64,000 nucleotides of DNA, taken from an uncultured bacterium (GTDB lineage Bacteria; Vulcanimicrobiota; Xenobia; Xenobiales; Xenobiaceae). Position 1 is the stretch's first letter; every line of letters begins with the position of its first letter. The position numbers and the translations under genes are program-made. Of this stretch, positions 1 through 64,000 are shown in pieces. The stretch covers positions 30,803-94,802 of the forward strand of contig CATXCY010000004.1 in assembly GCA_958366945.1 (NCBI GenBank), in the 5' to 3' direction. The notes beneath the pieces were generated by a model, which did no database searches, was not told the DNA's origin, and saw only the letters and a list, made by a program, of their open reading frames with translations.

Positions 1-18734: not shown

Positions 18735-19688
18735 TCAGTTTCCTAAAATATCGCCTACAGATAAGCGACGACCAGCCATAAAAGCCGCTCCGTCCATCCA
18801 ACATTTGCCAGCAGGCTTAACCAGACGCAGAACTACAGCTCCTTTACCAGTAGCTACAACATAACCCTGACCTTTAATTTGGCCCAAAACTTGTCCGGGG
18901 ACAGTGTTTGCGCTATCTTCATTCCAAGTTGTTACTGGAGATGAGCCTATTTTTAATATTTGGCCATTATGTAAGGTGGCCGCTTCTGGTTCGCTATAGA
19001 GCGCTCTGACAAAGTTGGCTGTCTCTTCAGCTGTCTTATGCCAATCGATAAACAGATCTTCACGCTTAAAAGGCTTAGTATAATTGAATTCACCTTGTTG
19101 GGGCTGAGCTTGTAAAGTACCAGCCTCCAGCCCAATAGCCGTTTCTACCAACATATCGGCACCAATTTCAGCTAAGCGCTCCATAAGCTCGGAACCACTT
19201 TCCTGTGGGGCGATTTCTACTTCTTGGCGCATGAGCACCGCTCCAGTGTCGTAGCCTTCTTCCATAATAAAAGTAGAGACACCAGTAATTTTATCTCCGG
19301 CCATAATAGCAGCTTGCACAGGAATAGCACCGCGGTGGCGAGGCAAAAGCGAAGGATGTAAATTTACACAACCTAAGCGAGGCATTTCCAAGAGACTCTT
19401 GGGGATAAGTTTGGCGTAAGCAGCGACCAAAACGATATCTGGGTTGAGCTCTTCAACTAGCTTCAAAAACTCAGGATCGCGTACTTTTAAAGGTTGATAA
19501 ACTGGTAAGCCCAATTCTAAAGCCGCAACCTTAACCGGAGGCGGAGTTAGTTTGTTGCCTCGCCCCTTGGGCTTGTCAGGCTGAGTAACGACAGCTACAA
19601 CCTCAAAGCGCTCAGCCAATTTTTTTAAGGAAGGAACAGCAAATTGAGGAGTTCCCATATACAATACACGCATGTATCCGTTCCTCAA
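18735..19688 (-). CDS. fmt: Methionyl-tRNA formyltransferase
   Basis: MGTPQFAVPSL N-terminus and the HPSLLPRHRG motif; sits immediately downstream of def. Confidence 0.9.
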   Translation of the reverse strand: MRNGYMRVLYMGTPQFAVPSLKKLAERFEVVAVVTQPDKPKGRGNKLTPPPVKVAALELGLPVYQPLKVRDPEFLKLVEELNPDIVLVAAYAKLIPKSLLEMPRLGCVNLHPSLLPRHRGAIPVQAAIMAGDKITGVSTFIMEEGYDTGAVLMRQEVEIAPQESGSELMERLAEIGADMLVETAIGLEAGTLQAQPQQGEFNYTKPFKREDLFIDWHKTAEETANFVRALYSEPEAATLHNGQILKIGSSPVTTWNEDSANTVPGQVLGQIKGQGYVVATGKGAVVLRLVKPAGKCWMDGAAFMAGRRLSVGDILGN

Positions 19689-20276
19689 TTAGGCTTTCGT
19701 ATCTTCTTCGGTAGGAGCGGCTTCTTCGTTTTTAACTTCAGTAGATTCTTCAGCTTCCGTTCCTTCTTCGGCTACCTTCGAATCTTCTTTTTCACCTTCA
19801 GCCTCTTCTTCCGGATTAGCTGTTACCGGATGCACATTTTCAGCTATATCGATATAGACACGTCCATCCAAATGATCACATTCATGCTGAGCACAGCGAG
19901 CAAAAAGTCCCTCTCCCTCATAACTAACTCTTTGACCGTTTTCATCCAAGCCACTTAAACGCACCTTAGAGCAACGCCATACTTCGCCTTCTAACCCGGG
20001 GTAAGAGAGACAGCCTTCCATACCCAACTCTTCCTCATCACTCAAAAAAGTAACTTTGGGGTTGGCCAATTTAATGGGGCCATCACCTACATCTATAACT
20101 ATTAAACGACGAGAAATTCCTACTTGAGGAGCAGCTAAACCTACACCTGGAGCTGCATACATAGTTTCTAACATGCGATCAAAAATATCGCGTACCTTTT
20201 GATCGACTCTCTCTACAGGTTTGCATTTGCGACGTAAAATAGGATCATCGTTAATTCTGATTTTGAATGTAGACAT
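19689..20276 (-). CDS. def: Peptide deformylase with an acidic C-terminal extension
   Basis: GVGLAAPQVG, EGCLS and QHECDHLDG motifs; an approx. 45-aa E/A/T-rich tail. Confidence 0.9.
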   Translation of the reverse strand: MSTFKIRINDDPILRRKCKPVERVDQKVRDIFDRMLETMYAAPGVGLAAPQVGISRRLIVIDVGDGPIKLANPKVTFLSDEEELGMEGCLSYPGLEGEVWRCSKVRLSGLDENGQRVSYEGEGLFARCAQHECDHLDGRVYIDIAENVHPVTANPEEEAEGEKEDSKVAEEGTEAEESTEVKNEEAAPTEEDTKA

Positions 20277-20448
20277 AATATTTTTCCCTTAAATAATAAG
20301 ACCGAATGTCGGCCCACAGAGGCTTTTTCCAGAAAAAAAAGACTTGCTATCAAACGACATTCGGCCGCAGCTTCCCTAACGCAGTTCCCTAGTAGCAATT
20401 GACAATATCTTACCGAAAGCTCAGGGAACTGGCGTCAGCAAAATCATC

Positions 20449-21459
20449 TTAAAAAGAAGGAGCGAATTCACTCATAGGATCAGGCTCTTTTTCTTCAGCA
20501 GGAGCTGCAGGCTTAGCCTGAGTCTCGGTAGGATCCGGAGCAGCTTCTACTTTAGGTTGCTCAGCGGGCTTATCGACTTTGGGAGGATCGTGAATAATGA
20601 GAGCTTTGCACTCGACCGGAACTCTGTTGTAATTGAACCAAATAGGATTATCGGGAGTGAAAGTGCAACTCTGTCCAGCTTCCAAAATACCTACATCTTT
20701 GCTCCAAGTGTTCACCACAGTTCCATCATAGAGCACTGCATTTACGTTAAACTGTACACCACTCAGGGAAGTGCTGCCAGTATTTGTAATTTTGGCGCTA
20801 TTGAAGTGGACTTCAGCAGTGTAGGCACCGCCAGCATCGTTGTTAAACCAATCAATGCTGTTGACAGCAATAGGAGATTGAGAATTGCTGCCATCAGTTT
20901 CAATCTTACCCTGGGCGTTAAGTTTGTACTTCACTTCACCGCCACTTTTTTTAGCTGAATCAACATTTTTACCAGCACCTTTGGAAACGCTGGAACGTGG
21001 AGTGGCAGCAGCTATTTGAGCTTTAGTAACAGGAACTATTAAATCGATACTGCCAATGGCGGAAGAAACTGTATATTTCAAGCCAAAATATTTAGCAAAA
21101 GTTTGTACATCAACAGTCAGATGACCGGCTTTCAGAGCAGTAGGCAGAACAAATTCTTTACCGCCAAAAATCACGCTGGTAATGTTAGAGTCAAGAAGTG
21201 GACCATTAGCCTCTCCCTTGACACTTTTCTTAGACTCTGCGGCAGTATAAACATACAGCTTGCTGCCGTCCAAATTCCAAGTGTAATTCAAGGATTTAAG
21301 CAAATCATCCAAATTTGCTTTGACAGTCTCTCCGGAAATAACGGCACTGCCTTTAAATGGACGGTTACGCACATAGAAATCATAATCAGCGGCACTTACC
21401 GAAACGGCAGAGCCCAGTAAAATGGCAGCCGTCAAAAAGCCATAGAAAAATTTGTTCAT
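20449..21459 (-). CDS. Secreted hypothetical protein with a Pro/Ala/Glu-rich C-terminus
   Basis: Signal peptide MNKFFYGFLTAAILLGSAVSVSA; no recognisable catalytic motif. Confidence 0.45.
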   Translation of the reverse strand: MNKFFYGFLTAAILLGSAVSVSAADYDFYVRNRPFKGSAVISGETVKANLDDLLKSLNYTWNLDGSKLYVYTAAESKKSVKGEANGPLLDSNITSVIFGGKEFVLPTALKAGHLTVDVQTFAKYFGLKYTVSSAIGSIDLIVPVTKAQIAAATPRSSVSKGAGKNVDSAKKSGGEVKYKLNAQGKIETDGSNSQSPIAVNSIDWFNNDAGGAYTAEVHFNSAKITNTGSTSLSGVQFNVNAVLYDGTVVNTWSKDVGILEAGQSCTFTPDNPIWFNYNRVPVECKALIIHDPPKVDKPAEQPKVEAAPDPTETQAKPAAPAEEKEPDPMSEFAPSF

Positions 21460-21726
21460 TCTTAGTCCTCCAAAAATATGAGAAACTTTTTCCTGCCGAA
21501 TTGCACTTTTGAGCGAACGGCACTACTTCAAAGGCAACAAACTAGAGCAAATAAGACGCGCCGCCTTTTCAGCAGTTCAACCGGACTATCTCAGCACCCA
21601 TCAAAATCGGGATTCAACACAGAAACAGAATATCCGCCTGCCGTGGCTCATAAAGAGTTCGCAAAAAGAAGCCCTATTCAACAGCATGTAAAAAAGCCAG
21701 CTGAAATAGGGCCACAAGCAAGCGAA

Positions 21727-23100
21727 TTACTTCACAAACTTTAAGTCTATAGGCGTACCTACAAAACCAAAAGCTTCACGCAACTGGTTTTCCAGATAGC
21801 GCTTATACGAAAAGTGAACCAAATCGGGAGAATTGCACTTGAAAGTAAAGCGAGGCGGAGCACTGGGTCTTTGACTGACATACTTGATCTTCAGACGCTC
21901 ACCCTTGTAACTTGGCGGCGGCCTTAAGGCTACGGCTTCTTTAACAACTTGGTTGAGCACAGGAGTAGGAACTCGGCGGCAAGATTCGTCATATGAATCT
22001 AAAGCTGCTTCCAAAATTTCGTCAACTCCATCACCAGTTAGAGCGGAAGAGAAAATAACTGGCGCATAAGCCATAAACTCCAGATCTTTGCCTAATTTTT
22101 TAACAAAGCGTTGCTTCCACTCTTCTACTTTAGCTCCGTTAGCCAGTCCTTCCCCATCTTCTCCAGCTAATTCACGCACCAAGTCCCATTTATTGACTAC
22201 AATAACAGAAGGCTTTCCTGATTCGTGAATATCTCCAGCCACACGCTTATCTTGAGCTACCACACCATCTCTGGCATCGATAACCAAAATAGCAACATCA
22301 GCCTTTTCCAAAGATTGGGAAGCTCTAACGCTGGAATAGAACTCGACACTTTCATCGACTTTAGCTTGGCGACGCAAACCAGCAGTATCAATTAAACGCA
22401 CTACTCTATCGCCATATTCTACTACGGTTTCTACGGAATCACGCGTAGTTCCAGCTTGATCGTGGACGATACTGCGTTCTTGACCTATAAGGCGATTCAT
22501 AGTAGAAGATTTGCCCACATTGGGACGGCCTACCAAAGCAATCGAAACTTCCTGCTCTTCACTTGGCTTAACCTCGGCAGGCAATCTTTCCAAAATAGCA
22601 TCCAGAAGATCTCCAGTAGAGATGCCGTGAATGGCTGAAACAGGATAAGGATCACCCATGCCCAAAGCATAAAATTCGACAGCATGAGTTTCAATATCTA
22701 AAGTTTCAGCTTTGTTGGCAATAAGCAATACCGGTTTTTTGGAGCGACGTAAGATATTAGCCACTTCCTCATCCAAAGGTTGGACACCGGCACGAATATC
22801 AACAACAAAAAGCACTAAATCAGATTCATCTACAGCTGTTTGAGCTTGCTGATGAATATCGCGGCGCAGAATATCGGGGTCATTAGGATCGATACCTCCG
22901 GTATCGCAAACTGTAAAAGTGCGTCCGTTCCACTCGCATGTGCCGTAAATACGGTCACGAGTAATACCTGGCGTATCTTCTACAATAGCTTTGCGCTCGC
23001 CAGTCAAACGATTAAACAGCGCCGATTTACCCACATTGGGGCGACCGACTATAGCAACCATAGCGTTGCTGTTTAAACGCGGCTTAGCTTGATTGTTCAT
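21727..23100 (-). CDS. der: Ribosome-biogenesis GTPase Der (EngA), tandem GTPase domains
   Basis: Two G1 motifs, GRPNVGKSALFN and GRPNVGKSS, plus a C-terminal KH-like domain. Confidence 0.9.
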   Translation of the reverse strand: MNNQAKPRLNSNAMVAIVGRPNVGKSALFNRLTGERKAIVEDTPGITRDRIYGTCEWNGRTFTVCDTGGIDPNDPDILRRDIHQQAQTAVDESDLVLFVVDIRAGVQPLDEEVANILRRSKKPVLLIANKAETLDIETHAVEFYALGMGDPYPVSAIHGISTGDLLDAILERLPAEVKPSEEQEVSIALVGRPNVGKSSTMNRLIGQERSIVHDQAGTTRDSVETVVEYGDRVVRLIDTAGLRRQAKVDESVEFYSSVRASQSLEKADVAILVIDARDGVVAQDKRVAGDIHESGKPSVIVVNKWDLVRELAGEDGEGLANGAKVEEWKQRFVKKLGKDLEFMAYAPVIFSSALTGDGVDEILEAALDSYDESCRRVPTPVLNQVVKEAVALRPPPSYKGERLKIKYVSQRPSAPPRFTFKCNSPDLVHFSYKRYLENQLREAFGFVGTPIDLKFVK

Positions 23101-23202
23101 GTATTTTTATTTCCTATAGTTTCGTACAGGCAACTCTACCAAAAGAGCTGCCATTAAGATAAACATTTTTGTTCAGGCTTGACAAAAGCCGATATTTCTT
23201 AA

Positions 23203-24054
23203 CTAAGAGCGAGATACAGGCCCTAAAGTTTGCAATTGAGCAATAGAGCTCATAACTTGGTTGCAAACTTCTTTCATGGCTTTAGGATCTGGCCGTTCAT
23301 TTAAGGCTACTGGTATAGGCTTGCCGAAGCGAATGCTCAAGCGATGTCCACAAGGTATACCATGATTGTGCCCTATTTCATAAGTGTTAAAAACACAGGC
23401 CGGAACTATGGGCACACCGCTTTTTAATGCCATAACAGAAACACCAAGTTTGCCTCTTTGCAATTTTCCGTCTTTAGAACGCGTACCCTCGGGAAAAATT
23501 CCAACCACTCGGCCACTTTTAAGCAAATCTATGGCTTGGTTGACGGAGCTACCGTCTTTGGAGCTTCGATCTACCCAAACACAACCACAACCAGCCAGAA
23601 TTTTGCCTAAAACAGGAATCATGAAAAGCTCTTTTTTAGCTACAAAATGTACTTGTCTGAAATTGATGGCAATGCTAACTAGAGGCGGATCGAAAAGAGA
23701 AACATGGTTGGAAGCTATTAAGCAACCGCCTTCTTTGGGAATGTTTTCCAGTCCCTCAGAATCTACTCCAAATAAAGTATTGCAGTATAAATATACGGCA
23801 CTGCGAGCAACTTTATATAAAGTTTGTTTAAAGTTCGGAGGCTTTAAACAAACTTTACCTAACGGCGTATGGCGCAAACTTTCGGGAATAATACGCAGCG
23901 AGGACAAGGCAGTAGCGCCTGCGGTAGCTTCACCATCTGAAGGCGGCGAGCTTTCGTCAAGATTTGTAGTAGCTACCGACTTATCCGATAAGGCGTCGGT
24001 ATTCTGACCTTGGCTTTGCTCACTCATGGGCAGAGGCTGCCTCAGCATAATCAC
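23203..24054 (-). CDS. plsC: 1-acyl-sn-glycerol-3-phosphate acyltransferase
   Basis: NHVSLFDP (HX4D) and FPEGTRS motifs. Confidence 0.8.
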   Translation of the reverse strand: MIMLRQPLPMSEQSQGQNTDALSDKSVATTNLDESSPPSDGEATAGATALSSLRIIPESLRHTPLGKVCLKPPNFKQTLYKVARSAVYLYCNTLFGVDSEGLENIPKEGGCLIASNHVSLFDPPLVSIAINFRQVHFVAKKELFMIPVLGKILAGCGCVWVDRSSKDGSSVNQAIDLLKSGRVVGIFPEGTRSKDGKLQRGKLGVSVMALKSGVPIVPACVFNTYEIGHNHGIPCGHRLSIRFGKPIPVALNERPDPKAMKEVCNQVMSSIAQLQTLGPVSRS

Positions 24055-24754
24055 GACAAATTATATCGGCTACTTCTTCAGCACTAAGAGAACTGCAATC
24101 TATATAAGAAGCTCCAGGTGCTTTGACTAAAGGAGAATCAGCTCGATGAGTATCTTCATAGTCACGCTCGGCTAGTTGCTTATAAATATCATCGTAAGTG
24201 AGAGTATTACCGGGACGGCTTTGCATATCCAGCAAACGGCGGCGAGCTCTCTCCTCTAAGCTGGCATCCAAGAAATATTTCAACCTAGCATCAGGCAGAA
24301 CAACGGTGCAAATATCGCGGCCGGCCATAACGATACCCCCATCATCGGCAATTCGTTTTTGCCTTTTTACCATGTCCGCCCTAACAGCCGAACAGCTGGC
24401 CACTTTAGATACGGCCCCACTTACTCTGGGACTATGCAAATCAGCAGTGATGTCACGTCCGTCCACAAAAACTTTGCAACCAGCGGCGCTGTCTTTGTCA
24501 GGTTCAAGGCGCAAGTCCAAGTTTTGAGCTAGCAATCCTAAAGCTTGCTCGTCATCTAAAGCACAATTTTTCTCCAGAGCTTGCCAAGTTGCGGCCCTGT
24601 ACATCATGCCAGTATCTAAATACAGTAATCCTAAGCGAGCAGCAACTAAGCGAGCCACTGTGGTTTTACCTCCGGCAGCTGGCCCATCGATAGCGATATT
24701 GATATTGCAATTACACATAGTTCTGGAGTCCCTCATATATGCACGCAAACGCAC
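24020..24754 (-). CDS. cmk: Cytidylate kinase
   Basis: IAIDGPAAGGKTTVARL P-loop and LDTGMMYRA motifs. Confidence 0.85.
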   Translation of the reverse strand: MRLRAYMRDSRTMCNCNINIAIDGPAAGGKTTVARLVAARLGLLYLDTGMMYRAATWQALEKNCALDDEQALGLLAQNLDLRLEPDKDSAAGCKVFVDGRDITADLHSPRVSGAVSKVASCSAVRADMVKRQKRIADDGGIVMAGRDICTVVLPDARLKYFLDASLEERARRRLLDMQSRPGNTLTYDDIYKQLAERDYEDTHRADSPLVKAPGASYIDCSSLSAEEVADIICRDYAEAASAHE

Positions 24755-25073
24755 TTCTATAACTACCTACAAAGGCGGGAGCTTATTGTTCATGCTAGAA
24801 ATGACGCTGCAACTCGACAGGAATGCAACTATCACGTCTCTCTCAATAAGCGCAAATGCTAGTGCATTTCGCGGCATTCTCTCCGGGCCGGTTCGCCATA
24901 CCAACCTTTATCCCCTACCTAAGAGGTGAAGTACTTCGGTTAAGAATGGCCTAAAAAGCCAATTTGCTTTTAGTGCAGCAGGAAAAAAAAAGACCAACTA
25001 TCAAGAGCTTTAGACAGATTTGAGTCTGCTTCTCAGCGAGTGAACTAAAATACAAAACAAAGGAATTTTATTC

Positions 25074-25631
25074 GTGAATAAAGCTATTTTTTTAGATCGA
25101 GACGGTACCTTAATTGAAGAAGTAAATTTCTTGCATAAACCAGAGCAAGTGCGTTGGATTGAGGGAGTTCGGGAAAAGCTAGCCGCTTTATATAAACAAG
25201 GTTGGCGCTTAATTATGGTAACTAATCAATCCGGAGTAGCTCGCGGCTACTTTACTATGGATGACGTCAATAAAGTATATACATATATGCAAGATAGTTT
25301 GCGCCCTTATGGAGTGCAATTTCAAGCTATGTATTGTTGTCCGCATCATCCTGTATTTTCCCAAAGCGAAGCCGATCGCCATTGTTCTTGTCGCAAGCCC
25401 AAGCCTGGTATGTATTTGCAAGCCCAGAAAGACTGGGATTTGGACTTATCTCAATCTGTAGCTTTTGGTGATAAATTGACCGATATAGAAGCCCCATTAG
25501 CCTTGGGATGCCGCTGTTTCTTAGTAGGCACTGGCTATGGAGCCGGTGAAGCGACTAAGTTGCAAGACGAGCGCTATGCCAAAATAGAAACATGTTCTGA
25601 TTTGGCAGTCGGACTAGATCTACTTCTTTAA
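25074..25631 (+). CDS. gmhB: D-glycero-D-manno-heptose-1,7-bisphosphate phosphatase (HAD IIIA)
   Basis: IFLDRDGTL HAD motif I and the Zn-binding CCPHHP...CSCRKPKPGM signature. Confidence 0.75.
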   Translation: MNKAIFLDRDGTLIEEVNFLHKPEQVRWIEGVREKLAALYKQGWRLIMVTNQSGVARGYFTMDDVNKVYTYMQDSLRPYGVQFQAMYCCPHHPVFSQSEADRHCSCRKPKPGMYLQAQKDWDLDLSQSVAFGDKLTDIEAPLALGCRCFLVGTGYGAGEATKLQDERYAKIETCSDLAVGLDLLL

Positions 25632-27673
25632 ATGAGCGATTGAGGCTCAGGATCTACGGAAATGCGCACCTCGAAGTGCTTCTTGTTTAGCTTTTCGGCT
25701 ATTTCGGCACAACCGGAAACAAATTGGCCAAGGCCGCAATTGGGCTGACCTTTGATTAGCAAATGCCAACGATATTGACCTTGAATACGCTCTATGGGAC
25801 AGGGAGCTGGGCCTACAACTTCTCCTTTTGTAAAAGAAGCTCGCATAATATTTGCGGTTTCTATAGCAGCTAGCTGAACCTTTTGCGGCTCCGAGCCAGA
25901 AAAAATAAAACGCAGTAGACGGCGGAAAGGAGGATAAAGTAGCTGGCGGCGCACTTTTATTTCACTATCATACATAGCCTGATAGTCATGATTCACCACA
26001 GCTTCAATAATGGGGTGTTCCACATTCCAAGCTTGGATAATCACTTCTCCCCCAAGTTGGCCGCGGCCGGCTCGTCCAGCCGCTTGGGAAAGTAATTGAA
26101 AAGTACGCTCACCGGCTCTAAAATCGGGCTGATTCAATTCGGCATCAGCTCGCAAAATGCCAACTAAAGTAATTTTGGGATAATCTAATCCTTTGGCAAT
26201 CATCTTTGTGCCGAGCAAAATTTGTGTCTTACCGCTGCCAAATTCTTCCAAAATAGCTTGGTGAGCGCCTTTACGTCCAACTGTATCTCGATCTAGTCTA
26301 GAAATGCCTACTCCGGGAAAAAGTTCAGCAATTTCTGCAGCTAAACGCTCCGATCCCGGAGCGCCTACTTTAAAATTGAGCGCTTTACAATTAGGACAAC
26401 AGTTATTGACAGGCTGGCGATAGTCACAATAGTGGCAAATCATGCTCTTAGAGCTGCGGTGCCAAGTCAAACTTATGCTACAACGAGGGCACATAGGCAC
26501 ATAGCCACATTTGCTGCATTGCAAACTACTAGCGAAACCGCGCCTATTGAGCAATAGAACAGATTGTTCTCCTCTGGCTAAGCGAAGCTTTAAAGCTTCA
26601 TACAGCGCCCGGGAAATTAAGCTATTATTCCTCTCTTGACGCATATCGACTAAGCGTACCGGAGGTAAAGGCCGACCTCCTGGACGCGATTCCAGCTTAG
26701 CTAAACGGTAGATACCTTTTTGCGCTAAATAAAAACTTTCGATAGACGGTGTGGCACTACCCAGCACTAAAGCGGCTTTATGTCTTTGAGCTCGCATAAA
26801 AGCTACTTGGCGAGCGTGATAGCGCGGTTGGTTTTCTTGTTTGTAAGAAGATTCATGTTCTTCATCGACACAAATAAAACCAATATTGTCGAAAGGAGCA
26901 AAAATAGCCGATCTTGTTCCTAAAGCTACGCTGAGTTCGCCGCGTCGCATAGCCCACCAATAGTCACGCCTAGAAGCTTCAGTTAGAGCTGAATGCAAAA
27001 CGCCTACTCTATCTCCCAAACGCCCTTTGTAGCGTTCTACCGCTTGCGGAGTTAGAGACAACTCCGGAACCAAAACAATACCTTGCCTGCCCTGTTCCAA
27101 AATACGGTGTAATGCTTGCAAATAAACTTCTGTTTTTCCGCTTCCAGTCACTCCATAAAGCAACACGGGCTTGCCATCTTGAGCCGATTGGCAAATCATA
27201 TTTACAGCTGCTTCTTGAGCAGAAGTTAGAGGAAGTAAAGGATAAGCGGCTGTTTCTTTTACTTCTGTTTCTGTTTTGCGTTTGGACAAAACTCGCTTTT
27301 TGGCCCACATAGCTCGCATGCGCTTCATTACCGGAGCCGGAACAACCGTTTGAAAACTATCAAACCAAGAACCGGCATAGTATCGACGCATGATATTAAC
27401 CAATTGCATAAGCTCACCACCCCAAAAGGGAGCAGCTTCTAACACTTTGGCAATAGGACGCAAAGAATACTGTCGCTCTTCCTCAGAAAGCTCGTTATAA
27501 ACCTCTACCACAACTCCGTTGAGATTGCGCGAGCCTAAAGGAACCTCAACTACGCAGCCAGCCACCAAACTATTTTGGTATTCTTGGGGTATTGCGTAAG
27601 TAAAAAGACGATTTAAAGCCCGCGCCGAAGACTCAACTACAACGCGGGCATATTTGTGACCAAAAGAATCCAC
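25628..27673 (-). CDS. priA: Primosomal protein N' (replication restart helicase)
   Basis: LLYGVTGSGKTEVY Walker A, VDEEHESSYKQ, and the Cys-rich zinc-binding insert (CSKCGY...CPRC...CHYC...CPNC). Confidence 0.9.
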   Translation of the reverse strand: MDSFGHKYARVVVESSARALNRLFTYAIPQEYQNSLVAGCVVEVPLGSRNLNGVVVEVYNELSEEERQYSLRPIAKVLEAAPFWGGELMQLVNIMRRYYAGSWFDSFQTVVPAPVMKRMRAMWAKKRVLSKRKTETEVKETAAYPLLPLTSAQEAAVNMICQSAQDGKPVLLYGVTGSGKTEVYLQALHRILEQGRQGIVLVPELSLTPQAVERYKGRLGDRVGVLHSALTEASRRDYWWAMRRGELSVALGTRSAIFAPFDNIGFICVDEEHESSYKQENQPRYHARQVAFMRAQRHKAALVLGSATPSIESFYLAQKGIYRLAKLESRPGGRPLPPVRLVDMRQERNNSLISRALYEALKLRLARGEQSVLLLNRRGFASSLQCSKCGYVPMCPRCSISLTWHRSSKSMICHYCDYRQPVNNCCPNCKALNFKVGAPGSERLAAEIAELFPGVGISRLDRDTVGRKGAHQAILEEFGSGKTQILLGTKMIAKGLDYPKITLVGILRADAELNQPDFRAGERTFQLLSQAAGRAGRGQLGGEVIIQAWNVEHPIIEAVVNHDYQAMYDSEIKVRRQLLYPPFRRLLRFIFSGSEPQKVQLAAIETANIMRASFTKGEVVGPAPCPIERIQGQYRWHLLIKGQPNCGLGQFVSGCAEIAEKLNKKHFEVRISVDPEPQSLI

Positions 27674-27689
27674 GGACTCTTAAGCTCGT

Positions 27690-28652
27690 TTACTTATCTA
27701 AAGTTACTAAAATAGCCTTATCGAAGCCGTGATCCTTCAGACGTTGCAAAGCAGCTTCGGCATCGGCTCTGGTAGAGAACGAACCGGAGTAAACTCTATA
27801 GAAGAAGCTACCACCGGAGCGCTCAAACTTGCGATAGGCTGCTTCATAACCTTTAGCTTTAAGAGAATCTACCAATTCTTTGGCATTGACTTCATTGGAG
27901 AAAGCACCTACCTGGCAGCTGAGGTATTTACCCTCGGGAACAGGGGCATATTTCTTGTTAGAGGCCGGAGCCTGGCTAGAAGACACAGCCGGAGCTTTAA
28001 CAGAAGCGCTGGAACGTACAGTAGAAGAAGCTGGAGCGGTAGAAGGAGCTTTTACGGACGGCTTAACAGCGGGAGTTTTTACATTGCTAGACTGGCTAGC
28101 AGAACTTGTTTCAGTCTTGGTAGTGGTAGTCTGAGTTTTACTGACAGACGGTACGGGAAGAGCTCCGCTGGCCAGAAGGTTTTCGGCATAGCTAAACACA
28201 TCGGCAGCAGCTCTTTTTTCATTAACTATGCGATCGATACGATAGATAACTTTGCTGGGTAAGCGATCATTAAGCACAATTACACCCAAGAAAAGTAAAT
28301 CTTCACCTAAAATATTGAGTTTTTTCTCGCAAAATTGCTTCTCGCGGTCGTGGTTAATGTGATAAGAAAAAACTTGCATACCAGAGCGGGCACGATTGTA
28401 TTTATAGGCGCCTTTTTCATCTTTTTCCGCTAGAAGCTTGGTAATTTCCGAAATTAATTCTTTTTCAGAACGTACCATATCGGGCTTAGATTCGTCACCG
28501 ACAATGAGGACGGCATAACCGCTATTCTTAGTTTCTGGCTCTGCGGCCCAAGCTGTTTTATGAAAAGAACTGAATCCGCATAAAAGTGCAAATACCAGAG
28601 CAACAATCGCTGCGATATTGAAGCGAATACTTCTGAATAAATTTGTATTCAA
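27690..28652 (-). CDS. SPOR-domain septal peptidoglycan-binding membrane protein
   Basis: N-terminal TM segment, Ser/Ala/Thr-rich linker and a C-terminal SPOR-like domain (YLSCQVGAFSNEVNAKELVDSLKAKGYEA...YRVYSGSF). Confidence 0.65.
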   Translation of the reverse strand: MNTNLFRSIRFNIAAIVALVFALLCGFSSFHKTAWAAEPETKNSGYAVLIVGDESKPDMVRSEKELISEITKLLAEKDEKGAYKYNRARSGMQVFSYHINHDREKQFCEKKLNILGEDLLFLGVIVLNDRLPSKVIYRIDRIVNEKRAAADVFSYAENLLASGALPVPSVSKTQTTTTKTETSSASQSSNVKTPAVKPSVKAPSTAPASSTVRSSASVKAPAVSSSQAPASNKKYAPVPEGKYLSCQVGAFSNEVNAKELVDSLKAKGYEAAYRKFERSGGSFFYRVYSGSFSTRADAEAALQRLKDHGFDKAILVTLDK

Positions 28653-28778
28653 GGTGAAACCTCCGATCAGTTTATTACAAGCTTAAAAACAGCCAAAAAT
28701 AAACCGGTCACATAAACTACAAAATATCGAGGGGCAGACTTTTTTGCAAATCAGTCTGCTAATCCTTCCCCCATTTTT

Positions 28779-31700
28779 TTAACGACGCAATCTGCTCAAA
28801 AGAGATCTTATCTGTTTTTTCTCTTCAGCAGGAGCTAAACGTTCGGCACTTCTGTAAGCGTTGGCCGCTTCGTCAAGCTGTTGCAAACTACTGTAAGCTT
28901 TACCTAAATCTATATAGATACGCCAATCTTCAGGATCGGCTTCCGCTGCCTGTCGATAAGCCCAAGAAGCAGCTTCGTACTGACCTTGACGATAAAGCAC
29001 ACGCCCTTTGAGCCAGCCAAAATGACTAGCTAATTCTGGGAAATCTTCTGCCGCTTTACTAAAGACATCGACAGCATCCTGTAAACGACCACATTTACGG
29101 TAAGCCCGTCCCAATTGCTCAATAATAAGATGATTGCGCGGAGCTTCTTGACTAGCTTCAAGTAAAACTGACACAGCACTACTCCAGCGTTCCTGAGCGC
29201 CCAAAACATCTGCCTTAACCAGTAATAAAGGAGCATAGTGAGGAGCAGACTTGAGGCCATCTTCTACATTGGCTAAAGCTTTAGCATAATTTTTCTTGCT
29301 CAACCATACTTTAGCTAAGCCTATGCAAACTTCGGCATTATAGGGATCACGTGCCAAAATGGAAGAGAATATTTCCAAAGCCGACGCCGCGTAGCCCTGC
29401 GTTAAAAGGTTGCGACCAACACCCACATAAGCATTATAAACAAGTGCAAATCCGCTACTATCAGGAACAACGCTAAGGAAGCGACGGAAACAAAGTACAG
29501 CTTCATCATGACGTCCCTGAGTGTAATAAGCGCGGGCTAAAGGCAAGTTGAATAAGTACATATCGGGATCGCTGTCAATAGCGTTCTTAAATTCAATAAT
29601 TGCCAAATTGCTAAGCCCTTGGCCGGCCAAGGCCCTGCCAAGCATGCCTCTAGCTTGAGCATCATTAGGACGCAAAGCTAAACTGCTCTGTAATTGACGC
29701 ACAGCATCTTCGTAAGCCCCAAGTTCCAATAACATGATGCCCAAAGACTTAGGATAATCGGGATTGGTATAATCTAAGCGACAGGCTTTTACCAACTCAT
29801 TGATAGCGGGCTGATACTGGCCAGCGCAATAGTAAGCCATGGCTAGATCTTCACGATAAGCAGGATTTACCGGATGAGCTTCTACAGCTTTTTGGTACTG
29901 AGCCACAGAATCGGCATCGTAATGCTTTTTAAGATAGATACGACCCAAACGATTATAATTTTCGGCACAGGCAGGCTCAAGTTTCACAATTTGTTCGAAG
30001 TGATCCATGGCCTTTTCCAAAGAATTGCCTAAAATAAACACTTCACCCAAACGGCGATGTAAACTCAAACTGTTGGGGTGGAACTTTAAAGCTTGCTCTA
30101 AAGTTTTTACCGCTTCATTGAGCTGATTATGATGGCAGAATAAAGTAGAGAGCTTAATAGAAGCTTCTATGTGACCAGGCTCGTCTTCTAAAGCTTCACC
30201 CAATTCGTTGACAGCCTCTTGCTCTTTATTTTGGGCCATGTAAAGCGCGGCCCAATCAGTATGTACTCCAGCGTCGACGTGTATGCCAATTTGTAAAGCT
30301 TTTTCCAAAATAGCTTGCGCTTTAGAATTTTCGCCCAATTGCAAACAGACATTGGCCCAAAAGCTGTAAACACCACCATTTTGAGGTTGAGATGCACAGG
30401 CTCTCTCCAAGCAAGCCAAAGCTTCATTACAACGATTTTGAGTGACCAAGAACAAAGCCAGCTGATAGTTGACTTGGAAATCTTGCGGAGTTTGTTCCAG
30501 AGCTACGCAATATTGCTCGAAAGCTACTTCCGGACGATTTTGAGCAAAATATAAGAAAGCCAATCTGCAACGCAAGATATGGTCATATTCGCAGCGATCC
30601 AAAGCTTTATGCAAAGCAGAGATCACTAAATCTGGTTGCTCAGTTCTGGAGAAGAAATCGGCTAAAGCTACGTAAGGTTCGTGGCTATCAGGAGCGGCCT
30701 GGATGGCTTGCTCGATAAGTGAACGCGAACTACCGTAATCGCCAAGTTCCAAACGAGCGCGACCTAAACCAAGAAGGCCAAGCACACTATTGGGCTCACG
30801 AGCTAGTACTAAGCTAAATTCTGAAGCAGCTTCCTGGAAACGAGCCTCTTTCAAAGCATTTAATCCAGATAGGATTATGGATTCGCTGTCGCGCTCGGTT
30901 ACTTCTTCAACAGCTTTAGGCACAAGCATAGGCACACGCTCTGCTGCCGAAGGGGCTTTATCTTCGACGTTGGCCATCCAGGCATTGGACGCGACGGCCG
31001 CGCCGCTGCCTCCTACAAAGCGTCGAGAATTGAGAGAGCCACCCTCGGTCTTTTCGGCAACCGAAGAAGACTGTTCCGGCTCGGCCCAAGCCGAGGCAAC
31101 AGGCGGGGTGGCGTTGGAAACGGCAGGAGCCGGTTTTATTTCGGGAATCGGAATTTTGACCGGCTCAGAGGCAGCATTTTTCGAAGTAGTATCGGGCAGC
31201 GGCGCGGCAACGCTTGTTTCGTTGATAACTTTGCGCAAAGCGGGCCCAGGAGGTGGCATAACAGGCTTGGCAGGCGCTTCGGCTTGCACAGCTTTAGCCT
31301 GTTCCTGCGATTCGTAAGAAGCAACTGAAGTGCGAAAAGCCGCTTCTCCTCCGATAGTGACTACTCCGGCAGGCCTCTTCCTGGCTTGCTCATGCTGACG
31401 AGCCACATCTGCTTCGTAATCGGCAGCAGAATTTATAACTACAGCAGGCCTAGACTGTCCACGCAGCACACGCGAAGAAGAAGCGGCCGTCTGAAAAGCA
31501 GAGCGCCTGTCTGAAGACGCAGCAGGAACAGGCTGTGCCGCAACAGGAGCGGCTTGTACAGTTTCAGCTAAATGGCTCTGCCCTATGGGAAGACGTCTAA
31601 TACTAGAAGGATCGGGCAGCCGCTTAGGGCTAGCTTCAGTTGGAGCAGAAGCGCCTGCAGCAGAATCAGCGGTGCTGACTTTCGAGACATTGAAACGCGC

Positions 31701-32618
31701 CGAAGAAGGAGCTGGCAAACGAGAAGGAGTTTTGGTTCCGCTTAGTTTGCCCACAGAAGGCACACTGACACTGGAGGACGACGCGGAAGAAACAGCCTCA
31801 TGTTTGAGACAAGCGTCGAAGCTTTCGATCATGTCAGCAACGCTAGCAAAGCGGTCTTCGACCTTTTTGCGCAAAGAACGCAGCACTAAAGTTTCTAGCC
31901 CAGGGGAAATGTTCTTATTATAAAGGCGCGGCGAGGGAGCCGGCTCTTCCGCTACTTTGCGGAACATTTCTAAAGGGTTGCTGGCACTAAAAGGCCAACG
32001 ACCGGTGATAAGTTCAAAAAGGATAACGCCTAAAGAATATATATCGGTACGTTCGTCGGTAAGCTTACCCACTGCTTGCTCGGGAGAGACGTAGGCTGCA
32101 GTTCCCATAACCTGACCGACTTCTGTCAAGGAATGCTGGCCAGCGAAGAAAGCCAAACCGAAATCCATTACTTTAACCTGTCCGGTTTTGCTTACCATAA
32201 TATTATCAGGCTTCAAATCGCGATGGATGACGCCATTTTCATGTGCGTAGCGTACCGCTTCTAATACTTGGCGGAAAATTTTCAGGCGTTGGCGAAGTTG
32301 CTCATTGGTAGGTACTTCCTCATATTCAATCATATCGCTTAAGGAACTACCTTCAACATATTCCATAACGATAAAATGGATATCGTCAACTTGACCTATA
32401 TCGTGAATTTTAACAATATAAGGACTGTCTAAACGAGCTGCTGTTTTAGCTTCACGTAAAAAACGCTCAATAGACTTGGGGTTCATCTTTTTGGGAGGAA
32501 GAACTTTTATAGCTACTTGACGTTCTAGAACGGGATCTTCTCCGCGGTAAACTACGCCCATACCGCCTCTACCCAATTCTTCGATAACTTTATAGCGCCC
32601 AATATAGATGGTACCCAT
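28779..32618 (-). CDS. Ser/Thr protein kinase with a long C-terminal TPR-repeat region
   Basis: Hanks kinase subdomains (GRGGMGVVY, AIK, HRDLKPDN, DFGLA, APE), a Pro/Ala/Ser-rich linker, then more than 15 TPR-like repeats. Confidence 0.85.
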   Translation of the reverse strand: MGTIYIGRYKVIEELGRGGMGVVYRGEDPVLERQVAIKVLPPKKMNPKSIERFLREAKTAARLDSPYIVKIHDIGQVDDIHFIVMEYVEGSSLSDMIEYEEVPTNEQLRQRLKIFRQVLEAVRYAHENGVIHRDLKPDNIMVSKTGQVKVMDFGLAFFAGQHSLTEVGQVMGTAAYVSPEQAVGKLTDERTDIYSLGVILFELITGRWPFSASNPLEMFRKVAEEPAPSPRLYNKNISPGLETLVLRSLRKKVEDRFASVADMIESFDACLKHEAVSSASSSSVSVPSVGKLSGTKTPSRLPAPSSARFNVSKVSTADSAAGASAPTEASPKRLPDPSSIRRLPIGQSHLAETVQAAPVAAQPVPAASSDRRSAFQTAASSSRVLRGQSRPAVVINSAADYEADVARQHEQARKRPAGVVTIGGEAAFRTSVASYESQEQAKAVQAEAPAKPVMPPPGPALRKVINETSVAAPLPDTTSKNAASEPVKIPIPEIKPAPAVSNATPPVASAWAEPEQSSSVAEKTEGGSLNSRRFVGGSGAAVASNAWMANVEDKAPSAAERVPMLVPKAVEEVTERDSESIILSGLNALKEARFQEAASEFSLVLAREPNSVLGLLGLGRARLELGDYGSSRSLIEQAIQAAPDSHEPYVALADFFSRTEQPDLVISALHKALDRCEYDHILRCRLAFLYFAQNRPEVAFEQYCVALEQTPQDFQVNYQLALFLVTQNRCNEALACLERACASQPQNGGVYSFWANVCLQLGENSKAQAILEKALQIGIHVDAGVHTDWAALYMAQNKEQEAVNELGEALEDEPGHIEASIKLSTLFCHHNQLNEAVKTLEQALKFHPNSLSLHRRLGEVFILGNSLEKAMDHFEQIVKLEPACAENYNRLGRIYLKKHYDADSVAQYQKAVEAHPVNPAYREDLAMAYYCAGQYQPAINELVKACRLDYTNPDYPKSLGIMLLELGAYEDAVRQLQSSLALRPNDAQARGMLGRALAGQGLSNLAIIEFKNAIDSDPDMYLFNLPLARAYYTQGRHDEAVLCFRRFLSVVPDSSGFALVYNAYVGVGRNLLTQGYAASALEIFSSILARDPYNAEVCIGLAKVWLSKKNYAKALANVEDGLKSAPHYAPLLLVKADVLGAQERWSSAVSVLLEASQEAPRNHLIIEQLGRAYRKCGRLQDAVDVFSKAAEDFPELASHFGWLKGRVLYRQGQYEAASWAYRQAAEADPEDWRIYIDLGKAYSSLQQLDEAANAYRSAERLAPAEEKKQIRSLLSRLRR

Positions 32619-32654
32619 TAGGTCAGCAACCTCATAATATACTCAAAGCGTCGA

Positions 32655-34169
32655 TTAAGACGCCACATCTCGCGAAAGCCGATCTTTCACCCAGGAAAGA
32701 GCCTCTTCTTCGGACATACTACGCAAACTGCACTCCTCAGCCAATTCGCGAAGAATTTTTCCTAGTCCCGGACCGGGCTCGATTCCCAATTTTCTCTGCA
32801 GCAAACAGCCGTCTATCGGAACAAGAGGCTTAGAAAGCGTTCCACCCTTTAAATAATCAAGCAATAAACAATCCAAGTAAAGGGCCCAAGAAGCATATTT
32901 GCCAGCCGAAAAAGCTCCCCCTCGGTTATTCTCCATTTGTGCTTTCTTGCCTGCCCCAACAAAAGTTGCCTTAGCACTGGCACCTTTTGTGATAGAAAAA
33001 GTCTTAATTAAAGATGAAAGCCAAATTCCATTTACAGATGCAATTATAAAAAAATACTTTACTTTGCCAAAAAATCGATAAAATTCGCGTCTATCAGGCG
33101 GTTTAATCAAGAGTTTGGCCAATTCCTCAGAAGCGGTCTTCGTCTCCCTAATAACTTGCGACTCTGCTCCCGATAACTTAAAGCGATTATTTTGAGGAGT
33201 AAGCAAATCGAATTTAGCTAAAAAAGCCAACTTCAATAAAGATAAATAATTTCGTCCGCCCTTGGGACTCTCTTCGAGTTTACTTTGTAAAAGACGTCCA
33301 CTATGTTTGAAAAGAGGCCAAGCTAATTTTTGCTGCTCTTCTAATCCAGTAAGCAACTCCCAACAAGATAATGCTGTCTCAGGGAAGATTCGCTTGGAAT
33401 CCCATTCCTGATCTAAAAAACTGTCTAAAGCTGTTCTTTGCAATTGCAACTTACGATCTGCTAGAGTTTGATTTAATATAATAGATAGTTCGGCAGCAAT
33501 ACGCTCACCAGCTATATTTTTTAAACCACTGCGCAAGAAATGGGCAATTTTGCTTTCCAATTGAGCGTCGATAGTTAAAGAATGTGCCAAACAAAAACGC
33601 ACTGCTCGCAAAGCTCTCAGAGGATCATTGGTCAAACTGTGCGGAGAAACAATGGCCAATTTATGGTTTCCAATATCTGCCAAACCTGAACCTACATCGT
33701 ACAAGGCACCGTCTTTGAGACTATACGCTAAAGCATTTACTGTAAAATCACGCTCTTGCAAATCCTCTAAAATATTTTTTCCTTGTCTAGTACAAAAATC
33801 TATTTCGACATTTATCTGAGTGAAGACAGCTCTATAAAAGCCACGCTCTTTATCTAAAACTACCCAAGATGCTTTGGCAAAATCACAGAATTGGCGTGAA
33901 AGTAAGCGCACTTCATTAGGATCGTTGCAATCTACAAGCAAGTCCCAATCTTTTACCGGCTTCATCAAAGCTAAATTGCGTAAAGCTCCGCCTACAATAA
34001 AGATATTTCGCTCTGTACAAACTCGCAAATATTGCCAATAAGGCGATAAGGCGCCTTCTAAACATTCTTTTATTGCTTGGAACAAATGTCGGCCCAATAG
34101 GCGCAAACTGTCACTAAAATGAGAATAACGAGGCTCAACAAGGAAATCTGTAAGGTAATATTTACTCAT
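32655..34169 (-). CDS. Poly(A) polymerase / CCA-adding tRNA nucleotidyltransferase family protein
   Basis: GGALRNLALMKPVKDWDLLVD head motif (the GGxVRD...DxD nucleotidyltransferase signature). Confidence 0.6.
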   Translation of the reverse strand: MSKYYLTDFLVEPRYSHFSDSLRLLGRHLFQAIKECLEGALSPYWQYLRVCTERNIFIVGGALRNLALMKPVKDWDLLVDCNDPNEVRLLSRQFCDFAKASWVVLDKERGFYRAVFTQINVEIDFCTRQGKNILEDLQERDFTVNALAYSLKDGALYDVGSGLADIGNHKLAIVSPHSLTNDPLRALRAVRFCLAHSLTIDAQLESKIAHFLRSGLKNIAGERIAAELSIILNQTLADRKLQLQRTALDSFLDQEWDSKRIFPETALSCWELLTGLEEQQKLAWPLFKHSGRLLQSKLEESPKGGRNYLSLLKLAFLAKFDLLTPQNNRFKLSGAESQVIRETKTASEELAKLLIKPPDRREFYRFFGKVKYFFIIASVNGIWLSSLIKTFSITKGASAKATFVGAGKKAQMENNRGGAFSAGKYASWALYLDCLLLDYLKGGTLSKPLVPIDGCLLQRKLGIEPGPGLGKILRELAEECSLRSMSEEEALSWVKDRLSRDVAS

Positions 34170-34174
34170 TCAAC

Positions 34175-35929
34175 TTACCTAATAACAGCGTTTTCAAAAT
34201 GAAGAACGCCCCAACGATCGGAATCTAAACCATATATATTTTTTTGGCAAGCATGCACTAGATCTGTCCAACAGATGCTAAATTCCATACCGTCATTGTC
34301 CAATTTGGCTCTTACGGCCTTATAACAATCAAGGCGTTCTCGTCTATTTTCTGTAGAACGAGCAGCCTCTAAAAGGCGTAAAATACGCTGACTAGAGTAA
34401 TTATAAATATTATATTCGTCATGTACTCCACCAGGATCGGCAAACATTCTATTAGCTTCCAAGCTGGGATCACAAGCGGAAACTTCTTCGGCCAGCAAGC
34501 ACAAATCATATAAATTGCTGGACAAACTACGTCTATACTCTTCCGGAGCAGCCCCATACAACTCAATATTTAGCCCTGCACTATTTAAACAGGAAGCTAA
34601 AAATTCAGCAGTAGGCTCCAAATCAGCAGCTGCATAAGCATTTCGACAATAAAGTAAAGTAAGTTTGCCAAATTCACTACCGTTGCCATACATACGTCCA
34701 AATATACGTTTAGCTTTAACGGTACTGTATTCAGGTTGCAATTTTGAAGGTACTTGAGCCCAACTTAAGGGAGAAAAAAGTGTATGACAAACTTGTCCGC
34801 GTCCACCAAAGAAAAGTTGCAATACAGTCTTGCGAGGTACGGCAAAGCCTAAAGCTAAACGACCGCGAACGTCGTTAAAAGGGCGATGAGTACAATTGGG
34901 AATAAGAGACAACTTTGTTAAAGTTTGGGGCTTAATAAGTTGTAAGTCTTTATTTTTCTTTACTTTTTCGATCTTATCCGCTGGTAAAGTTAAAATTACA
35001 TCAACGTTGCCTCGTTCAAGCTCACGTACTCTACTCTGAGGATCAGGAATTACCATAAAGACAATTTCGTCTAAAACTGGTTTTCCACGCCAACACCCGG
35101 AGGTCGAGCGCAAAGTCAAACGCTGGCCAATTCTTCGTTCAATAATGGTAAAAGGGCCACTACCATACACTTTTTCACTGCCGTCAGCTCCTTTAGCGCA
35201 TACGGTAACAGCCATAGTCGGTGCGGCCATAAGCTCTAAAAAATCGGCACAAGGATAGTTTAAAACGAATTGCACCGTCTGTTCATTTAAACTTTTAACT
35301 TCAACCAGTACTGGATGCTCTCCATCGAAGTTGGCCCTAAAAAAAGCAAAGCGTCGATCTTTTCCCGAAATAAGGCGTTCTATCCAATTGACAACAATCT
35401 GAGCCGAAAGTTTTTCTCCATTATGAAAATATACTTCGGAGCGCAAATTGAAAGTCCAAATTTTTCTATCAGCCGAACTAGTCCAGCTTTTGGCTAAATT
35501 GGGCATGATTGTCCCGTCTTCGATCTTTACCAAAGTGTCAAAAACAGGAGAAAGAATTTGAGAAGAAAGAGAATTTGTATCTGCGGCAGGATCAAGATCA
35601 ACTAAGTCGCAGGGAATGGCCACAGTCAAGCACTTTCGGCTACCAGTAAGCCAAGTTTTATTTTCCTCTCGAGAGTCAAACCAACTGTAAAAGATAACCA
35701 TCAATATTCCGGCAGCCAGTAAGCAAAATGCTAGGAAACGCATTTTGCCGAAATTTGGACTGCTGACTACCTCTAACTCACGAGAAAGGAATTTTTGGCT
35801 TTCATTTTTTACATTTTCTGCCAAATCGATAATAGAGCTGTCTCTAACATCGTTCTTTTTGCTTCCAGTTTTTCCGGGGAAAAATTGGCATAAGTTATTT
35901 TTTTTCTTATTCTTTCCGCTACTAACCAT
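34175..35929 (-). CDS. ABC-transporter substrate-binding protein, family 5 (peptide/nickel type), membrane-anchored, orphan
   Basis: N-terminal TM anchor plus SBP_bac_5-like core; no permease or ATPase genes adjacent. Confidence 0.65.
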   Translation of the reverse strand: MVSSGKNKKKNNLCQFFPGKTGSKKNDVRDSSIIDLAENVKNESQKFLSRELEVVSSPNFGKMRFLAFCLLAAGILMVIFYSWFDSREENKTWLTGSRKCLTVAIPCDLVDLDPAADTNSLSSQILSPVFDTLVKIEDGTIMPNLAKSWTSSADRKIWTFNLRSEVYFHNGEKLSAQIVVNWIERLISGKDRRFAFFRANFDGEHPVLVEVKSLNEQTVQFVLNYPCADFLELMAAPTMAVTVCAKGADGSEKVYGSGPFTIIERRIGQRLTLRSTSGCWRGKPVLDEIVFMVIPDPQSRVRELERGNVDVILTLPADKIEKVKKNKDLQLIKPQTLTKLSLIPNCTHRPFNDVRGRLALGFAVPRKTVLQLFFGGRGQVCHTLFSPLSWAQVPSKLQPEYSTVKAKRIFGRMYGNGSEFGKLTLLYCRNAYAAADLEPTAEFLASCLNSAGLNIELYGAAPEEYRRSLSSNLYDLCLLAEEVSACDPSLEANRMFADPGGVHDEYNIYNYSSQRILRLLEAARSTENRRERLDCYKAVRAKLDNDGMEFSICWTDLVHACQKNIYGLDSDRWGVLHFENAVIR

Positions 35930-36762
35930 TATTGTCTATACAAACTGCGCAAAAGTTTTATTTCTTCGGCATAGCCAGGCAATTCATTGGGAGTTTCCAA
36001 ATAGAATGGTAATTCACGCAAATAGGGATGATTGATAATTTTGGCCATTGCCTCTATTCCCAGCTTACCTTGACCAATCTTAGCATGACGATCTTTGTGA
36101 GCTCCGCGCTCATTTAAGCTATCATTTAAGTGAATGGCTTTCAATCTCGATAAACCTAAAATTTTATCAAAACTTTCTAAAGTCTGATCTAAGCCGACGC
36201 TGACATCATAACCGCCATCCCAAACATGACAAGTATCTAGGCAAACGCCGAGCTTTTCCGGATATTTCGTTAAACTTATAATTTGTTCTAATTCTTCGAA
36301 AGAACGTCCCAACTCGGTACCTTTTCCGGCCATGGTTTCCAGAAGTATAAAACCAGGAAAATCTTCCGGAATAACATTATTAAGAGTATCGGCAATGGCA
36401 GCCAGACCTTCTTGCGGAGTACGCTTTAAATAGTTACCAGGATGGAAATTATACATAGCTCCATCTATTTTAGCGGTAAAATTCAAGTCTTCGCGTAAAA
36501 TTTCCCTAGTAAGTTCTTGCACATTTTCTTCTATTGAAGCTGGGTTGATGATGAAAGGACTGTGCACTAAAAGAGGCCCAAAATTTTGCTCTTTTATTAA
36601 AGAACAAAATTTTTCGATATCTTGCTCTTTAAAGCGCAGAGCTCCTTTGCCTCTAGGATTACGGCAAAAGAACTGAAAGACATTGGCTTCAATAGAAACC
36701 GCGTCTTTTATCATAGCGGTCAACCCTTTAGAGATAGATAAGTGGCAACCTATTTTAAACAT
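35929..36762 (-). CDS. nfo: Endonuclease IV (AP endonuclease)
   Basis: IGCHLSISKG N-terminus, AP_endonuc_2 TIM barrel, CLDTCH motif. Confidence 0.85.
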   Translation of the reverse strand: MFKIGCHLSISKGLTAMIKDAVSIEANVFQFFCRNPRGKGALRFKEQDIEKFCSLIKEQNFGPLLVHSPFIINPASIEENVQELTREILREDLNFTAKIDGAMYNFHPGNYLKRTPQEGLAAIADTLNNVIPEDFPGFILLETMAGKGTELGRSFEELEQIISLTKYPEKLGVCLDTCHVWDGGYDVSVGLDQTLESFDKILGLSRLKAIHLNDSLNERGAHKDRHAKIGQGKLGIEAMAKIINHPYLRELPFYLETPNELPGYAEEIKLLRSLYRQ

Positions 36763-36789
36763 TTTTCCGTCCTTTTTATACTGTTGTAG

Positions 36790-38304
36790 TTAACCTTGGG
36801 AAGAGCGCAAATGTTCCAGCCAAATTGCTAATTTTTTTTCGTAGCCCAACTGTCCAGGCTGATAAAATTGGCTGCCTTGCAAGGCGTCAGGCAAAAATTG
36901 TTGTTTGACATAATGGTTGGGATAATCGTGAGCATAACGATACCCCTTTGCGTAGCCCATATTTTTCATAAGTTTGGTAGGAGCATTGCGTAAATGTAAC
37001 GGCACAGGCTCACCAGGACTTTGACGCACAACCTGGGCGGCAGCCATGTAAGCATTGCCCACACTATTCGATTTAGGCGCCAAAGCCAAATACAAGGCAG
37101 CGTGAGCCAATGGGTAAAAACCTTCCGGCATACCGACAAAATGGACTGCTTGTTGTGCGGCCATAGCCACTACCAGCCCCTGAGAATCGGCTAAGCCAAC
37201 ATCTTCAGACGCTAAAATAACTAAACGCCTGGCTACAAATAGAGGATCTTCTCCAGCTTCCAAAAGGCGAACCAACCAATAAATAGCTCCGTCAGGATCG
37301 CTGCCGCGCACTGATTTTATCAGCGCCGAAATCGTATCATAATGGGATTCTCCTGCCCTATCATGGCGTAAGTTGGGCCGCCCCATAACTTCAGCAATAT
37401 GCGATTCAGTTAAAACGCGCTCTCCGTTGCTATTTGCCTCTAAAGAATTGACCGCTTCTTCCAAAATGTTGAGCGCTGTACGAGCGTCACCTGTACAAGC
37501 TCCAGCTAAAAGTTCTAACAACTCGTCGGAGGCTATAACATTAAAATTGCCTAAGCCACGCTCTTTATCATTTAGAGCTCGACGCAATAAAACAGTAATA
37601 TCTTGGGTGCTTAAAGCTGACAGTGTGAACACACGACAACGTGACAAAAGTGGCGCCACCACTTGGAAAGAAGGATTTTCGGTGGTGGCGCCCACCAAAA
37701 TGATGGATCCATCTTCTACATGTGGCAGAACGACGTCTTGTTGGGCCTTATTAAAGCGATGGATTTCATCCAAAAAGACAATAGTGCGCCGTTTCATAAG
37801 ACGCCAGCGCTCTTTAGCTTCAGCCACTATACGGCGTACTTCTCCTACTCCAGCAGTAACAGCCGACATAGGTATAAAAGTAGCCTTAGCTCCAGCAGTT
37901 AAAAGCCTAGCCAAACTGGTTTTGCCTGTGCCAGGTGGTCCCCATAAAATCATGGAAGGCAAAGAGCCAGACTCCAACAAACGGCGCAATACTCGCCCAG
38001 GCCCAACTAAATGTTTCTGCCCTACATATTCATCTAAAGTGCGCGGCCTCATACGAGCAGAAAGCGGAACAGAGAAATCGGTCTCTGAGCTCTGGACTTC
38101 AAAGTGAGCTTCTTGAGTCTCATTGGCGGTAGCTCTCTTTTCGTTTTCAGCTTGCAATTGCGCCAAGGGGCGAGCAGCAACTTCTTCAACACCCGACCTC
38201 ACAAAATTATGGCGAAAAATAGGCGTCCTTGGCTTATTCGATTCTTTAGGCAAATCAGCTTCATTGGCAAATAAGCCACCTTGCAAGTCGGAATTTTTAG
38301 GCAT
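36790..38304 (-). CDS. rarA: Replication-associated recombination protein A (AAA+ MgsA/RarA) with an approx. 80-aa N-terminal extension
   Basis: MILWGPPGTGKTSLARLL Walker A, IVFLDEIHRFNKAQQD, MgsA C-terminal domain. Confidence 0.85.
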   Translation of the reverse strand: MPKNSDLQGGLFANEADLPKESNKPRTPIFRHNFVRSGVEEVAARPLAQLQAENEKRATANETQEAHFEVQSSETDFSVPLSARMRPRTLDEYVGQKHLVGPGRVLRRLLESGSLPSMILWGPPGTGKTSLARLLTAGAKATFIPMSAVTAGVGEVRRIVAEAKERWRLMKRRTIVFLDEIHRFNKAQQDVVLPHVEDGSIILVGATTENPSFQVVAPLLSRCRVFTLSALSTQDITVLLRRALNDKERGLGNFNVIASDELLELLAGACTGDARTALNILEEAVNSLEANSNGERVLTESHIAEVMGRPNLRHDRAGESHYDTISALIKSVRGSDPDGAIYWLVRLLEAGEDPLFVARRLVILASEDVGLADSQGLVVAMAAQQAVHFVGMPEGFYPLAHAALYLALAPKSNSVGNAYMAAAQVVRQSPGEPVPLHLRNAPTKLMKNMGYAKGYRYAHDYPNHYVKQQFLPDALQGSQFYQPGQLGYEKKLAIWLEHLRSSQG

Positions 38305-38493
38305 AGGGAGTTTTGCTCCTTTCTCAATAAAGCCATTCCTACTTTATACAAAAAAGCCGCCGAAGCTGGCTATCACATATCGCCGAACTCCGAAGGCTTT
38401 TCCACCAACGAAATATTTTAGCCTATCAACACACGCCCACCTATATTCACAATACTTCAAGAATGGAAAAATTAAGGCGAGAGCAAGTTAAGG

Positions 38494-39870
38494 TTAATTT
38501 TTCAAAGCCTGCAAAGGAGCCGGAATTCTGCCTCCGCGCTCGATAAACACCGAAGAGCTGTGCGGGTTGACGGCAATAATAGAAGCAGCACCCAAAAGAC
38601 CGCCATAATCGACCTTTTCGCCAGCTTTCTTACCTGGGATAGGCAAAATACGCACTGCTGTAGTTTTGCTATTTACCATACCTATAGCCATCTCGTCAGC
38701 CACAATACCAGAAATAGTAGAGGCCGGGGTATCACCAGGAATAGCAATCATATCTAAGCCAACAGAGCATACACAAGTCATGGCTTCCAACTTTTCTAAA
38801 GAGAGAGCACCGATTTGAGCGCAATAAGCCATTTCTTCATCTTCGGAAAGAGGAATAAAAGCGCCTGACAAACCGCCTACGTAAGAAGAAGCCATCGTGC
38901 CTCCCTTTTTGACGGCATCATTGAGCAAGGCCAAAGCAGCCGTAGTACCATGAGTTCCACAACGTTCGAGTCCCATAGCTTCCAAAACGTCGGCTACAGA
39001 ATCGCCACGCTCGGGAGTAGGAGCCAAAGACAAATCGAGGATGCCAAAGTTGACATTGAGGCGGCGCGAAACTTCTCTGCCAACCAATTCGCCCATACGA
39101 GTTATCTTGAAAGCGGTGCGCTTAACGGCTTCAGCAACTTTACCTAAGTCGGCCCCATGACCAAGACGTCTAATAGCGGCATTGACTACTCCAGGGCCGC
39201 TGATACCGACATTGATAGAGCATTCTGGCTCACCCACTCCGTGCATAGCGCCGGCAATAAATGGATTATCTTCCATCATATTGCAAAAGCAAACCAACTT
39301 ACAGCAAGGCAAACCTTCTAATTCAGGACGCATAAAAGCTGTTTTGAGAACGGTTTCGCCAAATAGCTTAACAGCATCCATGTTGATACCGGCTTTAGTA
39401 GAGCCTAAGGATACTGAAGCGCAAACTCTGTCGGTAGTGTTGAGGGCTTCCGGTATAGAATCGAAAAGGATACGATCCGAATTGGTAAAGCCTTTATGTA
39501 CCAGAGCGCTAAAACCGCCGATATAATCGACGCCTATTTCTTTGGCTGCTTTATCTACAGCCACAGCCAAAGGCACATATGAATCGGCTCCAGTAGAAGC
39601 ACCCAAAAGAGACAGAGGCGAAAGAGCAATACGCTTGTTTACAATAGGTACGCCAAACTCCTGAGACACTTGCTCCACCACAGGCACTAAGCGTTCGCCT
39701 ACGGTCAGGATCTTCTCGACGACCTTGTCGCAAGTTGTGCTCATAGAACCTGTAGCACAATCTTGTAAATTTAATCCCATAGTCACGGTACGCACGTCGA
39801 GATGTTCATTCTCAATCATGCGCAACGTATCAAAAACTTCATTAGCAGCTAGCCACATAGCGCCCGCCAT
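38494..39870 (-). CDS. UPF0210 (DUF711) family protein
   Basis: N-terminal [14 protein letters not shown], matching the UPF0210 signature (IRTITMGISLLDC). Confidence 0.65.
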
Positions 39871-39925
39871 TTCGTGGAGTCTAAAGTCATTCCTGCCCCA
39901 AAAGATACCGCTCGTCGCGGTGAGC

Positions 39926-40726
39926 CTACTCTACTTGAGAAGCGCTAGAAGAGTCTTGGTCTTCTTGCCAACCGTCAGCCCAGCCAGTTCTAGTAAAATC
40001 TAAATCTGACCAAGCCACTAAATGGCGCCCGCGAGAAAAACATAAAAAAGTATCGTGTTCAAAATCATGAACCGTATTATATGTTTTTACTTTATCGCGC
40101 TTCCAAGTCAAAAAAGCTTGCACAGACTCAGTAAAGTAGGCTTTTTGACTGCGCTGACAAATTTCGCGTACCAGGCGGAAAAAATTCTGGAAAGAAACGT
40201 GAGAGAGCTTTTCTTTCAAGAAACTTCTGTAATTGATGGAAGAAGAGTCGAAACGCAGCGGTTCCTCTCTATTTGAGCAATAAATATCTAAAAAGTTGGT
40301 AGGTTTCAGAGTTACAATCTTATCTTTATCATCGTCACGTACGTTGCCTTGAGCCATACGAGAGAAATTCTTTACCAACTTTTGCACTTTATAAGCGGAA
40401 GCGTCTTGTTCGCTGCGCTCGACAATCATGCCTAAAGCCACGTGTTCAATACTGTCCCAAGGAACCTCGATAGTAGCGCTGGAAGTTTCCCCTACCAGAG
40501 CTTCCTCTGTAAAGTATCCACTCTTAATACGATTTGGTAAGGGAGTAGCTCTTTTATGAAAAAGAGGAGCGTGTTCCGGCAAAGATTCATTCTCTTCATT
40601 ATTGGATGAAGTAGAAGTATCTTCCTGATCAGGAGAGACTATATAGGGATTACTATCCTCAAAGCTATTTTCTAAAAAAACTTTTTCTTCTGACATTTTT
40701 CCCTCAAACTGATTCTTACCAATCAT
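39926..40726 (-). CDS. Acidic hypothetical protein translationally coupled to pilT
   Basis: Overlaps pilT by 11 nt; D/E/S-rich N-terminus; no known motif. Confidence 0.4.
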
Positions 40727-41843
40727 TCTTAATAATATTGCTAGCTTCGTTCATTTCTTGCACCGCATGACGCATCTTTAACTTTAAGTCGTTGGCATTA
40801 TCAGAATTGCGCAAAGCGTCGTCGGCAGTAATCTTGCCAGCCTTAAACAGTTGCAACAAATGATAGTCGAAACTTTGCATACCATCAGGATGGAAGGAGT
40901 CTAGCTCGCGTTTAATCGTAGTAAGAGCGTTTTCACGCAAACATTCTTGGATACGAGCATTGTTGATCATAATTTCCAAGGCAGGTACACGACCTCCTCC
41001 AATAGCCGGAATAAGGCGCTGAGCAATGACAGCTTTAACATTCATAGAAAGCTGATACAACACGGGATTATGCATCTCGTCTGGGAAGAATTGCAAAACA
41101 CGCTCGATAGTTTGTACAGCGTTATTGGCGTGCAAAGTAGACAGCACTAAGTGACCAGTTTCGGCAAAATATACGGCCGACTCCACAGACGAAAGATCGC
41201 GCATCTCACCAACTAGCAAAACGTCTGGCGCTTGACGCAAAGCACTTTCCAAAGCATCGCGGAAGCACATAGTATCGGTACCGACTTCGCGCTGAGAGAC
41301 TAAGCATTTGTTAGTATCAGTATGAACATATTCGACAGGATCTTCAATCGTAACGATATGGCCACTAGAATGTTCTTTGCGATACTTAATCATGGAAGCC
41401 AAAGTGGTTGATTTACCAGATCCTGTAGGGCCAGTTACCAAAATAAGGCCGCGCCTTTCCATAACTAAATCGTTAAGGACAGGATGGAGTCCCAGAGTCT
41501 CGATATCCAGAATATCTTCTTCAACTCGCCTAAATACCATAGCAACGCTGTCTTTTTGGCGATAAGCATTGACACGGAAACGCCCAATATGTTTTAAAGG
41601 ATAAACAAAGTTGGCTTCGGGGTGGCCGCCTTCAAATTTTTCACGCAAGTGGCCTGGCATGATGGCCAGAGCCAAATATTCGGTCATTTGTGGAGTTAGA
41701 GCTTCACATTGTACTGGATACATAGTACCAGTAATACGCAAAAAAGGAGGCAAATCGGCTTTGATATAAACGTCGGAAGCTTTTTGTTGATAAGAAAGAG
41801 CCAATACCTTATCAAGCAAAGCTCTCAGATTCTCAAATTCCAT
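40716..41843 (-). CDS. pilT: Type IV pilus retraction ATPase (PilT/PilU family)
   Basis: GLILVTGPTGSGKSTTLASMI Walker A, Asp box, His box (STLHANNA). Confidence 0.85.
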   Translation of the reverse strand: MEFENLRALLDKVLALSYQQKASDVYIKADLPPFLRITGTMYPVQCEALTPQMTEYLALAIMPGHLREKFEGGHPEANFVYPLKHIGRFRVNAYRQKDSVAMVFRRVEEDILDIETLGLHPVLNDLVMERRGLILVTGPTGSGKSTTLASMIKYRKEHSSGHIVTIEDPVEYVHTDTNKCLVSQREVGTDTMCFRDALESALRQAPDVLLVGEMRDLSSVESAVYFAETGHLVLSTLHANNAVQTIERVLQFFPDEMHNPVLYQLSMNVKAVIAQRLIPAIGGGRVPALEIMINNARIQECLRENALTTIKRELDSFHPDGMQSFDYHLLQLFKAGKITADDALRNSDNANDLKLKMRHAVQEMNEASNIIKNDW

Positions 41844-41916
41844 ATTTTCTCTCCTTTAGGTACAATTTCGGCAGCTTCAAAAAGCTGTCAAAGTATTTTT
41901 TCAGCTGCCTATTAGG

Positions 41917-42525
41917 CTAAAAGAACTTAATATTGATATGCTCTTCCTGTCCGGCCAAAAGGCGCTCAATATTGTGCCGGTGTTGAAATATAACAATAGC
42001 GGCGCTGATTATGGCAAAAATAATTTCGAAAGTCGAAGCTCCGTAAACATAAGCTATGCAAGGAAAAGCAAAAGCCGCTGAAAGAGAAGCAGCTGAAGCC
42101 CAGCGAGTTAAAAGAGCTACGCCAAGCCATAAAAGAGCTGCTATACCTATAGCTTGAGGAACTAAAGCTAAAAACACGCCGCAAGTAGTAGCTACGCCTT
42201 TGCCACCTTTAAATTTTAAAAATATTGACCAATTGTGACCTGCCACAGCAGCCAGGCCAAAAAACAATTTTACAAGAGGATGCATAAAATCGGGCACAAA
42301 GACAAGATAAGATAAGCAAACAGCCAAAAAGCCCTTTAAAACATCAAGGACGAGTACTATAAGCGCTGCCTTCAACCCCAAAACGCGATAAGCGTTAGTA
42401 GTGCCAACACTGCCGCTTCCTGAACTTGAAAGGTCGGTGCCGTTAAAGCGTTTAGCTACTATAGCTCCTGAAGGGAATGATCCCAATAAGTAGCAAACTG
42501 CCAACAAAATCAATAACCAAATCAT
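41917..42525 (-). CDS. plsY: Glycerol-3-phosphate acyltransferase PlsY
   Basis: LGSFPSGAIVAK...GSGSVGTTNAYRVLG signature motifs; polytopic. Confidence 0.85.
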   Translation of the reverse strand: MIWLLILLAVCYLLGSFPSGAIVAKRFNGTDLSSSGSGSVGTTNAYRVLGLKAALIVLVLDVLKGFLAVCLSYLVFVPDFMHPLVKLFFGLAAVAGHNWSIFLKFKGGKGVATTCGVFLALVPQAIGIAALLWLGVALLTRWASAASLSAAFAFPCIAYVYGASTFEIIFAIISAAIVIFQHRHNIERLLAGQEEHINIKFF

Positions 42526-42630
42526 ACTTAACTCTAATTTCTTTCCCTTGACCGTCGTTTATTGAAAAGCAATACCGACTGCCAATATTTAGCCTATTGC
42601 AATCGGCTCCCCTGCTGACTAGCAAGCTCT

Positions 42631-44061
42631 TTACCAATCAAAATAGAAACGTCCACCAGGTCTGGCCATAATCAAAGTAGGCTCGCGCAAATATTCATTG
42701 GCTACCCTTTTAACATCAGCTACGGTGACACGTTGCAATTCTTGTAATTTGCGAGCGTCACTTTCGTAGCCGGCGCCAGAAAGTTCAGCCATGCCTAAAT
42801 GCAAAGCTCTGCCACTCATACTCTCCCTTTCCAATAAATACATACCCAGCAATTTTTCTTTAGTTTCGGCCAACTCTAATTCGCTCATGCCATCTTTTTT
42901 TAACTTATCTATCTCAGCAAGCATACGTCGTCTGGCTATTCCAACTGAACTAGGCTTGGTAATTACATGACACAAAAGATGCGAAGGGCCCAAAAGTTCT
43001 GGATATCTGGCTCCCACTTCATAGGCCAATCCTCTATTTTCACGCAATTGAGTCCAAAGGCGCGAGCTTAGTCCGGCGCCTAAAGCTCCGTAAATAACTT
43101 GCATAGGTGCATAATCAGAGCTTTGTAAAGAAGGAGCTTGATATCCAAGCAAAACCCAAGCCAATTCCGATTGGGAGTATAAATAAACTTCTTTTTCGGA
43201 AGCTTGTGGCTCCCATTGAACTTCCAAAATTTTTTCCCGAGCCGGTATTAAAGAGCTACAATCTGAAGCTACTTCTGCACGCACTCTATGCCCATTAAGT
43301 CGACCAGCTGCAGTTATTACCGTGCGATCAGGAGTGAAATTATTTTTAAAATAGGCACTAACATCAGCAGCTGTAGCCCTTTTTAAAATCAATGGTACTA
43401 CTTGCGGCGAGCGCTTATAAGGATGCAATCTATAAAAGCAACTCAAGAAAATATCATAAAGCTGATCGGAAGTACCGCCGCCCTCTCCCATACGATTCAA
43501 AGTTTGTTCACGGGCCCTTTGTAATTCAGCTTCGGAAAAATTGGGATTAGACACCGCTTTACATAAACGGCGCAACATAAACATATAATTGACTGGTGAT
43601 GTGGTAATGCTCAAGCGGCTATAATCGGCCGAAGCCCCATCATCGACCAAGGTACCAGTAATTTCTACAACATCGTCACCTTCACTGTCGTCGGAAATAC
43701 GATTGTTGAGCATTTTTAAAATTAAAAAATTGTACCCTTGTAAATTGCTGCCTTCTTGGCTAACTCCACAACGCACCAAATAATCAAGCACAACTAAATT
43801 TTCGCTGGGAGCTTCTAAAGTTAAGCACGCCAAACCATTGGGTAAGACATATTTTTTTACAGCCGCAGTAGCAGCCGACGCCGCCGAAGTTCCGGAAAGC
43901 GAAAAATTGTCAATTTTATAAGTAGCTGACGTAGGTCGATTGTAACTAGGCAGCGCGGGTAACTTTAAATTGCTTTCTTTGAACTGGTCAGCATAAACGG
44001 CCGAAGTTAGAAAAGCAACAAAAATAAATCCGGTGGCAATTTGTGTAAAAACTTTGAACAT
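42631..44061 (-). CDS. M16-family peptidase, non-catalytic subunit, secreted
   Basis: Signal peptide; no HXXEH; M16 domain organisation. Confidence 0.6.
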   Translation of the reverse strand: MFKVFTQIATGFIFVAFLTSAVYADQFKESNLKLPALPSYNRPTSATYKIDNFSLSGTSAASAATAAVKKYVLPNGLACLTLEAPSENLVVLDYLVRCGVSQEGSNLQGYNFLILKMLNNRISDDSEGDDVVEITGTLVDDGASADYSRLSITTSPVNYMFMLRRLCKAVSNPNFSEAELQRAREQTLNRMGEGGGTSDQLYDIFLSCFYRLHPYKRSPQVVPLILKRATAADVSAYFKNNFTPDRTVITAAGRLNGHRVRAEVASDCSSLIPAREKILEVQWEPQASEKEVYLYSQSELAWVLLGYQAPSLQSSDYAPMQVIYGALGAGLSSRLWTQLRENRGLAYEVGARYPELLGPSHLLCHVITKPSSVGIARRRMLAEIDKLKKDGMSELELAETKEKLLGMYLLERESMSGRALHLGMAELSGAGYESDARKLQELQRVTVADVKRVANEYLREPTLIMARPGGRFYFDW

Positions 44062-44076
44062 AAGCCTAGCCTTTCT

Positions 44077-45519
44077 TCAGCGCTTGGTTGCATAATTGCC
44101 CGGAGCGGATGTCTCTTCACTAGCGGAATTGACATTGTTAGTTTTTTTAGGAGGCTGACCGACTAATTTTACGCAGTAGTATCCTCCGCTTAAGTATTTA
44201 TTGGCTGCCGCTATCACCTCATCTTTGGTTACTTTTTCAATTTCTTCCAAATAGCGATTGGTAAATTTCACATCATTAATAGAAGCATAAAAGCCTAAAT
44301 TTTCGGCTTTGCCAGCGTTAGTCTCTTCTGAAAAAGAATAGTTGCTGCGTAAAAAGGCTTTAGCTCGACGCAAATCACGCTCGGTAAACTTACCTTGACA
44401 CACAGAATCGGCAACAGATAGCAATTCACGCTTAATACGCTCTTCGTTGCCTACTTTGCCTATACCATAAATTGAAATTAAACCGGGGAAACGCTGAGTC
44501 AGAAATTGGACACCGCCATCTTGAATTTTGCCTTTTTTTACTAACTCGCGCTGGATTAAAGAGCCACGTCCCAAACCTAACAAGAAAGACATAACATCCA
44601 CTTGATAAATGTCAGGCTTATCATGAATAGAGGGCCCTATAAAACCGACCATAATAAAGCTAGACTGTGCCTTAACTTCCTGAGTGTTTACTACTTCTTT
44701 TTCCGGCCTTTTTATGGAAGCATAATTACTGATAATGCGCTTTTGGGGGCGTGTAAAAGAAGAGAATTCTTCACGCAACACATTGAGCATTTCCGCGCTG
44801 TTAAAATCGCCTACTACAACTACGCTAGTACGTTCCGGAGAGATAAAAGTATCGCGAAACTTCAGAAAATCAGGGCGATTAAAAGATTTTATGGTATATT
44901 CAGTGCCGATAATCGGTCTGGCATAAGGGTGATCGCCGTAAGCCATTTCGCTAATTAGCTGATTCATAATACGCGCAGGGCTTTCTAAGTTCATACGATA
45001 CTCTTCCAGAACAGCTTTGCGCTCTTGATCTATAGATTCTTGATCCAATTCGGCATTTTTTAAAGCATCAGCCAAAAGGTGCATACCCTTAACAGCATTT
45101 TTACTGGGCAAGTTTATATAGTAGTGAGTAAAATCACGACTTGTAGAAGCATTGGTTTGTCCTCCCAGAGCTTCGATAGCCCTTTTAAATTGGTAGCCAT
45201 TTAAAGTTGGAGTACCACGGAAAAACAGGTGCTCAAAAAAGTGAGATATACCCATAGTCTCCGGAGTCTCTTCAAAACCGCCTACTTTGCAAAATATATT
45301 AAGCGAACAAGTTGGAGAAGCATAATTTTCGGATAAAACCAAAAGCATACCGTTAGGCAATACTTCACTATAATAGTTTACTTTTTGCTGAGCCAGTGCC
45401 GGCCCCAAGCTGAATAAAACCGACACTAAAACAAATAAACCAAGCAGGCACTTTAAGCGCCCTTCTTTTTTAATAAAGGCTAACATTTTTTTCATACTCT
45501 CTGATTGTACTATAAACAT
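44077..45519 (-). CDS. M16-family zinc peptidase, catalytic subunit, secreted
   Basis: GISHFFEHLFFRGT (HXXEH) and a signal/TM N-terminus. Confidence 0.8.
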   Translation of the reverse strand: MFIVQSESMKKMLAFIKKEGRLKCLLGLFVLVSVLFSLGPALAQQKVNYYSEVLPNGMLLVLSENYASPTCSLNIFCKVGGFEETPETMGISHFFEHLFFRGTPTLNGYQFKRAIEALGGQTNASTSRDFTHYYINLPSKNAVKGMHLLADALKNAELDQESIDQERKAVLEEYRMNLESPARIMNQLISEMAYGDHPYARPIIGTEYTIKSFNRPDFLKFRDTFISPERTSVVVVGDFNSAEMLNVLREEFSSFTRPQKRIISNYASIKRPEKEVVNTQEVKAQSSFIMVGFIGPSIHDKPDIYQVDVMSFLLGLGRGSLIQRELVKKGKIQDGGVQFLTQRFPGLISIYGIGKVGNEERIKRELLSVADSVCQGKFTERDLRRAKAFLRSNYSFSEETNAGKAENLGFYASINDVKFTNRYLEEIEKVTKDEVIAAANKYLSGGYYCVKLVGQPPKKTNNVNSASEETSAPGNYATKR

Positions 45520-45590
45520 TAGCGAAAGATATTAGCCTAAACGAAATAGCTTAATTTTATTTTTTACTTCCAGACAAAATTTAAAAATAA

Positions 45591-45630
45591 AAAAGCCCGA
45601 ACTCTCGAGAGAGCCGAGCTTTTTCTCACA
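45591..45630 (-). terminator. Intrinsic terminator downstream of the tRNA-Gln/tRNA-Glu operon
   Basis: GC-rich imperfect palindrome GCCCGAACTCTCGAGAGAGCCGAGC flanked by an A-run (plus strand), giving a T-run on the minus strand. Confidence 0.45.
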
Positions 45631-45681
45631 CATAGAGAAAAGGGCCGGTACGCGGGGGGGGGAAACGCTACCAGCCCTAAA

Positions 45682-45758
45682 TGGTACCACGTGCGGGATT
45701 CGAACCCGCGATTTTCGCCGTGAGAGGGCGACGTCCTGATCCTCTAGACCAACGTGGC
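45682..45758 (-). tRNA. tRNA-Glu (anticodon CUC), CCA encoded
   Basis: Manually folded. Acceptor GCCACGU/ACGUGGU, anticodon stem UCGCC/GGCGA with loop CUCUCAC, T-arm GCGGG-UUCGAAU-CCCGC. Closely resembles E. coli tRNA-Glu. Confidence 0.85.
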
Positions 45759-45765
45759 ATGAAGT

Positions 45766-45839
45766 TGGCTGCCGAAGAAGGATTTGAACCCTCACGTACG
45801 GATCCAGAGTCCGCTGTCCTACCGTTAGACGATTCGGCA
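45766..45839 (-). tRNA. tRNA-Gln (anticodon CUG), CCA encoded
   Basis: Manually folded. U1:A72 acceptor UGCCGAA/UUCGGCA, discriminator G, anticodon loop CUCUGGA, T-loop UUCAAAU. Confidence 0.85.
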
Positions 45840-46030
45840 TCGTAGTCTTCACTACCATTTTACATTTTCTCTCGTTCTCGCTAGAAGCTTTTGTTTTGCT
45901 ATCTCTTGGGAACGAGTGGATTATATACACATAATATAGATTAGTCAAGAGCTTTTCTAAAAAAATAAAAGTTTTTTTTCAAGTTATCTTCTGCCACTCT
46001 GACTACCTATATACAAAAAGAAATTGCCCA

Positions 46031-46080
46031 AAAAAAAAGCGCTTCGTTTATGTGCATCAAAAAGCACAGAAACAAAGCGC
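46031..46080 (-). terminator. Candidate intrinsic terminator after the 5'-nucleotidase gene
   Basis: GCGCTTTG...CGAAGCGC imperfect stem with an inner TGTGC/GCACA hairpin, followed on the minus strand by T9. Confidence 0.4.
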
Positions 46081-46120
46081 ATTTACCTAGTTTAGCAACA
46101 AAAACTAGAGCAAAACTATT

Positions 46121-47761
46121 TTATTTTTTAATCAGTCTGCCAGTAGCGGGAGCGGGCATACTGTCAAAGCTCTTCAGATAATCGACAAAGACATCTCTGG
46201 TAATGCCGATAGTTTTGATAGTCTCACCGCGCCCCAAAGCGCTGTAGTTGTCGCCACCCTTAGAAAGGAACTCGGTAGTAGCAACGGTATAATCGGCTTC
46301 AGGATCAACATCTTTGCCATTTACCTTGAGAGAAATAACCTCTTTGGTATTGCCATCAGCTACCATTTCCACACCGGAAGCTTGCAGAGGGCCGGTTTCG
46401 GTCATGCGAATGGACTGAGTGAAGAGGTCGAGCAAATCTTTACCTTTAACCTTAATAACAACGACCGGATCGTCAAAAGGCAACAAGCGGAAGAGAGTAT
46501 CTAACTTTACTTCTCCAGCGCTGATATTTTCAAGACGGATGCCTCCCCAGTTATAAGCGGCGATATCGGCTCCGGATTCTTTTCTCATAGCATCGCAAAT
46601 AGCGTTTCCTAAGGAAGAATCATACTGACCCTCAGCATTGCTAATACTAAGATCATCCTTCAAACTTCCGACGACCTTTTCCATTAAAGGACGTACTTGA
46701 TCGTTATATTTCTTAGCAATAGCAGCTACCGTAGGATCGGCTTCAATGGTGCAATTCTTATCTACGGGAATTAAATTATAATTGAAATCGTAAACCTTAC
46801 CATTGTAAGGACTTACATGCATTTCGATCTGACCTAAGTAGCGGCCGTAGTGATCAGCTTGCACAATCCAAGTATGACCACCTACGTTAACAGCCTTATC
46901 AAGCTTAGTGTGAGAGTGACCACCTACGATTAAATCGATAGCGGGAACTTTTTCAGCAGTAATCTTATCGGCATCTACACCACAGTGGCTGACAGCCACA
47001 ATCATTTCGGCACCGTCTTTGTACATCTGGGGGATATACTTTAAGCAAGTTTCAGCCGGATCCAAGAATTTCAAATCGGCAGTGTTGCCTTTTTTAACCA
47101 AGCCAGGGATATCCTGAGCGATCAAACCAATAACGCCAATTTTAACGCCGTTGATCTTGGTAATCATGTAAGGTTTATAAGGATTTTGGCCTTTACTATT
47201 GACTACATTGGCTACTAAGATGGGGTACTTAGCATTGCTCAGCATCTTTTTCTGAACATCCATACCCCAGTCATATTCATGGTTTCCCAAAGTTCCAGCT
47301 ACTGGAGCCATATAACTGAGGGCTTTGTACATAGGTTCGCCATGGAATAAGTTAGAAACTGGAGTTCCCTGAGCCACATCACCACAATCAAAGTAAAGAA
47401 CTTTGCCGGGATTCTCGGTTCTGATCTTCTTTACTAAAGAAGCGATACGAGTGAGACCGCCACGGTTTTTACTGTCCGGTTCGATATTACCGTGAAGATC
47501 GTTAGTATGTACGATAACGATCTTGCGTCCTTTTTCCAGATCGGCGCTGTTATTTTTTGGAGTTTTGGCATCCGCATTAAAACCAGAGCCAGCGGTCAAG
47601 ACCATAACGGTCATGCCCATAATCATTGCACGAATTGCCGTACCACGAGTCATATTAGAGAAGAACTCCTTAGTCCTAAAAATAGATGTATCAGAAAGCG
47701 ACGACCCCAAGAGACCGAAGCAACATCTGTCAAGAGCAAATTTTTCCCCCCAAACGACCAA
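46121..47761 (-). CDS. Bifunctional metallophosphatase/5'-nucleotidase (UshA-like), secreted
   Basis: Signal peptide; calcineurin-like motifs (GDVAQG, GNHEYDWG, GGHSH); C-terminal 5'-nucleotidase domain. Confidence 0.8.
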   Translation of the reverse strand: MVVWGEKFALDRCCFGLLGSSLSDTSIFRTKEFFSNMTRGTAIRAMIMGMTVMVLTAGSGFNADAKTPKNNSADLEKGRKIVIVHTNDLHGNIEPDSKNRGGLTRIASLVKKIRTENPGKVLYFDCGDVAQGTPVSNLFHGEPMYKALSYMAPVAGTLGNHEYDWGMDVQKKMLSNAKYPILVANVVNSKGQNPYKPYMITKINGVKIGVIGLIAQDIPGLVKKGNTADLKFLDPAETCLKYIPQMYKDGAEMIVAVSHCGVDADKITAEKVPAIDLIVGGHSHTKLDKAVNVGGHTWIVQADHYGRYLGQIEMHVSPYNGKVYDFNYNLIPVDKNCTIEADPTVAAIAKKYNDQVRPLMEKVVGSLKDDLSISNAEGQYDSSLGNAICDAMRKESGADIAAYNWGGIRLENISAGEVKLDTLFRLLPFDDPVVVIKVKGKDLLDLFTQSIRMTETGPLQASGVEMVADGNTKEVISLKVNGKDVDPEADYTVATTEFLSKGGDNYSALGRGETIKTIGITRDVFVDYLKSFDSMPAPATGRLIKK

Positions 47762-47856
47762 CTCAGTTTCTAAATTATAAGATCGGTTCCTGCCCTTTTA
47801 TGCAGTTTTTTTTGCAATACTTAGGCAAAAAGATGTTTTAAAGAAGGTTAAGCGTA

Positions 47857-48660
47857 TTAACCAAATAGCTTCCCAACTACAGCTTCCAACACTCCGCCAC
47901 CAACAGATCTCGCTTTATCAGAGATAGTATAAATATCGACTTTGTCTCCTCTGGGATCACAATCGCCGATTTTTTCTCCCAATCTAACTTCAGTACCATT
48001 GCGAATCAGTCCACGCAATTTGCCACTTAATGAGACTTGCACCGGAATATCGTTGACCCAACCTATAACTTCACCTTCAACAACCATTTTTCCAAGCTTT
48101 GCTTCAGCTTGAAAAATGCCATTGCAAGGAGCTTTAAGCAGGCGACGCTTACTTTCACCAGCTATAATTCCGGGAATTCCTGTATCTGGAAGTGCACAAC
48201 CTTGGCAAATAACTTGACCCAAAGTATGACCGCGCATAGTTTCAATTACACAATCGGCATTATTGCCGACACAGAAACCTGGCCCTACTCCAATAACCCA
48301 ACGACTCGGATGGCGCTGGTCAGCAACTTCTTTTTTCAACATGCGAGCATCGACTAAAAAACGTACTTGCAATTTGTCAAAAATTTTGCCCTCTGGATCG
48401 ACCACCACTCCTATATAGTGATGTTGTTCTACACCTTGTAACTCAGCTTCGGAGTGAATTAGTCTAGCCTCAACATCTTCAATTTGCACTTTACCTTCCC
48501 ACACAGCCTCGCCAAAGCAAACACTGCGCCGCACCATGCGCGGATTAGCCAATTCACTTATAATAATGGGAAAACCGGCTCTAAACAGACGATGAGCAAT
48601 ACCGCTAGCTAAATCGCCACCACCGCGAATGCCAACTAAAGGGACTTTATAATTTATCAT
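47857..48660 (-). CDS. Selenium-dependent molybdenum hydroxylase system protein, YqeB/EF2563-like (tentative)
   Basis: N-terminal GIRGGGDLASGIAHRLFRAGF, as I recall for the EF2563/YqeB family; recognition is from memory only. Confidence 0.45.
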   Translation of the reverse strand: MINYKVPLVGIRGGGDLASGIAHRLFRAGFPIIISELANPRMVRRSVCFGEAVWEGKVQIEDVEARLIHSEAELQGVEQHHYIGVVVDPEGKIFDKLQVRFLVDARMLKKEVADQRHPSRWVIGVGPGFCVGNNADCVIETMRGHTLGQVICQGCALPDTGIPGIIAGESKRRLLKAPCNGIFQAEAKLGKMVVEGEVIGWVNDIPVQVSLSGKLRGLIRNGTEVRLGEKIGDCDPRGDKVDIYTISDKARSVGGGVLEAVVGKLFG

Positions 48661-49378
48661 TACCTATATTTCTAGATAGCGGGAGTTTGAAATTTTCCTG
48701 ACGACAACAGCTGGCATAGGCATCCCAGGTGTCACAATCAGTAAAGATCTCCGGCCCCGTTGTTTCATAAAAAAGACAACGCGAGGAGTATTTTTTTAAA
48801 ATAGCTCCTCCTCCTCTGTCACCACTTAGTTGCATAAGCTCAGGCCAAAAATCACGGCCAAAAATTACTGGATGGCCCTGTCTGCCTTGCCAAGTAGGAA
48901 CAATAATAGTGCCTCTTCTTTCTGCTTGAGTAAGATTGTAGTTGGCTTTAATAATATGGTTGATAGTTTCCGCTTTTAATAAAGGTAAATCTGCTAAACA
49001 GATAGCTGCACAATCTAAGTCATCTTCTTGTGGAAAGAGATTTTGCAATTTTTCCAAACCTACTCTTAAGGAAGAAGCCATGCCTGAAGCCCAATCGCTA
49101 TTGATGGCCAAACTGAAACGTTTATTTTTAGCTATATGTTCGGCCTGACAATTATTTTGCCAAAGCCCTTCCCGCAACCAAGGAGAAATTTGTAAAATAT
49201 CTTCTGCTCGTGATCCGAGCACAAAAATATTCCAAACGGCTTGGCTGGCCAAGCAAGTAAAACAAGCATGTTCCAGCAAATTTTTCTCGTTTTTCCAAGG
49301 CAAAAGCTGCTTGGGCTCACACATGCGTGCCGAGCCTCCAGCGCCTAAAAGAATTAAGGCACATCTATTTTTCGACAT
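48647..49378 (-). CDS. MobA/MocA-like nucleotidyltransferase (molybdenum cofactor cytidylyl/guanylyltransferase family)
   Basis: ALILLGAGGSARMCEPKQLLPW N-terminal NTP-transferase motif; 14-nt overlap with the YqeB-like gene. Confidence 0.55.
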   Translation of the reverse strand: MSKNRCALILLGAGGSARMCEPKQLLPWKNEKNLLEHACFTCLASQAVWNIFVLGSRAEDILQISPWLREGLWQNNCQAEHIAKNKRFSLAINSDWASGMASSLRVGLEKLQNLFPQEDDLDCAAICLADLPLLKAETINHIIKANYNLTQAERRGTIIVPTWQGRQGHPVIFGRDFWPELMQLSGDRGGGAILKKYSSRCLFYETTGPEIFTDCDTWDAYASCCRQENFKLPLSRNIGNDKL

Positions 49379-49446
49379 AATATTTCAGGATATTTTCCGT
49401 TCTAAAATATAGACTGCTTCCAAAATAGAACTTTAGGAGGCAGGTA

Positions 49447-50883
49447 ATGAGCGATTTAATATATTTATTGAAATTCTTTTTTGGCAAAGATAACTTTCGT
49501 CCCGGTCAGCGCGAAGTTGTAGAGGCCTTGCTTTCCGGACGGGATGTGCTGGCCCTTTGGCCTACTGGAGCAGGTAAGTCTTTAACTTATCAATTGCCAG
49601 CACTTATTATGCCTGGATTAACTGTCGTAGTTTCTCCTTTGATAGCCTTAATGGAAGACCAGGTTAGACAATTGCAAAAACGCAATTTGCCGGCAGCTTA
49701 TCTAAGCAGTTCTCAGTCTATCTCAGAAAAAGTACACATTTTAAGTTTGCTTGAACAAAAAAAGCTCAAAATGTTGTTTGCCGCTCCAGAACGTTTGCTA
49801 GAAGATGATTTTCTAATCAGGTTGCAAAAACAAACGACTTCACTTCTAGCTGTAGATGAAGCCCATTGTATAAACCAGTGGGGCCATGATTTTCGCCATA
49901 GCTATTTACGCTTAGGTGAAGTTGTCAAAGCCTTGCGACCGCGCTCAATTTTAGCTGTAACAGCCACAGCCGATCTAGAAAGTGCTCAACAAATAAGCTT
50001 AAGCTTAGGCTTAGATCGCCCCTTACTTTCGCGCTTATCGTTGGATAGGCCCAATCTTAATTACAAAGTGATCAAAAGCTCCCCTAAGCAGCGCCCTTGG
50101 CTGGCCTTGGCTCACTTGCACCATGGCTCAGGGTTGCCCGCCGTAATTTATGTAGCCCGCCGCAATCAAGCAGAACAAATAGCCGCTTTTTTCAGCTGCC
50201 AACAATTTAGGGCTGCTCCTTACCATGCCGGTTTGTCTACCGAAAATAGACAAAAAATTTTACAAGGTTTTTTAGAAGAAAAATTTGATTTAATAGCCGC
50301 TACAATAGCTTTCGGCATGGGTGTAGACAAACCGAATATACGTCAAGTAATTCATATGGCTCCTCCGGTAGCTCCAGAAAGCTACTTCCAAGAGTCGGGG
50401 CGGGCCGGACGCGACAGATTACCGGGGCGCTGCTTGCTTATGTGGGCGCCGGAAGACTTTAAGTATTGGCAAAATTGCCTGGAAGATAAATTTCCGCAAA
50501 TGCAAGAGATCGATCAATTTGTGCGTCTAGCTTCGTCAAAAAATCTAACGATTTCCGAAATGAGACGCACAAATTTTAGGGCTATGAGTTCCGGCGCCTG
50601 GACCATGCTAGTTAGGGCCGCTCTAGGATATGAAGCCGATCCTAAAGCTATAAGCGAACTTAGGCTTAAACCTGAGCATTTATTTAATTACTTTGCAGCC
50701 TTAAAAGAAGCGGCTCAACGGCGGTTAGATATTATGGAAAATTATTGCCGCACTAAGTTATGCCGCCGCCAAGTCTTGCTGCAAAGTTTGGATCAAGCCA
50801 GTAAAGATCATTGTGGCAATTGCGACAATTGTCTACATAGACAACGTTTAACCCACAAGTTCAAGCATGACGGAGCGGCTTAA
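49447..50883 (+). CDS. recQ: RecQ-family ATP-dependent DNA helicase (short form, no HRDC)
   Basis: FRPGQREVVEALLSGRDVLALWPTGAGKSLTYQLPAL, DEAHCINQWGHDFR, and a Zn-binding Cys cluster near the C-terminus. Confidence 0.85.
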   Translation: MSDLIYLLKFFFGKDNFRPGQREVVEALLSGRDVLALWPTGAGKSLTYQLPALIMPGLTVVVSPLIALMEDQVRQLQKRNLPAAYLSSSQSISEKVHILSLLEQKKLKMLFAAPERLLEDDFLIRLQKQTTSLLAVDEAHCINQWGHDFRHSYLRLGEVVKALRPRSILAVTATADLESAQQISLSLGLDRPLLSRLSLDRPNLNYKVIKSSPKQRPWLALAHLHHGSGLPAVIYVARRNQAEQIAAFFSCQQFRAAPYHAGLSTENRQKILQGFLEEKFDLIAATIAFGMGVDKPNIRQVIHMAPPVAPESYFQESGRAGRDRLPGRCLLMWAPEDFKYWQNCLEDKFPQMQEIDQFVRLASSKNLTISEMRRTNFRAMSSGAWTMLVRAALGYEADPKAISELRLKPEHLFNYFAALKEAAQRRLDIMENYCRTKLCRRQVLLQSLDQASKDHCGNCDNCLHRQRLTHKFKHDGAA

Positions 50884-50908
50884 GCGAAAGAGCGGCCCTA
50901 AACAAAAA

Positions 50909-51706
50909 CTAAAATTCGCGGTAAACTATTTGGCCTTGCTTATTGGCTGCCTGGCTTAAAATAGTCACTACATTCCAATGCTTACGCACTTGGGCAGCCA
51001 ACTCGGCCAAAAAATTTGGCTGCTCGTTTTCGGCCTGGCTGAAAACGAGCACTTTAGCTTGTGTAGGCAAAAGTGCCAAATAGGCGCAGGCCAAACGCAC
51101 GAACTGGCCTGCGCCTATCACGGCGCCCGTCTCACAATGCAGAAGCTGGCACATAAGTTCCGGTCTGTGCACTTGCCCCTCTTCTACGCGCTTGCCCAAA
51201 CCTTGCATACCTATAACAGCTACACCTAAATCAGCCTGAGTATAAAAAACAGGTTCATGAGCAGCGTGGGCCTTTACGGGCAAGCGCTTAGAGCCATCAG
51301 CTTCTGCCAACAAATAGTCTAATCCCGGCCAGCAACTTATTTTGTCTAGCTCGTCTGGAGTAAAACCTATCCATTTAGTGTGTTCTGCATTGAGGCGAGC
51401 TAGACCACACAGGCGGCCCGTCTCCGCTTGGGCAGCAACTCCGGCAGCCGAAGCAGGCCAACATAGCTCACGCCAATGCATTTCGGCTGCTTCTAAACCG
51501 CCTATTTCCGGGCCGCCACACTCTAGAAGCTGGCCGGGATAAAAATGCTGCCGGGCGCCGGGCCAAGCCAAATGGGTACTAGTAGTAAAAATAACTTTGG
51601 CTTGGCCGCACTTTTGCTGGGCCAAAAGTTTGGCGTGCTCTAGCATAAAGGTAGTTTTGCCGCCGCTGCCAATAATTTCCCAGCGCTTAAAATTGGCTAA
51701 ATTCAT
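50909..51706 (-). CDS. YqeC-like selenium-dependent hydroxylase accessory protein (tentative)
   Basis: IIGSGGKTTFM P-loop-like N-terminus and the expected size; sits next to the YqeB-like and MocA-like genes. Confidence 0.4.
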   Translation of the reverse strand: MNLANFKRWEIIGSGGKTTFMLEHAKLLAQQKCGQAKVIFTTSTHLAWPGARQHFYPGQLLECGGPEIGGLEAAEMHWRELCWPASAAGVAAQAETGRLCGLARLNAEHTKWIGFTPDELDKISCWPGLDYLLAEADGSKRLPVKAHAAHEPVFYTQADLGVAVIGMQGLGKRVEEGQVHRPELMCQLLHCETGAVIGAGQFVRLACAYLALLPTQAKVLVFSQAENEQPNFLAELAAQVRKHWNVVTILSQAANKQGQIVYREF

Positions 51707-51716
51707 CGCGAAAATG

Positions 51717-52613
51717 CCTCCAGAAATTTCTTTTCAAGGGCAGCGGCCAACTGGCGTTGAAGCAAAAGGCCCTTATATTGGCCTTATAAGAACCGGAAAG
51801 GTAAAGAAAAAAGTTTTGGCTGCTGACAAATACGCTTACCCAAATATTATACCCGGAGCGGTTTCTTTTATTCCCGTAATTACGGATAAAGAACTTGAAC
51901 CGGGACAGGATTTGATTTCTATCCTATTAGAAGCAGCTCCTATTCCTTTAGCCCAAGGAGATATTGTAGTTGTTACTCACAAAGCAGTAGCCAAAACCGA
52001 AGGCCGATTAGTCAAACTAAGCCAAGTGCAACCTTCACCTTTAGCTCTGGATTACGGAAAACGCTATAATAAAGACGCTAGACTAGTAGAATTGGTGTTG
52101 CAAGAAAGTGCCGCCATAGTGCGCATGAGCCGCGGATGCCTAATTGTAAAAACCAAGCAAGGATTCACTTGCGCCAATGCCGGCATCGATTTATCGAATA
52201 TAGGCCAAGGTTCGGCGACTAATCAAGAGCCGACAGCTTGTCTATTGCCCAAAGATCCGGATCTCTCGGCTCAAGGTTTGTATACAAACTTGCAAGCACA
52301 GCTCGGATTTGCTGTGCCAATTGTAATTAGCGATTCCTTCGGCCGACCTTGGCGCGAGGGTATAGTAAATGTAGCGATAGGATGTTGCGGTTTTGATCCT
52401 TTTACAGACTATCGCGGCCAAGCTGACAGTGCCGGCCGCACTTTGAAAGTTACGCGTATGGCTAGCGCAGATGCTCTAGCTTCTGGAGCCGAATTGGCTT
52501 GCGGCAAACTAAAAAGAGCTCCCTTTGTAATTGTCCGCGGCTTTAACTGGCAACCCAGCACTTTAACAGCTCAAGCCTTGTTGCGGCCGGAAGAGAAGAA
52601 CTTTTTCCCTTAA
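51717..52613 (+). CDS. cofE: Coenzyme F420-0:L-glutamate ligase (CofE family)
   Basis: GDIVVVTHKAVAKTEGR, ISDSFGRPWREG, DYRGQADSAGRTL and PFVIVRG match CofE/FbiB-N signatures. The start is moved to the first ATG after the convergent gene (ORF-track start 51597). Confidence 0.7.
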   Translation, partial: PPEISFQGQRPTGVEAKGPYIGLIRTGKVKKKVLAADKYAYPNIIPGAVSFIPVITDKELEPGQDLISILLEAAPIPLAQGDIVVVTHKAVAKTEGRLVKLSQVQPSPLALDYGKRYNKDARLVELVLQESAAIVRMSRGCLIVKTKQGFTCANAGIDLSNIGQGSATNQEPTACLLPKDPDLSAQGLYTNLQAQLGFAVPIVISDSFGRPWREGIVNVAIGCCGFDPFTDYRGQADSAGRTLKVTRMASADALASGAELACGKLKRAPFVIVRGFNWQPSTLTAQALLRPEEKNFFP

Positions 52614-52615
52614 GC

Positions 52616-53593
52616 TTAGATAGATTCAGTCCTTTTCCAAGCTGGAATCAATTCCTCAGAACACATACGCAAAAATTCATTTTGGTTGCGGCCGCAATTG
52701 TGAATATACACTTCGTCAAAGCCTAAAGCTGCACTTTCTTGCAACATAACCAAAATGTCGGCAGGACTAGATGTGATAATTACTCGATTATCGAAGTTTT
52801 CCGGGCGTACCGTCTTAGCCATTTCGGCTAGTACTTCGGGAAAACGAATATCGCCTTTGGGGAAATTTAAGCCACCATTAGGCCATTCTTGCATAGCTGC
52901 ATTCAGAGCTTTTTCTATCGTAACATCCCAACTTACGTGCACTTGCAAGCGGGCTATTTTTCTAACTGAGCCGCTGCTTTCTCTAAATTTGCCCATCAAT
53001 TTTTGCAACTTCTCTCTACTGGCCCATACAGTTAGCCAGGTATTAGCCAGAGAAGCCGCTTTGGCGCACAAATAAGGGCCTGAAGTAGCAATCATAAGCC
53101 CTGGAGGCACTTCAGGAAGAGTATACAAACGCAAGCTTTCAGTTTTGAAATATTCGCCTTTAAAACGAACTTCTTGGCCGCTCCATAGCTTCGCGATCAA
53201 ACTGACAGCCTCTAAGAGTTGTTGCACTCTCTCTTTGGGCTCAGGCCAATAAGAAGCAAAAACATGTTCGTTAAGCGCTTCACCTACCCCCAGCCCCAAA
53301 GTGATACGACCAGGACAAAGGCATTCCAACGTGGCTGCTGCCTGAGCCAAAATGACAGGATGACAGCGCCCTCCCGCACAGCTGACTCCAGTAGAAAGGG
53401 GCAATTCCGTACATTGGCTCAAAGCTCCCAGCATTGTCCAGGCATGGCTGGCCTGGCCTTGCCACGGCACCCAGGGTTGCAAATGATCTGAGATCATTAA
53501 GCCAGCAAATCCAGCCTTTTCAGCCCCTTTAGCTTGCTCAATCAACTGCGCGGGCGCAAATTGTTCAGCACTTAAGCAAAAACCCAACTTCAT
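52616..53593 (-). CDS. F420-dependent luciferase-like (LLM) oxidoreductase, glucose-6-phosphate dehydrogenase (Fgd) family
   Basis: MKLGFCLSAEQFAPAQLIEQAKGAEKAGFAGLMISDHLQPW closely parallels the Fgd1 N-terminus (LKLGYKASAEQF...SDHFQPW). Confidence 0.7.
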   Translation of the reverse strand: MKLGFCLSAEQFAPAQLIEQAKGAEKAGFAGLMISDHLQPWVPWQGQASHAWTMLGALSQCTELPLSTGVSCAGGRCHPVILAQAAATLECLCPGRITLGLGVGEALNEHVFASYWPEPKERVQQLLEAVSLIAKLWSGQEVRFKGEYFKTESLRLYTLPEVPPGLMIATSGPYLCAKAASLANTWLTVWASREKLQKLMGKFRESSGSVRKIARLQVHVSWDVTIEKALNAAMQEWPNGGLNFPKGDIRFPEVLAEMAKTVRPENFDNRVIITSSPADILVMLQESAALGFDEVYIHNCGRNQNEFLRMCSEELIPAWKRTESI

Positions 53594-53598
53594 GGCTA

Positions 53599-54639
53599 CT
53601 ATACCAAATCTAAATTGGGTTTAGCATCCAGAGTTAAAGGAGAGCGCCAACCTTGAGCGGCCAATTCCCAACCGGCTTTGGCAATCATAACGGCATTGTC
53701 AGTACACAAATCAAACTTAGGACAAACAAAAGTTATACCTAAACGCTTAGCTCCTTCAGCCAGCCTTTCACGCAAAGCTTTATTGGCGGCAACACCACCA
53801 GCTAAAGCCAAAGACTTAGCTCCACAACGACGCACAGCTCTAAAAGCTTTAGTACTGAGCACATCGACAACAGCTTCTTGGAAAGAGGCACAAATATCAG
53901 CGTCACTGCCGCGCTCTTCGGACTGTAAATGGAGCAATACAGCAGTTTTTAAGCCAGAAAACGAAAACTCATATCCTTGGTTAATCATGGGACGGGCAAA
54001 AGGAATAGCATTTTTATTCCCTTTGAGAGCCATTTCTTGAATTTTGGGGCCACCAGGATAAGCCATACCTAAAGCTTTGGAGACTTTGTCGAAAGCTTCA
54101 CCAGCAGCATCGTCCCGCGTAGAGCCGAGCACTTCATAAGAACCGGGCCCGTCAACTTTAACCAACATAGTATGGCCGCCGGAAACCAAAAGACAAATCA
54201 TGGGTAATTCCAAATTGGAATTTTCCAGAAGAGCAGAAAAGATATGACCTTCCATATGGTTGACACCTATTAAGGGAATATCCAAGCATCCAGCTAAAGT
54301 TTTAGCAGCAGCTACTCCCAACAGTACAGCTCCCACCAAACCAGGCCCATAGGTTACAGCCACAGCCTCCAAATCGCTAAACTTGAGATTGACTTTTTCC
54401 AGTGCCTCTTCGATCATAGGATTGATAACTTCCATATGAGCGCGACAAGCTACCTCGGGCACTACTCCACCGTATTTAGCATGTAAAGGAATTTGCGTAG
54501 AAACTAAATTGGCTAGAATCTCACGTCCATCTTTCAAGATAGCGGCAGAAGTTTCGTCGCAAGAAGACTCTAAACCTAAAATATACTTAGGATAGAACGG
54601 ATCGCACTTAATATAATTGGCATTGCTGCGATTACTCAT
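53599..54639 (-). CDS. tsaD: tRNA N6-adenosine threonylcarbamoyltransferase
   Basis: ILGLESSCDETSAAI, HMEGH and GGVAANKALR motifs. Confidence 0.9.
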   Translation of the reverse strand: MSNRSNANYIKCDPFYPKYILGLESSCDETSAAILKDGREILANLVSTQIPLHAKYGGVVPEVACRAHMEVINPMIEEALEKVNLKFSDLEAVAVTYGPGLVGAVLLGVAAAKTLAGCLDIPLIGVNHMEGHIFSALLENSNLELPMICLLVSGGHTMLVKVDGPGSYEVLGSTRDDAAGEAFDKVSKALGMAYPGGPKIQEMALKGNKNAIPFARPMINQGYEFSFSGLKTAVLLHLQSEERGSDADICASFQEAVVDVLSTKAFRAVRRCGAKSLALAGGVAANKALRERLAEGAKRLGITFVCPKFDLCTDNAVMIAKAGWELAAQGWRSPLTLDAKPNLDLV

Positions 54640-54648
54640 TATTTCTAC

Positions 54649-55170
54649 TTAGTCCAATCCTTTCAAATGACAATTCTCGGCCAAGCTTTTTACTTGCTGT
54701 AAATAAGCTGGCTCTTGCATGTTGTCAACCCGCATGATAATAGCATCATAACGGTTTTCATAATATTTTTTACGGATTCCCACAGCCTTGAAGCCGAAAC
54801 GTTTATAGACAGATAAAGCCGGCTCGTTGTTAAAACGAACTTCCAGAGTAGCAGCTTCCACTCCGTCTCCAAGCCCTTTGGCAATTAGATTGGCAAAAAG
54901 ATAGACGCCCAAGCCGTGCCCTTGCCATTGAGGATCAATAGTTACGGTACTGACTTCCAACTCGCCTAACAAATTCCAAGAGCCAGCATAACCAATTAAT
55001 TTGCCATCGGCCAAAAGCACCAAATAGCGAGCATAGCCACGCTCGATGTCAAAAGCAAAAGACTCTTTAGGCCAAGCTTCTTTTTCACCATAGACTAAAA
55101 GTTCTAATTCAGAAGCTTGATCGAGAAAATCTTTAGTAAATTGGCAAATTTCTATTTTGGGAAGAGCCAT
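54649..55170 (-). CDS. rimI: Ribosomal-protein-alanine N-acetyltransferase (GNAT)
   Basis: GNAT motifs; canonical tsaB-rimI-tsaD context. Confidence 0.7.
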   Translation of the reverse strand: MALPKIEICQFTKDFLDQASELELLVYGEKEAWPKESFAFDIERGYARYLVLLADGKLIGYAGSWNLLGELEVSTVTIDPQWQGHGLGVYLFANLIAKGLGDGVEAATLEVRFNNEPALSVYKRFGFKAVGIRKKYYENRYDAIIMRVDNMQEPAYLQQVKSLAENCHLKGLD

Positions 55171-55174
55171 TTTT

Positions 55175-55891
55175 TTAGCCTAACTGAACGTCAGCCGAAC
55201 GTAAATAAACAGGAGCCAGTTCCAAAATGCCCTGAGTGTGACCAGCTTTAAAAGCGCTCTCACCTAAGGAAGCAACCCAAGAACCACGCACTTGAGCATC
55301 GACAGCTGGAGAGACTAAGACAGAGCCTTTTTCCTTCAGCACTTCCTGATAGCGCACAGGGCCGCTACCTACAGCTAATTTGCACCCTAAACGAGTCGCT
55401 TCCTCGGCCAATTCTTGAGGTGAATAGGCTTTATCGGCACACAAACGGCGTAAAGTACCATCAGATGTATCAAAAAACGAAGCAAATATCTCGCCTCTTC
55501 TGGCATCTAAACCGGCCAGAAGGCAAGGACATCCGGGATGAGCTGCAGCCAAAGCTTCTAGAGTGTTAATACCAACTAAAGCACAACCTACAGTTTGAGC
55601 AATCGTCCTAGCTGTAACTATACCCAGGCGCAAACCGGTAAAGGATCCGGGGCCTACGGTTACAGCCACGGCACCTACATCTCCAAAGGAAGCGCCAATT
55701 TCTTCAAGAGCCCCTTTAATGGAAGGAAAAAGGCGACACAAATGGGATCGAGGGCTAAAACCGCCACGTTCAGCCAAGCAGCGACCATCTTGAACCAAAG
55801 CTATGCTGAAACTTTCACCTGAGCAATCAATGCCGATAATTAAAGACTTATTATAATTTATTTTCTTGGGAATCATTTTGCAAAGCCTCAA
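55175..55891 (-). CDS. tsaB: tRNA threonylcarbamoyladenosine biosynthesis protein TsaB
   Basis: Inactive Kae1/YeaZ fold (LIIGIDCSGESFSIAL) next to rimI and tsaD. Confidence 0.8.
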   Translation of the reverse strand: MRLCKMIPKKINYNKSLIIGIDCSGESFSIALVQDGRCLAERGGFSPRSHLCRLFPSIKGALEEIGASFGDVGAVAVTVGPGSFTGLRLGIVTARTIAQTVGCALVGINTLEALAAAHPGCPCLLAGLDARRGEIFASFFDTSDGTLRRLCADKAYSPQELAEEATRLGCKLAVGSGPVRYQEVLKEKGSVLVSPAVDAQVRGSWVASLGESAFKAGHTQGILELAPVYLRSADVQLG

Positions 55892-56441
55892 CTATTTTTT
55901 GACCACGACCGCCATCAGACTCAAAGACCAATTCTCGTCCGGTAGGGCCTAAATCTGTGCGATAATAAATTTTTAAGCGTAAGCAATCTTTAGGCAACAG
56001 CTCTTCTGTACGCTCCGACCACTCTATACAAGCTATACCATCAGTACCGATATATTCTTCAGCACCGATATTAAGCAATTCTTCACTGTTTTCTAAACGG
56101 TAAGCATCAAAATGGTAAATGGGAATGCGCCCTTCATAAATATGCATAAGCACAAATGTAGGGCTGGAGACACGCTCAGAAGCTCCCATAGCTCTAGCTA
56201 ATCCGCGCACAAAAGTAGTTTTGCCAGCTCCCAAATCTCCATAAAAAGCGATCACATCAGCCGGACGCAAAATTTCAGCTAAGCGCTCTCCTACACTTTC
56301 AGTTTCAGCGTCATTGTGGGTAATAATTCTAAAATTCGTTTTGCTCATATCTTCTAACTGTCTTTTTTGTTTATTAACTTGACAAGAAAAGAGCTTCTCT
56401 CTGCGACTAAACGAAGTGAGAAGCTTTGTATCTATGATCAA
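55851..56441 (-). CDS. tsaE: tRNA t6A ATPase TsaE (true start probably near 56345)
   Basis: IAFYGDLGAGKTTFVRGL Walker A; the ORF track has N-terminal overread. Confidence 0.8.
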   Translation of the reverse strand: MIIDTKLLTSFSRREKLFSCQVNKQKRQLEDMSKTNFRIITHNDAETESVGERLAEILRPADVIAFYGDLGAGKTTFVRGLARAMGASERVSSPTFVLMHIYEGRIPIYHFDAYRLENSEELLNIGAEEYIGTDGIACIEWSERTEELLPKDCLRLKIYYRTDLGPTGRELVFESDGGRGQKIVEALQNDSQENKL

Positions 56442-56489
56442 GCGAATATATTTCTTCCTTTTGCTGCCAATGGCAAAAGAATATCAGAT

Positions 56490-57377
56490 CTAAGAATGGC
56501 TATCACCATATTTTTGACGATAGAGCTGTTCTAAAATATTGGAGCTCTTCTCGGTAGCTCTCTCTTCACGTCCTTGCAACTCTTTGCGCACAGACACTAG
56601 TTCATCGCGAACCTGAGCTACAGAGCTATAACGGCGCTCTGGAGCGTACTCCATGCACTTGGCCAAAACGGCTTCCAACCAGTGGTTGGCATTAGGCTTA
56701 AGCTTGCGCAACGGAGGCACATTAAAATTAAACTTGGCCATATTGGCTTGGGTTAAGCACCAATACAGAGTGGCACCTAAAGAGTAGATATCGCCGCGCA
56801 AGTCACAATCGAAACGATTATATTTTTCCGGAGGTGCAAAACCTGGACTTACCATAGTAAAGGTGCGCGGACTCTTACTGGGAGCAAAATAACGAGCTAC
56901 ACCAAAATCGATAACTTTTAAGTCACCATTGTAAGTGAGCATAACATTGGAAGGCTTTAAGTCACCCAATAAAATAGGATAAGGCTTGCGAGAGTGCAAG
57001 TAGCTCAAAACATCGGATAACTTTATGCCCCACTCCAGTACCGTGTCTTGGGTAATACCATCAGACTCAAGTACTTCTTGGTGCATAGTCTTACCAGCGA
57101 TCCACTCCATAACGATGTAGAAGTACACGCCCTGGTTAAAATAGGCCATAACTTTAGGCAAGCCTGGATGGGACAAAGACATCAAAATTTTTGCTTCGAG
57201 CTCAAATTGCACATTGAGGTCTTTAAATTCAACTTGCGAGAATCCCTCAGTGCATATAGCCTTGACAGCCACCAGTGCACCATTAGCCTTATTATCCTTG
57301 GCTAAGTAAACCGTGGCAAAATTACCATGGCCTAAATTACTTATAAGTCTGTACCGCCCCTGTAGCTCAGATGCCAT
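56490..57377 (-). CDS. Stand-alone Ser/Thr protein kinase (catalytic domain only)
   Basis: GHGNFATVYLAKD, VAVK, GDLKPSN, DFGVA and APE motifs. Confidence 0.8.
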   Translation of the reverse strand: MASELQGRYRLISNLGHGNFATVYLAKDNKANGALVAVKAICTEGFSQVEFKDLNVQFELEAKILMSLSHPGLPKVMAYFNQGVYFYIVMEWIAGKTMHQEVLESDGITQDTVLEWGIKLSDVLSYLHSRKPYPILLGDLKPSNVMLTYNGDLKVIDFGVARYFAPSKSPRTFTMVSPGFAPPEKYNRFDCDLRGDIYSLGATLYWCLTQANMAKFNFNVPPLRKLKPNANHWLEAVLAKCMEYAPERRYSSVAQVRDELVSVRKELQGREERATEKSSNILEQLYRQKYGDSHS

Positions 57378-57693
57378 AAAACCTCAAAAATGCACTCAAA
57401 TAGAAATGTCGTATGTCGAATATGCTGTATGTTAAAAAAACAGCCAGCCGACAGAATCCGTGCTTCCTATACAGACAAGTCGCACCGCAAAACGAAGCCT
57501 AAATACCTTCTATAAGAATACCTTCTATAAGGAGCGCTCCGCCTGGTGGTATACTGCAAAATAATACCCCTTACCTGCTAGAAAATAAAATCATTTTGGA
57601 CAATGCTCAATAAAAATAAACTGCAAGAGAGGTAGAAAAAGACAAAATGGCAAAAAATCACCCCCATAAACAGAACTTACAGGACTTATATCT

Positions 57694-58275
57694 ATGAAAA
57701 TTGCCATTTTATCGGATAGTCACGACAATTTAGACAAATTGCGCCAAGCTGTATGCGTTTGCAAAAAAGCCGGAGTGGAAGCTATTATCCACGCAGGCGA
57801 TTTTATTTCCCCTTTTAGTTTGACCCCCTTAGAAGAAAGTAAAATACCTGTCCATGCTGTTTTAGGTAACAATGACGGCGAAAGAGACGGCTTGCGGCGC
57901 CGCTTTGCCATGATGGGAGCTCACTTTTGGGAAGGACCGGTAACTTTTTTTATCGGCAACACTTGCGTAAACTTGCAACATTTCTCCTATACTGCCAACG
58001 AGCTTTCAACTTATATGGCTACTTCCAGTTCTGCGGCCAAACACATACGTCATCAGAACTCTCACAGTGGTCAGACTTTGTCAGCTAAAGATATTTTGCA
58101 AACTCAGCCACATGGATTACTCATTTATGGTCATACCCACAAACTTAAAATTGAAAAGCTTAGTAACTGTACTATCGTTAATCCAGGAGAGTGCTGTGGC
58201 TGGCTAACTGGTAGAGCAACCATGGTAATTTACGATACTGAATCCCAAAATTGTGAAGTTATAGACTTAAACTGA
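57694..58275 (+). CDS. YfcE/MJ0936-type metallophosphoesterase
   Basis: MKIAILSDSHDN...IHAGDF...GHTH motif pattern. Confidence 0.75.
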   Translation: MKIAILSDSHDNLDKLRQAVCVCKKAGVEAIIHAGDFISPFSLTPLEESKIPVHAVLGNNDGERDGLRRRFAMMGAHFWEGPVTFFIGNTCVNLQHFSYTANELSTYMATSSSAAKHIRHQNSHSGQTLSAKDILQTQPHGLLIYGHTHKLKIEKLSNCTIVNPGECCGWLTGRATMVIYDTESQNCEVIDLN

Positions 58276-58293
58276 TAATGAGAATTTGAAAAT

Positions 58294-58821
58294 ATGCACC
58301 GTTACACACCAGATCTTTACTGTCACAATATAGCCGATGTACCTTTTGCCAGTTTAGCGAAAAAAAATATAGTCAATATTTGTTTGGATGTTGATAACAC
58401 TTTAGCTAAACGCGATTCTTTACTAATCGATTATCAAATCGTTAAAGCCTTAAATAAAGCTCGCCAAAATGGTCACATAAAGAATCTTTGTATTGTCTCC
58501 AATATTATTTGGGGACGCTCCAGAGAAGAACGAGTGCGCAAAATTGCCGAGCAATTAGAAATTGAGCATTACTTTGCCGCCAGATTTTGGGAGAGAAAGC
58601 CTGGAGCCAAGCCTTTTCTGGAAGCGATGCGCATGATGAATTCTCAGCCTGAGAATACAGCTATTATTGGTGATCAAATTTTTACCGACGTTTTAGGTGG
58701 GAAAAGACTTGGACTTTACACGATTCTTGTCCGCCCTTTGGGAGAAGATCACTGGACAACTCGTCTAACCGGGCGACGTCGTCGGGAAATGCACATTCTT
58801 AAGCATCTTGGTTTTGAATAA
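58294..58821 (+). CDS. HAD-IIIA YqeG-family phosphatase
   Basis: NICLDVDNTLA motif I, IVSN and IGDQIFTDV motifs. Confidence 0.7.
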   Translation: MHRYTPDLYCHNIADVPFASLAKKNIVNICLDVDNTLAKRDSLLIDYQIVKALNKARQNGHIKNLCIVSNIIWGRSREERVRKIAEQLEIEHYFAARFWERKPGAKPFLEAMRMMNSQPENTAIIGDQIFTDVLGGKRLGLYTILVRPLGEDHWTTRLTGRRRREMHILKHLGFE

Positions 58822-58917
58822 CACCAATATCAAGCGCTCAGTTTTTTTTAGCAAGAGGAAGAAAGTTTTGACTTAACGAAACAACCTCCTATCTGGCGTC
58901 AGTTATTCGAGGGTTTC

Positions 58918-59466
58918 TTGAAATCCTGCCAGCAAGGAGGCTTTTCAGTGGATAAACTCAATCTCGGAAATATCTCCGAAAAACTCAACAACCTCATGAA
59001 CAAAATTCCCGGTTACGCCGGTATGCAAGAGAGAGCAGCCAGACGCGAGAGCGACGCTGTTCATCGCGAATACATGGCTTCCAGGTTGACCAACCTCAAG
59101 AGCAGTATGCAATCTGCTCAGGAAGAATTTTTGGGAACCGGCAACTTGTCAGTCATGGAACCCTTCGACAAAGTAGCCAATAAGCTTGATCGTGTAATAG
59201 AACGCGTGCGCCACGCCAGTCGAGGCTATACCGGTTTCTTCGATGCCGTCAAGATCAACGAAGCGGAATTGGCTCGCATTTATGACTACGACTTATCTCT
59301 TGTCAATATTATCAGCAATGCCGAAGAAGCTTTAATGGCTGTACAGAGCGCTGCCGATGAAGGTGGCGATCCTAAGTTAGCCTTAAGATCACTTACCAAT
59401 TGCATAACCAACTTCGACAATGCTCTCAATGAGCGCGAACTTATCTTGAAAGGGATTAAAGCTTAA
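58918..59466 (+). CDS. Hypothetical helical/coiled-coil protein upstream of the SPFH gene
   Basis: 182 aa; no enzymatic motif; heptad-like charged helices; 4 nt before the next gene. Confidence 0.4.
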   Translation: MKSCQQGGFSVDKLNLGNISEKLNNLMNKIPGYAGMQERAARRESDAVHREYMASRLTNLKSSMQSAQEEFLGTGNLSVMEPFDKVANKLDRVIERVRHASRGYTGFFDAVKINEAELARIYDYDLSLVNIISNAEEALMAVQSAADEGGDPKLALRSLTNCITNFDNALNERELILKGIKA

Positions 59467-59469
59467 ACT

Positions 59470-64000: not shown

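What the first reader, a model, noticed from the sequence alone, without database searches (positions are those of the whole stretch)
51597..53593. F420 module (CofE ligase plus Fgd-like F420-dependent LLM oxidoreductase)
The CofE signatures (VVVTHKAVAKTEGR, DYRG, VIVRG) and the Fgd-like N-terminus (KLGFCLSAEQFAP...SDHLQPW) are both read directly in the translations; no other F420 biosynthesis gene is in the window. F420 enzymes are best known from Actinobacteria and methanogens. Here they sit in a genome that otherwise looks Gram-negative-like (pilins, M16 peptidases, SPOR protein), and they are immediately contiguous with the selenium-dependent molybdenum-hydroxylase accessory genes.
Basis: partly seen in the sequence, partly recalled or inferred. 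Interest (0 to 1): 0.55.

Follow-up and report, generated by a model that had tools for sequence, protein, structure and literature searches.

The report
F420 ligase plus F420-type sugar dehydrogenase
A gut-associated bacterium of the little-known phylum Eremiobacterota carries two intact, well-conserved genes for using the deazaflavin cofactor F420; they are the leftover half of a larger F420 gene cluster still present in its relatives, so the finding is real but mostly ordinary.

Summary
The + strand encodes a single-domain CofE, the F420-0:gamma-glutamyl ligase (TIGR01916 222.7 bits, cutoff 180.65). Its real start is most likely TTG 51816, not 51597. The - strand (52616-53593) encodes a luciferase-like oxidoreductase of the F420/G6P family (TIGR03557 277.9, cutoff 210.4). 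[quoted passage not shown]

The organism is a 'Candidatus Bruticola'/UBP9 bacterium (Vulcanimicrobiota = Eremiobacterota, class Xenobia). That phylum has a Gram-negative-type envelope, so the context is not anomalous.

Three more distant relatives carry cofD(-cofC)-cofE-LLM close to the same tsaE-tsaB-rimI-tsaD operon. The window pair therefore looks like a vertically inherited remnant. In the gut clade, cofD and cofC are missing from this locus.

Both genes are under strong purifying selection (dN/dS about 0.05 and 0.03) and keep the family's conserved residues. No other F420 gene lies in the 64 kb. I could not test whether cofC, cofD or FO synthase genes exist elsewhere in the genome.

The adjacency to yqeC/yqeB is clade-specific synteny with no sign of a functional link. 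Verdict: a new member of known families, of modest interest.

The parts
51816..52613 (+). cofE: single-domain coenzyme F420-0:L-glutamate (gamma-glutamyl) ligase, 265 aa. The mechanical ORF begins at 51597, and an alternative ATG at 51714 gives the 299-aa form that some pipelines call.
   Evidence: Family and structure matches:
- TIGR01916 222.7 bits (cutoff 180.65) and PF01996 E 2.3e-62.
- 37% identical to A. fulgidus CofE, PDB 2g9i/2phn/7uld.

Conserved residues:
- All 74 columns that are at least 95% conserved in 120 bacterial homologues are kept.
- The residues aligned to A. fulgidus D109 and D150 are kept.
- T151->S and E208->K are the bacterial consensus.

Start codon: inferred from in-frame stops upstream in L015 and L016.

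Selection: dN/dS 0.05-0.06 against L015 and L016.
52616..53593 (-). [quoted passage not shown]
   Evidence: Family scores:
- TIGR03557: 277.9 bits, cutoff 210.4 (passes).
- TIGR03885 'flavin_revert': 270.9, cutoff 398.7 (fails).
- TIGR03554 (actinobacterial FGD): 170.7, cutoff 420 (fails).

Solved relatives:
- Best PDB hit 9hav-9hay, E 5.5e-98, 49% identity. This is T. roseum Fgd (PMC12750041).
- Mtb FGD1: 34% identity.

Residues: H37, W41, E105, N108, G69-V70, K246 and R270 are conserved.

Selection: dN/dS 0.02-0.03.
51707..51815 (.). 109-nt divergent intergenic region between yqeC (-) and cofE (+). It holds the presumed cofE promoter and leader, with the ribosome-binding site GGAAAGG.
   Evidence: The sequence is conserved between the window, L015 and L016 and contains a small hairpin. 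A promoter-like match lies at 51666-51693 on the + strand. There is no Rfam hit. Any regulatory role is inferred only.
53599..56441 (-). tsaE-tsaB-rimI-tsaD (t6A tRNA-modification) genes directly upstream of the LLM and co-directional with it. The LLM start codon lies 5 bp after the tsaD stop, so the LLM is probably the last gene of this transcription unit.
   Evidence: ORF coordinates come and Pfam assignments. The same tsa genes flank cofE and/or the LLM in all relatives examined. Co-transcription is inferred from the spacing.
50909..51706 (-). yqeC (accessory gene for selenium-dependent molybdenum hydroxylase maturation), the divergent neighbour of cofE. Listed as context; I do not consider it part of the F420 pair.
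   Evidence: TIGR03172 115.1 bits, cutoff 73.05. The adjacency to cofE is seen only in the gut clade and not in L009, L010, L013 or L048.

Best explanation
The two genes encode working enzymes of deazaflavin (F420) metabolism in a gut-associated Xenobia (Eremiobacterota) bacterium.

(1) CofE is a stand-alone GTP-dependent ligase. It adds gamma-linked glutamates to F420-0 to make F420-n.

(2) The LLM is a Thermomicrobium-type Fgd. A conserved His/Trp/Glu active site oxidises glucose-6-phosphate, or a closely related sugar phosphate held by a Lys/Lys/Arg pocket, and passes the hydride to C5 of F420. The resulting F420H2 would feed reductases encoded elsewhere.

The pair was inherited vertically. 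It is what remains, at the ancestral position next to the tsaE-tsaB-rimI-tsaD operon, of a cofD-(cofC)-cofE-fgd cluster that more distant relatives still have. In this clade the LLM has been inverted and now sits 5 bp downstream of tsaD, so it is probably expressed with that housekeeping operon. cofE has its own divergent promoter region.

Shown here: family membership, conserved residues, synteny history and purifying selection. Inferred: the substrate, F420 dependence, co-transcription, and that F420-0 is supplied by cofC, cofD and FO-synthase genes located elsewhere in the genome.
For: Family membership:
- The curated HMM cutoffs are passed for cofE and for the F420/G6P LLM family.
- The LLM's best solved relative by far is T. 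roseum Fgd (331 bits, against 159 for Mtb FGD1). Its structure providers describe that enzyme as oxidising G6P while reducing F420 (PMC12750041).
- T. roseum Fgd itself, and the LLMs that sit inside cofD/cofC/cofE clusters (L013, L048), show the same near-tie between TIGR03557 and TIGR03885. The near-tie is therefore not a sign of FMN use.

Conserved residues:
- Catalytic H37/W41/E105, the cis-peptide pair G69-V70, and phosphate-pocket K246/R270 plus the family-invariant K195 are all conserved. The roles of the Mtb and Rhodococcus equivalents were tested by mutagenesis (PMC5352752).
- CofE keeps 74 of 74 highly conserved columns.

Selection:
- dN/dS is 0.05-0.06 for cofE and 0.02-0.03 for the LLM, similar to neighbouring housekeeping genes. 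There are no frameshifts or internal stops in any of the six lineages compared.

Synteny series:
- L013: FHA-CofD-CofC-CofE-LLM, with tsaD-rimI-tsaB-tsaE further along.
- L048: FHA-like gene-CofD-CofE-LLM, with tsaD further along.
- L010: FHA-CofD-x-rSAM-CofE-x-LLM-tsaD.
- Gut clade: yqeC / cofE / LLM / tsaD.
- cofC is already outside the cluster in L010 and L048, which shows that pathway genes are scattered in this group.
Against: - No cofC, cofD, cofG/cofH or fbiC lies in the 64-kb window.
- I could assign no CofD to the gut Xenobia clade in a 5.8-billion-protein search, in a profile search of 1.84 billion representatives, or from source names. All of these are weak negatives.
- The clade's LLM departs from an otherwise at least 85%-conserved residue at 30 of 165 positions. 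Several are next to functional motifs (F38L beside the catalytic His, P73A and Y77C just after the cis-peptide bulge, G190W near K195). Substrate or cofactor preference may therefore have shifted.
- One clade member (L009) keeps cofE but has no LLM at the locus.
- No biochemical data exist for any protein of this clade.
Confidence: 0.7

Rival explanations
1. Orphan pair with cofactor salvage. The gut Xenobia clade has lost cofC, cofD and FO synthase. It takes up F420 (F420-0 or short-tailed F420-n) released by gut methanogens. CofE extends or restores the glutamate tail, which would retain the cofactor and tune its affinity. The Fgd-type enzyme keeps it reduced.
For: - cofD and cofC are missing from the ancestral position in every gut-clade locus but present there in the outgroups.
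- No abundant low-GC CofD cluster comparable to the clade's CofE and LLM clusters (46-50 member sequences) appears among the top CofD hits.
- Both genes are nevertheless under strong purifying selection.
- The habitat contains F420-rich methanogens (my own knowledge).
Against: - Absence elsewhere in the genome was not tested. The CofD searches would miss a homologue below about 43% identity to the query, and the outgroup CofDs are only 46-52% identical to one another.
- cofC is already unlinked in L010 and L048, so unlinked genes are normal here.
- I know of no described F420 importer (my own knowledge; the F420 review PMC8498797 contains no text on salvage, scavenging or uptake).
- Salvage of the more diffusible FO would still need cofC and cofD.
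Confidence: 0.18
2. Neofunctionalised pair. CofE glutamylates another substrate, for example a folate, as the CofE-like FolC2 of Chlamydia does. The LLM has reverted to FMN or acts on a different substrate, so no F420 is involved.
For: - The LLM nearly ties on the 'flavin_revert' FMN model (270.9 against 277.9).
- It has many clade-specific substitutions near the active site.
- The window encodes folate enzymes (MTHFR, Fmt), so folates are used.
- The Chlamydia precedent is my own knowledge.
Against: - The FMN model cutoff is missed by 128 bits, and the F420-dependent T. roseum Fgd scores even higher on that model (347).
- The folate-type ligase model TIGR04132 scores only 72 against a cutoff of 350.
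- CofE keeps every highly conserved column of bona fide bacterial CofEs, with only 10 mild clade-specific changes in 102 conserved columns.
Confidence: 0.08
3. Decaying remnants. The two genes are non-functional leftovers of a lost pathway.
For: The partner genes cofD and cofC are gone from the locus, and one clade member lacks the LLM there.
Against: - The reading frames are intact in all lineages.
- dN/dS is 0.02-0.06 at dS of about 1 or more.
- 74/74 and 87/88 highly conserved columns are retained.
Confidence: 0.02

Closest known systems
[quoted passage not shown]
   Same: It is the best solved relative (E 5.5e-98, 331 bits, 49% identity over 317 residues). The catalytic His/Trp/Glu, the Gly-Val cis-peptide position and the K/K/R positions are the same. 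The NCBIfam score pattern is the same: it passes TIGR03557 and falls below the TIGR03885 and TIGR03554 cutoffs.
   Different: - Identity is only 49%.
- The gut clade has replaced residues that are otherwise near-invariant (P73A, Y77C, aromatic 75 to G, F38L, G190W).
- The host is a gut Xenobia bacterium, presumably anaerobic (my inference), rather than an aerobic thermophile.
- The gene sits behind tsaD.
- Activity is untested.
Actinobacterial FGD1 (M. tuberculosis Rv0407, PDB 3B4Y; Rhodococcus Rh-FGD1, PDB 5LXE)
   Same: Same fold family and the same catalytic residues. The Lys259 and Arg283 equivalents are conserved (PMC5352752).
   Different: Identity is 34%. The protein fails the FGD equivalog model TIGR03554 (170.7 against 420). 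The Lys198 position is Ser, with a family-specific Lys three residues later.
Archaeal and Chloroflexi single-domain CofE (A. fulgidus CofE, PDB 2PHN/2G9I/7ULD)
   Same: Single-domain architecture of about 250-265 aa with no FbiB-type C-terminal nitroreductase domain. The residues aligned to A. fulgidus D109 and D150 are conserved, along with the NAGID, DSFGR and VRG motifs.
   Different: Identity to the archaeal enzyme is 37%, and 50-57% to Chloroflexi and Rubrobacter enzymes. Here it is unlinked from cofD and cofC.
cofD-cofC-cofE-fgd clusters of related uncultured bacteria (L013 GCA_037975375.1; L048 GCA_024690685.1; L010)
   Same: CofE is 53-56% identical and the LLM 50-52% identical. All lie next to the same tsaE-tsaB-rimI-tsaD genes (TsaD 69-74% identical in L010 and L048; the L013 tsaD is split and was not compared).
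   Different: Those loci contain genuine cofD (TIGR01819 264-294 bits, cutoff 257) and, in L013, cofC. The window locus has neither, and its LLM is inverted relative to cofE.
Chlamydial CofE-like folate gamma-glutamate ligase (TIGR04132)
   Same: Same PF01996 fold, and a CofE homologue in a genome region without other F420 biosynthesis genes.
   Different: The window protein scores 72 against a cutoff of 350 on that model and passes the true cofE model.

Membership tests
CofE, F420-0:gamma-glutamyl ligase (TIGR01916 / PF01996) | Score above the curated equivalog cutoff | tested here: met
   TIGR01916 222.7 bits against 180.65; PF01996 210.8 against 25.
CofE, F420-0:gamma-glutamyl ligase (TIGR01916 / PF01996) | Conserved active-site and metal-binding positions, and family-invariant residues | tested here: met
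   The residues aligned to A. fulgidus D109, D150, K45, E47 and R154 are kept. T151->S and E208->K match the bacterial consensus. 74 of 74 columns that are at least 95% conserved are kept. Which residues bind metal or GTP is my recollection of the A. fulgidus structure paper.
CofE, F420-0:gamma-glutamyl ligase (TIGR01916 / PF01996) | Occurs with cofC, cofD and FO synthase in the same genome | not testable with these tools
   None of these genes is in the window. They are present next to the orthologue in L010, L013 and L048.
CofE, F420-0:gamma-glutamyl ligase (TIGR01916 / PF01996) | GTP-dependent glutamylation of F420-0 | not testable with these tools
   Needs a biochemical assay.
F420-dependent G6P-dehydrogenase family of LLMs (TIGR03557; Class I type B deazaflavoenzymes) | Score above the curated subfamily cutoff | tested here: met
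   TIGR03557 277.9 bits against 210.4.
F420-dependent G6P-dehydrogenase family of LLMs (TIGR03557; Class I type B deazaflavoenzymes) | Catalytic His40/Trp44/Glu109 (Mtb numbering) and the non-prolyl cis-peptide position | tested here: met
   H37, W41, E105, N108 and G69-V70 are present and invariant in 122 homologues. The cis conformation itself cannot be tested from sequence.
F420-dependent G6P-dehydrogenase family of LLMs (TIGR03557; Class I type B deazaflavoenzymes) | Phosphate pocket Lys198/Lys259/Arg283 that defines G6P-using members | tested here: inconclusive
   K246 and R270 align with Lys259 and Arg283. Lys198 aligns with S192 (N in T. roseum Fgd), but K195 is invariant in this subfamily (PMC5352752).
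F420-dependent G6P-dehydrogenase family of LLMs (TIGR03557; Class I type B deazaflavoenzymes) | Uses F420 rather than FMN | not testable with these tools
   Support is indirect: the closest solved relative is F420-dependent, and orthologues sit inside cofD/cofC/cofE clusters.
Actinobacterial FGD equivalog (TIGR03554) | Score above the curated cutoff | tested here: not met
   170.7 against 420. T. roseum Fgd also fails, at 204.8, so this model is specific to the actinobacterial clade.
TIGR03885 'flavin_revert' FMN-dependent LLM clade | Score above the curated cutoff | tested here: not met
   270.9 against 398.7. T. roseum Fgd scores 347.1, L013 320 and L048 291.
TIGR04132 putative folate gamma-glutamate ligase (Chlamydia type) | Score above the curated cutoff | tested here: not met
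   72.1 against 350.

The most novel reading that the evidence does not exclude
The animal-gut Xenobia ('Ca. Bruticola'/UBP9) clade has lost FO synthase, cofC and cofD. It keeps only cofE and a remodelled Fgd because it lives on deazaflavin cofactor released by co-resident methanogens. CofE re-glutamylates imported F420 so that it is retained, and the Fgd recharges it. This would be the first case of F420 cross-feeding or salvage by a non-producer.
Probability: 0.18. Interest if true: 0.7.

Novelty: new member of a known kind. Interest (0 to 1): 0.3.

Why it matters
F420 is best known from methanogens and Actinobacteria. The 2021 review of its distribution (PMC8498797) does not mention Eremiobacterota. 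This locus shows that a widespread animal-gut lineage of that phylum keeps two F420 enzymes under strong selection, so non-methanogen gut bacteria may use deazaflavin redox chemistry.

The practical value is a clear and cheap follow-up. Scanning the available MAGs for cofC, cofD, cofG and cofH would decide between an ordinary dispersed pathway and a far more interesting cofactor-salvage lifestyle. The clade-specific changes around the Fgd active site also give concrete targets for enzymology.

Tried and rejected
1. Looking for CofD in the gut clade.
- Searching the 5.8-billion-protein set with the L010 CofD gave no hit named Bruticola or UBP9 in the top 120. Identities there are already 43-49%, so a clade CofD could be hidden.
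- I screened hits by amino-acid composition for proteins from low-GC genomes. I then looked up names and contexts. This yielded L048, a useful outgroup, plus L014 and L049, which are unrelated. None is a gut-clade CofD.

It returned only Chloroflexota, Proteobacteria and Acidimicrobiales, so it says nothing about Xenobia.

3. A profile search of 1.84 billion representatives has no taxonomy attached and did not resolve the question.

4. Protein accession numbers were compared to see whether the CofD MCR5663155.1 comes from the same MAG as the L009 CofE (MCR4783482.1). They come from different assemblies.

5. Literature searches for Xenobia, UBP9, Bruticola or Eremiobacterota together with F420 found no analysis of F420 in this group.

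6. Rejected: a functional link with yqeB, yqeC and the mocA-like gene. The adjacency exists only within the collinear gut clade.

7. Rejected: the mocA-like gene at 48647-49378 acting as a cofC substitute. Its best hit is MocA/YgfJ, it has no CofC model hit, and it overlaps yqeB.

8. Rejected: the 51597 and 51714 start codons.

9. Structure prediction was not run. A 49%-identical crystal structure already fixes the fold, and no coordinates can be inspected here.
Full report
**Observation**

The region holds two long ORFs.
- ORF 51597-52613 (+) contains the quoted CofE signatures.
- ORF 52616-53593 (-) begins MKLGFCLSAEQFAP...SDHLQPW.

Family scans confirm both.
- The + strand protein matches PF01996 (E 2.3e-62). 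It passes NCBI's curated equivalog model for coenzyme F420-0:L-glutamate ligase (TIGR01916, 222.7 bits against a cutoff of 180.65).
- The - strand protein matches PF00296 (E 1.1e-40). It passes the TIGR03557 'F420_G6P_family' model (277.9 against 210.4).

The mechanical ORF start at 51597 overlaps yqeC. Some pipelines call a 299-aa protein from ATG 51714. In the relatives L015 and L016 the upstream frame is closed by stop codons, and the gene starts at the TTG that corresponds to window 51816, preceded by GGAAAGG. The gene is therefore most likely 51816-52613 (265 aa).

**Rest of the window**

I scanned nearly all ORFs of 150 aa or more against Pfam. I also used the precomputed Pfam table for 40.7-63 kb and looked by eye, without a family scan, at the eight short ORFs left in the gaps. 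There is no CofC, CofD, CofG/CofH, FbiC, Fno or FDOR-like gene.

The neighbours are:
- yqeB (TIGR03309, 308 bits against 220);
- a MocA-like nucleotidyltransferase, below its cutoff;
- a RecQ-family helicase;
- yqeC (TIGR03172, 115 against 73), all;
- on the other side tsaD, rimI, tsaB, tsaE and a Ser/Thr kinase.

**Organism**

The identical CofE protein occurs in NCBI MAG GCA_004554425.1 and in many gut-metagenome assemblies. Members of its 90% cluster are named 'Candidatus Bruticola sp.' and 'bacterium UBP9_UBA11836'. Candidatus Bruticola belongs to Vulcanimicrobiota (Eremiobacterota), class Xenobia. That lineage is reported from animal and human guts.

The only cultured member of the phylum has a Gram-negative-type envelope with an outer membrane, and type IV pilus genes (PMC9758169). 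The phylum is classified in the kingdom Bacillati, which also holds Chloroflexota and Actinomycetota (my own knowledge). F420 genes there are not a phylogenetic surprise.

**What the LLM is**

Its best solved relative by a wide margin is PDB 9hav/9haw/9hax/9hay (E 5.5e-98, 331 bits; 49% identity over 317 residues). The next hits are M. tuberculosis FGD1 (159 bits, 34%), Rhodococcus FGD1, fHMAD and Adf.

The 54 chains and the figure legend citing 9HAY identify these entries as the Thermomicrobium roseum Fgd of CASP16 target T1278. Its providers describe it as oxidising glucose-6-phosphate while reducing F420, and they solved substrate complexes (PMC12750041). T. roseum is an abundant F420 producer (PMC8498797).

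Against FGD1, the alignment shows the following:
- the catalytic His40/Trp44/Glu109 are conserved (H37/W41/E105), along with Asn112;
- the cis-peptide position is conserved (G69-V70);
- phosphate-pocket Lys259 and Arg283 are conserved (K246, R270);
- Lys198 aligns with Ser, as it aligns with Asn in T. roseum Fgd, but a Lys three residues later (K195) is invariant in this subfamily.

The roles of the three basic residues were shown by mutagenesis in Rh-FGD1 (PMC5352752).

The near-tie with the FMN 'flavin_revert' model (TIGR03885, 270.9 against a cutoff of 398.7) is not evidence for FMN. T. roseum Fgd scores 347 on that model. The LLMs encoded inside cofD/cofC/cofE clusters score 291-320.

**What CofE is**

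It is a single-domain enzyme with no FbiB-type C-terminal domain. It is 37% identical to A. fulgidus CofE and 50-57% identical to enzymes from Chloroflexi, Rubrobacter and others. All 74 columns that are at least 95% conserved in 120 bacterial homologues are retained. The two differences from the archaeal active-site residues (T151S, E208K) are the bacterial consensus. The Chlamydia-type folate ligase model is far from met (72 against 350).

**History of the locus**

The same arrangement occurs in every member of the gut clade examined: yqeC <- -> cofE <- LLM <- tsaD <- rimI <- tsaB <- tsaE <- kinase. The members are listed below.

| Locus | CofE identity to window |
|---|---|
| L001-L006 | identical |
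| L015 | 91% |
| L016 | 86% |
| L007/L008 (Bruticola) | 76% |
| L011 | 67% |

L009 (71%) keeps cofE beside tsaD but has no LLM or yqeC there.

Three more distant uncultured relatives carry the orthologues inside F420 biosynthesis clusters near the same tsa genes:
- L013: FHA-CofD-CofC-CofE-LLM (CofD 294 bits, CofC 134 bits, both above cutoff);
- L048: an FHA-like gene-CofD-CofE-LLM; this is the nearest outgroup, with TsaD 74% identical;
- L010: FHA-CofD-x-rSAM/SPASM-CofE-x-LLM-tsaD.

The window pair is therefore a vertically inherited remnant of a cofD-(cofC)-cofE-fgd cluster. In the gut clade, cofD and cofC are gone from this position and the LLM is inverted. It now lies 5 bp behind tsaD and is convergent with cofE, with stop codons 2 nt apart. 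No terminator-like hairpin lies between them.

The yqeC adjacency exists only within the clade, whose 20-kb neighbourhood is collinear anyway. It therefore carries no independent functional signal.

**Are the genes functional?**

Nei-Gojobori estimates against L015 and L016 are given below.

| Gene | dN/dS |
|---|---|
| cofE | 0.05-0.06 |
| LLM | 0.02-0.03 |
| tsaD | 0.013-0.014 |
| rimI | 0.04-0.07 |
| recQ | 0.10 |
| yqeC | 0.16 |

dS is about 1 or more, so the ratios are approximate, but purifying selection is clear. All copies are intact, so the decay hypothesis is rejected.

The clade's LLM is nevertheless distinctive. At 30 of 165 positions that are at least 85% conserved in other homologues it carries a different, clade-fixed residue. 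Examples are F38L next to the catalytic His, P73A (Pro in every other homologue in the alignment), Y77C and aromatic 75 to Gly just after the cis-peptide bulge, plus G180A, G190W, D254V and H280I. CofE has only 10 mild changes in 102 conserved columns. This points to a shift in the LLM's substrate or cofactor pocket on the branch leading to the gut clade, followed by constraint.

**The open question**

The open question is where F420-0 comes from. I could not inspect whole genomes, and the indirect attempts were inconclusive.
- A search with the L010 CofD listed no Bruticola or UBP9 protein in the top 120. The outgroup CofDs are only 46-52% identical to each other, so a clade CofD could fall below the listing.
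- Composition screening, name look-ups and context look-ups found only outgroups or unrelated organisms.
- The genome-collection scan relied on exact 8-mers and was uninformative.
- A profile search of 1.84 billion representatives has no taxonomy.

cofC is already unlinked in L010 and L048, and an orphan CofE would have no substrate. I therefore judge a dispersed pathway the most likely case (about 0.7). Salvage of methanogen-derived cofactor is a real but less likely alternative (about 0.18).

**Verdict**

The 'odd host' is explained by taxonomy, and the selenium/molybdenum neighbourhood is coincidental synteny. This is a new member of known enzyme families in a poorly studied gut lineage, of modest interest. 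There is one cheap decisive test: an HMM scan of the clade's MAGs for cofC, cofD, cofG and cofH. A negative result would make the finding considerably more interesting.

Noticed in passing
window 51720-51815: The roughly 95-nt region upstream of the cofE start is conserved at the DNA level between the window, L015 and L016. It contains a small hairpin (AAGGCC-loop-GGCCTT, about 51763-51790). There is no Rfam match. It could be just the divergent yqeC/cofE promoter region or a leader element.
   Followed up: partly
window 52616-53593 (residues 38, 73-77, 180, 190, 254, 280 of the LLM): The gut-clade LLMs share 30 fixed departures from positions that are otherwise at least 85% conserved. These include the motif GVSCAGGRCHP in place of the family consensus GVTxPGYRYHP, right after the cis-peptide bulge that backs the deazaflavin ring. 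This suggests a remodelled pocket.
   Followed up: partly
window 9473-10543 (-), with 3864-9166: A 356-aa protein carries an ADP-ribosyltransferase exoenzyme/toxin domain (PF03496, E 1.3e-19). It sits next to three pilin-like proteins with N-terminal methylation motifs and an 839-aa ORF with no Pfam hit.
   Followed up: no
window 47857-51706: The accessory genes for the selenium-dependent molybdenum cofactor are split. yqeB and the mocA-like gene overlap by 14 nt at 47857-49378, and yqeC lies at 50909-51706, with an oppositely oriented RecQ-family helicase between them. No molybdenum hydroxylase gene lies in the window. The arrangement is conserved in the gut clade.
   Followed up: partly
window 28779-32618 (-): A 1279-aa protein with an N-terminal Ser/Thr kinase domain and a long TPR array. 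A second, 295-aa kinase lies at 56490-57377, directly upstream of tsaE, and is 95-99% conserved across the clade (dN/dS 0.005-0.01).
   Followed up: no
window 17271-18586 (-): A 77-aa ferredoxin-like ORF with two Cys clusters (18353-18586) lies just upstream of MTHFR (17271-18215). This could be an electron-donor pairing.
   Followed up: no
L009 10001-11961 (GCA_024682355.1): A clade member (CofE 71%, TsaD 82% identical) keeps cofE next to tsaD but has neither the LLM nor yqeC at the locus. CofE retention does not depend on the adjacent LLM.
   Followed up: partly
L049 3094-10957 (GCA_964414565.1): An unrelated MAG has a compact cluster: LLM, LLM, a 6-phosphogluconate dehydrogenase-like gene, cofE, a 997-aa FbiC-like FO synthase and cofD. 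Linking Fgd-type genes to the next step of the oxidative pentose-phosphate route is a neat arrangement.
   Followed up: no
L010 4721-5983 and 3522-4583: In this relative a radical SAM/SPASM maturase-like gene and a 353-aa protein with no family hit are inserted between cofD and cofE.
   Followed up: no
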